This document shows, piece after piece, positions 1-64,000 of a stretch of 64,000 bases of DNA (positions are counted from its first letter, which is position 1; the number at the start of each line of letters is the position of its first letter). The position numbers and the translations under genes were made by a program. A model generated the notes under the pieces. That model did no database searches. It saw only the letters and a list, made by a program, of their open reading frames with translations, and had not been told where the DNA came from. This stretch comes from Oculina patagonica (taxonomy: Eukaryota). The stretch covers positions 21,328,001-21,392,000 of the forward strand of contig NC_135768.1 in NCBI RefSeq assembly GCF_052425735.1. The letters run 5' to 3'.

Positions 1-299
1 GGTACATGACAGATATCCTGTGATATACATAGGTTGTCAAGATTCGTCCGAAAACTTGGAAATGCTGCACAACCCCAGTTTTTTCTAGCTGCAAAATGTA
101 TTTTGTTGACAAATTGTTGAATCAAATTATCCTGCTCAATCTTGCAAAATATCGTCTGATTTAAGCCCACTTGGCCTACGGCCTCGTCGGCTAAGTATCA
201 AGCGATATACCATGCAATTTTGCGGGATAATGGTTAAGTTTTATGTTCACACACTTCAACAGTTCATGTACCAGTCATTAATGTTATTAAGTTTAAATA

Positions 300-450
300 G
301 CATGATCTTCTTGATGGGAGTAGTTCTCAAAAGAACTGTTGTTGGTGACTGACATTTCAACAACCTGGGTAATAGTCATCTTGAGAGTGTTGTTGTCAGT
401 CGATGACATTATAAGTCTGGTCCATTGAAACAGATTGGCAAGTTTAGACT
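300..450 (-). mobile_element. Degenerate Penelope-associated repeat with decayed hammerhead motif
   Basis: Minus strand 348..388 reads actCTCAAGAtgactattacccaggttgttGAAAtgtcagt, a type I hammerhead layout with the CUGA core mutated to CUCA. Confidence 0.4.
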
Positions 451-603
451 CCAGTACAGTTTGTCAACAGTAATTGATCCGTTGATCCACTTGTTAGTCA
501 CTTGTTACTGTTGACATACAGCATGTCCATAGGCGTTTGTGTAGTGTCGCAATTGTACCATATATTCTTTCAACTTGACAAAGGTTTGTGTACTTGTACC
601 TAC

Positions 604-1619
604 CTCTCGGCAGCCATCTGTTTCTGAATTATAAACATATAACTTAAGTAGTTTGCCCTCGTGAGATTCTATAAGTTGAAACAGGTCTTCAGACTAAGGA
701 AAGAAAACAATGAGGCGTTCAAACCAGTGTTAAAATCATTTGTAATTAGCTTATATAAATGGATGAAAACTGGGATATAATTATTGCTAGGTAATATCCT
801 CAGATATTACCTACTTTTAGCTGAAGTATTGTGTCACATGATACACTAAGACTAATCAAGCACGAGAAAGGATATTCCATACAAATGTTCTATTATATGG
901 GGCTAAATGAAATTTAGGCGAAGTTACACTTGAGACAATGGTGGCCAGGGGTCTCTCTAATAAATTCGAGGCAGTCTGAGGGCTTTCACAGGGCTTCAGT
1001 AAACTTGCATGTACAGCTCTTCCATTGAGGTCAAACCATTTTGTTCACCTTGCCGTTCAAGTGTAGTTCTCGCAACTAGAGGTTGACTATGTCCTTACCT
1101 CGTGTAACACTGAATCAGCTCCAATGATGTAATCTGTGTTTGATCGTAATCCAGCAATGTCAGCAGGGGAGTTTGGTTGTACTTCCTTTAGAGGAAGGAG
1201 AAAAGAAAACATCAGCATCCAGTGTATACTACAATTAGGAAATTGTAGTATACAAATAAATGTAAAAATGTGGCCTCAGTACTGAACTTACCAAAACATG
1301 CCAGACATTTTCATTAGCTCCTTCAAAAGAACAGAATCGAATGCTAACACCTGTAAGAGAACAAAGAAACAATCAATGTACTACAAACTCACACAAAATA
1401 AACAGAGTTTCAGGGGAACTGCATGAACACACCGTCTTGACTACTACTGTCAAAAAAAAAAAGATAAGCAAATGGTTTCCACACCAAAAATTAGAGTGTC
1501 TGCTGTTCGAGGTGTGTTCATTTGGATGAGGGTGCATGTAGTAGATGGGGGGATGAATGCAATGTTAGCTGGAATTATTGTTGTATTTCAGCGTAATTCC
1601 AACATAAACAACAATAAAC

Positions 1620-1681
<62 letters not shown>

Positions 1682-2544
1682 TTTCTTCTAGATTTATTTG
1701 TTTTCAACCGTTTGGAGCGTGAAAAAGTTACACTGACATCGTCTAGAACTTTCAACCTCTTCAGGGTTCTCTTCAGGACATGATAATGAATAATTATTTA
1801 TTATATTAGCCACTACGTTAAATATGCTGGGCAAGTAAGAAAATAGCACATGAACATTGATTCTCTAAGGTGCTGTCTAAATTGTCTTATTGTTTGAGTT
1901 TCTTAGGATAATAGTATTATTTTAATTAGGATATGTACGCAGTTCTATTCTTACGCTCTGGTGATTTGTCTTTGTGCGTATTTGCGTATATATACAATAT
2001 TGAAATAAGAATAAGAATAAATAATAAGAACGTTTCCATGCTTGGCGAACCGCGCCAGTCCTATCATTCCGGTCGCAAAAATAACGTTGTTGCTCCGCAA
2101 CTCATTGTGCTGCTCCTCGTTGGGTCCTGGTCTGGGGGACGGCTCCCTGCAAATATTCCAGTTTACTGTTCATTTGTAGTTGCTCCATTCCCGAGTATTT
2201 TGGTAGTCCCGTCACGATGTTGACTCCTTCCTGCACCTGCCGGGTCAGCGGGTCCTTGTGGGTGCTGGTGATCCACATGTCAAAGGTCACCTGCCGGCCG
2301 CTGTGGTAGTCAATCACATGTTTGCCCAAGGCGTTGTTTGTCTGCCGCTTCTTGGTCGCGTCTTGGTGATCTAGTGCTCGGGTGAATCCATTTCGTGCCG
2401 ATTCACCGATGTAGTAAGAGACCATCAGCTTACCAGCTTCGCCCACCACCTTTTCGCCGCTGTCGGCTCTGTCGGGGATGGTGTCTGGCCCCTTGGTCCT
2501 ACAGTCGCGGCATTCGATCAGGTAGCAGCAGCTATTTCACGAGC

Positions 2545-2612
<68 letters not shown>

Positions 2613-5600
2613 ACTTATATTGCGCAAGTACCAATCAAGGATTTTCACTTGCTCATTACAATATTTATAAAAATTTAAATTACTAAATGGCCCTAAAATT
2701 AATAAAAATACTAATTTAATAAAATACATGATAAGTGTAAATTCCAATTAATAAAAAATAAAAATTAGCTTAAAAACGCCTTCTGAAACAAATTAGTCAT
2801 AAGATACTTTTTAAAACTATTTACAGATAAAATATTTCTAATAACATACCTAGAAGACCCTGTCCTCCCCACATGGTACTTGGGGTAATGCTAACCTCTG
2901 CAACATAAACAAACATTCATTAAACAAGCAAATTATAAATAAATGAACAAAATCAATAAGCTCTGACGAGATGAACATGAGGTGTCAAGCTATGACTCCA
3001 GTTTTTTTCACTGTGCATCTAATTGGAATTTACCAGTTTTGGTATTGTTAGGAGGTTGGGTGGGAGGGGGAAGGAGATAACTGCACCACCTGGAGAGGAA
3101 CCCTTGCAGTAAAGCAAGAGGCAAAAACAAAATCAACCCTATTATGGAGTCATTGGTACATGTCTTAAGGTAGCTTTAAACTCTCTTCTTAGAAACAATA
3201 TTAATTATCAAAATAAAACTGCTGGAGCGATCTGTAGTCATAGCTTAAAATATAAAAATGTTTAAAACAGATCTAAAAATATAAAACGATACTCTAAATT
3301 TTCGATCGCCTTCTGCGGTCTTCTTCAGAGAATGATGGATTTTTGCAAGGTTCGCAGAATTCTAATAAGCTACATCGACGTTATTGTTCATTGTCCCCCT
3401 GGGGAGCAACTAGCGATGCGTAAACCCTTGGGAAGGGCGCTCTTTCGTTTATAGTGTTTTTGTCGAGGAAGGAATGCAAGGATTCCAGAAACAGTCTTTT
3501 GTTCTTGCTGCTTACACCTGTTTAAAGAATTTTGGCGTAACTTGGATGTATGTCGTGGCCGATTTCTGCATGATGTTTAAGCACGGAGTTGATATTTCCG
3601 TTTGTTCCGGGCTTGTGTTCGGCTCCCCGCGATTTCTAGTTTCTTTTGCTTTCAACAACGTATGTGTTGTGGTTCAATTTTATCTTTGGTTTAAAATTTT
3701 TCAAACCAGTTTGATTTTTATTTCCTTTTGTCTCCGATTATGATAATGAACATAAAACAATGATAAATGAAAATCAAACTGGTTTGAAAAATTTTAAACC
3801 AACTATAAAATTGAACCACAACATATGCAAATGGACATGTCCTGCAAGTCACTTTGTATACGATTCCTTTCAATTGATCTTTATTCGGTCGGTCCTTGGG
3901 CTTTTTGAAGATATTTCCTAACATTCGTACTGGTTTAAACGCTGTCTTGATGTTTTCGCGGCTCAAAATACGCCGAACGCGCTCCGACACTCCTTTCACA
4001 TATGGAATGGACGTGTATGCCTTCGGATTCTCCTGGGTTCTTGGTTGCATGTTTGTTTTGTTTGATTCGCCAGCTGACCGCGAGCGCGTTCGGCAGATTT
4101 TGAGCCGCGAAATACAAGCGAAATAATTCCATGCGTCAAGCAATAGTTTTAAGTCAATTCGAGTGCCTGTTTTTAAAGGAAGAGTATTTTACTGACTAAA
4201 TAATCTCAATAAACGTTGTCAAACTCGAGATTTTCTTGTTTTGAAATCATGTCGGGACGCTTGATTAAAATGCAAATCAACGCGGCCGACAAATTGTCGC
4301 ACGTGTACTGAATTTGCAGACGGTCATGTAACTGTGTGAACATGTGTTGTTTACGTACACTTTGTGAAGAGTCATGGTCCTTTTTCTACTTCTTTACCAG
4401 CGTTTTATTTAAGACTTAAGTTTTATTCGATGAGTGTCCCAAAATATGTATTTTTTTTAATTTTATGGTGTGCGAACATCAAGCGCTTTTGATTTGAGGT
4501 CAAAAGAAATCTCCCGTGGGAATTACCACTGCGACTGTCACACTGAATCTTTCTTATGAATGAGAGTAATAATCATTTTCCCTACCTTCTGAGGAAAACT
4601 TTCGATTCACAACAGGCTTGAAAATCGAAACGTTTATGCCTGATGCGACGCGTGGGGGATGGAGGATCTTTCGCTTCGACGTTCGAAGAAAAAAAAATGA
4701 AAACGCATGCACTTATCCATTGCGTTACGCATTTGTTTGTTTGTAGTGTTTATAATATATTCAATCGACTGTTTTTATGCTCATTCATGCAGCGTGCGGC
4801 GAAGCACGCAATGAATGAGAATATTAAAATGGACCAGCTGTAGACGGAAGTTGTTTTTCGTTCCGTGGACGGAAGTGGTTTTTCGTTCCGTGGACGGAAG
4901 TTGTTTTTCGTTCCGTGGACGGAAGTTGTTTTTCCTCCGTGGACGGAAGTTGTTTTGCCTTCCGTGGACGGAAGTTGTAGTTCGTTCCGTAGACGGAAGT
5001 TGTCCGTCTTTGGTACCCCCTCCTTAATAAAAGTCAAAAATAAATTCCATGAAGCTCAGATGCACATGTGAAAAGAAATTACATCTTTTATAGTGTGATA
5101 AATAAACGTCAGATCAAAATTTCACGTTCACGCCGAGGGGGCCCTATAAAACGAGTTTATGTTAATACACTCTGACACACACAATCAAGTCCATCGAGGC
5201 AGCTATATTGGCAAGGTGCAAATTCGCTAAAGTTCACATTAGTAAGTAACCATTCCGGAGATCCCCTTTTTTCTCTTCTTTCCCTTGTAAGTGAAATTTA
5301 CGATGCCTTGAGTGGTTTTCCCGGTCACACATTGCGATTCGTCACGCACCGTCTTTTCCACATTATTAGAAAAAAAATAGATTAATTTTATCGTTTATAA
5401 ATTACCAAAGATTATTGACGTACCTTTATTTTCTATTTATGGTAAACATTATGTTGGTATTTTCGCCAACTGGGCAACGTCACGAGCCAAAATAAGGTCT
5501 GTTACGCGCGTAAAAATAGCAAACGTGCAAAACAAACATTCCTTTAGCTCGTTCATGCCGCGGAGCACGCAATGAATCAGTATATTAGATTGTTTTACAA

Positions 5601-8600
5601 GAAAATCACCTAATCACTATTACTTTTACCCTCCATTCGTGTTTTTTTGAATAATTTGTGCCAATGTTTTCTTTTTCAGCCACAGTTATTGTGTTTACAA
5701 TATCAATATTTCGGCAACAACAGCGTGTAAATTATTGCCAAATATATTCATTCGTAATTTTTGGCAAAACTGGCTTTACTTACTTTCAGAAACTAAACCA
5801 AAATTTACTTGATTAAATTGAGAAAAAAATCTTGGAAGGGTCTTTTTTTGTATGTTTTTCTATTTAAACTTGGCTCGTGACGTTACGCAGCTAATGTTCA
5901 CCCGCACGCATTTCTGTCGTGTACAATGAACCCAAAATAAAGCTACGTCAACTCTCTGTATAGCACTGCACGACCTGCACGCGTCACTTTTACGGAAATT
6001 TATCAAACATAATATATTCTTTCGTTTTTTTCTAAGACCGTTGAAAATGTCCTCGACCCTGACCCCCAATCCGTCTACGTCCAAGAGAAAGTATAAAGAG
6101 CGATCGAAAAAAAAAAGATCACCCGCCCGCATTTCTGTGTACAACGTACAATGAACCAAAAATAAAGTTGCGTCAACTCTGTTTGTTGTAATGCATGGCC
6201 CACACGCGTCTCTATTACGAAAATTAATCAAATTTATCTTTTCTCTCATTTCTGGTTTTTCCTAAGACCCTTAAACATCGCCCCCGACCCTGAGCCCAAT
6301 CTGTCTACGTCTAACAGGGAGTATAAAGAGTGATTGAAAAAAAAGTATTCAATGGAATGTTTTCTTGTGCGTTTGAAACAAAGTTTGTTTTGACTCGTGA
6401 CGTAACGCAGCTGAGGATCACCCGCACGCATTTCTACGTACAATCTACAATGAACCAAAAATAAAGCTGCATCAACTCTGTTTGTAATAATGCACGACCC
6501 ACACGCGTCGCTATTACGAAAATTCATCAAATGTATCTTTTTTCATTTCTGTTTTTTTCTAACACCCTTAAACATCTCCCCACCCTAACCCCAATCTGTC
6601 TATGTCCAACAGAAAGTATAAAGAGCGATTGAAAAAAAGTATTTTCAATTTCAATTTTGTGCTTTACCGATAACACATGCACAACATTATCATTCAACAA
6701 TGCTTTGCAAAGGGAACCACCACAACCAATAATTAATCAAAACAATTACCCATTACATGAATGAGCTGGCTCACAGGAGCCCTTTGATTGATTGCTGTTA
6801 TTCGAGGCCGTTCGAAATGAAGTGTATTCCTTTATATAGCGATGCTGTTCGAGCGAGTCTTTGATTTTCTTGTTTGAAAGCCAAAATTTCCAGCCGTTCG
6901 ACTTCAGCCGTGTGAAGAAAATTTACATCCGTGTAGCCGTTCGACTACATCCGTGCGAAAAAAAATTACATCCGTGTAGCCGTTTGACTTCATCCGTGCA
7001 ACAAAAATTTACATCCGTGGAGCCGTTCACAGAATCCGTGTAGAACGGCTCATCGAACCGTTTCTCATCCGTTCGCTTGCCGTGCGATCAGCCGAACACA
7101 CGGATTCTCTAAGGAACGTTTTCGCGTGAGAGGTCACAATTCTGTTTACAACAGCGGCAATCTTTGGCTCGTGAGCTACAGTGTAGTACAGTTTCACATA
7201 AACACCACTTATTATATCTGAAATGTTCAATCTGCTGAAAATGGAAAGGAAAGGCCTTTTTTCAAACAAAACAGCTTTGTCACGGCGCTCAGCTTGATGT
7301 CACATACGACGCAGAACTGAAATATTCAAAATGCTCTGTTTAAAAAACGAATGACACTATCGATCTGGAAATTTGCAAAAAGATATATTTTTAGTTTATC
7401 TTACGTCTAATGACAACGAAAATTTAGTACGCCTAGTGAATTTTAATTTCAGAATTTTATGACGTAACATGAAAACCAAGAATTACTAACGTTCATTACT
7501 AACGTGACACGAGATGTCGTGACACGAAACAAAAACGTGCTGCTGTGGATGTCGTGTTAACTAAAACATGTCACGTGGCAAGCGTAATAAAAATTTATAA
7601 TAATTTAAGCATAACTGCATATAGCTTATGGCTGCTATCAATATCACAATCTCACTTAATTTGCCTTTTAATGTTTTCTTGCGTCAATGGGTCATTGATA
7701 GCTTTTTTTTCAAATAAGCGTCCAATAATGTAAAACAATCTCACTTTGTTTGCGTTTGAATGTTTTATTTTTCATGGAAGCTGCGGCATTGATGGTGCGT
7801 GCTTTCAGGTTTTGTAGCACGAATTCTATTTTTTCACCACAAAAAATATTCAACTTTTTAGCTTTAAGTAAATTTGTTTTGTGAATTTGTTTACCTTTCT
7901 GTCAGCACGTATAGCGTTATTTTGAGCAGCGAATAAAATTTGAGAGAAAGATGTGCGTTTCTGCTCAACTCAAAAAGATGAAAAACGGATGACGTTGACA
8001 CGAGATGACGTGACGCGAAACAAAAACGTGCCATGAATGTCGTATTTACTTAAACACGTCAGATGGCGAGGGTAACTGCGTGTAGCTTATAGCTGCCATC
8101 AGTAATGTCACAATCTCACTTCATTTGCCTTTGCATGTTTTCTTACGTGAATGGGTCATTGATAGCGTATGCTCTGAGGCTTCGTACGGCGAATTCTATT
8201 ATCTTTTATCACCTGATTGGAGGATATGTGTAACCTCTTTCGATTTGTTTTGTAAAAATTCAACCTTGTTCCTTGGAAGAGGGAGACCCTGGGAATGAGG
8301 TTGGAGAATAATTTGGTTTTGATTGACATGTGCTGAATGGCGTTTCAAAGAACCTTTCTGTCAGCACGTTTACTGTAAAATGCATAAGTTAATTGCGGTT
8401 TAATATCAGAATGGAGTGATCGAGTGAGTGAGTGATCCGTGAGGGAAACACGTGACGTCGAGAATGATCACTACACCTTCATTACCATTCGGTAAAAAAC
8501 GAATAGGGCAAACAGGGGTACATGTACAACTGTACATGCAAGTGAAGTTTCATTATCAGAAACTGCCTTGGTATACAAAGAATTCAATGTACAATACTTA

Positions 8601-10595
8601 CCTCTAACTTTACAAGTTTTGCTACTGAACACCAACATCTTTACAGGTTTTTCTGCATTAGATTTTAGAATTTCTTTCAGTGTTTCATTATCTTGGTCCT
8701 GCAAAAAAAGTTATCAAAGAACTTAATTTCCCTTAGCTGCAATACACCGCAAAAAAAATGTCTTCTTTGGTCAGTTTTGGTAACACATCCTTTGTTCTGA
8801 TGTATGGTAAATATATCTTATTAAACAGTTTCAGGGCTGCAAATATTTTTTTCACTTGAAAGGACATATGTTTTACTAAGAGACCATCTTGGTTGGCAAA
8901 ACAAAATTGTGGTCAGACAGATTTTTATTCATCATTGCCGTAAAATGATTTACGATCAGAAAATTGTCTGGACATCATGTCAGACCACACTAGGGAATTT
9001 GTCAAACATGAGCAAATTTTAGTCGGCCAATGTCCCATGACCAACTGTTATTTGCAGCCCTGCATTTTAGTGTGTAATATCGCTGTATATTTTTGCGAGT
9101 CATGCAGTGTTTGGCAAGTCAAAATACAAATGACAAGTAAAAATGTTCAGCTATACTACACACTAAAATGTCTAATAAGAGTTTTATTATCCAATGGTTT
9201 CTTTCCCCAAAATGCTGACTTGCCACTTTTTCAATCTTTTGTGTGGTCAGGAATGAGACGAGTAAAAATATCGTGAGATATTTGTCATCATCATCATCAT
9301 CATCATCATTTATTTGCCACTTCAGAATTAAACATACAAATTAAAATAACTTAAAAAGATAGGGCGAGGAGACCTCCAAGAAACCACAAGGCTTATGGGG
9401 GAGGCCACCTCGGGTTAGCAATAAGTTAGTAATTTCGCTGTGAATGTGCAGCTAGGCCTAGCTAGGCCTAGGCGTTATTCATACTTTACAAAGCAGAGTT
9501 GGATAATAATATATGTTAGTATATACTCAAACAGTGGATAGCATTTTTGGTGCGCGCTGATTGGCTACTCAAACTCCGAATATCCTTAGCTATTCACCTC
9601 TGAGCAACTCGCTCGCGAAAACTTCACTTGTTAACAGAATAAACTGATCAAAAGTCATCATTTCAGGCTACATTGTCTCACTGTTTGAGTATAATTACTA
9701 AAACAACTATTCATCTCAGTGTCGGTGGCTAGTGGTGGATATTTACCTCGCTGCTTCGTGGCTTGGTAAATATCCACCACCAGCCATAGTTGTTAAATAG
9801 TTGTTAAATAGTAAATATAAAATGAAGGAAAACACCAAACTGTACCAAGGGTAAAATTGAGCCACAACACAGACATCTACATGTAAGCTTTGTTGGCCAA
9901 AAATATACATGTAGATTGGAATTAAAACTTTCATATCCTAATAACCAGTATAATACATGTAGGTACACCACCTACATTGTACATGCATCACAATATGTTT
10001 TCAGTTTGTTTTAATTGTCCTTAAGTACGTTTTGGCCGCCACTTACATAAACAGCTGCTTTTTTATGAGTTAGACAAAAGAAAGAGTGTTTGCAAAGTTT
10101 CAAAAGATTACTTTAAAATAGGTTTAAGTTGCATTTTACAAGGGCTGGAACAAGAGAGAACAAAATCACGAAAAGGGAGAATAAAACGCAGAAAAGTCTT
10201 GTATAGGATAAAACAAAAATGTAAATTCGCCGACCTCTGGAACCAGAAGTTATATCAACGTAACCACATTGCATGACCACCTACCAGTCTTGTGTTTTCA
10301 ATCGAAATGATGAAATCAAAGAACGGTTCCAATCCTGCTTTATACCCAGGAGAATTTTCTTGAACCTACAATGTGACATGTAAAATAAAACGGCGTTAAA
10401 ATTCAATTCAACAGCGCCATTCAGTTCCAAATAATTTTATAATGCCATCACAGGAAAGCAAACGCAAGTTTATAAGCTCGTAGCTTGAGTATTTTAAAAT
10501 CAAATGCGCAGATAACAGCGATCGTATATTACCCTAAGTACATGATATCCCTCTGATCCACCGCCTGGGATTTCTGCGGATTGGCCTGCTCCCAT
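604..10595 (-). CDS. GORASP2: Golgi reassembly-stacking protein (GRASP55/65 family), coding exons 1-7; gene continues beyond the left edge
   Basis: Exons complement(10533..10595, 10285..10365, 8602..8698, 2850..2897, 1292..1350, 1099..1185, 604..693), all GT-AG and phase-consistent. They splice to [175 protein letters not shown], the recognisable GRASP tandem-PDZ domain with an MGxxxS myristoylation motif. Confidence 0.96.
1621..1681. repeat. (TAA)n microsatellite, left half of an interrupted LINE tail
   Basis: About 20 perfect TAA units; source of the poly-N ORF in the track. Confidence 0.95.
1682..2544 (-). mobile_element. 5'-truncated Penelope-like element (GIY-YIG endonuclease, 3' UTR, hammerhead), possibly Naiad-type, inserted in an (ATT)n tract
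   Basis: Minus frame reads [14 protein letters not shown]...[17 protein letters not shown]...LGKH...H...RQVQEGVNI...MNSKLEY (ORF 2102..2449), a PLE GIY-YIG domain with Cys/His ligands. Flanked on both sides by (TAA)n. Confidence 0.85.
1740..1780 (-). ncRNA. Minimal type I hammerhead ribozyme motif in PLE 3' region
   Basis: Minus strand: tgtc-CTGAAGA-g-aacc(ctgaaga)ggtt-GAAA-gttc-TA-gacg. Conserved core, stems I and II, very short stem III typical of PLE hammerheads. Confidence 0.7.
2545..2610. repeat. (AAT)n microsatellite, LINE tail
   Basis: About 22 perfect AAT units; source of the poly-N and poly-L ORFs. Confidence 0.95.
2611..2842 (-). mobile_element. 3' fragment of a CR1/L2-type LINE with (ATT)n tail
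   Basis: Minus strand encodes [23 protein letters not shown], resembling the CR1/L2 ORF2 C-terminus, then an AT-rich UTR and (ATT)n. Candidate TSD aacata at 1617-1622 and 2843-2848. Confidence 0.6.
3292..3332 (-). ncRNA. Minimal type I hammerhead motif in PLE 3' end
   Basis: Minus strand: ttct-CTGAAGA-a-gaccgc(agaag)gcgatc-GAAA-att-TA-gag. Confidence 0.65.
3661..3825. mobile_element. Palindromic MITE inserted in the PLE GIY-YIG coding region
   Basis: Termini tgttgtggttcaatttta / taaaattgaaccacaaca with further internal inverted symmetry; TA dinucleotides at the flanks. Confidence 0.8.
4840..5008. repeat. ~25-bp minisatellite, 7 units (ccgtggacggaagttgtttttcgtt)
   Basis: gacggaag recurs at 4843, 4868, 4893, 4918, 4942, 4967 and 4992; most units contain the dyad TTCCGT-GG-ACGGAA. 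Confidence 0.9.
5870..6640. repeat. Three diverged tandem units (~220-300 bp) inside GRASP intron 3
   Basis: cacccgcacgcatttct...tacaatgaaccaaaaataaag...tcaactct...acggaaatt recurs at ~5899, ~6120 and ~6419. Confidence 0.8.
7500..8390. repeat. Two diverged ~490-bp tandem units, probably transposon-internal
   Basis: tgacacgagatg.cgtgac.cgaaacaaaaacgtgc...tcacaatctcactt...aatgggtcattgatagc at ~7505 and ~7996. Confidence 0.7.
8832..9062. mobile_element. hAT-like MITE
   Basis: 14-bp perfect TIR cagggctgcaaata / tatttgcagccctg; no clean TSD. Confidence 0.6.
9505..9800. mobile_element. Non-autonomous hairpin-ended repeat (Crypton-like); related copy at ~10855-11020
   Basis: Hairpin ggtggatatttacc-tcgctgcttcgtggctt-ggtaaatatccacc; the same arm recurs at 10861-10890. 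Confidence 0.5.
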
Positions 10596-10850
10596 ATTAA
10601 AATTTCCTTTGCTATGTTCTACGAAGTTTCTCTACTCATTCAAGATGGCCGCCAAAATGTTGACGTGGACTTCGAGGGCAATCTCCCAGAAACCCTAGCG
10701 AGGCTCGAAGCGAGATACGTTTTTACAGGGGTGGCGAGGGGACTTCCCGCATATTTCAGCCCTCTCCCCAGTCACACTCGAAATTAGGTTCACGCTCGTT
10801 CCAGATTCTTCAGCTTTCGTCTTATTTTCTCTTGTTTTGGTTTTGTAGAA
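10596..10850 (-). promoter_or_regulatory. GRASP 5'UTR/proximal promoter, GC/CpG-richer, with YY1-like motif
   Basis: Locally GC/CpG-richer stretch directly upstream of the ATG. CAAGATGGCCGCC at ~10641 resembles the YY1 consensus common near housekeeping start sites. Confidence 0.45.
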
Positions 10851-12848
10851 TAGTTTTCGCGGCTCGGTAAATATCCACCACTAGCCACCTTCACTTCGGT
10901 GAATAGTTGTTTTAGTATATACTAAAACAGTGAGATAATATATCGCAAAAGGATGATTTTTTTGCTAGTTTATTCCTTTCAAAGATTACAATTTTCTCGC
11001 GCGCGTTGCTCGGAGGTGATTTGTGTCTGTAAAGAATTTTCTAAAACTAATCAAAATGTTGTTCTACCGGCTTCAACAATTCACTTGACATCTTCATCTT
11101 GGTATTCTAGACGCATTTCGTGTGTAAGCGAAGATTCTTAGTTATATTTTTAGCGCCATTTTGACCAAAAATGTAGCAAAATCCCCGTGACATTTACCCC
11201 TTCAAGTTTGTGTTGACGTAATGAAGTCTTTAATAAATCGTTAAACCACAACGCTCCAAGCATGTTTTTTCTCCTGAAGCCCGTTCTAAGTCAGATAGTT
11301 GGTCTTTACAAAGGAAAACAGTTTTCCATTTTCCTTAAAACTGATGGTTCTGTTAATGAGATACTCTCACACGTTTTATCTAAATATATACCACTAACAC
11401 CTCACGTGACCCCATTTTAAAACCCCTGGCAACTTAATTTCTAAGCAATGTAAAGTCATTTGGTGTAAATGATTACTTCGGTATTTAAAGGATTTCCGGT
11501 TTTAATGGAAACTTGTCATCGGGTTTTTGAACTCTTCAACTTCCTTGTTAAACGAAGCCATGTTTCAAAGATGTAATGTTAAAATTCAAATCAAGTAGTG
11601 TCTTTTCTTGCAATAATTATGCTTTCTTTGTCGTTGATTGCGTACTTGCTTCTGTTGCTGTTGTTGCTTTGCATGCAAGTTGTTACTTCTTTTTAACCTT
11701 TGCACGGTCTCGATTTTCCCCACTGGAAACTCAATCCCACTTTCCTGGCTTAGAAGTACATCATGCGGAAAGCTTTTCAAAGACAAAAATATCAGTCACC
11801 AGATGTGTGTAGACTTATGCAACCACATATTTTTTGCGCCCCTGAAAGCCGCCGCTGGAGCTGCTAAACCCTTTCAAGTGTTTTGTTTATCGAATGCTTT
11901 TAAATGTATCACAAAAAACCCGAAGATATCGAAAGGATTTTCAACCAACCCGGAAACTACTAAAGCCAGTAACCGCGAATTTTATCACGCGCCAGTAGCT
12001 CTGGTACTTTGCACTGGGAAAGGTTGGTTTAGTTTTGTTATAGTTGGAATACAACTTGTAAATGTGCCCTCTCTCAGTCATTTACTGACTTTCCGAATAA
12101 ACCAAGTTCATTTTCTTACGGGACTTCTATTAATAATCTAAGTTCCAATCTCTCAAATTGATTTTGCTTAATCCCTCTAACATACACGCGCACAGAACGA
12201 CCTAAATAAGTTGGACTCTTTAGCCGTATGGCTCAGTATTTTCTATATTTTTGTTTATTTGAGTTCTTTTTTTTCTGTATCTTCTGATGCCTTTTAAACT
12301 TTATCATAATTGCCTGTCGAAGTAAATAGGGAACAACCTGAAGGGACCACCCAAGTCAGATAAACAGCTCGCTTCAAAACAGATAATGGCGGAGAAATAT
12401 TCATGACTTTCGTTTCGCACGGAATGGATGTAATTGCTTATTGACCATAAGTATTTTTTAAGACACCAAAAATATTTGAACTCGATTACTTTTTAGTCAA
12501 AGATAAAAAGATAAAAAGTGATGTGGTTGGACTTAACAAACATTTTCTTCAAGAATAACTTTGAAGGCTAGCCGCCTTGCAAGGGGGTGTCGAGAATGAT
12601 AAATTCGAGACTTTGCAAGATGGCGAGACTGATATATTTTCAGCAAGCCCGAGAATTTCTTAGCCTTGCAAAAGAATTTGAGACTGAAAAGGCATCCCAG
12701 AAACTTTCGAAACAATTAAAAAGACGTGCATCTTTTGAAGTACCACTCGCAAGCCATCTTGCATGAATGAATCTTTATTTTGTTAAAGAAGTAAATTGAG
12801 CATTTTATTTCCTAAATAAAAAGTCATCACGACAGCTAAAGCTAGAAC

Positions 12849-12916
12849 CAGGAGCCATATCATGGGGACAACCTCAATCTTGCGCTTACGGTCTCCGTCC
12901 CCGATTATGGCTCCTG
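12849..12916. mobile_element. 68-bp mini-MITE
   Basis: TIR caggagccata / tatggctcctg, 7-bp direct flank ctagaac; absent from paralogous sites near 30450 and 51750. Confidence 0.75.
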
Positions 12917-13274
12917 CTAGAACCAAATAACTAATTTGATTCTTAATGTATGAAGCTACACCCCACTGAAATGATACAATGAACTGCTGAATGTTTCAAG
13001 CTTTTCACACAAAACAGAGAATACAAAAATCTATATTATGCGATAACTTCTTATTCACGCAGAACACTGATGCAATCAGAACGAGAATCGATCCTTTAAA
13101 TCTATAGTCAATAGACTTGAATTATTTAAAACTGAATAAAGAAATAAATTTTTTCAATTATTACTACTACAATAACAATAAATGATCTACAACAACTACA
13201 ATTTCTCTTCGGAAAACATCTACAAAACATGCCGTAAACGGCCATTATGAGCGGCTTTCTCGTTTGATGGATTG

Positions 13275-15961
13275 TCAAGATTTGAAAATAACTGCTGCAT
13301 ACCGCTGACCTTTGTTACTCGCAGGAGCAATCGTCAGCTTTCCACGTCTCCTCTGTCGTACCCAGTTCACCGTTAGACAAATGAACGCGGACAGTAACAA
13401 GCTGGCCACGACAGAGATCCAAATGCTGTGTTTCTCGATGATCGAGGAAATACCCCGTCTGTTATCATTGCGAGATTCTTTCTGAGCTCCTTCTGTATCT
13501 GGGACCTTGCTGCTAAGCTCTATGGAATTAGGTGATGCAGTCGTGTTTGAACGCAAAATAGAAGCTTGAGTTCCATTTTCTCTTTTCCGAAGCTCGCTTA
13601 AAATTTGGTGAAGAGAGTTTCCGGCACGGTATTTTCTTGAATTCTGAATGGGGTTGCTTGCATTATGTTTGGTTCGCGGTGAAGGTCGACGCGTGCCGCG
13701 GTGACTGTTGGGTATTATTGGAAATCCCAGATGATCAAGTGGAACAGAGCTTCTGTTTCCTTTTAATAGTTTATGTATTTGAACTTCTGTTAGTCCTGTT
13801 AAATTCAGGGCAGATCCAGTTGGCCTTGGTGTGTTTCTTCGTCTCGTTGGCCAGCCAAAGAAAGGGCGTTTATAGGTTGTAGCTACTGTGGGGACCCCCG
13901 TGGTGGTTACGTTTTGCACTTGGGTTGTGTTGGCGGAACCGGAAGTGTGATTACTGGACACATCGCGCTTGATTCGGCGCCCGTGATTCCAAGAAGCTAA
14001 AGCGATTATGAGAAAAAATGTTAAGTTAAATCAGTGACAGATCAAGATTACATTTTGGGAAGAAACTCCTTATTTGACAAGAACTAGCCTCCCACGCAGT
14101 CGTTCTTAGGGGCGATCGTGTTCGTGGGGAGGAGTGAAAGACGATCGCCCCTTAGAACGACTGCGTGGGAGGCTAACAAGAACGGACTTCACGCAAACGT
14201 TTTTGTGTTGAAAGGCCATTTATACTTTTTACAGAGGAAAAGGCTGCGATCTTTTGCATGGCGAAACACAAAGAAGGAAAATAACGGATCCAAAAGTTGC
14301 TTTCTTTCGTAACTGGAATTTATATATAGCTGAAAAAACTAAGTTGCTTAAGCTTTGTCTTCAGTAAAAATGCTCTTAGAAGCTATATTTATTTACTGTT
14401 TAAATAGTAAACAAAATCAACGTCCGTTGCACAACAAATCTCCCTGCAGTATCATGCAAACACACTGAGCAGACCATTTGCTTAACGATTTTCATGATGG
14501 TATGCTCGACTTTATGCACAGAAACCAGTCCTTTAAAAGAAAGTAAAATAACCAAAGCCAGTTTGGCCTCCTTACAGCTCGAAAACCAGGCCAAAGACAC
14601 GAAAATAGGCTTGCAGTGACCTGGTGACTAGGATTATGTTCACTTGTACACTGTAATCTGGGCGCTCCTTAGTCTGTAACTATTTCTGTGTTTATATAAC
14701 AAAGATAACATAAAAGGGTTTCCTTTAGCAAAGTTTGTTTGATATCAAGTTCTGTATTTTTAATCTCTGAAGTTTGCTGATCTATAATTTTAATACGGTT
14801 TTAATCCGCATTTATTTCTACTGTCGTGGAGGGGGTAAAAACGGCCCCATCTAGGCTGGCAAAAAAAATTGCATCATGCACCCAAAAGTGCAATAACCCC
14901 CTCTCCTCCTAAACCATTTCCAATACAAGAGGGAATGTTTCATTAAAATTGCATGAATAAAAATTTAAACTGAAAAAGCTCGATTGACTTCGTGCTGTCT
15001 CAGTCTTTTGTTTTCAGAATCTTTTAAGAAGTATTAACAGTCACGAAAATTAAGGGTCAAGTTAAAAAGAAGTGGTGAGTAAAACTGCGCCAAGAAAAGA
15101 CATTCAACAAAATGAAAATTAACATTATATTAAGATACATCTTGCAATTGCTTAAGGACTTCCGTGTTTAAAAATCAAACCTTGAACATTTTCCAATGCT
15201 GGCGCAAACTGCTTCCATTTAAGAACAAAAGAGGAATTTTGGCTTTTTAACGCTATGTTTGCAAACAGTACAACTTCAACGGGATTTTTTTCCGGTGTTT
15301 TTTTTCTTTTTTATCGTGTTGTGTGCGACGTGCATGAAAATATGGATAGATCAAAAGTCAAGATGTCCTGCCGTAAACTAGCTCAGTGGCCTTTTTTTTT
15401 TCCATTGTGGATATAACAAGAACTTTTTCTGCTCTGTGAGTGGTCGCTATCCACGTATAATGTCGACAGCCTCTAAATGTTTGAGTACCACTTCGATAAC
15501 AATCTGCAGCAATACGCGAAACACTTAGTGTTCCGCTGTGAATTTACGCAACAATAATGCAAACATTTTCTTCCTTGACCACGAAACGTGTCTGATTCTC
15601 AACGAAGAATCATGCAGAAATTAAGATAAAGAAAGGAAAAGGAAACTTAAACTACCAGTTCTTTTGTCTAATAGCTTACCGAATTTGTCAAAAAGTGCTT
15701 GGAAAAGATTTACGAATCATTGATATTGCGTAACGGTTTCCCTCCATTGAAGAAGACAGGAGTTCGATCCATGAAATTTTCAGTTCCTTTAACCCCCCGA
15801 CAAGTGCAGTTTCTACTAAAAAAACATCGCAAAATTAGATTGCACTGACCTTCTTCTTGTTGCCTTAAATTGCTGGTTGTAGCGGATACTGTGATCAGCA
15901 GGAAGTTAGAGGAAACAACGAAAACCGCAACAGCTAGGACTGCAGGACAAAATGATTTCAT
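13275..15961 (-). CDS. Uncharacterised type I membrane glycoprotein, paralog 1 (277 aa)
   Basis: complement(join(13275..13996,15850..15961)). Exon 1 MKSFCPAVLAVAVFVVSSNFLLITVSATTSNLRQQEE (signal peptide) ends phase 1 at a GTCAGT donor. Exon 2 after tttag reads ASWNHGRRIKRDVSSNHT..., TM SIWISVVASLLLSAFICLTV, tail ending AAVIFKS. Splice sites and frame conserved in three paralogs. Confidence 0.85.
14085..14175. mobile_element. 91-bp hAT-type mini-MITE in paralog 1 intron
   Basis: TIR tagcctcccacgcagtcgttct / agaacgactgcgtgggaggcta; 8-bp TSD acaagaac (14077-14084, 14176-14183); empty site tgacaagaac in paralog 2. Confidence 0.9.
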
Positions 15962-17050
15962 TTTCAAACTGCAGCGTCGTTCGACCACAAGGAGATTCTT
16001 GCTCACTTTGAGTCGGGAGAACTCCTCTTAGCTACTGTATGACAATTGGTGCAGTTGTACCTTGCGAGAACTTTCACAGAACTAATTCTTAGACTGTGTT
16101 TTACGTCTTAAGTACCTCGCTACCTGAGCCTTCAAGGCGAACTTTTTTGTGTGATTGGCAGTACACTTAGCGGCTGTCATACATGACACTCATATTTGTG
16201 GTCAGAATTAATTTTCTTTACAAGGGCGCCACTTGTCTCCTCGCCTTAAGGATAGGAAGTTGTAAAGCGACTCGATTATTCAACACAAAATGATATTTCC
16301 TGAGCTTATACGGACTCTGTTGCACTGAATTCATTCATGTATTTGCATATCTCCCAGTCGGCCACCAAAGCATGACCGGAGCAAGAATATCAATCCATAG
16401 ATCGATCGACTCTGTGCGTTTCGTTAGAGAATTTTGAGCTTTAGAGCTATACTTTGAAATCAAATCATATTCACATTTGAAAACGCCAGCGAAGGCAAAT
16501 GTAAAAATACTAAGCCCTTTGCTAAATAGTCTTTTCTAATGGAGGAGATATCATTAGCTCAAAGAATTGTGCTACGCGCTTGGGAGGGTCACGTGGTTTC
16601 TTGGAAGGCAGGAGAATCATTCTTAATTGAGAGTAGTACACTCGAACCGGCTAGGACAAAATTAGATATATTGCGTAAGCGAGGCCACTGCCTTACTACC
16701 CGCCTACAGAGACCTCGAATTATGGCGGTCAGGGTAACTTTGGAAAAGATAAAATGGTTCCGCTAAAGCAATGTCCGGATCAGAACGAAAGTCCGATTTT
16801 TAATAGCTCTGGTTAACTTTTCGTGTCGTGCATTGAAAAGCACTTAATAAACCAAACTCTTTGCACGGTTTAGCCGTTCGAATTTCAAAAGATAAGGAAG
16901 TCTTTTGACAGGAAGGGAAGATGTTTAAGCCTCAGTCCCTGAATAATTTTCGCGAATTAGATTTGAAGTAAGTCCTGAATGTCCTGAATGTGGAATCGAG
17001 TTTCCCAGGGAAGAGGCGACAGCACAAAGGTTAAAAATTAGAGTTTTATA

Positions 17051-17779
17051 CAGGGACCGCGCAGGAAGAATTTGAGTGGGGGGGGGGGGGGGGGGGCTTA
17101 AACTCGAACACGAAAGCGTGAGCCAACTACGCGGGGGGGGGGGCATGCTCCCCCGGGAAATTTTGAATTTCAATTCCTCTTAGTTACTGGAAAATGAATT
17201 TGAAATTAAAAATTTAAACGTTCAGTGCTTAAAAAGTTTTTGTAAAATGACAAAACGTTGCGATAAAGAGACGTTGCTCCACAAAACGTTCGATATAACT
17301 ACTGAGATGTTACCAGAACGAATGAAAACAATAGAGACAATTTCACTTTCATTGTTACAAAATGGATTACCTTTTGTTAGCATGAGCTCGAAAACAAATC
17401 GTACTGACTTATTAACTTAACCCATTTGTTCGGATCGAAACTGGCCAATGAAGAAACAGGCGTTTTTCATGAGAAGTGTTCTCGCCCTTCTGTAGTAGTT
17501 TAACATTTTTCCATTATAACTGAAAACCTTTAATACAATTGTCCGCATTTACTTGTTTTTTTTTTATGTATCTAAGTTAAGGGTGAGTCTATTTTGCTAA
17601 TAGTAACTGCTGTTACTTTCATCCTTTGCAAACTAAGTCAATACTATGCATCCACAAACGAAATATTTTCAGTAATTTTTCGTTGTTTTATATTCATTAT
17701 ATATTTTTTCATGTTACTGTAAAAAAGTGGGGGGGGGGGGGCTAAAGCCCCCCTAGCCCCTCCCTCTCCGCGGTACCTG
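17051..17779. mobile_element. Non-autonomous hAT-like element with 5-bp TSD
   Basis: Termini cagggaccgcg / cgcggtacctg, flanks ttata/ttata; empty site gagttttacaaacat in paralogs 2 and 3. Confidence 0.8.
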
Positions 17780-18739
17780 TTATAAACATAAAAAAACACG
17801 CAATCAATGTTAAAGGGAGGAAGGTTATTTCAATACGAACTAGAACTAGACCCCTAAATCTTTGTTTAACACTGCTTCTTAGAAACATAACATGTTAATG
17901 AAATGTTGCATTGAGGTATGTGACAATCAAGTTGAATAGTTCGAATTGTCGATGACAGTCCAATTCTGCAGCCCTTCGATATTAAACGGAAAGCCCTTAA
18001 GTACTGAAGTATATATTTATAGCAATTAATGACGTTGCATTATTCGAAAGGTTGCTACGAATTTTAAAATAGGGTCAGAGATTTTTGTGCAAAGGTTAAG
18101 GCATAACAGTTTTACAAACATAAAAAAAACACGCAATCAACGTTAAAGAAAGAACAGCCGAGCTTTTTTTCCAGACGAGCTGAAAAGAAAAATACTACAC
18201 GCGATTTAAGATCAGTTAAGTTTTAACTTGTTTTGGTAGAACATAACTTCTTTATGAAATGTTGCATTTAGATGCTTGACGAAAACATTTGATGTTTAAA
18301 TATCCGATGACAAGTCTTTTTAATCTAGCTCTTCTGTATTTAAGGTAAGCCGAAAAGTAGACAAGTACCAGTGTATTTTATACCAATTATAACCCAAACG
18401 AACTTAAATTTACTTGAAAAACTGATAAGCGAGTTCAAAGCGATTTCAAAGCGATAACAGAGGTTTTTGAATAAGGTGTTGATAAAAATTAAATATAAAA
18501 AGGAAATCTCAATACAGTATTTAAATTTAGAAAATCGATAACCAGTTGTCCATTATAAGGTCCAGTTCAGACACAAAATATTTGACTTTTACCAAACATA
18601 AATAAGCTATAAATACCTTCAATTCGGCGAAATTAAACAATTTTCGGCCTCTGAATCGATTGAGCGCGACTGATCTCATTAGGAAGAGCGCGGCCGATCG
18701 TCACGCCCGGCTCATCCGGGAATTAGGCTTCGGAGCGAC

Positions 18740-18950
18740 TCTGACCATTGTCAACTGTTCTTGGACAAAACGCTAGCTTTACTCTTTCGGTCTCTCTCCA
18801 CGAAGAAGTATAAATGGGTACCGCGGCGAATGGTCAGGAAAACCTGAAACATTGTTGAGAGATGAGCTTCGATGGACTAGCATCCCATCTTGCTGCTGAG
18901 GGAGCCAATGCTGACTCCAGGTCTCGCTCATGTTATCTCATAACTCGGCA
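18740..18950 (+). mobile_element. Decayed SINE body
   Basis: ctctctccac...gtataaatgggtacc...gatggactagcatccca motif typical of cnidarian SINE central domains; diverged copies near 19770, 41000-41070 and 60350-61035. Confidence 0.45.
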
Positions 18951-20482
18951 TACCGTTCATTTGCTTGACTTACTCAATAACTTCTTTCCCCCGCTGGGGC
19001 ATACAGAATCGGGCCATAATGTCATCTTGAAAATAATTTTAAAAGCGTAAAAAATTCGTCGGCTGACTTTTTACTTTTAAATTTTAATCGATAAAACTTT
19101 CCCCAGTTGAGATTAGCTTGAGATTATTAACACTGGTATAAATAGTACCGTTATATTTGATTTGAGCAGTCGGCGAATGTATTAATCTTATAAACACAAC
19201 CGAACATCTCTAAAGTTAACGCAAGCTGCGAAGGAGACCAAAGGTTATGAGGCTAACTCGATAATACCTTTACTGGTACAGTATGAGATTGTGTGTTTGA
19301 ACTGTAGCCGGCAAGAAAGTTTTGAATTTTAAATTCTTTTCCCAAGTTTTTGGCAGAAATCTTTATTCCTGGGAAAGCACATTTAAAGCATGAAAAATTC
19401 TGCATACCATTCCATTAGCTTATAATTACTTTCTTTAGTTAAGTTATTTCGGCGCCTAAATTATCAGGTTAAAAAGCGGGATTTTCTTGATCTCGACTAA
19501 ACTACTGTAGTATTTCAAATTAAATTAGACTTATAAACTGTCGGCGTTTGAACGAATATATTTATTCCACGAGCCGAGCTAATTCAACCTAAGTAAGTAT
19601 TTGGAAATCAGTTAGGTGCCTAAAACAGTTAAGTACTGTTAATTTCATTTTGGAACGGCTCAATCGATCGCCACGCTGGCTCAGCCGGAATTACAGCTAT
19701 CAGCAACTCTGACTCAGACGCCGAAATTGTGCTGTGTTCAGTCTTGTGCAAGTCTCTCCTGACCCAAGAGTATAAATGGCTTTCAGCGAACCGTTACTAA
19801 AAAGAAAAACAAGCAAAATGCCAGGAAGTATCCTTGAATGGACTAGCAAGGAAGGCAGCTAGTCCAGGTTCCGTTCATAAAAACGATTGTCATATCGCTG
19901 ATTTACATCTTTTGTTAATGATATTACTAAGATCGGCGCCATAATCAAAAGGGAGGATTTTCTTGATTTGGCCCATATTCGAATTAAGTTAGGCTCATTT
20001 GAACGTTTGGCGCCAAAACAGCTAAGATGGAAACGGTGATGCCGAAAAGTTAAAGAAGCACCGCCTGAACTACCACTCAGTTGCTAATGAAGACTTAAGA
20101 GGCTCCGACTGAGAATATGAAGAATCGTTGGACAGGCTGGGGAAATCGAAAATCTTGAAACTTTGCCTGAATAACACCTTTGGGGAACTATGTTCGAAAA
20201 TATTATTCTCATCTTCTAGGAATTTATGGTTTTCGAGAAATTAAGAAAAAACGAAAATAACGGTTTTAGCTCATTAAATATGCAAAAAATATGCGTAAAA
20301 ATGGCAAAGTTCTCGATATTCCTATAAGAGCAATTTTCAATGCTTTGAATCGAAATAAACTTAAAATAATAGCTTGACCTTTCTTCTACCAGGCAACATA
20401 AACTTTCAATTTTTTTCCGGCTATTTTGAGGTTTCCTTCGCCTTTTAAAATACTGCTTTATCAAGCACTTCGGGAAAGGGCA

Positions 20483-21342
20483 AATTTTTTACAAAATACT
20501 AGTGAGCAGCACAAGCAACGAAGAAATCTTGTTGACTGAAGTTTTATTCTCCTGGACAATTTTTTAATTTTTTAAAAAATTTTTTACAAAATACTAGTGA
20601 GCAGCACAAGCAACGAAGAAATCTTGTTGACTGAAGTTTTATTCTCCACCGGTTTCGTCTGATAACTACAGACTTCGTCAGGGAGTTTGAACAAGATTAC
20701 ATTGGAAACTTATTTTATACCTATCTAATGTAGGACAAATCACGTTCCCATAAGTTAAGGGTGTGAACACATAACACCCACTAGAAATACGCGCAGGATA
20801 TGACTAAGATCCTGCGTAAAATAGTAATGTTTAATTTTGGGGCTCACGGATTTAACGTTAAATCCGTGAGCCCCAAAAAATAATTATTTACATAGATGTG
20901 CTAACGTTTGAGTAGACTTATAGCTAACAATACAGCTAAGATCGGGTAAATGCTTAAGAATAACTTTTTTGATCCCAACATAACTACAATTAAAGGAAGT
21001 TTTAAATACCACTCCTTTTTGTCGTTGCGGCCTATTATACTTAGAAAACCATTTCCTCCTATTGCTATAGTTTATGTCCTTAAAAATAGGTAACAAAAAC
21101 TTAGCAGGATACCCCCTAAGGCGTAAGCGTGTCCAGAAAAGCTGGCGGGTTTCATTAAATGAATTATATGTGGAGCTATTTCTGGCATAGCGCATAAGTT
21201 CGCCTTTGATAAAGCCGCGTTTGTTGCTAGAGGGGTGAAATGATTCGAATGGTATATATGTGGAGCTATTTCTGGCATAGCGCATAAGTTCGCCTTTGAT
21301 AAAAGCGCGTTTGTTGCTAGAGGGGTGAAATGATTCGAATGG
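20483..21342 (-). mobile_element. PLE-A: 5'-truncated Penelope-like element (RT C-terminus, 3'UTR, hammerhead, duplicated terminal unit)
   Basis: ORF 20884..21285 YIPFESFHPSSNKRGFIKGELMRYARNSS...RLRLRGYP matches the PLE RT C-terminal region and stops without a GIY-YIG. ~90-bp tandem duplication 21165-21342; ~70-bp terminal unit twice (20483-20552, 20578-20647). Confidence 0.85.
20644..20687 (-). ncRNA. Hammerhead-like motif of PLE-A (variant cleavage site)
   Basis: Minus strand: ctcc-CTGACGA-a-gtctg(tagttat)cagac-GAAA-ccgg-T-ggag. The H17 nucleotide appears missing or is G, so activity is uncertain. Confidence 0.65.
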
Positions 21343-22322
21343 AATAAAAATAAATGACAGGCCTGCACGGACTCCCTGTGTGCCTTTTGTGGTCGCGTCG
21401 CATTAACACCTTCAAATTATATTTTTGCTCTAACAAGCATGTCTTTCAGGGATTTACCCTTTTTGAAAGAGACGATCGGAGGATTTTTAAAGATCGTTTT
21501 CAGCAAAGGCTGATTTTGTATTAGGCTCCATTGTTCCATCAGTATTTGTTTAACGTTTTTAACAGCCGGGTGGTATGTGGTGACAAAAGGCAAAATCCTC
21601 TCGTGACTTTTTTTCTTTTGTGTAAGAGCCGATTGTCTAGAGGCAAAGTTGACCTCTGACAAAGACCTTTCTATGATGTTTTCGGGATACCCGCGTGCTT
21701 GAAGGCGTTGTTTGAATTTCACAAGGCTCTCTTCAAATGTTTTTTTCGAAGAGTTTGTTCTGAGCAATCTTATTGCTTCGCCTTTAATGAAACCGTCCAT
21801 CAAGTTTATTTACCAATTTACAAACAGTCTCTTGTAAGTCAGAGAGTCCTTTTCGTAATTCGGCTATTTCTTCATTGTTGTTTTTTACAATGTTCGCCGA
21901 AGGCGTTTGGTTGAGAGGTTGCCTATTTACATTTGTTTGTTTACGGACTGAGGGTACATTGTTAGCCCTCCGTTTATGGCTCTCGAGCCTTCGTTTATGG
22001 AAGCGAGAAAGGGCATCCACCAAGCTTTGCTCTGCTTGTTGTTTGATACCCTTTATTTCTCTATCGAAGGTGGTGTCTGGCGTAATGTTTGGTTTGGCCG
22101 TATATTGCAAAGATTTCGGACAAGTCCGATTTGCTAAATGTTTCTCAAGTTTTTCGATAGATTGTTCTGTTTTGGCTATTTTAGCCTGCACAGCGTTTGT
22201 GTCTGTGTATTTCCTTTTCTGTCCTCGCTTCACAGGGTTTTGTCCGTTTTGTCTTGGCGGGCTGTTTTCACGTTGTCTTTTAGGCTGGTACTGAGTTGAA
22301 CGTACTGGCCGTGGTTGCGATG
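21343..22322 (-). mobile_element. PLE-B copy 1 (inverted, 5'-truncated, RT-deleted)
   Basis: Near-identical reverse complement of 23637-24616; carries ORF 21417..21803 GFIKGEAIRLLRTNSS...ARGYP...LPFVTTYHP...LVRAKI. Confidence 0.9.
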
Positions 22323-24618
22323 TACCCTCAGTCCGTAAACAAACAAATGTAAATAGGCAACCTCTCAACCAAACGCCTTCGGCGAACATTGTAAAAAACA
22401 ACAATGAAGAAATAGCCGAATTACGAAAAGGACTCTCTGACTTACAAGAGACTGTTTGTAAATTGGTAAATAAACTTGATGGACGGTTTCATTAAAGGCG
22501 AAGCAATAAGATTGCTCAGAACAAACTCTTCGAAAAAAACATTTGAAGAGAGCCTTGTGAAATTCAAACAACGCCTTCAAGCACGCGGGTATCCCGAAAA
22601 CATCATAGAAAGGTCTTTGTCAGAGGTCAACTTTGCCTCTAGACAATCGGCTCTTACACAAAAGAAAAAAAGTCACGAGAGGATTTTGCCTTTTGTCACC
22701 ACATACCACCCGGCTGTTAAAAACGTTAAACAAATACTGATGGAACAATGGAGCCTAATACAAAATCAGCCTTTGCTGAAAACGATCTTTAAAAATCCTC
22801 CGATCGTCTCTTTCAAAAAGGGTAAATCCCTGAAAGACATGCTTGTTAGAGCAAAAATATAATTTGAAGGTGTTAATGCGACGCGACCACAAAAGGCACA
22901 CAGGGAGTCCGTGCAGGCCTGTCATTTATTTTTATTTCAGTTTGATGTTTTCCAGACAGGCCCCGTCCTTGTGTGCGATCACTGTAGCGTGCATAATGAG
23001 TTAATGCACAATTGTACACATGTACAAAATACAAAATAACGCTTAATAATAACATTTTAAGCGTATTCTTTACGAAGGATAAAGAAATACTATTACGGAA
23101 AACCGTAAAAAACTATCACTATGCGTCTTAGTAGCCTTTATGGCTTACTATACAGCAAAACAAGCCTTCTCAAAAACACAAGCTCACCTTCACAATGAGT
23201 AGGATCGAAATCCCCTGCACCTGATTGGTTTGTTAAACAACATCAAGAACCAATAGGAATAGTGCAAACTCGATCCTCTACCCTAACGGTTCACATATAT
23301 AAAGGTCAAAAAAACATTTTTCTTTCGGGAACGGAATTGAGAAAACATCTCTACCTTTCCCTGAGAAACTTTGCAACACTAGCATCAAACGACAGCTGAA
23401 GAGACTCGAGAAGAGTCGAAACCGCCGGTCCTGTTGTAGCCACCATAAATAGTTGCAGTTTAATATGTCTGCCGTTGACCAACCTCTGGCAATACACCAT
23501 GATGATGTCAATGATGAACACGACATCGAACCACCAAAGACGCCAGACTATCGTCCCAATGGCGACGACTTAGAACTGAACGACCAAGAAATGTCTGCCA
23601 TAATGGAAGACTATGACGAGGAGAACAGTCCTCCGCCATCGCAACCACGGCCAGTACGTTCAACTCAGTACCAGCCTAAAAGAGAACGTGAAAACAGCCC
23701 GCCAAGACAAAACGGACAAAACCCTGTGAAGCGAGGACAGAAAAGGAAATACACAGACACAAACGCTGTGCAGGCTAAAATAGCCAAAACAGAACAATCT
23801 ATCGAAAAACTTGAAAAACATTTAGCAAATCGGACTTGTCCGAAATCTTTGCAATATACGGCCAAACCAAACATTACGCCAGACACCACCTTCGATAGAG
23901 AAATAAAGGGTATCAAACAACAAGCAGAGCAAAGCTTGGTGGATGCCCTTTCTCGCTTCCATAAACGAAGGCTCGAGAGCCATAAACGGAGGGCTAACAA
24001 TGTACCCTCAGTCCGTAAACAAACAAATGTAAATAGGCAACCTCTCAACCAAACGCCTTCGGCAAACATTGTAAAAAACAACAATGAAGAAATAGCCGAA
24101 TTACGAAAAGGACTCTCTGACTTACAAGAGACTGTTTGTAAATTGGTAAATAAACTTGATGGACGGTTTCATTAAAGGCGAAGCAATAAGATTGCTCAGA
24201 ACAAACTCTTCGAAAAAAACATTTGAAGAGAGCCTTGTGAAATTCAAACAACGCCTTCAAGCACGCGGGTATCCCGAAAACATCATAGAAAGGTCTTTGT
24301 CAGAGGTCAACTTTGCCTCTAGACAATCGGCTCTTACACAAAAGAAAAAAAGTCACGAGAGGATTTTGCCTTTTGTCACCACATACCACCCGGCTGTTAA
24401 AAACGTTAAACAAATACTGATGGAACAATGGAGCCTAATACAAAATCAGCCTTTGCTGAAAACGATCTTTAAAAATCCTCCGATCGTCTCTTTCAAAAAG
24501 GGTAAATCCCTGAAAGACATGCTTGTTAGAGCAAAAATATAATTTGAAGGTGTTAATGCGACGCGACCACAAAAGGCACACAGGGAGTCCGTGCAGGCCT
24601 GTCATTTATTTTTATTTC
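22320..24618 (+). mobile_element. PLE-B partial tandem (1680-bp monomer, ~620-bp pseudo-LTR), internally deleted non-autonomous Penelope-like element
   Basis: 22320-22938 repeats 24000-24618. The monomer has a hairpin-rich segment, TATA-like tatataaa (23296), a hammerhead, an N-terminal ORF (ATG 23465..24175, with a HLANRTCPKSLQY..P motif and coiled-coil-like segments) abutting, out of frame, the RT C-terminal ORF 24156..24542. No RT core or GIY-YIG. Confidence 0.88.
23390..23436 (+). ncRNA. Intact type I hammerhead ribozyme
   Basis: cgacag-CTGAAGA-gactc(gagaa)gagtc-GAAA-ccgccgg-TC-ctgttg: 6-bp stem I, 5-bp stem II, canonical core, GUC triplet with predicted cleavage after C23430. Confidence 0.88.
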
Positions 24619-24623
24619 ATTTT

Positions 24624-24693
24624 GGAGAATAAAACTTCAGTCAACAAGATTTCTTCGTTGCTTGTGCTGCTCACTAGTATTTTGTAAAAAATT
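24624..24693 (+). mobile_element. Third copy of the ~70-bp PLE-A terminal unit
   Basis: ggagaataaaacttcagtcaacaagatttcttcgttgcttgtgctgctcactagtattttgtaaaaaatt, the reverse complement of 20578-20647. Confidence 0.9.
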
Positions 24694-27013
24694 GGAAGTT
24701 TACTTTTTACGAACATAAACGTAAATAATTATTAAAACTATGATGGACATATATCGCTGTTAGATCCGTTCAGTTGTCATTAATGGAAATAAAATACGAA
24801 AAGTTTCTCATTTTGTTTTAAAACAACTATATAAAAGGTTTCGATTTTCTGGGCTTGGACTCCTGAAGCCCCACCAACAAGAGAGGCACAACTGTAAAGG
24901 GTCATTCTATTTTTAAATTTCAGCCGAATAATTTTGTGCTTTGTGTTAAATGTCCTGGCGCCGAGTTCTGTCGCTGTGTACGTGTTCGGTCTCTTTAAAT
25001 TGAATTATAAATTAATTTTATTTTGTGATGTGCATCTGAATAAATGAATGAATGGTTTTTGCACGATCGAAACCTTTTATATAGTTGTTTTAAAACAAGA
25101 TGAGAAACTTTTCGTATTTTATTTCCATTATAAATGACAACTGAACGGAAACTAACAGCGATATATGTTCATAATATTTATGTACGTTTATGTTTATAAC
25201 TGAAGTCAACTTCCAAATTAATAATACTACGCAAGTTACGGCTTTGACGTGAGTTACCCGCCAGAGTAAATAAAAGGTACAAATCATTCCCAATTTCAGG
25301 TAAGTGAATGATATTATTATCTCATTCTTTAATCTTAAATTTGAAATGCAACTGAGTCCTAACAAACAAATCAAATTCAATTGTTGACAAGAAAATTTAT
25401 AACGTGACGCAGGTCACGCAATGAGCTCAGTCGATGATTTTACTGTTTTTTCTTCTTTCTTCGCGTTTATATAACCTGTTGATAGGCATAAGACGTCAAC
25501 AAAATCAAATTAAGTTTAAACTTGCTTTCTTTGTGCAAATCATAGCTCCCAAATTTAAATTTAGCGGACCAGATCACTTAGCGGAGAACGAATTCAAAAC
25601 TTAGCTTTATGCAAATTAGACACGAGGAGGTCGTAAACTTTGGTTTCTCATTTGTGTGAATCTTGAGTACCCAGATTTTTTATTTAATATTATAACATAA
25701 GAGACATCGAGCTTTTGCACAGTGTTTAGTTTGACTCGATATCGGACATATCAAGGTGCTTTTTCGGCCTCCAAAGTTTCTCAATTTTTGCCCTTTCCCG
25801 AAGTGCTTGATAAAGCAATATTTTAAAAGGCGAAGGAAACCTCAAAATAGCCGGAAAAAATTAAAGGTGTATGTTGCCTGAAAGAATAAAGGTCAAGCTA
25901 TTATTCTAAGTTTATTTCGATTCAGAGCATTGAAAATTGCTCTTATAGGAATATCGAGAACTTTGCCATTTTTACGCATATTTTTTGCATATTTTTTCTT
26001 AATTTCTCGAAAACCATAAATTCCTAGAAGATGAGAATAATATTTTCGAACATAGTTCCCCAAAGGTGTTATTCAGGCAAAGTTTCAAGATTTTCGATTT
26101 CCCCAGCCTGTCCAACGATTCTTCATATTCTCAGTCGGAGCCTCTTAACTATGTAATCTTTGGAACGCCAACCTCTAAACAACACCTTTGATCTATATCA
26201 TACATAAAGCATATAAAGACGAAAGCTTACTTTAGCCGTCTATTAAACACGACAGAAATCTGGCGCTCACGACACCTGTTGGAAAACGAGCGTAAAATTT
26301 GTTATAGAAAGACTTCTTTCTGTATTAAATCTGACAAAGTCCGTCTACAATTCCGTGACTACAAATTTTTTTCAACACAATCTTTGGCAACACGCTAACA
26401 CTTGTAAAAGATATTTAAGCTTTTTTTGTTCCGATTTCTTGCGGGTTTCACTGCGGTTATTAAACTTCAAAATTAAACATCTCTCAAATTCCGTCGTTGT
26501 ATTCAATCTTCTCCTCGATACTTCCCATCACGACTAAAACAATTCATTTCCTCCTTCTTTTAACACTTAATAAAATAAATTTTTTAATAGGAAATCACGT
26601 GTTTGTATTCCTGTTTTTTAAGTAAATCGTCCTCTCGATTTCTAGCTTACGTGACTCCTCGCAAAAGATAAAAGAAATTTGCAGATGGACGCGTTTTTTG
26701 CAAGCTCTTCCATGTAAACATGATTTATAGTAAGGAGAACAAGCTTTTGGACGAAACTAGTTCTTGGAGCTTGAAAGCTCAGAAGAGCCGAACAACGTCT
26801 TGTTTTAATTGCTCGTTTATGTAAACATTCAAATAATAATGACGTAGGCGTGATTATGAACGTAATCTTTCGAATCCTATTTTTGTTATTTTCCTATCCT
26901 ATGGAATTACCGAATAGAGCTCGCTGCAGTTTGCTAATTAACACGTTCTTCAAATGACTTCCGCTTTCCTGCGCACGTGCGCACGTGCGCTCTAGCTGCA
27001 GTGGTGACTTTAA

Positions 27014-27355
27014 GGCCCCGTCCACACTGACCCGGGTAAATTTGAAAACGGAGAAATTCGAAAACGCCGGGTTAAATCTGACTCGTCCCCAGTCGTCTCT
27101 TATGCGAAAATTGCAACACGCGAAGGATGATGGGAAGGAGGAAAGGACTCAAAGACGACTGGGGACGAGTCAGGGGTTAAATGTTTTCCGTCCACATTAA
27201 CCCGGGTAAATTTGAAAACGATACCCACTTTGGAGAGCGTTTTTGAAAAGTACCGTTTTCGGTGACCAAAAACGCCGTTTCAGTGTGGTCGGTTGGCCTA
27301 TCCGGGTAAATAAAGGTGCGTTTTCAAATTTACCCGGGTCAGTGTGGACGGGGCC
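27014..27355. mobile_element. PIF/Harbinger-type MITE
   Basis: 37-bp perfect TIR ggccccgtccacactgacccgggtaaatttgaaaacg; TAA TSD on both sides. Confidence 0.9.
27078..27173. mobile_element. 96-bp mini-MITE nested in the Harbinger MITE (9-bp TSD)
   Basis: TIR ctgactcgtccccagtcgtct / agacgactggggacgagtcag; TSD gggttaaat at 27069-27077 and 27174-27182. Confidence 0.85.
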
Positions 27356-27721
27356 TAAAAAAACAAGCTTTTTCTGTAGTAAGCATTACTTTCTTTTCCT
27401 TTGTTTTTCATTGAACAAAATCCTTAAGAAGCTTATTTTTTTATACAGTTTCCTTTGACTCAAAAAGGTAACTTTTCTGGACAATTGTGTAGTTTTATCT
27501 CATGTTCCATGCCGTATAAAGTCATAGCATTTTCGTCCATACAAGAATTTTTAGTGCCGTTCACGAAAAACTTCCCGTGTTTTTCAGACCATCGCCACTG
27601 TGCTAAAAATTGCTTCGAAAGAAACGTTAATCTATTACTGCACTTAACGACTCAGCAGTCACCTCTTTGAAGTATGTTTTCTCACCTCATTCTAAACATT
27701 TTTTTGTTATTATCTTTTAAG

Positions 27722-28336
27722 CTTTTGTGACGGTTAATCTCTGGCATCGAATCAAGCGCGATGTATCCAGTAATCACACTTCGGCCAACACAACCCACGT
27801 GCAGAACTTAACCACCACGGGGGTCCCCACAATAGCTACTACCTATAGACGCCCTTTCTTTGGCTGGCCAACGAGACGAAGAAACACACCAAGGCCAACT
27901 GTATCTGCCCTAAATTTAACAGGACTAACAGAAGTTCAAATAGAGAAGCTATTAAGAGGAAACAGAAGTTCTGTTCCACTAAATCATCTGGGATTTCCAA
28001 AAATTCCCAACAGTCATCGCGGCACGCGTCGACCTCCAACGCGAACCAAACATAACGCAAGCAAACCCAATCAGACTTCAGGAAAAAACGGCGAGGGGAA
28101 CTTCCATACCGAAATTATGGGCGAGCTCCGCAAACGAGAAAATGGAACCCAAACTTCAATTTTGGATTCAAACGGAGCCACATCAACTAATTCTGTGGTG
28201 GTTAGCAGCAAGGAGCTCAGAAAGAATCTCGCAATAATAACCGACGGGGTATTTCCTTGGTCATCGCAAAACACAGCATTTGGATCTCTGTCGTTGCCAG
28301 CTTGTTACTGTCCGCGTTCATTTGTCTAACGGTGCA
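27722..28336 (+). pseudogene. Inverted, frameshifted and 3'-truncated paralog of the membrane-glycoprotein gene (exon 2 only)
   Basis: Homologous acceptor then ...HRIKRDVSSNHT...RRPFFGWPTRRR.... A 16-nt deletion at 28213/28214 shifts the frame before the TM; homology stops after CLTVH; no exon 1 found upstream. Confidence 0.8.
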
Positions 28337-30822
28337 TCCTTGCAAACTCTGTTATTTTTCTTAGAGTTGTACAAATTGTATCTCGAGAACTGGATCCCAT
28401 GCTCTTGACAAACTAAACACAACTGTAATTTGAAGTACGTTTGGAATGATGAGTTTAAAGGGGCACTCTCATGAACACGACTTTAATAACACAACAGCCA
28501 AAAGTCACGTTCACATCACTGAAAAACTACAAGTAATGGTCAAATGTTTTTTTTTTAAAAAATTACTAAACTAGTGCACTGAGGTTTAATATTATGGCTG
28601 GAAACATGGGTGAACCGTGCACGAGCTCAAGGGTTTGACCACAAATCGACAAGACTTGGCAGCCTTTTTAAGATTCTGTCCTTGTGCCTTAAACATTTCT
28701 AAACACTTATCAAAATATTGCTCTATAGGCTTCAAAAAGTCGCTTAATATCTTCATTTTGGTATTCTTGACGCATTGCGTGTACAAGTAATGGTTCTTAG
28801 TCATATTTTTAGCGCTATTTTGGCCAAAAATGTAGTAATATCGCCGTGGCATTGCTCCGTTAAGATTCGGCTGACGTAATGAAGTCTTTAAATCGTTAAA
28901 CCACAACACAAGAAGCACGTTTCCTCGCTTGAAGTCTGTTCTAAGTCAAATAGTTGAGATTTGCAAAGGAAAACAGTTCGCTATTTCCTACAAAAGGAGT
29001 GGGTCTTTTAAAGAAAAAGTAACAATATATTTTCATGATTTAATTTGGAGCCAGCTCTCACACGTATATTTTATCTATTTATATACCACTAATACCTTAT
29101 ATGACCCCATTTTATAACTCCCAGTTACCTTTCAAGTATTGTAAAGCCAATTGGTAAAAATAATTACTTCGGTACTTAAAGGATTTCCGGTTTAAATACT
29201 TGTCACTTGTCATCGGGTTTTCGAACTTTTCAACTTCCCCGTTAAACTTTTTTTATAAGAAAGCTATAGATCAAGATGCAACGTTCATGACGTTAAAATT
29301 CAAACAAGTGCCTCCTCTTCATCTTTGTAGCACGTTTTGTAATAACTTTCTTTGGTGTTGATTACGTATTTGCATTTGTTGTTGTTTCTTGGCAAGTTGT
29401 TACTTCTTTTTAACCTTTGCACCACCTTTTATTGTATTTTGATCACTGGAAACTCAACTGATCCCACTTTCCTGGCTTAGAAGTACCCCATGCCGAAAGC
29501 TTTCTAAGGACAAAATTATCAATCACCAGAAGTGTGACGACACTACCACCTCATATTTTTGCATCGTTTAAAGCTTGTCGTCGCTTAATAAAAGAGCTGT
29601 TAAACCCTTTCAAGTGATATGTTTATCGAATGCTTTTAAATGTATGACGCAAAACCCCAGATATCGAAAGGATTTGCAATCAACCCGGAGGTAGCCGAAG
29701 TACTTTGCACTGAAAAAGGTTGGTTTAGTTTTGTGCTAGTTGGAGTACAACCGGCTATCACGTGCCGTTTACAGATTTGAAATCGATCAACGTGTCTCGA
29801 AGTTATGGCTCTTCCTTTAACGTATAAGAATGCCCTCAGACTGACTGAATAAACCAGTAAACCAAGTTAACTTTCTATCGGGACTTCAATTAATAAACCA
29901 AGCGCCACCCTCTCAAATTGTTTTTGCTTAATCCTTCCGACAGCCACGCGCACAGAACGACCTAAATAATTTGGCTTCTTTAGAGCTCAGTATTTTCTAT
30001 ATAGTTTTTTTATTTGTATTCTATTTTTGTATCTTCTGATGCTCTTTATCTTTTATCTTTACCATAATTGCTCGTCGAAGTCAAAAGTGAACAACCTGAA
30101 GGGACCACCCAGGTCAGAGAAAATACTTGCTTCTAGGAACAGATCACTGCGGACAAATGTCGCGTAATTTCGTTTCGCACAGAATGGGGGTTATTGTTTA
30201 TTGAACTCCTGTATTTTTAAAAAAAGGCAAAAAGAAACATTTTTGACCTCGGTTTTTTAGACAGTATTTTGGCGTTTTATTAAATTCTTCACTTGCAAGA
30301 GAAAGAGAAATGATTTGGACTTGACAAACATTTCCTTGAATAACTTCGAAAGGGGAGCTGTGCATAAATGATTCTTAAAGAAGTAAATTGAACCTTTTAC
30401 TTTAGTTCAGTTTATTTCCTTAAGTTAAAATCAACACGCCGGCTAAAACTACAATTGATTTAATTCGCGGCCTAAATCACGAAGCTACACCCCACTAAAA
30501 TTATATAAAGAACTCTTGAATGTTTCAAGCTCTTCGCACAAAACAGAGATTACAAAAACAAATAATATATCTTATGTGATAATTTCTAATTACAACATAC
30601 TGATATAAACAGTCAATAAGAATCGATCCTTTAAATGTATAGTCAATAGACTTAGAATGATTTTAATAAAGAAATAAAATTTACCAATTATTACTACTAC
30701 AATAACAATAAATGATCTACAACAACTATAATTTCTATTCGGAAAGCATCTACCAAACGTGCCGTTTTAAACGAGTTCATTGAGCAAGTTTATTATGAGC
30801 GGCTTTCTCGTTTGATGGATTG

Positions 30823-33800
30823 TCATGCTTTAAAAATAACTGCTGGAGACCGCTGACTTTTGTTACTCGCAGGAGCAATCGTCAGCTTTCCACGTTTCTT
30901 CTGTCGTACCCAGTGCACCGTTAGACAGATTAACGCGGACAGTAACAAGCTGGCTACGACAGAGATCCAAATGCTGTGTTTTGCGATGACCAAGGAAATA
31001 CCCCGTCTGTTGTCGTTGCGAGATTCTTTCTGAGCTCCTTCTGGATGTGGGACCTTGTTGATAAAGTCTATGGAATTAGTTGATGTGGTTTCTTTTGAAC
31101 GCAAAGTTGAAGCTTGAGTTCCATTTTCCCTTTTGCGAAGCTCGTCTATAATTTCGTGAGAAGAGTTTCCGTCACGGTCTTTTCCTGAAGTCTGAATGGG
31201 TTTGCTTGCGTTATGTTCAGTCCGCGGTGGAGGTCGACGCGTGCCGCGATGGCTGTTGGGTATTATTGGAAATCCCAGATGATCGAGAGGAACTTCGCTT
31301 TTGTTTCCTTTTAATAGTTTATGTATTTGAACTTCTGTTAGTCCTGTTAAATTCAGGGCAGATCTAGTTGGCCTTGGTGTGTTTCTTCGTCTCGTTGGCC
31401 AGCCAAAGAAAGGGCGTCTATGGGTAGCTACTGTGGGGACCCCCGTGGTGGTTAAGTTCTGCAGCTGAGTTGTGTTGGCGGATCCAGAAGTGTGATTACT
31501 GGACACATCGCGCTTGATTCGGCGCCCGTGATTCCAAGAAGCTAAAGATATTAGAACAAAAAATGTTAATTATTAAATGACAGAAGACAATTTCAAGAGG
31601 TGATTAATCAAGATTGCCTTTGGGAGCTTGCTGTCTTATGACAAGAACTTCCACCGCTATGGTTTCAAGATGTAGTGGCGACAGTAAAAAAACACGAAGG
31701 TTTTAGTGTTAAAAGGCCAGAGAAAAAGGCTGTGACCTTAGGCAGGGGAAATACAAAGTTAAACGACTGAACACGGATCCAATAGTTACTTTAATTTTGC
31801 GGTAGTCGGAATTTATATACGGCTAAACTAAGTTGCTTAATCATTGTCTTCAGTAAAAATACTCTTAGAAGCTATATCTATTTTCTGTTTAAAAAGTAAA
31901 CAAAATCGAACCCGGTTGCACAACAAATCTCCCTTTGTACTGATCAGACCACCTGCGGAAAGATTGTATCCTATTCCATGCACGGAAACCAGTCCTTTAA
32001 ACCAAAGAAACAAAAAAATAAACAAACAAACAAAACCATTTGAGGGTTGGTCACGGCCTTCTTACAGCGCAAAAACCAGGCCAAAAATACGAAAATATAC
32101 TGCTTGCAGTGACCTGTTCAATCGGATTGCGTGCACCTGTACATAATATTAATCTGGGCGCACCATAGTCTGTAACTATTTCAGTGTTTATACAACAAAG
32201 ATAACACAAAAGGGTTTCCTTTAGCGAAGTTTGTTTGATATCAAGTTCTGTATTTTTAATCTCTGAATTTTGCTGATCTATAATTTTAATGTGTTTTTAA
32301 TCCGCATTTATTTCCACATCCGTCTGAGCTCGCAAAAACTTGCATCACCCAATACAGGTTTCTAATTTGAATGTTGCTTTGCTGTAAATTTGGCCTTAAA
32401 TACAGCTAAGGATGGCTAAGCTTTTTCTAATTTACACCTATAAATCAAGAAATTGGCTGAGAAAATTATGTGATTTAACATCATGCAATTCTCGTTGAAG
32501 TCAAATTTTCCAAACAAGGCATCTAAAAGTTTTATGATGATAACTGCTTGCTTTTGGGAGTTTGATAATACTTTATGTTTATGTGCGTAGTTGAAACAGG
32601 CTACCATATGTTTTCATAAAAATAGTCAAACGCTAGATAAAACTCTGCTGTGAAGCCATCATACCCTGGTGTTTTATTCTTTTGAAATGATTGTCAAATT
32701 CTCCTTACATAGATGGACCTATAAAATGAATCCATTAGAGTTTCATCGCATGAGTCTTTTTGGTAAAAATTTGAATAAAAACTACTGAGTTCCTCCATGA
32801 TCAACTTGGTATTTGTAGTTAAAGTTCCATTTTGTGCCAAAATCTTTCGAACTTAGCTCTTACCATCTGGCCCTTGAACGGACTATGACCCCTTGTGCAA
32901 TGAATTCGTAAAGAATGTCATAGTCAGTGTTTAGAATCTCCAATCTATTTAAATTTTCAACTGATGGATTTTGATTCTACAATGACTGACAATTATGTAA
33001 ATTATCTTCAACTTCCAACAGTTTTGACTTTCTTTCTCTTGCTTTTTTTTGCTGTAGGAAAATGGTTTTCTGTCTTATTTTTTGTGAGATCCCAGAGCAA
33101 TCTCGGATCTTCAACATCCTCAAATTCTTTTAATCATAATTGATAATTTTCACTTATCAAATCTACATAGGCACTGTCATTCAGAAGGCTTGCATCAAAT
33201 TTCCACAAAGATTGGCCACGTGTTTGGTTCTCTACACTTTTAATATAATGATTAATGTTATTCCCAAGTGATCAGATTTAACTGGAGGGTATAATTTTGA
33301 CTTGGTCAATGTCTTCTTGGATATAGCATAACCAGAAATCCAACCTCCTTTGCACAACTGATGTCTTCTGTCGCCATGTGAAAGACTTGGTGTCCGGATT
33401 CCTAACTCTCCAAACTCTCCAAATATGTACAAGGTCATATGATGAACAAATTTTTCAATGTGTTTGACTGATTCTTTTTATTTTGGATAGCCACCAAAGC
33501 CATCGAGTTTTGGATCCATAAGAACGTTGAGATCGCCACCAACTATCATTCTACAATTTTCGTAAATGCACATGTTATCTAACTCATCTTTAATGTTGTC
33601 AAAAAGAGGTTCTGCTCATTGTTTTGTTTGGAGCGTAAACATTCACAAATGTGAATTTCTGATCTTGCACTAAGGCTTCCAAAACGATATAACGACCTTG
33701 ACTGTCTTGACGCACAGGCTTTAGCTCAATTCTAAGGAATTTTTTATCGATTATAAGACGCCCCCGCCGTGCTGAGAGCCATGGGAGAAGAACATGTCAC

Positions 33801-36006
33801 CTTTCCATAGCATTTTCAACTATTTTAGATTTCTATTGTGCTGTACGCTTCCTGTAAGAAACAAATATTCGCTTGTTGTTTTATTTTAGCCATGCAGAAA
33901 TTGCTTTACGTTTTTCGAATGTGCCTATCCCTCGAGCACTTAAAGAAACTAATTTAAATGCAATGTAGTCGTGAGAGAAAACTTCGCTATTCGCCACCTA
34001 ACTTGATAACAAATATGATTGTTAAAAGTAATTTCTAAGCTAAAGAAAGGTAAACTAAAAACATTAATTAACCTTTTAGCGAAAACAGCAACACTAAACC
34101 TATAAAGCTTTACTATAAAAGCGACAAACAAGAAAATTTACAGGCAGCTAGATAAACCTGTAATGCTGCCGTTGAACGAATCGGGGCATAGAAATTAGAA
34201 GAAATGAAAACAAAATGTATAAAGAAACACATAAACACAGATACATAATACACGGAAAATAGAATATACTCTTATAATTTTCCTCTTTCTCTCCGAAGTC
34301 TTTGGTTTCTCGCAGTAAGGAACTATTGGCCTTTTACTCAGGGCGCGTATAAATTTAGACTAAGAAGAAGACAAGATACTTTAATGAGCCAACACCACAA
34401 TTACAAAGAGTCGAGAACACCGTCAAAAATTGTCCGGTTCTGCAAGACTAAAGAGTGCGCGCCTACCAGCTTTTCTCTTATCATTTATGTTCTTCTCTTG
34501 TAATATCCTTCGTCGGACGATTTCCTTCGGAAGATCTGCTGACACTACGAAGCCAGTCCGTTTTAGATCAAGGCTAAAGTTTAGCCTTCGAGAAAATAAA
34601 TTCTCTATTCCCATAGCGAAGAAATCGAGCAATTATCGGTCTTGGACGCCCATATTCATTTATTTTTCCGATTCTGTACACTCGCTGGAATTCAAAAAGG
34701 CTTGCACCGACCATCAATTGATTCTTCAAAAAATCTTTGAGCACTAAACGTGTGTTTTCTTCTTCTTCTTCCTCGCTGATTCCGTAAAACCGAAGGATTT
34801 CTCGTCCTGAATCATGACCTCAGCGTACAACAATTTATCCTCCAGGAATTACATCTCGCTTTGCAATTTTCATCACAATCCTTTTTAGCTGCTCATTAGC
34901 TGTTAACCTCCAAAACCGGTTTGTTTGGTTCGGTTAAGCCATCATCCAAAAGTTTTACCTTGGACCTCGCCTCTTTAGCAATTTCTTCAAGATGGCGGAC
35001 TCGATCATCTAATTTGTCGAACTTCTTCTTTAAACTCGAGCCAATTGAATCATTTTCAAGTTGTTTTAGTTTTGTGTCAATGTCAACTATCCTTAAGAAT
35101 TGTATCCACTCTCAACTCCAAATTTTGTGTCATTGCATCAGCGTCTTCTCTATCGTTTGTTGACGAATTCAGCAAGGAGCTCGAAGAGGTTTCTTTGCTT
35201 GTTTTCTCTTCTGGTGACTTCGGCGTCGTTATCTGAAACACTAGATGAGCTTTTTGTACTCTTTCCCGTTTTACTTTTACTACACATATAAACTTTAGCC
35301 AATGATATTACATTTAAATGGGGAAAACTATCGGAGATCTATTCGAACGCGTCTTTAACTCTTCACGCATACATCGTCCCAGTCCTGTTGTGTGCTTCAT
35401 GCGTGAAAACATGATCATCAAAAGTCAAGATGTCCTGCTGTAGACTCGCTCAGTGGCCTTACTTTTTTTCATCGTGAGTATAACGAGCATTTTTTCTGCT
35501 CTGTGAGTGGTCGCTATTCGCCTATAAGGTCGACAGCCTCTAAAGGTTTGAGTACCACTTTGATAACAAAACTGTAGCAACACGCGAGACACTCGTCCGG
35601 TACAGCCGAAAATTTATACAATAACTGAATTCAAACATTTTCTTCCTTTACTGCGCAACGTGAACCTGATTCATAAGGAAAAATCATGCAGAAAATTAAG
35701 ATTAAAAGAGGGAAAGGAAAAAAATACCTGTTCTTTGTGAAAAAGTGCGTGGAAAAGATTTAGGAATGCATTGCGTTAAGGGTCCTCCTCCATTGAAGAA
35801 GACAAGAGTTGGATCCATGACAATTTCAGTTCCTTTAACCCCTCCCCCAGACAAATGTGGGTTTTCTACTAAAAACCTGGGAAATCGCACTTACCGCTTT
35901 CTTGCTGCCTTAAATTGCCGGATGTAGCGGATGCTGTGATCAGCAGGAAATAAGAGGAAGCAACGGAAACCGCAAGAACTAAGGTTACAGGACAAAACGG
36001 CTTCAT
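30823..36006 (-). CDS. Uncharacterised type I membrane glycoprotein, paralog 2 (276 aa)
   Basis: complement(join(30823..31541,35895..36006)). Exon 1 MKPFCPVTLVLAVSVASSYFLLITASATSGNLRQQES, GTAAGT donor, phase 1; exon 2 ASWNHGRRIKRDVSSNHT...TM...PAVIFKA. Confidence 0.85.
32315..35385 (-). mobile_element. Decayed, internally deleted Tx1/L1-clade LINE in paralog 2 intron
   Basis: ORF1 remnants (EFQRVYRIGK, RPRPIIARFLRY, VSADLPKEIVRRR), APE endonuclease (RGIGTFEKRKAI, ICFLQE, MFFSHG, GGDLNV, KSDH), RT start (KTPGYDGFTAEFY, LSNSQKQAVI) fused to the C-terminus (LNHII...LIYRCKL); many frameshifts. Confidence 0.88.
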
Positions 36007-38774
36007 TTTCAAACTGCAGCGTCGTTCGGTCACAAAGTGATTTACGAAGGCTTTGAGTAGGATGCACGCCTGTTAGCGATTGTATGGAAATTGGTGCAGT
36101 TCTATCTTGCGAGAACTTTCACAGTAATAATTCACTGACTGTGTTCTATGTCTTAAGTACCTCGCTACCCGAGCCTTCAAGGCGAAATTTTATTTTTGAT
36201 TGGCAGCCCTCTTGGTGGCTGTCATGCATGACATTCATATTTGCGGTCAGAATTAATTTTCTTTACGAAAGCGCCACTTGTCTCCTCGACACAAGGATAG
36301 GAAGCTGTATAGCGACTCAAACATTCTACCAAAAATGATATTCCTGAGCTAATACGGACTCCGTTTGCAGTTAACTGATAAGTCTTAGTCGGCCACCAAA
36401 GAAAATGACCGGAGCAAGAATATTAATCCATAGATTATACTTTGACTCTGTGTGCCTTTGTACTTTAGAGCTGGAGTTCAAGTTTAACATCTAATCATAT
36501 TAAACTTAAAAACGCCAGCGAAGGCAAGTTGAAATACCGAGCTGTTTGTTAAATGGTCTGTTCTTATGGAGGAGATATCGTTAACTCAAAGAAGTGAGCT
36601 ACGCTTACTTGGGACGATCACGTGGTTTCTTGGAAGTCAGGAGAAGTATTGTTAAAAAGTAGTATACTGCAACCGCTAGGAGAAAATTCAACTTTAACTG
36701 AGATCTATTGCGTAGACAAGGCCTCTGCCTTACTGCACACCTACACACACCTAGAATTTTGGCCGTACAGGGTATAAATGGTTCAGCTACAGCAATGCCC
36801 CGATCAGAACGAAAAACCGATTTTTAACAGGTCTGGTTAACGTTATGTGCCGTGCAACACAACGCTTTGCAGGGTTTCGCCGCTCAGATGTCAAAAGACA
36901 AGGAAGGGTTTTAGTGGCTCAAAGATGACTAACTCTCAGGCCTAAAGAATTTTCGCAAATTAGATTTGAAGTACGTCAGGAATGTGGAATCGAGTTTCCC
37001 TGAGAAGAGGTGTCTGCGCAAAGGTTTAAAATTAGAGTTTTACAAACATAAAAAAAACACGCAAAGTCAAAGAGAGGAAGGTTATTTCAACACGAAATAG
37101 AATGACAAAAACTAGACCCTTAACTTAGGTTTTATGGCACATCTTCTAAGAAATAAAACATGTATGTAAAATTTTGAATTGAGGCATTTGACAAGAAGGT
37201 TGAATAGTTTGAATTCTCGATGACAGTCCACTTTAAGGCTCTTTGATATTAACCCTTCAGTTATGCTAGGCCCGGATTTTTCCTGGATTTGGAGGAATGG
37301 GCATTCAACCACTTGTGACGCCACCAATATACACGTCAGCAGATTTTTATGACGTGCAACGAATGATGTATTCATTTAGAGCAATTTACTCAAAACAATT
37401 AATTTACTTTGCATTACTCGAAAAGTTTAAAAGTTTAAAATGGGGTGAGAGTTTTTTGTGCAAAGGTTAAGGCATAACAGTTTTCGGCAAACATAAAAAA
37501 ATTCACGCAATCAACGTCAAAGAAAGGAAAGTTTTTAATTTCTTAGACGACCAAGAAAGACAAATACTACACAAGATTTAAGATTAGTTTTTCGTAGAAA
37601 CATTACTTGTTTATCAGTGGAATGTTTCGTTTAGACGCTTGACGAAAAATTTAAATTGTTTAATATCCGATGACACGCGTCCAATAGTTCCAGCTAGCTC
37701 TTCTGGAATTTAAGGTAAGCCGAAAACTCGTCAAGTAAAGTGTATTTATTTATATCCGTTTTAAATTAAGACTTGTCATCAGGTATTTGAACTTTTCAAC
37801 TTCCCCGTTAGATGTTTTAATCAGGACGCTATGATTCGAAGGCGTCACGTTAAAACTCAAATCAAGTGCGTGTTCTTCGTCTCCAGTTAGCTGGTCTTGA
37901 AATAACTTTTTTTCTTTTTGGTGCCCACTGCGTATTTGCTGCTGTTGTTGTTGCTTTGTAAGATGTTACGTCGTTTTAACCTTTGCACCGTCTCCTATTT
38001 TGACCACACTGGAAACTCGATCTCACTTTTCTGGCTTACAAGTACCTCAAGTCTAATTCGCGTGGAAAACGTACCCAAGACAAAAATACCAATCACCAGA
38101 AGTCTACAGACTTTTGAACCACTGAAAGCCATGTTGTCTGTCGTTTAATAAAAGAGTGGCTAAAACCCTTTAAGTGTTTTGTTTATCGAATGCTTTTAAA
38201 TGTATACCACAAAACCCCAGATATCGAAAGGATTTGGAACCTACCCGGAAATTGTCGAAATTGCTTAAGCCTGACCATGAATTTTATCACGAGCAAGGTA
38301 GCCAGGCCAGGTACTTTGCACTGGGAAAGGTTGGTTTAGTTTTGTGATAGTTGGAATGCAACTTGTTAGAATGCTTTCATCCATTTACTAACTTTCCGAA
38401 TAAACCAAGTTAACTTTTTTACGGGACTTCTGTTAATAAACCAAGAGCTAACCTCTCAAACTTTTACTGCTTAATCCCTCTAAGAGCCACGCGCACAAAA
38501 CAGAAATTGGATTCTTTAGCCGAGAGAGCTTAGTATTTTCGATTTTGTTTCTCTGATACTTTTTAAACTTTATCATAATTGCCTGTCAAAGTCAATTACT
38601 TCAATTAAACAAAATTAAGACTATGAAGGAAATTTACAATTTTGCTGCGTGCGCACATAAACAGCATTACCCAAATACGTTTTTTTTTACAGCAAACGGG
38701 ACGCGGGTTCTGGGAAAGAGAATGTTTACAGCATTAAATAAAAATATCTCAAAGTAGAATTTTTAACAAAGATG

Positions 38775-38970
38775 TATTTTTCAGCAATGACACGAGCATG
38801 GGACAAAGAAAAATTGTGAGTCCCCGACGGGAATAGAACCCATGGCCTCCCAGATACCGGTTGGGCGCTCTAACCAACTGAGCTACGAGAGACTCGTGGT
38901 GAGCTGGGCCAGTTACTAGGTTGATATGTGACATGTGTCCGGCATTCTGCTAGGATCAGCAATGTCGAAT
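38775..38970 (-). mobile_element. tRNA-derived SINE-like repeat (tRNA-like segment 38817-38895)
   Basis: Minus strand gagtctctcgtagctcagttggttagagc...gggttctattccc...gggactca has A/B boxes and an acceptor-like stem but a defective anticodon arm. Confidence 0.7.
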
Positions 38971-40465
38971 TCATCGAGTGTGGAGTAATTCGTGATATTT
39001 TGTAGCTAACCGCATGTCACTTAAATTTATGTATTAAAAAATACGGGTCACCATGCTCGTTTAGAAGAAAACGACCACTTATTTCCCTGCCGAGCTTAGC
39101 CTATGCGCGCGCCCTAAATGACGCGCAAAATTATGAGTAGCCATAGATCACAAGCGACTGGGAGACGAGTATCGCCTGAAATTTCTTCTCGTAGCTAATA
39201 TTGTTAACAAACTGCGCTTGCAATCGTAGGTTTTTGACTGGTATATTGCATCGCGTACTCCGAGCTTTGAAAAGTTGAAAGCATACATTTTGCTCAAGCT
39301 CGCAAGTTTTTTAAGTCTTTGAAGAAAACCTTTTAGAGATTCCTTTTTGCTGTTGACAGAAAGTTTCAAAGATGAATCAACTGTCAATTATTTCTCACAT
39401 TATGACCGTAGTTCGTCTTGAATGAACTGAAAACGGTGCCCGTGTAAAACGCTCAAAAACCCGCTCGATGCCATTTAGACCCATTTATGTAATTGGCTTA
39501 AGTCTTGAAGTCGTTTTGACGTTTTAAAATATAAAATATCATCAAAAGTTTTCTTACATGGCTAAGGCTAGCTGGCTAAGATGAAATTCAAGCCTTAATG
39601 TACAAAGTTTAAGCTTTAAAACATCTTTTACTACGGACGCCATCTTGCTGCTAACTGCGTTGCCATGGCAATTTTATAATTTCACATGTGAAATTATAAA
39701 TTAACGTTAAAATTTCGCGCCAAAATTAAGGAGTAATTTGTCACCTATGATATTAGTCTTGGAATTCCTTTCTCTACTTATTCAACCTGACCTCAGTCAG
39801 GGATCTTCCACTCTAAATAAGGTTCAAAGTGAAACTCAGTAGCGGTTCTTTTTTGCTGCTGATCAAGTTTCAACTTATATCAACTAACTGTTTTTGTAGA
39901 AAAACTACTTAAAATGCATGGCTGGCACTAGAACACTTTTAATGGGCCAAGTGACGTCTGGTACAAAGCATTGAAGAGATCCGGCAACAAGAAAGACTGG
40001 GTTTTAATCTGCATTGTGTGGTTCCCTGCATTCAAAAGTTTCAAACTTTGTTTTTTCTTACATATGTTGAGAAGAAATATTTCGGCGAACTGTGTGCTAA
40101 TTTCTAAACGGCCCATCTTAGAGGTCCGTATTGCTTTTTTTCCCGCTAACTTCTGCACTTTTTCCAGAAGGTGAACTCTAGATTTTTGCCGTGTTAATAG
40201 ACGACTATAGTTAGCTTCTGTCCTTATATGCGTTATCTATGCTATAGATCAAAGGTATTGTTTAGAAGTTGGGAATTCAAAGATGAAATAACTAAAAGCC
40301 TTGCTAACAAAAGTGTGGTAGTTGTGGGTGGGCCCCGTAACTTTCATCCCCTTTCCACCTAAGCTGTTTTGGCGCCAAATTTTTTAATGAGCCTAACTTA
40401 ATTCGAATTTAGGCCAAATCAAGAAATCCTCCCTTTTTGATAGAGGCGCCGATCTTAGTAATAAT

Positions 40466-40893
40466 ACCGTCCGTCCTTGTACGCACCGTTTAGCCCTCAA
40501 TCATCTCATACTGCTGGGCAAATATTTTCTTTATGTCAACGCACTTAACAATGTCAAAGGCGTTTTTAATGACTTCATCTCATTAGTGCACGAGAAAATC
40601 GAGACTGAAAAATATATCGCTGTCATGTCGAATGATGAGAAGAAATTTAAACAGAAATGGAAATTCCTTCTCAGCTAGTTAGAGTCTGTATTTTAGTAAT
40701 GTAAGCAATGCAATTATACATTTAAATGTAACGTACCAGCGACTGTAATTAATGTATTGTTTAACTTATTGTAATGTAGTGTTAAATATATAGTGTGTTG
40801 TAATTTAGATACTTATGTATTGTATTGTTTCTAGTACCATGTAAATAGCTTGTGAGTGTTGTTTGTAATAAAAGCGCAGTTAAAAAAAAAAAA
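40466..40893 (+). mobile_element. 5'-truncated Tx1/L1 LINE 3' end with poly(A)
   Basis: LNHLILLGKYFLYV...EKIETEKYIA...KFKQKWKFLLS* (stop 40678), UTR, AATAAA, A12; interrupts sequence homologous to 19905-19935. Confidence 0.85.
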
Positions 40894-43800
40894 TCTCGTT
40901 AACAAAAGATTTAAATCAGCGATATGACACTTAAATTGTTTTGATAAGTGGAACCAGGAGTGTCACTAACTGCCTTCCCTAAATGGGATGCTATTCAAGG
41001 TTACCTCCTGGCACTTTGTCACTGTTACTCTAATATAGCTGTTCGTCGGTAGCCATTTATACTCCTGGGTGGAGGGAGAAACAATTTCAGCGTCTGAGTC
41101 AGAGTTGTTGATGGCTGTAATTCCGGCTGAGCCAGGCTTGGCCAACGGTTGAGCCGTTCCAAAATGAAATTTCCAAGTACTTACTTAATTGGAATTAGGC
41201 TTGGCTCATGGAATGAATATATTCGTTCAAACGTCGACAGTTTATAAGCCTAATTTAAATCTAACTAGTTTAGTCGATATCAAGAAAATCCCGCTTTTTA
41301 ACCTTTTAAGTTAGGCGCCGAAATTAAGATCCACAAACTTAATTTGGCTCAATATATAGAATTCGCTCAAAATCCCTCCAATAATTTCTTTTATGCCGAG
41401 AGCGGAGCCCAAATATAACCAATTATCAATCATCATATTTGCGGTCGTGCGTGCGGCAAGATTCACTGAATTGTGGAGACACTTGTTTGGATTAATTTGC
41501 CCACTCACGTGGCGTTTATTTCAAACCATTCAACTGCTAAAGTGTCAAACAATTAATCAATAAAACATCGCTTTAATAGTGTTAACTCCTAGTGTTTATT
41601 CAGTGAATTATGTTGGGGCGGAAAAACAGACAAACAGCCCGCAAAGCGGTAGCAAGAGCAGAGGCGGAGTCCAGGGGAAGGTGGAGGGTCGACGAAATTG
41701 AAAGTAAAATGCGCTGAAAGTTAATCAGCTATCACCGTCGACGTTGGCAGAGAAAGGGGCGAGTGAGAGCGAGCTTCTGAATTTATAGTTCGCTCAGCGG
41801 GCGGTATCTAGCACGCAAACATTAAGATTTCGTTATCAGCCTCTGCAGCTTGGACCGCAAGATAAGATACAGCCCCGCCCCAGCATAAAACCCATTATCG
41901 CGCGAAGTCAATAATGGGCCATATTATAAGTAAGTAACAAATATGGAATTAGACTGGAGAAAAATTGTTTTCTTTATGAAATCTGGATGAAAACTTTTTA
42001 CACATCTCAAAACACCTTAAAATTCCCCCGATTGTGAGGAACTTAAAATTTGTGTTTGTTTCATTCGCTTAAGTCTTTGATTCTTGGATCGGAGTTGCAG
42101 TGGAGACTCGTCTCAAAACTTTATATAATGTTGTCAATTTCATTACAGATAACTCGAACCTCCTGCTAAACTCGAACCTTCTCCGATCCTCCAGGTGGTT
42201 TTTTCCCTAATAATTTATTACCCTTGCTAACTCGAACTCCCGATATCTCAAAACTTTTTCGATCTCCCTTGAAGGTTCGAGTTAGTTATCGTTATTCAAC
42301 TGTATATTTGGCCAGCCTCTAGCGGCAGGCACGTGAGAATTTGACAAACAACCCTAATTTGCATGACAATGAAAACCGGGTCAGACGTTTTTCCCCGTAT
42401 GTTTTTCTCTTCTGCCAGTAGAATTTTTTAGCTTCTTCAGTACTTGATATCCCGAAAGATTTCAGAGAGCTTTCGGAAGGTAGCCAAGCGTAGTCATTTT
42501 ACGCGTGGTGCACAGGAATTCGATGTTGTGCTCAACTCGAAACAATAGGAAATCCCAGAGCACAAAATTATTCAAAACTACGAGATCGCTCCAATATTTA
42601 CTCAATTTTGCGTTTATGTTAGACAACCTTAGAAGTTTCCAATTAGCATGAAATTCCGGGATTGTGTAGTGTACTGATCAATTACCACCCTGAAAAATTT
42701 TGGAGAAAATTCATTGACGAGTTTTGAAATAATCGCTTTTTTGCGAAAGTAGGCGTAAAATTGGTAAATAGAGCTAAACATTGAGCTTCACTATGATTCA
42801 TATATTTCATATTTTTTGAAATCGCGTAAGTCTACCTACTTCTTACGGTTTATATATCGGATATGGGACATTTTTTAAAGGAATGAGGGCTAAAGCCTTT
42901 TATAAAACATCAAAAAAGAAGCAAATTTCTTTATATGAAGTCTTGTCTTTATTTTACGCCTTAATTATACCATCTAAAAAGAAATTCTAAGATATTTCAA
43001 AATCCCTCTTGTAAATTTTAATGAATCTCCGCAGAGCTGAAGGCAAACACCCAAGGTATACGTAGCCTGGAGGATCTCAAGAGAAAATGCGGTTACGGGC
43101 TAAAATTCGATTCAGAGCAAAAACCTGTGTGACGTCATTGTCACGTGATATCCATTCCGATCTCCCAAAAAATTATGTCATATTGCAGTTCAGTCTATGT
43201 GTAATCCATGTGATATAGTAGATATGTCATTGACATTAATCCGTTTAAGTATGAGGGTTTCAAAGTTGATAGGTATCGCTAGAAAAAAACTGGGTCGAGC
43301 CACCTTAAGGTACTTTGTAGAGGAAGATCATAATTGTTCGTGGTGAATCCCTACGAAGTTCAACGGACGACGAAACGGTAAACTTTGAACAAGATTTATT
43401 CACTATCTTTGATAACAAACAACAGCGCAATACGGGGCGACAACGATAACAAACGTCACATAAGCCGTTGCGTTACATGAATCATCCGCACAGTTTTGGC
43501 ATGAACAATAGAGACATTTAGATTCAGGTTTTCGGCTATAAACGTCAAACCGCAAACGTCTAGGAATCACGTGACCAGGCCCCGAGGTCACGTTTGAAGT
43601 TTTCAACGTAAGGTAGCTTTTCACGTTGGTGATTTCCCTCAAGGTTTCTCCTCTTTTATTTTATTTTTAGTTATCTCACGTATTGACACTATAGATATCC
43701 GAAGTAGTTATTTGTCTAGACGTAGAGAAAAAATTCAAGTTGAAAGAGTGCAGATTGAGCATTTTGTCTTCTTTTGATATACAAGCACTTGTATATGTCG

Positions 43801-44664
43801 CAAATCCAATATGGCAGCGGAAAGCTTGCAAGTAAATTCTCGGAATCTCACCGTATATTTCTCAGAAAACATCTTGTGGAAGGACGAATGTTTTGAAGGC
43901 GAACCAGTCAAATTTCAAGAACGATGTGAGCGTTAATTAAGGTAAGCCTCTTCTTTCACAGATACCGAGCAAAGCATCAGAAGCATTTTTTGAGAGAATT
44001 GTATTTATCGTGAAAGAAAAAATAAATTTTGATTTTGCCGTGAATCTTGACGAGCAGTTTGTGTGCTTTTCTTCGTGCCGCCCTCAACAACCGTCGATAA
44101 AAAAGCGGTGTTAGACCGGATCACTTGTAATTTTGAATTTTAGAATTTGACAAGTCATCTTTCCTTTTAGTTAAGTTGTTTTCTACGAGAATTTGCTCGA
44201 GGTTGGAGACGTCTAGCTAAACCGATGGAATTTATGATACCTCAAACGCCAAACAACTAACCTTAAAAAACTCATTAATAATTCATAAAGAAAATTCAAA
44301 AGAAATTAACGTTTAATGAGTGGCTTTATGTCTGATCAAGACACGGCTAAACTTTACGTCCAATTTTCTAGGCCAAAATAACCCCAAATCTAAATATTAG
44401 TGCAAGAATGAGTTGATCTACATCGGAAGATTCTTAAGCCGTTCAATAAATTCGCAGTTCGTGTTTTATCAAGTCTAAAACACTCGGCTGCGCCTCGTGT
44501 TTTAAACTTGATAAAACACTGCTGCTCATTTATTAAACATTACTTAAACTGCCGTTTGCGGTTTGCTGTTAAAGTAAAAAACCTGTAGCTAAATTGTTTT
44601 GCTCAAGTATACATCCTTGAAAGGATGACGTTATTTCTAGCCGTGGTTCGCTTTTAAACGCATT

Positions 44665-44797
44665 TTATATGCTCAGTCCGCATTTTATACCGTAGTCCGT
44701 ATTCTATACCCAGTCGGCAGTTTGAGTCCGCATTTTATACCCCAGTCCGTGTTTTATACCCAGTCCGCAGTCCGCAGTCCGTGTTTTATACTGACCG
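44665..44797. repeat. Short tandem cagtccg(c/t)(a/g)ttttatac repeats, transposon subterminal type
   Basis: About 6 diverged units ending in gttttatactgaccg. Confidence 0.7.
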
Positions 44798-45049
44798 ACT
44801 AAACTGGTCAGCGGATGTTAAACCAAGATGGCGGACAGTAGAAGATCGATATGTAGCTGTAAAAGTTGCTGTAAAATGGACTATCTCGACGTGATAATTT
44901 CCGTTCAGATTAAAGCGGATTGCAAGGTGATTTCTTCCTTCGCTGCGAGATAAATGTACTAGTGATCTAACAAAATTCTCCTCTTTTTGTTTCGTTTCCT
45001 CAGAAACGATACGGTATTATTTTGGCTTCGATGTGAACTATTTACACAG

Positions 45050-45718
45050 TGGGGGCTACTATCCAATCAGAAGTACGGTCGTAACCACAAAGTAAATACG
45101 TTTGACCGAAGACAATTAATTTCGTAAAAACATGTTCTTCAAATATCGAAAAGATATTCCTCAGCATGATCAAAACATATTGAGATTCGTTGCAAACAGA
45201 AATATCTGACGACTGCAATGGTTTTAAGTTTGATTAAAGCGATGTATTGTAAGAAAACTAGAGAAAGCTCTCGTAGCGTTTAATTGTTAAGAAAACATTC
45301 TAGCGATTTTCTGAAACGGAAGTAAATTTCCACCAATCAGTGTTTGCAAGCGTAAACAAAAACGGGATGACTTGTCGTGTTTGCTCGCACGGGGGGCTGC
45401 TATCCAATTACAAGAACGGTCGTAAACACAAAGTAAATACGTATGACCGATGGCAATTAATTTCGTAAAAACATGTTGTTCAAATATCGGAAATATATTC
45501 CTCAGCATGACCAAAAATATTGAGATTCGTTGCAAACAGAAATATCTAACGACTGCAATGATTGTAAGTTTGATTAAAGCGATGTATTGTAAGAAAACTA
45601 GAGAAAGCTCTCGTAGCGTTTAATATTATTCTGAAACGGAAGTAAATTTCCACCAACCAGTTTGCAAGCGCAAAGAAAAACGGGATGGCTTGGCGTATCT
45701 CGTGTTTGCTCGCACGGT
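45050..45718. repeat. ~340-bp tandem duplication
   Basis: gggggct.ctatccaat...acggtcgtaa.cacaaagtaaatacg...aaagctctcgtagcgtttaat at ~45051 and ~45391. Confidence 0.85.
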
Positions 45719-48700
45719 AGAGCTTAAGTGCGCTACAAAGAGAAGTGCATATTTGCAGGTAAGTTACAAAGTTAATTTCACTTTATGTGAGAGGAATGTA
45801 TAAATGTGGGAGATTGCCCTATTCTATTTGTACAGGAAAATTCACGGCATCTTCGACGTCACAAACAGCGCGAATACACGCAAAATTGCGTGGGTTCTCG
45901 CGTGGATGTACCCGGAATTGCGTGATCAGTGTCACGTGCGACGCAAAAACATTCGAGTCTGCACGGAAAGTTGAGAACGAAAAAGAAGACAGTGAAGTTC
46001 TGTTCAAAAGTTAAATTTTGTATGGACAGTATCTTATAGCAAGGTGTACAACTGCCGTGTCGAACTAAATTCGTCTCCTTAGTTGATGTAACGCTCAACA
46101 TTAACTACCGTTGCAACTACTGGAGCACATTTCTGAGATTAAATTAATGGTATAAACATTATTTGGATTATTCAAAGCCATCGCGGTCTGATCGAAACTC
46201 CACAGTATCGCCAAAAATGCAAATCGTTATTATCAGTGTTACCAATGCAAGGCTGTTACACTGACAACAGAAGCAACTTGGCTGTGTCTTATTCTGTGGA
46301 GATAATTTTATATTTGCCGCGAGAACGTGCAGCGCGGATCGAGCAAAATACAATCCTGGTATGACTATATATAACATATATCAAAAAACTTTCTTTAAAC
46401 TTGAATTTTGCTTAATTAAAAATCCCGGTTAAAAATGTGTGTATGGTAGCTTATTTACATTAATTTGCCCTGGTTGTTTACGTGTCTTTGTAAAGTGGCA
46501 ACAGGCATTTGATTTTGAAGAAATGGCTTCGAAACAGAGTGCTTATCTCTGTTCTTGTCGACCAGGGTTTTGGTTTGTCTTGAATTTGGCATTTATTTGA
46601 TTTGAGCATGTGATCAACTCAGAGAAGTATATACCTCAAGCTTTTTGTCAAAAGGTAATAATTTCATCTACGATTAAAGTGTTGTTTTGCATTTTAACCG
46701 AGATCAGTAGTCACAAAACACTTTATTTAAGGAACTGATTTATTTTAGGATTGTTTGTTTCAAAATATAAACCATTTAAATTAATTGCATTACTCTGATC
46801 TTGCATTTTACTCTTGTGGTTTGATGTTTCCCCACATTGATAGGAATATATTTAAATATTTTCTGTAAGTTATTTTTCCATTCATGTAACATTCAAAGTT
46901 ATGCTATCAGGTGCCATTTTTAAGCGAAATAGTGTGCTGCAGAAATAAAAAAATCATTTTAATTTTCACTGGGTGAGTAAAAACGATAAAGGCAAGCTCC
47001 TTCACTTAACTTAATTTGGAGAGAAAGACACATGCTATTTCTATAAAGAGAAATATTTATGTGTTACTTGAACTCTTGAAAGCCAAACTGCAGCAGGACG
47101 GTAGTTTATGTCTCCTTTACATAAAATGGACAGTAGGTTTTAAATGGGAATTTAAGTTACTACTGAATATGAAGTTCTTCTTTTCATTCTTCACTCGTGC
47201 ATAAATTCGGCAAATTCAACATACACTAGGACCTTCTCCAAATTAAAGTAAACCACAAACCCATCTCCCCTTAAGTATTATACTATTCTCACCCTTCCGC
47301 AATCTGGAAACGAAACACTATTTCTTTTTGAAATAGCTGCTTGTTGGTACTGTATTTGGTTCGAATTGTTATGATGACAACATGGCGAAATCCGCCTAGT
47401 GGCACTTGTTTCGCCCCTATTCTACAATCGAAGGAGTAGAGAGCAGCCAAATATTTTTACATATTCTCAGAGCGGAAGGATGGAGCTTGCCGCTGATATG
47501 CAGTTTAACTTGTGAGTACGAGCCACTTTTGATATTTTACTACATGAAGTTAAGGAAAATTTGAGCTGGCCTTTAACGTCCAAAATAGCCAAACTTTAGA
47601 TCCTCGTCCCCTTCTTGATAATCAAAGTTGTTCAATGCGGTTCATCCAGTTTAAAAGGCCAAGGCTTGTTGTTTTCAAGTATTGGAATTTTAGCGATGTA
47701 GCTGCAATATTTGTATTAGAGCGAATGGTTAGACTTTACCAAATTTCACGATCCGACCAATGGCCGTCGAGGCCACCAGGATGTGTAAAAAGTTTTCATC
47801 CAGATTTCATAAAGAAAACACTTTTTCCCCAGTCTAATTCCATATTTGTTACTTACTTATAATAAGAAATTATTGGAGGGATTTTTAGCGAATTCTATGT
47901 ATTGAGCCAAATTAAGTTTGTGGATCTTAAGGAGACATTCTCTTAAGTAATTATAAGCTAGTGGAATGGCGTGCAGAATTTTTTATGCTTTGTAGCTGAA
48001 CCAACCAGGAAAATATATTCTAAAGAAGCATCAGCTGGTTCCTATCCCAGTAATAAAGCTTTTTGCCAAAAACTTGGAAAACGTTCACGTTCTTGCCGGC
48101 GACAGTGGAAGATGATGGATGGATGATATCGGTCAGTCAATCGCCATTGATGGTATTATCAAGTAAGCCTCATTAACTTCAGAGAAGGTACACCAATTGT
48201 GTCATGTTATAAGATTAAAACGTTCGCCAACTGTTCAAATCAAATAGATAGTATAATAGTATTATTTATTCCAGTGTTAATCTCAATTGTGGAAAACAAT
48301 ATCGACCACAGTTTAAAAGTAAAAAGTCAGCCGACGAATTCTTTACACTTTTAAAACTATTCCCCAGATAAAATCAGTTATGGCCCTCTCCCCCAGCAGG
48401 TGAGGAAGTAATTGTATGAGTAAGTCAAACAAATCAACAGTATGCCGTATTCAGTTTTCATAAGCCAGACTTGGAGTTGCCATGCAGCTACAAGATGTTA
48501 TGCTCGGCCATCGACACAGCTTATCTCTCAACAATTTGTCGGGTTTTCCTAACAATTCGCCAGTACCCTCTTTCTTTCTACATTTAATACAACCAATGTA
48601 CAATGTCAATTGAACTACCATTAAGACAAAAAGACAGTCAAATGTAGGTTTATTACCGAAGAGGGGAGGTCCCACTTATTGATTCTAAATTTTTCCAACT

Positions 48701-49214
48701 TCAAAATGCCATATCCCATCCAGTATTTGTCGTATGTACATACTGTTTTCGGTTTTCAACTTCTCTTGACGCGCTCTATCTCAAACAGTAGAAAATTGAA
48801 ACAATTCCAAACTTTAATTATCAGAAAAAATGACGTCATCGATTATGACGTCATATAGCGACAAGTTCTACATTCAAGTCTTTCAAAGTGATTGGCATGT
48901 TGTCTTATGTTAACCTACCAAGTTTCGCAAGCAGACGATCACCATCAACAAAGTTATTAAAAATCTCACCAAAAACCCAATTTTAGATGAAACATTTGGG
49001 GGGCTGGTTTGGCCCCTACTTGTTCAAGTTTCATGTTAAATAATTCAATGCAACATTTCATTAATATGTTGTGTTTCTAAGGAGCGGCGGTAAACTAAAT
49101 TTAAGGGTCTAGTTTTTGTCATTGTTTACTTTGCTATCCTTAGTTTTTGTTAAGAGCCACCCGCATATAGTTCTTTCATGGCAGAAAAGCAAAACATTCT
49201 TTCAGTTTGTGTTA

Positions 49215-49426
49215 TACACCCTTTTAATAAGTCGAGGGGCCATTTTGAATTTTTATTTTCCCGCGAATGACGTCATTAATAAGACATTCAAAATGACACC
49301 TCGGCTTATTACAATGGTAGATACTTAATTTTAATACGTCGAGGCGCGGATGAATATTTCATTAACAACGTCATTCGCGGAAAGTTAAATATTCAAAATG
49401 GTGTCTCGACTTATTAAAATGGTGTA
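49215..49426. mobile_element. Palindromic MITE
   Basis: tacacccttttaataagtcgag ... ctcgacttattaaaatggtgta with internal inverted symmetry; tta flanks. Confidence 0.7.
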
Positions 49427-52124
49427 TTAATCCTGTTTTTTGGGCGGAGTTTAGTACAGTTGGTGTTGGCAATAAAGCAGTTCTAAGCAGAGTCACGTTC
49501 CTTCGCAAACTGACTTACTACAACAAGTTTGTGAGAACCGATTTGGATAAGACTCGAGAATTTGCGAGTGGAACAGTGTTTTGTTGAGAAAATTGACGTT
49601 CTTGTACCCCCAGCAAACTCTGCTAGTTCTCTACTAGCAAGAATAAAAATCTCTCAGTGTTGCACAAATTGTATCTTGAGAACTGGATACCATGCTCTTG
49701 GCAAACTAAGATGGCACAAGTGTAATTTGAAGTACGTTTGGTATGATGTCGGAGTTTAAAGAGGAACTCTCACGATCACGACTTTAATAACACAACAGTC
49801 AATAGTCACGTTCACATCTTCACATCATGGGAAACTACAAGTAATGGTCAAATTTTTTTCAAAAAAAAAATTACTAAACTAGTACAATGAGGTTTAATAT
49901 TAAGGTTGGAAACATGAGTTAACCGTACACGAGCTCAAGGGGTTGATAACAAATTGACAAGATCTGGCAGCCCTTTTTAAATTCTGTCCTTGTGCCCTAT
50001 AACATTTCTAAACACTTATCAAAATATTGCTCTATAGGCTTCAAAAAGTCACCTAATATCTTCATCTTGGTATTCTTAAGACGCATTGCGTGTACACTGA
50101 AGCGAAGGTTCTTAGCCATATTTTTAGCGCCGGCCATTTTGGCCAAAAATGTAGCAAAATCGGCGTGGCATTGCTCCGTTAAGATTCGGCTGACGTAATG
50201 AAGTCTTTAAATCGTTAAACCACAACACAAGAAGCACGTTTCCTCGCTTGAAGTCCGTTCTAAGTCAAATAGTTGATATTTGCAAAGGAAAACAGTTCGC
50301 TATTTCCTACAAAAGGAGTGGGTCTTTAACTTTTAAAGAAAAAGTAACAATATATTTTCATGATTTAATTTTGAGCCAGCTCTCACACGTATATTTTATC
50401 TATTTATATACCACTAACACCTTATATGACCCTATTTTATAACTCCCAGTTACCTTTCAAGTATTGTAAAGCCAATTGGTATAAATGATTACTTCGGTAC
50501 TTAACGGATTTCCTGTTTAAATACTTGTCACTTGTCATTGGGTTTTGGAACTTTTGAACTTCCCCGTTAAACTTTTTTTTAAAAGAAAGCTATAAATCAA
50601 GATGCAACGTTCATGTGTTTAAATTCAAATCAAGTGCCTCCTCTTCATCTTTGTAGCACGTTTTGTAATAACTTTCTTTGGTGTTGATTGCGTATTTGCA
50701 TTTGTTGTTGTTTCTTGGCAAGTTGTTACTTCTTTTTAACCTTTGCACCACCTTTTATTGTATTTTGATCACTGGAAACTCAATCCCACTTTCCTGGCTT
50801 AGAAGTACCCCATGCCGAAAGCTTTCTAAGGACAAAAATATCAATCACCAGAAGTGTGAAGACACTACCACCTCATATTTTCACATCGCTTAAAGCTTGT
50901 CGTCGCTTAATTAAAGAGCTGTTAAACCCTTTCAAGTGTTATGTTTATCGAATGCTTTTAAATGTATGACGCAAAACCCCAGATATCGAAAGGATTTGCA
51001 ATCAACCCGGAAACGGAAATTGCTTAATTAAGCCAAGCCGTGCATTTTATCACGCGCGAGGTAGCCGAAGTACTTTGCACTGAAAAAGGTTGGTTTAGTT
51101 TTGTGCTAGTTGGAGTACAACGTGTAAGAATGCCCTCAGACTGACTGAATAAACCAGTAAACCAAGTTAACTTTCTATCGGGACTTCTATTAATAAACCA
51201 AGCGCCACCCTCTCAAATTGTTTTTGCTTAATCCTTCCGACAGCCACGCGCACAGAGCGACCTAAGTAAATTGGCCTCTTTAGAGTTCAGTGTTTTCTTT
51301 TTGGTGTTTTATTTGTACTCTATTTTTGTATCTTCTGATGCTCTTTTAACTTTACCATAATTGCGCGTCGAAGTCAATAGCGAACAACCTGAAGGGACCA
51401 CCCAGGTCAGAGAAAATACTTGCTTCTAGGAACAGATCACTGCGGACAAATGTCCCGTAATTTCGTTTCGCACAAGAATGGAGGTTATTGTTTATTGAAC
51501 TCTTGTATTTTTAAAAAAAGGAAAAAAAAAAAATTATTGCCCGGTTTTTTAGACAGTATTTTGGCGTTTTATTAAATTCTTCACTTGCAAGAGAAAGAGA
51601 AATGATTTGGACTTGACAAACATTTCCTTGAATAACTTCGAAAGGGGAGCTGTGCATAAATGATTCTCAATTTTCTTAAAGAAGTAAATTGAGCCTTTTA
51701 CTTTAGTTCAGTTTATTTCCTTAAGTAAAAATCATCACGCCGGCTAAAACTACAATTGATTTAATTCGCGGCCTAAATCACGAAGCTAAACCCCGACTAA
51801 AATTGTATAAAGAACTCTTGAATGTTTCAAGCTCTTCACACAAAACAGAGATTACAAAAACAAATAATATATCTTATGTGATAATTTTAATTTCAACATA
51901 CTGATATAAACAGTCAACAACAATCGATCCTTTAAATTTATAGTCAATAGACTTAGAATGATTTTAATAAAGAAATAAAATTTACCAATTATTACTACTA
52001 CAATAACAATAAATGATCTACAACAACTATAATTTTATCTTCGGAAAGCATCTACCAAACGTGCCGTTTTAAACGAGTTCATTGAGCAAGTTTATTATGA
52101 GCGGCTTTCTCGTTTGATGGATTG

Positions 52125-55100
52125 TCATGCTTTAAAAATAACTGCTGGAGACCGCTGACTTTTGTTACTCGCAGGAGCAATCGTCAGCTTTCCACGTTTC
52201 TTCTGTAGTACCCAGTGCACCGTTAGACAGATTAACGCGGACAGTAACAAGCTGGCTACGACAGAGATCCAAATGCTGTGTTTTGCGATGACCAAGGAAA
52301 TACCCCGTCTGTTGTCGTTGCGAGATTCTTTCTGGGCTCCTTCTGGATGTGGGACCTTGCTGATAAGGTCTATGGAATTAGTTGATGTGGTGTTCGTGTT
52401 TGGACGCAAAGTTGAAGCTTGAGTTCCATTTTCTCTTTTGCGAAGCTCGTCTATAATTTCGTGAGAAGAGTTCCCGTTACGGTCTTTTCCGGAATTCTGA
52501 GTGGGGTGGCTTGCGTTACGTTCAGTCCGCGGTGGAGGTCGACGCGTGCCGCGATGACTGTTGGGTATTATTGGAAATCCCAGATGATCGAGAGGAACTT
52601 CGCTTTTGTTTCCTTTTAATAGTTTATGTATTTGGACTTCTGTTAGTCCTGTTAAATTCAGGGCAGATCTAGTTGGCCTTGGTGTGTTTCTTCGTCTTGT
52701 TGGCCAGCCAAACAAAGGGCGTCTATCGGTTGTGGCTACTGTGGGGACCCCCGTGGTGGTTACGTTTTGCACTTGGGTCGTGTTGGCGGAACCGGAAGTG
52801 TGATTACTGGACACATCGCGATTGATTCGGCGCCCGTGATTCCAAGAAGCTAAAGAGATTAGAACAAAAAATGTGTATAGTTAAATGACTGAAGAAAGTT
52901 TCAAGAGGTGATTAATCAAGATTGCCTTTTGGGAGGTTGCTTTTCGATGACAAAAGCTTCGGCTGTATGGTTTCAAGATATAGTGGCGACAAACCTTAAG
53001 AAACTCGCAAAGGTTTAAGTGTTAAAAGGCCACTAGGGATACTTTTTACAGATGAAAAGGCTGCGACCTAAGGCAGGGAAAACACAAAGTAAAACTTCTG
53101 AACACAAATTCAAAAGTTACTTTAATTTTGCAGCTAGAATTTATTTACAGTTAAACCAAGTCGCTCAAGCATTGTCTTCAGTTAAAATGCTCTTAGAAGC
53201 TATATATACTTTCTTTTTTAATAGTAAACAAAATCCAACCCGGTTGCACAACAAATCTCCCTTTGAACTGATCAGACCACCTGCTAAAAGATTGTTTCCT
53301 AGATTCCATGCACGGAAACCAGTCCTTTAAACAATAAAGAAAAAAATAAACAAAAACAAACAAAACCATTTGAGGGTTGGTCACGGCCTTCTTACAGCTC
53401 AAAAGCCAGGCCAAAAGCACGAAAATATATAGGCTTGCAGTGATCTGTTCAGTGGGTTTGCGTGCACCTGTACATAATATTAATCTGGGCGCACCTTTGT
53501 CTGTAACTAGTTTAGTGTTTATACAACAAAGATAACAAAAAAGGGTTTCCTTTAGCAAAGTCTGCTTGATATCAAGTTCTGTATTTTTAATCTCTGAATT
53601 TGTTGATCTATAGTTTTAATGTTTTAATCGGCATTTATTTCCACATCCGTCTAAGCTCGCAAAAACTTCGTCTTGCATCACCCAATAAAGGTTTCTGATT
53701 TGAATGGTGCTTTACTGTAAATTTGACCTTAAATACAGTTTATGATGACTAAGCTTTTTCTCATTTACACTTATAAATCAAGAATTTTGCTGTCAAAATT
53801 ATGCGATTTAACATCATGCAATTCTAGTTGAAGTCAAAAGTCTAAAAGTGTTATAGGTGATAACTGCTTGCTTTTGGGAGTTTGGTAATACTTTATGTTT
53901 ATGTGCGTAGTTGAAACAAGCTACCATATGTTTTCCTAAAAATGGTCAAACGCTAGATAAAACTCTGCTGTGAGGCCATCATTACCTGGGTGTTTTATTC
54001 TTTTGAAATGATTTTAGTGAATTGTCTAACATTCACTGATTGCCAATGTTACATAGAAAGATATTTTACCTAATGAATCCAATAGAGTTTCATCACATGA
54101 GTCTTTTTTGGTAAAACTTTGAATCAAAACTACTGAGTTCCTCCATGATCACCTTGGTATTTGTAGTTAAAGTTTCATTTTGTGTAAAAATCTTTCGAAT
54201 TGACCTCTTACCATCTGGCCCTTGAACAGACTATGGCCCCTTTTGCAATATACCGTAGAATTCCGGTTATAAGCCCTGGGCTTATACAACTTTGTAAGGG
54301 GTTTTGTGTGGGCTTATAAGCGGAAGGGCTTATATCCGGGGGGGCTTAGGCTTATAAGCGGAATAAAAAAAACGTGTCGAAACGACCCACGGGAGTGTTG
54401 ATCGAAATACGTTTTTTAACTTAAAAACGCATAATAACGCAACATTTAGCCCTGTTCAGTACTGTCATCCGGCAGAGGGGGGCTTATATCCGGGGGGGCT
54501 TATAACCGGATGTATCTTTTTGTTTCCAGGTAGATGGGCCTATAACCGAAGGGGCTTATAAGCGGGGGGGGGGGGGGCTTATAACCGGAATTTTACGGTA
54601 TTCGTAAAGAATGTCATATTCCGTGCTTAGCATCTCCAATCTATTTAAATTTTGAACTGATGGATTTTGATCCCACAATGACAGACAATTATGTGAACTA
54701 TCTTCAACTTCCAAAAGTTTTGACTTTCTTTCTCTTGCTTCTTTTTATTGCTGTAGGATAATGGTGTTCTGTCTTAATTTTTATAAGATCCCAGAACAAT
54801 CTCGGGGCTTCAACATCCTCAAATTCTTTAAACCATAATTGATAATTTTCACTTATCAAATATACATAGGCACTGTCGTTTAGGAGGCTTTCATCAAATT
54901 TCCGCAAAGATTGGCCACGTGTTTGGTTCTCTACACTTAATGTAATTCTCAAGTGATCAGATTTAATAGAGGGTATAGTTTTGACTTGGTCAATGTCTTC
55001 ATGGAAGGCATTGTCAATTAACCAGAAATCCAACCTCCTTTGCACAACTGTTGTCTTCTGTCACCATGTGAAAGACTTAGTGTCCGGATTCCTAACTCTT

Positions 55101-57781
55101 CAAATATCTACAAGGTCATATGATGAACAAATGTTTTTAATTTTTTTGACTGATTTTTTTAATCTTGGATTGCCACCATAGCCATCGAGTTTTGGATCCG
55201 TAATAACGTTGAAATCGCCACCGACAATCATACTACAATTTTCGTCCATGCACATGGTTATCTAACTCATCTTTATGTTGTGAAGAAAGGTTATGTTCAC
55301 TTGTTTTGTTTGGAGCGTAAACATTCACAAAAAAGAATTTCTCTGATCTTGCACTATAAAGCATCCAAAATGATGTAACGACCTTGACTGTCTTGATGCA
55401 CAAACTTAAGCTCAAATTATAAGGATTTTTTTTATCAAGATTAAGACGTCCCTGCAGTGCTGATAGCCATGAGAGAAAAACATGTCACCTTTCCATTGCA
55501 TTTTCCTACTATTTTCGATTTCTATTGTGCTGTACGCTTCCTGAAAGAAACAAATATCCGCTTGTTGTTTTATTAGCCATGGAGAAATTGCTTTGCGTTT
55601 TTCAAATGTGCCTATCCCTTGAGCACTTAAATGCAATGTACTCGTGAGAGAAAACTTCACTATTCGCCACCTAACTTGATAACAAATCTGATTGTTAAGA
55701 ATCATTTCTAAGCTAAAGAAAGGTAAACTACAAACATTAATTAACCTTTTAGCAAATACAGCAACACTAAACCTAAAGCTTTACTATAAAAGCGACAAAC
55801 AAGAAAATTTACAGGCAGCTAGATAAAACTGTAATGGGGGATGCCGTTGAACGAATCGGGGCATAGAAATTAGAAGAAATGAAAACAAAATGTATAAAGA
55901 AACAGATAAACACAGATACATAATACACGGAAAATAGAATATACTCTTATAATTTTCCTCTTGCTCTCCGAAGTCTTTGGCTTCTCGCAGTAAGTAACTA
56001 TTGGTCTTTTACTCAGGACGCGTATAAATTTAGACTAAGAAGAAGACAAGATACCTTAATGAGCCAACACCACAATTACAAAGAGTCGAGAACACCGTCA
56101 AAAATTGTCCGGTTCTGCACGACTTTAGAGTGCGCGCCTACCAGCTTTTCTCTTATCATTTATGTTCTTCTCTTGTCATGAATATCGTCCGTCGGACGAT
56201 TTCCTTTGGAAGATCTGCTGACACTCCGAAGCCAGTCCCTTTTAGATCAAGGCTAAAGTTTAGCCTTCGAGAAAATAAATTCTCTATCCCCATAGCGAAG
56301 AAATCGAGCAATTATCGATCTTGGACGCCCATATTCATTTATTTTTCCGATTCTGTGCACTCGCTGGAATTCCAAAACGCTTGCGTCGACCATCAATTGA
56401 TTCTTCAATAAATCTTTGAGCACTACACGTGTGTTTTCTTCTTCTTCTTCCTCGCTGATTCCGTAAAACCGAAGGATTTCTCGTCGTGAATCATGACCTC
56501 AGCGTACAGTAATTTATCCTCCAGGACTTTACATCTAGCTTTGTAATTTTCATCACAATCCTTTTCAGCCTGCTTATTAGCTGTTTTGACTTCCAAATCG
56601 GTCCAAAACCTGTTCTGTTAAGTTTGGGCAAGCCATCATCCAAAGTTGTACCTTGAACCTTGCCTCTTCAGCAATTTCTTCAAGATGGCGGACTTGATCA
56701 TCTAATTTTTTTGTCGAACTTCTTCTTTAAACTCGAGACAGTTGAATTGATCTTAAAATTGTTTAAGTTTCGTGCCAATGTCAACTATCTTTAAGAATTG
56801 TATCGACTTTCAACTCCAAATTTTGTGTCATTACATCAGCGTCTTCTCTCTCGTCTGTTGACGAATTCAGAAAGGAGCTCGAAGAGGTTTCTTTGCTTGT
56901 TTTCTCTTCTGGTGACTTCGGCGTCGTTATCTGAAACACTCGACGAGCTTTTTGTACTCTTTCGCGTTTTACTTTTACTACACATATGAACTTCAGCCAA
57001 TATATTACATTTAAATGGGGAAAACTATCGGAGATCTATTCGAACGTGTCTTTATCTTTTCACCCATACATCGTCCCAGTCCTGTTGTGTGCTTCATGAA
57101 TGAAAACATAGATATATCAAAAAGTCAAGGTGTCAGCTGCCGTAGACTCGCTCAGTGCCGCCGTCCTTTTTTTTCATCGTGAGTATAACGAGCATTTTTT
57201 CTGCTCTGTGAGAGGTCGCTATTCGCCTAAGAGGTCGACAGCCTCTAAAGGTTTGAGTACCACTTTGGTAACAAAACTGTAACAACACGCGAGACACTCG
57301 TCCGGTATAGCCGAAAATTGATACAATAACTGAATTGAAACATTTTCTTCCTTTACTGCGCAACGTGAACCTGATTCATAAGGAAGAATCATGCAGAAAA
57401 TTAAGATTAAAAGAGGGAAAGGAAAAAACTACCTGTTCTTTGTGAAAAAGTGCGTGGAAAAGATTTACGAATGCATTGCGTTAAGGGCCCTCCTCCATTG
57501 AAGAAGACAAAAGTTGGATCCATGACAATTTCAGTTCCTTGAACCCCTTTTCTGGACGCAATAAACAATCTCTCACAGAATCCTAGAAATTTGCGGAAAA
57601 AGGTTTTGAATTTATTAACCCCCCGACAAATGCGGGTTTTCTACTAAAAACCTCGGAAATCGCACTTACCTCTTTCTTGCTGCCTTAAATTGCTGGTTGT
57701 AGCGGATGCTGTGATCAGCAGGAAATAAGAGGAAACAACAAAAACCGCAAGAATTAGGACCACAGGACAAAACGGTTTCAT
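52125..57781 (-). CDS. Uncharacterised type I membrane glycoprotein, paralog 3 (278 aa)
   Basis: complement(join(52125..52849,57670..57781)). Exon 1 MKPFCPVVLILAVFVVSSYFLLITASATTSNLRQQER, GTAAGT donor; exon 2 ASWNHGRRINRDVSSNHT...TM...PAVIFKA. Confidence 0.85.
53645..57082 (-). mobile_element. Duplicate of the decayed Tx1/L1 LINE in paralog 3 intron
   Basis: Same position, orientation and RT deletion as 32315-35385; ORFs 55412..55705 and 54704..55045 are endonuclease remnants (RRLDFWLI...SIKSDH). Confidence 0.88.
54253..54598. mobile_element. Tc1/mariner(pogo)-type MITE nested in the LINE
   Basis: TIR ccgtagaattccggttataagccc / gggcttataaccggaattttacgg, TA TSD, internal gggcttata repeats; absent from the paralog 2 copy. 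Confidence 0.9.
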
Positions 57782-58273
57782 TTTCAAACTGCAGCGTTGT
57801 TCGGCCACAAGGTGATTTACGAAAGCTTTGAGTCGGATGCACGCCTGTTAGCGATTGTATGGAAATTGGTGCAGTTCTATCTTGCGAGAACTTTCACAGT
57901 AATAATTCATTGACTGTGTTCTATGTCTTAAGTACCTCGCTATAGCGAGGATAGGGGGCCCCCCCCCCCCCCCCCTGAGCCTTCAAGGCGAATAGTTTTG
58001 TGATTGACAGCACACTTAGTGGCTGTCATACATGACATTCATATTTGAGGTCAGAATTAATTTTCATTACAAAGGCGACAATTGTCTCATTGCTACAAGG
58101 ATAGGAAGTGTATAACGACTCAAACATTCTACCATAAATGATATTTCCTGTGCTGATACGGACACTGTTTCAGTTAACTGATAAGTGTATTTGGATATCT
58201 CAGTCTTAGCCGGCCACTAAAGAGAATGACCAGAGCAAGAATATCGATCCATAAATTATTCTTCGACTCTGTG

Positions 58274-58459
58274 GAGGGGGGGGGGGGGGACAGGAGAGTA
58301 AATCTCCCTCCTCCCTACTTTTTGCGCCAATTTCTCCCTCCTCCCTATTTTTTTTAGCCAAAATTTCTCCCTCCTCCCTATTTTTTGCCAAAATTTCTCC
58401 CTCCTCCCAAGTTTTTTTGGGCCATTTCTCCCTCCTCCCTATTCTGTACCTCCCCCCTC
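58274..58459. mobile_element. MITE with internal ~30-bp tandem repeats and 6-bp TSD
   Basis: gagggggg...cccccctc ends; tctgtg duplicated (58268-58273, 58460-58465); five tctccctcctccc units; empty site in paralogs 1 and 2. Confidence 0.8.
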
Positions 58460-60394
58460 TCTGTGTGCCTTTCGTTAGAGAACTTTGTACTTTAGAACTG
58501 GAATCTGACATCTAATCATATTAAACTTTAAAACACCATCGAAGGCAAGTTGAAATACCGAGCCGCTTGTTAAATGGTCTGTTCTTATGGAGGAGATATC
58601 GTAAGCTCAAAAAAAGTAAGCTACGCTTATTTGGGAGGGTCACGTGGTTTCCTTGAAGTCAGAAGAGTAATATGCTACAACTGCCAGGACAAAATTCAAC
58701 TTTGAATGAGATATATTGCATAAAAAGGCCACTGCCTTACTACACACGCCTGAAATTGTGGCCGTACAGGGTAACTTTGGAGTGAAAAATAAAATGGTTC
58801 AGCTAAAGCACTGTCCTTATCAAAACGAAAATCCGATTTTTAATTGCTCTGGTTAACGTTATGTGCCGTGCAACACAAGGGCACTTTGTATGGTTTAGCA
58901 GCTCATATGTCAAAAGACAAGGAAGGCTTTTAGTGGCTCGAAGATTTGCGAATTAGATTTGAAGTAAGTCAGGAATGTGGAATCGAGTTTCCCTGAGGAG
59001 AGACGACTGCACAAAGGTTAAAAATTAGAGTTTTACAAACATAAAATAACACGCAAAGTCAAAGAGAGGAAGTTTATTTCAACACGAACTAGAATGACAA
59101 AAACTAGACCCTTAATTTAAGTTTTACACAGCTTCTTAGAAACATAACATGCATGTTTGAAAAATGCAAAATTGAGACGTTTGATAAGAAGGTTCGAATT
59201 CTCGATGACAGTCCACTTCAAGGCTCTTTGATATTAAACGGAAAGCCCTTAAGTCCTGAAGTATTCATTTATACCAATTTACTCAAAACAATTGATTGAC
59301 TTTGCATTACTCGAAAAGTTGCTACGATTTTAAAATGGTGTCAGAGTTTTTTGTACAAAGGTTAAGGCATAACAGTTTTACAAACATAAAAAACTACGCA
59401 ATCAACGTCAAAGAAAGGAAAGTTTTTCTTAGATGAGCTAGAAAGACAAATACTATATATATATGATTTAAAATCAGTTGACACTCTTTCATAGAATCAT
59501 TACTCCTTTATGAAATGTTTCGTTTGGATGCTTGACGAAAAAAATGAATTGTTTAATATCCGATGACACGCGTCCACTATTTCTAGCCGGCTTCTGGATT
59601 TACGGTAAGCTGAAAATTAGTCAAGTACCTGTGTATTTTATGCCAGTTTAATCAAACGAACTGTAAATTACTTGAAAAACTGATGAGAATTTTTAAGCGA
59701 ATTCAAAGCGATAAAAGTGGTGTTGGATAAGGTGTTAATCGAGAACAAATTTCATATAACGAGACAATCTTATTATTTTATTTTGAAAAGTGGAAACCAG
59801 TTTTCCATTATTAGATTCATTATTCAGAAACCAATGGCGATAGATACCGTTATTATGAGATGTAGTGTCTTCCACTGTCGCCGTCAAGAACGTTTTTAAT
59901 TTGATTTAATTTTTCCAAGCTTTTGGCAAAAAGATTTATTCCTGGGATCAGAACCAGCAGAAGCTTCGTTAAAATATATTTTCCTGGGAAGTTCAGCTTC
60001 AAAGCATAAAAAGTCTGCATACCATTTAATTAGCTTATAATTGCTTTCTATAGTTGAGTAATATCGGCGCCTAAATTATAAGGTTAAAAAGCGGGATTTT
60101 CCTGATCTTGACTGAATTATTTTAAATTAAATTAGTCTTAAGGGGTTAACGAATATATTCATTCCACGAGCCGAGCCTAATTCCTCTAAAGTAGGTACTC
60201 GGAAATGAGCTGTCTGAAACAGTTAATTAAGTACTTGATTGATTTCCTTTTAATTTGAAAACGGCTAAGTCGATACGCCACGCTGTTCAGCAGGAATTAC
60301 AGCTTTCAGCAACTCTGACTCAGACGCTGATGTTGTGCATGTATCTCGCTCCATCCAGGATTATAAATAGCTACCGGCGAACAGTTAACAAATG

Positions 60395-60990
60395 AAATTA
60401 TTATACGTTAGAATTACTTTGAAACATGTGATTAGTCGAAAGCATTCAGTCAATATACAGTAGCGTGTGAAGGGTCTGTGAACTTGACATGATAACCCAA
60501 TATCTGCAGCAGATATTGGGTTATCATGTCGAGTTCAAAGTCCGCCTAGTTTCCAAGCACCTCGTCCGTGTAGTGCTGTCAAACTTTTCAAAATGTGGCT
60601 GAGCGATTCGCCTCCGTTTCCGAAGAGGAATTGAAAGTTTTGATCGAGAACAAAGATTCTAAAACACCAAGAGAACAACAAAAACAAGTGTAAAAATTCT
60701 GAATGAATATTCGAGGGAGAAGAACCTGGAGGAACCACAAGATAAAACCGCTTTGGCCAATGTACTGACGAAGTTTTACGCCGGCGCTGGAAAAAGTGAT
60801 GGCAGTCTTCGTTTACAAATTTTATGGAAACGTATAATAAAACAATTATTGACTTCGGTTTTCGCATGATATCGTGAATTATCAAAACCTCGTGTCTGTG
60901 TTATCTGCCTCAGCCTTCGGTTTTGGCAGATAACACAGACCTCGGTTTTGATAATTCACGATATCATGCTCAACCTCATCCAATAATTGC
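60395..60990 (+). mobile_element. Non-autonomous Crypton-derived element
   Basis: Frameshifted remnant RFASVSEEELKVLIENKDSK/TKRTTKTSVKILNEY...LANVLTKFYAGAGKSDGS resembles the N-terminus of Crypton/DUF3504 tyrosine recombinases. Long terminal hairpin 60838-60989 and internal palindrome 60480-60536. Confidence 0.7.
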
Positions 60991-62304
60991 TTCATGTCAG
61001 GAGGTAACCTTGAACAGATTAGCATCCCATTCAGGTAGGGAGAGGGGGGGGGGGAGAAAGTCGGCACTTTTCTTTGAAGACATAGCAGTGCCGGGCAACG
61101 GTGCGAGTCTGTGTCAATTAAGCCGTTGCTAAGAAAGATGTCACCCAAAGTTTTGTTTTTGTCAGAAAGATTTAAATATCAATGACTGCATGCGTGTGAA
61201 ATGCAAATAGTGGCTGTTTTTGTGTTGGATGTTTCACGCCGCCGAGATGATTTTTGTATTTTCGGCCAGATTTCTCACCTGATGTTTCACGTCACTGAGA
61301 ATGTTTTGGCGGCGTGGAATAACAAGCAAAAAATTTGTCACGGTTGGCATTTAACAACCTAAAAGTTGGTAAACCATTTCAGAATCATTGGAGTTATTTT
61401 ATTTATTATAATTCGCAAGCTTTACTTTTGCGAGACTGGACACCGTTATATATCACTGTTTGTTGTTGTTTTTAGGTCGTTCTGCGCGCGTGGATGTTAG
61501 AGGGATTAAGCAAAATCAATTCGAAAGGTTGGCCCTTGGTTTATTAATAGAATTCGATGTCCCGTTAGAAAGCTAACTTGGTTTATTCAGTCAGTCAGTA
61601 GATGACTGAAGGCATTCTTGCAAGCTGTATTCCAACTATCACAAACTAAACCAATCTTGCCCAGTGCAAATTACTTCGGTTACCTTGCGCGTGATAAAAT
61701 TCGCGGTTAGGCTTAAGCAATTTCCGGGTTGATTCCAAATCCTTTCGATATCTCTGCCTTTGTGACATACATTTAAAAGCATTCGATAAACAAAACACTT
61801 GAAAGGGATTAGCAGCTCTTTATTAAACCACAATACGACTTTCAGTGGTTCAATAGTCTATAAACTTCTCGTGATTGATATTTTTGTCTTGGGAACGTTT
61901 TGCACGTGCATTAGACTTGAAGTACTTGTAAGCCAGAAAAGTGAGAACGAGTTTCCAGTGCGATCAAAACAGGAGACAGTGCAAAGGTTTAAACGAAGTA
62001 ACAACTAACAAAGCAACAACAACAGCAGCAAATACGTAATCAACGCCAAAGAAAGTTATTGCAAAACGTGCTACAAAGATGAAGAACATGCACACGATTT
62101 GTGTTTAACGTTACATCGTTACATTTTCGAATCATAGCTTCGTTATAAAAACGTTTTACAAGGAACTTTGAAAAAAAATTCATTTTCTTAATTGAATCGA
62201 ATTGAAGGTATTTAGGTTTAGTAAAAGACAAATATTTGGTGCCTGAACTGGACCTAATAATGTAGAACTGGTTACCGCTTCTCTAAATTGACATACTGTA
62301 TTAA

Positions 62305-62838
62305 GGGCCTGATTACATGAGCCGGGCTGGCCCGGTTAGCCGGGCTGGCTCGGTTTGCCGAGATGACTTTCAGCTCGGTATTACATGAGCCCGGTTAGCC
62401 GGGCTGGCCCGGTTTGCCGAGATGACTTTCAGCCCGGTTTTAGCATGAATGATCAGAGCACGAATGATCTTGATCTCCTTTTTCCGGCAATTTGGTGGTT
62501 AATTTTTTGCACTTATGCAGCTGGATGGGTTACGTTACCTCTACATCGTATTTAGAAGGAGTAGCATTGATTTTTTCGTCGGATATTGTGCTCGGAAGAG
62601 AAATTTAATGCTGGCCCGCTTAGCCGGGCTGGCCCGGTTAACGCGATTACATGGAAAATTTTCAGCCCGGCTAGCCGAGATCCCGGCATCGCGATAATGG
62701 GATCTCGGCTAGCCGGGCTGGCCCGGTTGTCATGTAATCGCAAAGTTGATTTTTGTTGCGTTTAACAGACGTGCCGAGATCTCGGCAAACCGAGCCAGCC
62801 CGGCTAACCGGGCCAGCCCGGCTCATGTAATCAGGCCC
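62305..62838. mobile_element. PIF/Harbinger-type MITE
   Basis: 60-bp perfect TIR gggcctgattacatgagccgggctggcccggttagccgggctggctcggtttgccgagat; TAA TSD. Confidence 0.92.
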
Positions 62839-62945
62839 TAAGAGTTCCTTTTATCGATCAACAACACCTTATTTAAAAACCTCTTTCATAGCTTTTAAAT
62901 CGCTTAAAAATTCTTATCAGTTTTTCAAGTAAATTTAAGTTCGTT

Positions 62946-63133
62946 TGTGTTATAATTGGCATAACATACATTGGAACTTGACCACTTTTTTGCTGATCTT
63001 AAATACAGTAGAGCTTGAATAATTGGACTTGTCTTCGATTGTGTTATAATTGGCATAACATACATTGGAACTTGACCACTTTTTGGCTGATCTTAAATAC
63101 AGTAGAGCTTGAATAATTGGACTTGTCTTCGAT
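62946..63133. repeat. ~94-bp direct tandem duplication
   Basis: tgtgttataattggcataacatacattggaacttgaccac...ggacttgtcttcgat twice, near-identical. Confidence 0.9.
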
Positions 63134-64000
63134 TCGTCAAGCGTCTAAATGCAAGATTTCATAAAGAAGTTACGATTGTACGAAAAAGTGTTGAAACTTA
63201 ACTGATCTTAAATCGTGTGTAATATTTGTCTTTAGTTTCTAGCTGGTATGAAAAAAAAAGCTATTCTTCTTTGACGTTGATTGCGTGTTTTTTATGTTTG
63301 TAAAACTGTTATGCCTTAACCTTTGCACAAAAAAACTCTGACCCCATTTTAAAAATAGTAGCAACTTTTCGAGTAATGCAAAGTCAATTAATTGATTTGA
63401 GTAAATTGGTATGAATGAATACTTCAGTGTAAAGGGCTCTTCGTTTAAATGTCGAAGAGCTGTTAAGTGGACAGTCATCGAGAATTTGAACTATTATTAT
63501 TATGTTTCTAAGAAGCAGTGTTAAAAAAAAACGTTAAGGGTCTAGTTCTAGTTCATATTGAAATAAATTTCCTCCTTTTGACTTCGATTGCGTGTTTTTT
63601 TATGTTTGTAAAACTCTAATTTTTAACCTTTGTACAGACACCTCTTTTCAGGGAAACTCGATTCCACGTTCCTGACTTACTTCAAATCTAATTCGGGAAA
63701 ATACTGAGGCTTAGACTTCCTCTCTTTCTGTCAAAAGCCTTCCTTGTCTTTTGACATACGAACGGCTAAACCCTGCAAAGTGTTTGATTTATTAAGTGCT
63801 TTTCAATGCACGGCACATAACGTTAACCAGAACTATTACGGATTTTCGTTCTGATTGGGACATTGCTTTAGCTGAACCATTTTATCTTTCAAAGTTACTC
63901 TGTACGGTCATAATTCCAGGCGTGTGTGGATTTGTAGTAAGGCAGTGGCCTTTTTTATACAATATATCTCATTCGAAGTTGAATTCTGTCCTAGCCGGTT

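Follow-up and report, generated by a model that had tools for sequence, protein, structure and literature searches.

In Oculina patagonica, pieces from two Penelope-like families, A and B, are chained head-to-head in a young insert of ~4.2 kb, which was most probably (we would put this at about 60%) produced in a single event, with priming at both ends and serial template switching. That both ends of one break were primed on A and that the enzyme then switched templates had been proposed in a preliminary description of this DNA, and the proposal stands as the most economical reading, with all internal joints falling at recurrent ends, namely the 5′ end of the terminal unit U of A (a ribozyme cut), the 3′ end of U, the 3′ end of B, or a position of A called x.

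Anatomy of the insert and its host site

Element positions were set by repeat search and direct reading, and are given in coordinates of the window, i.e., the whole 64-kb stretch of DNA that was analysed. Read in its own sense, the left arm runs from 983 nt of B through a 690-nt 3′ part of A (including a 90-nt re-copy), U, an A/T filler and a further U to the host, and the right arm from 0.37 + 1 monomers of B (1680 nt each) through TTTT and U to the host. Following the window from the left, the first copy of U (20482-20552, minus strand; 70-71 nt) adjoins the left host junction with an AAA overlap, and is followed by the 24-nt filler (20553-20576, minus) and by a second U (20577-20647, minus) that runs unbroken into the A 3′ segment (20648-21337, minus). 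This segment holds the last ~120 ORF codons (thumb/HTH_animal), the 3′ UTR and the hammerhead, and its inward end is position x (CCATTCG); within it lie a listed ORF (20884-21285), a perfect 44-bp palindrome of the 3′ UTR that is conserved in relatives (20835-20878), and two tandem copies of a 90-nt stretch (21158-21247 and 21248-21337, minus), 94% identical and differing at 5 of 90 positions. Both of these copies begin at x, so that the enzyme reached x twice. The inverted arm of B (21338-22322, minus; monomer positions 698-1680) joins A position x by its 3′ end, and meets the other arm head-to-head at a 3-bp ATG microhomology common to both (22320-22322). On the plus strand there follow a partial copy of B (22320-22939; monomer positions 1061-1680), a full monomer of 1680 nt (22940-24619), TTTT (24620-24623) between the B 3′ end and U, and the third copy of U (24624-24693), which adjoins the right host junction with an AATT overlap.

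This layout agrees almost exactly with the preliminary description, including the head-to-head atg at 22320-22322; its ~1.4 B monomers in the right arm become 1.37 with the period of 1680 nt, and its roughly three differences between the B copies, which are 99.6-99.8% alike, become three internal sites (23684, 23815, 24064) and one base at the left junction. One and the same site serves as the B 3′ end in three joints of the insert and in L009, a composite described below; neither U nor the B 3′ end occurs again in the 64-kb window (0 expected by chance).

The host sequence is an older long inverted repeat, of which arm 1 is split by the insert into a left part (20095-20484) and a right part (24694-24845), while arm 2 (25066-26148) is intact. 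The two parts of arm 1 match 26148-25787 and 25214-25066, respectively, and 571 bp of arm 2 (25216-25786) are without counterpart in arm 1. Judged from this paralogous arm, ~571 bp of host DNA would thus be missing at the insert, close to the ~560 bp estimated earlier. No TSD was found around the insert, as had been claimed, and of the aatt microhomology reported at both outer junctions that on the right (AATT) is present, while the left junction offers AAA, or at most AAATT with slippage. With absence of a TSD, target deletion and junction microhomology, the insert shows all that characterises break-repair (endonuclease-independent) insertion. Mixed-element composites with inverted outer arms were found in two other coral assemblies (L002 and L009), each with one 12-bp TSD, so that an insertion of the break-repair type would here be an atypical resolution. 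From the coral's point of view the insert is nothing unusual: a young repeat that landed in another repeat.

The A and B elements and their hammerheads

Both elements are Penelope-like, as had been stated: they have homologous C-terminal pieces, and DUF8422, RVT_1 and HTH_animal are found in relatives that are 65-94% identical. An RT of the Penelope type is marked by its N-terminal GLKF-type region and its thumb, both present in these families; the locus itself keeps only thumb/HTH parts. The C-terminal RT piece claimed for A is indeed there, and comprises the thumb/HTH_animal part only. Pfam returned nothing significant for the three local ORFs. The A family has apparently intact RT ORFs of 583 aa in many corals, and a related copy in the O. 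patagonica genome. The C-terminal GIY-YIG domain of canonical EN+ elements (Penelope/Poseidon, Neptune, Nematis) was absent from Pfam scans of A, B and their relatives, whose ORFs stop directly after the HTH part; a distant relative (P0358) carries PF01541. Since endonucleases of Penelope-like elements are divergent, A and B may have a separate or undetected nuclease. Neither do they resemble the class with an N-terminal GIY-YIG endonuclease and a CxC linker (Naiad/Chlamys/Hydra): B ORF1 and the upstream ORFs of L004 are coiled-coil/basic without a GIY-YIG match, and hammerheads are present in A and B, whereas that class is defined by having no canonical hammerhead.

U is the stretch from the A hammerhead cleavage site to the start of A reverse transcription. 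Its three copies are 100% identical, end at the same 3′ base and all begin at GGAG, whose first base lies directly 3′ of the hammerhead cut as an alignment of 21 relatives places it, with three different sequences preceding them. In the full-length O. patagonica relative L070 the U 3′ end is internal to the RNA and is followed by a 5′ UTR and ATG, which matches the internal start of reverse transcription at a fixed distance past the hammerhead cut in Anolis Poseidon PAc (~85-92 nt there, 70 nt here; Frangieh et al. 2024, PMC11167929). A free-standing U starting at the cut was seen at 0 of 60 related metagenomic loci. In element sense, the filler consists of two repeats of the last 8 nt of U (AAAAAATT) and GTCCA, and is a stutter at the start site of reverse transcription; the same kind of stutter occurs at at least 9 of 56 related 3′ ends, and also in L002, L003 and L070, and repeating the terminus of U in a filler is a family habit. 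The TTTT at 24620-24623 may stem from A residues that the enzyme attached to the cDNA without a template once it had reached the end of U.

The minimal hammerhead of A (20644-20687, minus) has a CUGACGA core, a 5-bp helix II, GAAA, a palindromic ACCGGU helix III and CUCC/GGAG as helix I. Among 21 relatives 95.6% of cells are paired and 6 of 12 pairs show compensatory changes, and its score was reached by none of 500 shuffles. The scissile nucleotide N17 is absent from this copy of A; in 44 relatives it is C (41), A (2) or T (1), and is missing in none. The loss may be explained by a simple deletion of 1 nt, or may be typical of the O. patagonica members of this A subfamily. The hammerhead of B (23390-23438, plus), the only one of B at the locus, lies outside the part of B that is repeated in the insert; it has a complete core, read by hand, with a predicted cut between 23430 and 23431. 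At gathering scores Rfam reports no ribozyme in the window. Of the two hammerheads announced earlier, that of A, which Rfam misses, is thus upheld by covariation, and that of B by its core and by a match to Rfam HH9 (25.8 bits, E 0.003) that stays below the gathering score.

B is an internal-deletion derivative of an RT-bearing element. Its relative L009, which encodes RT, matches it at 90-94% on both sides of an internal deletion whose joint lies near 24160-24165 and which removes the RT core, in line with the claim that B is RT-less. B ORF1 (23465-24175, plus; 236 aa) corresponds to the N-terminal coiled-coil/basic region of a Penelope-like ORF and ends at the deletion joint, and a frame-shifted fragment, ORF2 (24156-24542, plus; 128 aa), to the thumb/HTH part; exact-protein look-ups for these two and for an ORF spanning the head-to-head joint gave no match. 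The B-to-B joint is spanned by a predicted hairpin (22896-22976, plus; -32.5 kcal/mol, z -4.25, equalled by none of 200 shuffles), in the loop of which the B 3′ end sits. As this joint is without U, the B unit does not include U, and the idea that U is B's own 3′ tail was rejected. Two other candidates were also dismissed: P0001/L001, an apparent second copy of B, is this same locus, and element X of L009, considered as a terminal repeat of B, has no similarity to the 5′ 1000 nt of B. The look-ups thus yielded no second copy of the RT-less B, which may or may not form a family. Older B-like copies (L005-L008) have no informative ends.

Proposed assembly of the insert

In the preferred reading, one retrotransposition event would have taken place at one damaged site in one arm of the older inverted repeat, where two facing DNA 3′ ends, 571 bp apart in the intact sequence, would each have primed reverse transcription. 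Both starts would lie at a fixed internal site of an A-family RNA, the U 3′ end, ~70 nt downstream of the A hammerhead cut. In the left arm, the enzyme would have copied U, run off at the ribozyme-cut 5′ end, stuttered twice on the last 8 nt of U and restarted on a second A RNA, where it would have crossed the ribozyme site with loss of N17, copied ~600 nt to the fixed end x, re-copied the last 90 nt, again to x, and finally landed on the 3′ site of a B RNA, of which 983 nt would have been copied. In the right arm, it would have copied U, come off the template at the cut, extended the cDNA by about four residues without a template and landed on the same B 3′ site, and would then have copied the whole B unit, re-used the B 3′ site and copied 620 nt more. 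The two cDNAs would have been joined at the 3-bp microhomology, and the DNA between the priming sites lost. We infer the single event, the order of synthesis and the cutting of the templates by the ribozyme; the model needs about nine template changes, and one locus lacking a TSD does not prove a single event here. A fold-back (snap-back) copy of one arm is excluded, because the arms differ in content and in their B coordinates.

The same anatomy might have arisen by two successive insertions, which we consider unlikely: an ordinary inverted A insertion, with U-filler-U-A meeting a bare U head-to-head, would have been entered later, exactly at its head-to-head joint, by an inverted-plus-tandem B. 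The inner B block with its inverted copy and partial tandem does resemble an ordinary insertion of a Penelope-like element, as does the outer A/U block, each having by itself the canonical layout (PMC8557442; L070); such elements are reported to insert into sequence of their own kind (PMC11167929; PMC3846280), and a coding element stands at the inner joint in L002 and L009 as well. However, this would require B to have landed 0-4 bp from the old joint without duplication or loss, and the joints flanking B show neither for A or U sequence, which counts against a later insertion, since this would be expected to cause them. Moreover, the first base of U is the usual one, the A segment stops at x exactly as the earlier re-copy does, and no TSD flanks B here, whereas the related composites have TSDs of 12 bp.

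Less probable still is that the chimeras pre-existed in RNA, nested source copies (B in or next to A) being transcribed through and no switch between families occurring at this site. Read-through and capture of foreign sequence between terminal repeats are documented for Penelope-like elements (PMC3846280), and non-autonomous members sharing 3′ ends with autonomous ones are known (PMC8557442). The joint between B and A, however, is not the same in the two arms (B to A position x in the left, B-TTTT-U in the right), so that two different source loci would be needed; the B-to-B joint is without U, and no second copy of either joint is present in the window. An assembly artefact, or a later inversion or duplication at the DNA level of a simpler insertion, is highly improbable. 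Tandem and inverted structures of these elements are known to trouble assemblies (PMC8557442), but the two arms are unequal in length and content and differ at three bases, all joints lie at element ends that recur in independent assemblies, and the same sequence stands in the public record, though from the same assembly.

Known systems, the mobilisation of B and what the insert records

The insert is most likely a variant of known Penelope behaviour, the variant itself being new. It shares with canonical insertions of Penelope-like elements the head-to-head inverted arms with 3′ ends outward, partial tandem, 5′ truncation, A/T-rich targets and hammerheads (PMC8557442), a layout whose plain version is the L070 copy in the O. 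patagonica genome. Differently from these, each arm here chains two families and has as its outermost unit no more than the 70 nt that follow the ribozyme cut; a 30-40-bp 'tail' could not be recognised, and a 571-bp target deletion replaces the TSD. Trans-mobilisation in Adineta vaga, for which the authors invoked template jumps, likewise places terminal sequence of a Penelope-like element outside and foreign cargo inside (Arkhipova et al. 2013, PMC3846280), whereas the cargo here is another Penelope-like element, an RT-deleted derivative, in both orientations. In vitro, the PAc protein cuts and extends both DNA strands, and resembles the present case in its ATT-type A/T-rich cutting sites and in needing no primer-template homology; ribozyme cutting is dispensable there and no reads or RNA ends lie at the cut (PMC11167929), whereas the DNA copies here begin exactly at the cut and no GIY-YIG domain is seen in either the A or the B family. 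What is new here are the bounds of U, the missing N17, the filler stutter, B as a deletion derivative, and mixed chains in two other coral assemblies.

Chimeric cDNAs, inversion by way of both DNA ends, and deletion with microhomology and no TSD are shared with LINE-1. Chimeras of LINE-1 are said to arise from template jumps between RNAs, its inversions reportedly come from twin priming, i.e., the use of both DNA ends, and its endonuclease-independent insertion at breaks is reported to go with deletion, microhomology and no TSD. Twin priming of this type takes an inverted 5′ and a direct 3′ part from one RNA, with a 3′ end in one arm only, whereas here each arm terminates in a complete U and the two share a range of B coordinates; furthermore, the enzyme is of the telomerase-related Penelope type. 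Animal non-LTR retrozymes (Cervera and de la Pena 2020, PMC7229834; Li et al. 2026 preprint 10.64898/2026.07.22.740005) are also non-autonomous, hammerhead-bearing, tandem-forming partners of Penelope-like elements. They are defined by a short non-coding unit with one hammerhead per unit, a tandem array and a circular RNA stage; B, in contrast, is 1680 nt long with two ORF remnants, its hammerhead lies outside the repeated part (one per 2.95 unit-equivalents), and it is a deletion derivative and not a small non-coding repeat.

That B rides on reactions of A, as had been suggested, was not supported, the suggestion drawing on two joints of one event. As a refinement of the main explanation, and not an alternative to it, B could be a dedicated passenger that enters the genome only through reactions started on A RNA by the A enzyme, which we find doubtful. 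B-family 3′ ends adjoin another element, never the host, in all four joints seen, neither outer end is found ~70-90 nt beyond the hammerhead of B, the distance at which the 3′ ends of A and PAc lie, and the A family has the apparently intact RT ORFs mentioned above. However, the sample is tiny (one event here and L009), B keeps a 3′ site of its own and could be served by the RT of its parent family, and cross-mobilisation between types of Penelope-like elements was not seen in the rotifer study (PMC3846280). The inner, B-like element of L009 encodes an RT of its own and has the unrelated X as its outer partner, and in L002, where a tRNA-element is combined with an A-like element, the latter is the inner one; in both, a short non-coding element adjoins the host. 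Chain position therefore assigns neither helper nor passenger, and marks no dependency. In L011, a tRNA-element lies ~150 nt from an A-like 3′ part, with no direct joint.

A wider reading, which we put forward only tentatively, is that coral Penelope-type enzymes routinely chain separate RNAs, that ribozyme cutting is a working step in vivo, and that B is a cross-family passenger of A. The enzyme would begin on the short segment 3′ of the ribozyme cut, leave its template at the cut and prime anew at the fixed 3′ site of any RNA present in the same particle, and the missing N17 would be a scar of ribozyme cutting. If this were true, the mixed chains (A-B, tRNA-element/A-like in L002, X/B-like in L009) would be natural records of RNAs that share an enzyme.

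The insert is a readable natural record of how Penelope-like elements copy, and bears on two open questions, their integration route and the role of their hammerheads in vivo, for which the 2014 discovery paper reportedly had no in vivo evidence. On both, the locus offers copies that begin at the exact cut, a missing scissile base, a stutter at the start site and the use of both DNA ends. Should the pattern hold throughout the genome, a survey of mixed insertions could reveal which enzymes mobilise which non-autonomous coral repeats.

Layout of the insert and its host site

Repeat search and direct reading bore out the two-arm, head-to-head arrangement of two Penelope-like elements (PLEs), A and B (the latter without a reverse transcriptase [RT] core), proposed in the preliminary description. 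Read in element sense, the left arm (minus strand) opens with positions 698-1680 of the B monomer (22322-21338) and continues into a 690-nt A 3′ segment (21337-20648), within which a 90-nt stretch is present in two copies, followed by the 70-71-nt terminal unit of A, here called U (20647-20577), a 24-nt A/T filler lying between the U copies (20577 and 20552) and a second U adjoining the host (20552-20482). The right arm, on the plus strand, comprises B positions 1061-1680 (22320-22939), a complete B monomer of 1680 nt (22940-24619), TTTT between the B end at 24619 and the U start at 24624, and a U adjoining the host (24624-24693). An ATG at 22320-22322 is common to both arms, and no further U or B 3′ end was found in the 64-kb window. 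The B copies are as close as had been noticed, differing only at 23684, 23815 and 24064 and by one base at the left joint. The two 90-nt A copies (21158-21337) have the same end base, x, at the inner end of the A 3′ segment and differ at 5 positions, which suggests two different A RNAs sharing a 5′ end, or a strong stop. A gene model with B ORF1 as its first exon pointed to locus L001 in the Oculina patagonica assembly (GCA_052425735.1, chromosome CM126645.1), the source of the window. The L001 sequence is that of the window itself, so it supplies no independent copy. The public gene model ACROYT_G036130 (P0001), which starts a 350-aa 'hypothetical protein' in B ORF1 (23465 onward) and splices it to unrelated downstream sequence, is likely an annotation artefact.

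On both sides of the insert lies host DNA from one arm of a long, older inverted repeat: 20095-20484 is the counterpart of 26148-25787 (90%), and 24694-24845 that of 25214-25066 (85%). A 571-bp stretch of the intact arm (25216-25786), unique within the window, is absent at the insert, in agreement with the earlier estimate of ~560 bp of lost host DNA, and a target-site duplication (TSD) is indeed lacking. The aatt microhomology described at both host junctions holds on the right, where AATT overlaps the U terminus, but not on the left, which has AAA. These A/T-rich junction sites are of the ATT kind, as cut by the Anolis PLE enzyme (PMC11167929). A paralogous repeat copy near 40.3 kb (~40240-40463) lacks the whole host inverted repeat (20053-26148; 1.1-kb arms, 220-bp loop), which is itself probably a mobile element of the fold-back type. 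The window also holds a tRNA-like sequence at 38823-38889 on the minus strand (Rfam tRNA, 38.6 bits).

Element A, its terminal unit and its ribozyme

The local ORF piece of A is homologous to that of B (26% identity, E 3e-13) and matches many coral proteins, every one of which ends at the same ...LCK. Longer relatives (550-583 aa), found in Porites lutea, Acropora palmata and others, carry DUF8422, RVT_1 and HTH_animal, and no GIY-YIG was found in them; a distant relative does have PF01541. In this widespread coral lineage (the A and B families; proteins P0125, P0270 and P0333; locus L004), the 550-583-aa ORF stops right after the HTH_animal part and a hammerhead is present, with no detectable GIY-YIG nuclease. 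The lineage has dispersed despite the undetected nuclease, and 12-bp TSDs flank its composites.

At comparator locus L002, 77% identical to A, the hammerhead runs continuously into a U-like stretch; thus U belongs to A. A full-length element of a related A subfamily, L070, is present in O. patagonica itself and has the textbook order (inverted terminal repeat, direct repeat, ORF, direct repeat). Its U-like 3′ end does not terminate the RNA but lies inside it, ahead of the 5′ UTR and the ATG; U is accordingly the stretch from the ribozyme cut to the start of reverse transcription. In the Anolis Poseidon PLE studied in vitro (PAc), this start lies ~85-92 nt past the cut (PMC11167929). The textbook L070 insertion (L070:6420-10089, O. 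patagonica CM126644.1) lies within a GTF3C1-like gene model, has a perfect 313-bp head-to-head palindrome with 0 nt separating the arms, and is annotated as gene ACROYT_G033325. In the metagenomic coral contigs L013, L017, L038, L054, L061 and L062, the U-like 3′ end runs into the element's own 5′ UTR and ORF start, whose sequence is that found in L070; the joints are of the tandem type and vary in their junction points.

Read in sense, the filler consists of two repeats of AAAAAATT, the last 8 nt of U, plus GTCCA. Stutter of this kind comes after related 3′ ends in L002, L003 and L070 too; among 56 metagenomic coral loci, a strict pattern detects it in at least 9, and inspection by eye in more. 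The filler reflects a habit of the family at the start site and is not random sequence.

The A hammerhead was missed by Rfam. An alignment of 21 distinct relatives gave 95.6% paired cells and compensatory changes in 6 of 12 pairs, a score reached by 0 of 500 shuffles. Its helix III is palindromic, a feature typical of the minimal hammerheads of PLEs, whose proposed active form is a dimer (PMC4209133). The scissile nucleotide, N17, which precedes the cut, is C in 41 of 44 related copies, A in two and T in one, and is missing in none; in the window's A copy ACCGGU is directly followed by GGAG, N17 being absent. The remaining two U copies also begin with GGAG, after GTCCA in one and after TTTT in the other. 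Unless the templates were cut, it is hard to account for three joints lying precisely at the end of the ribozyme product, one of which lacks the scissile base alone. The absence of N17 could also reflect a simple deletion of 1 nt or be a trait of the subfamily.

Element B as a deletion derivative

B ORF1 (236 aa) represents an N-terminal coiled-coil/basic region, which in relatives continues into the GLKF region and RT. Identity between B and the B-like PLE of locus L009 is 90% as far as monomer position 1226 and 94% beyond it. Between these two parts L009 has a further 3.5 kb (~1.4 kb net of a nested insertion) with DUF8422 and RVT_1; B thus derives from an RT-bearing element by internal deletion and carries a frame shift. 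Neither B nor its parent has a nuclease domain. The core of the B hammerhead (23390-23438) is complete, and its cut is predicted between 23430 and 23431. If B behaved like A and PAc, reverse transcription would start ~70-90 nt past this hammerhead; none of the insert's arms ends there. The B 3′ end (...CATTTATTTTTATTTCA) falls at the same site in three joints of the insert and in L009, and sits in the loop of a strong hairpin across the B-to-B joint. The first and last ~40 nt of B are complementary (22896-22976); pairing between them would fold B RNA into a panhandle, or tandem RNA into a hairpin, and could place the 5′ and 3′ ends side by side, ready to be copied end to end.

Origin of mixed chains

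Double-ended priming in one event, with serial template switching, is the most economical account of the insert. PLE protein extends both DNA strands, and its RT starts at an internal site with no need for homology to the primer (PMC11167929); tandem and inverted products are the rule for PLEs (PMC8557442), and PLE termini can frame foreign sequence (PMC3846280). It is possible that B inserted later into an older A insertion, but it would then have had to enter exactly at the existing joint, without losing or duplicating any sequence. Copying of pre-formed chimeric RNAs at the insert would require two different donors. Snap-back copying of one arm is excluded because the arms differ. A limited literature search found no description of cross-family PLE chimeras or of insert ends at a ribozyme cut; the underlying general PLE behaviour is already known.

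Two comparator composites have related structures. That of L002 (L002:4009-7164, ENA ERZ26858540) is bounded by one 12-bp duplication (AAACACCCATAC). Its outer arms, inverted relative to each other, both consist of a 250-nt tRNA-bearing tandem repeat, and a 5′-truncated A-like copy lies inside, its U-like 3′ end joined to the inner end of one arm, with stutter of the U-like terminus at the head-to-head joint. This A-like copy is split by a small TIR element (~4812-6055). The L009 composite (L009:4437-10462, ENA ERZ25071797) has a different 12-bp duplication at its bounds (CTTTTACAGTGG), an unrelated tandem repeat, X, as both inverted outer arms, and inside them the RT-bearing B-like PLE, with its 3′ end joined to X. 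At its outer ends, X consists of a microsatellite with a 7-nt unit (TCCAGAG), inverted between the two arms; this microsatellite resembles the product of a short template copied over and over. The two composites together indicate that mixed chains recur, that they can form as single events, and that the inner position can be taken by the partner that encodes RT.
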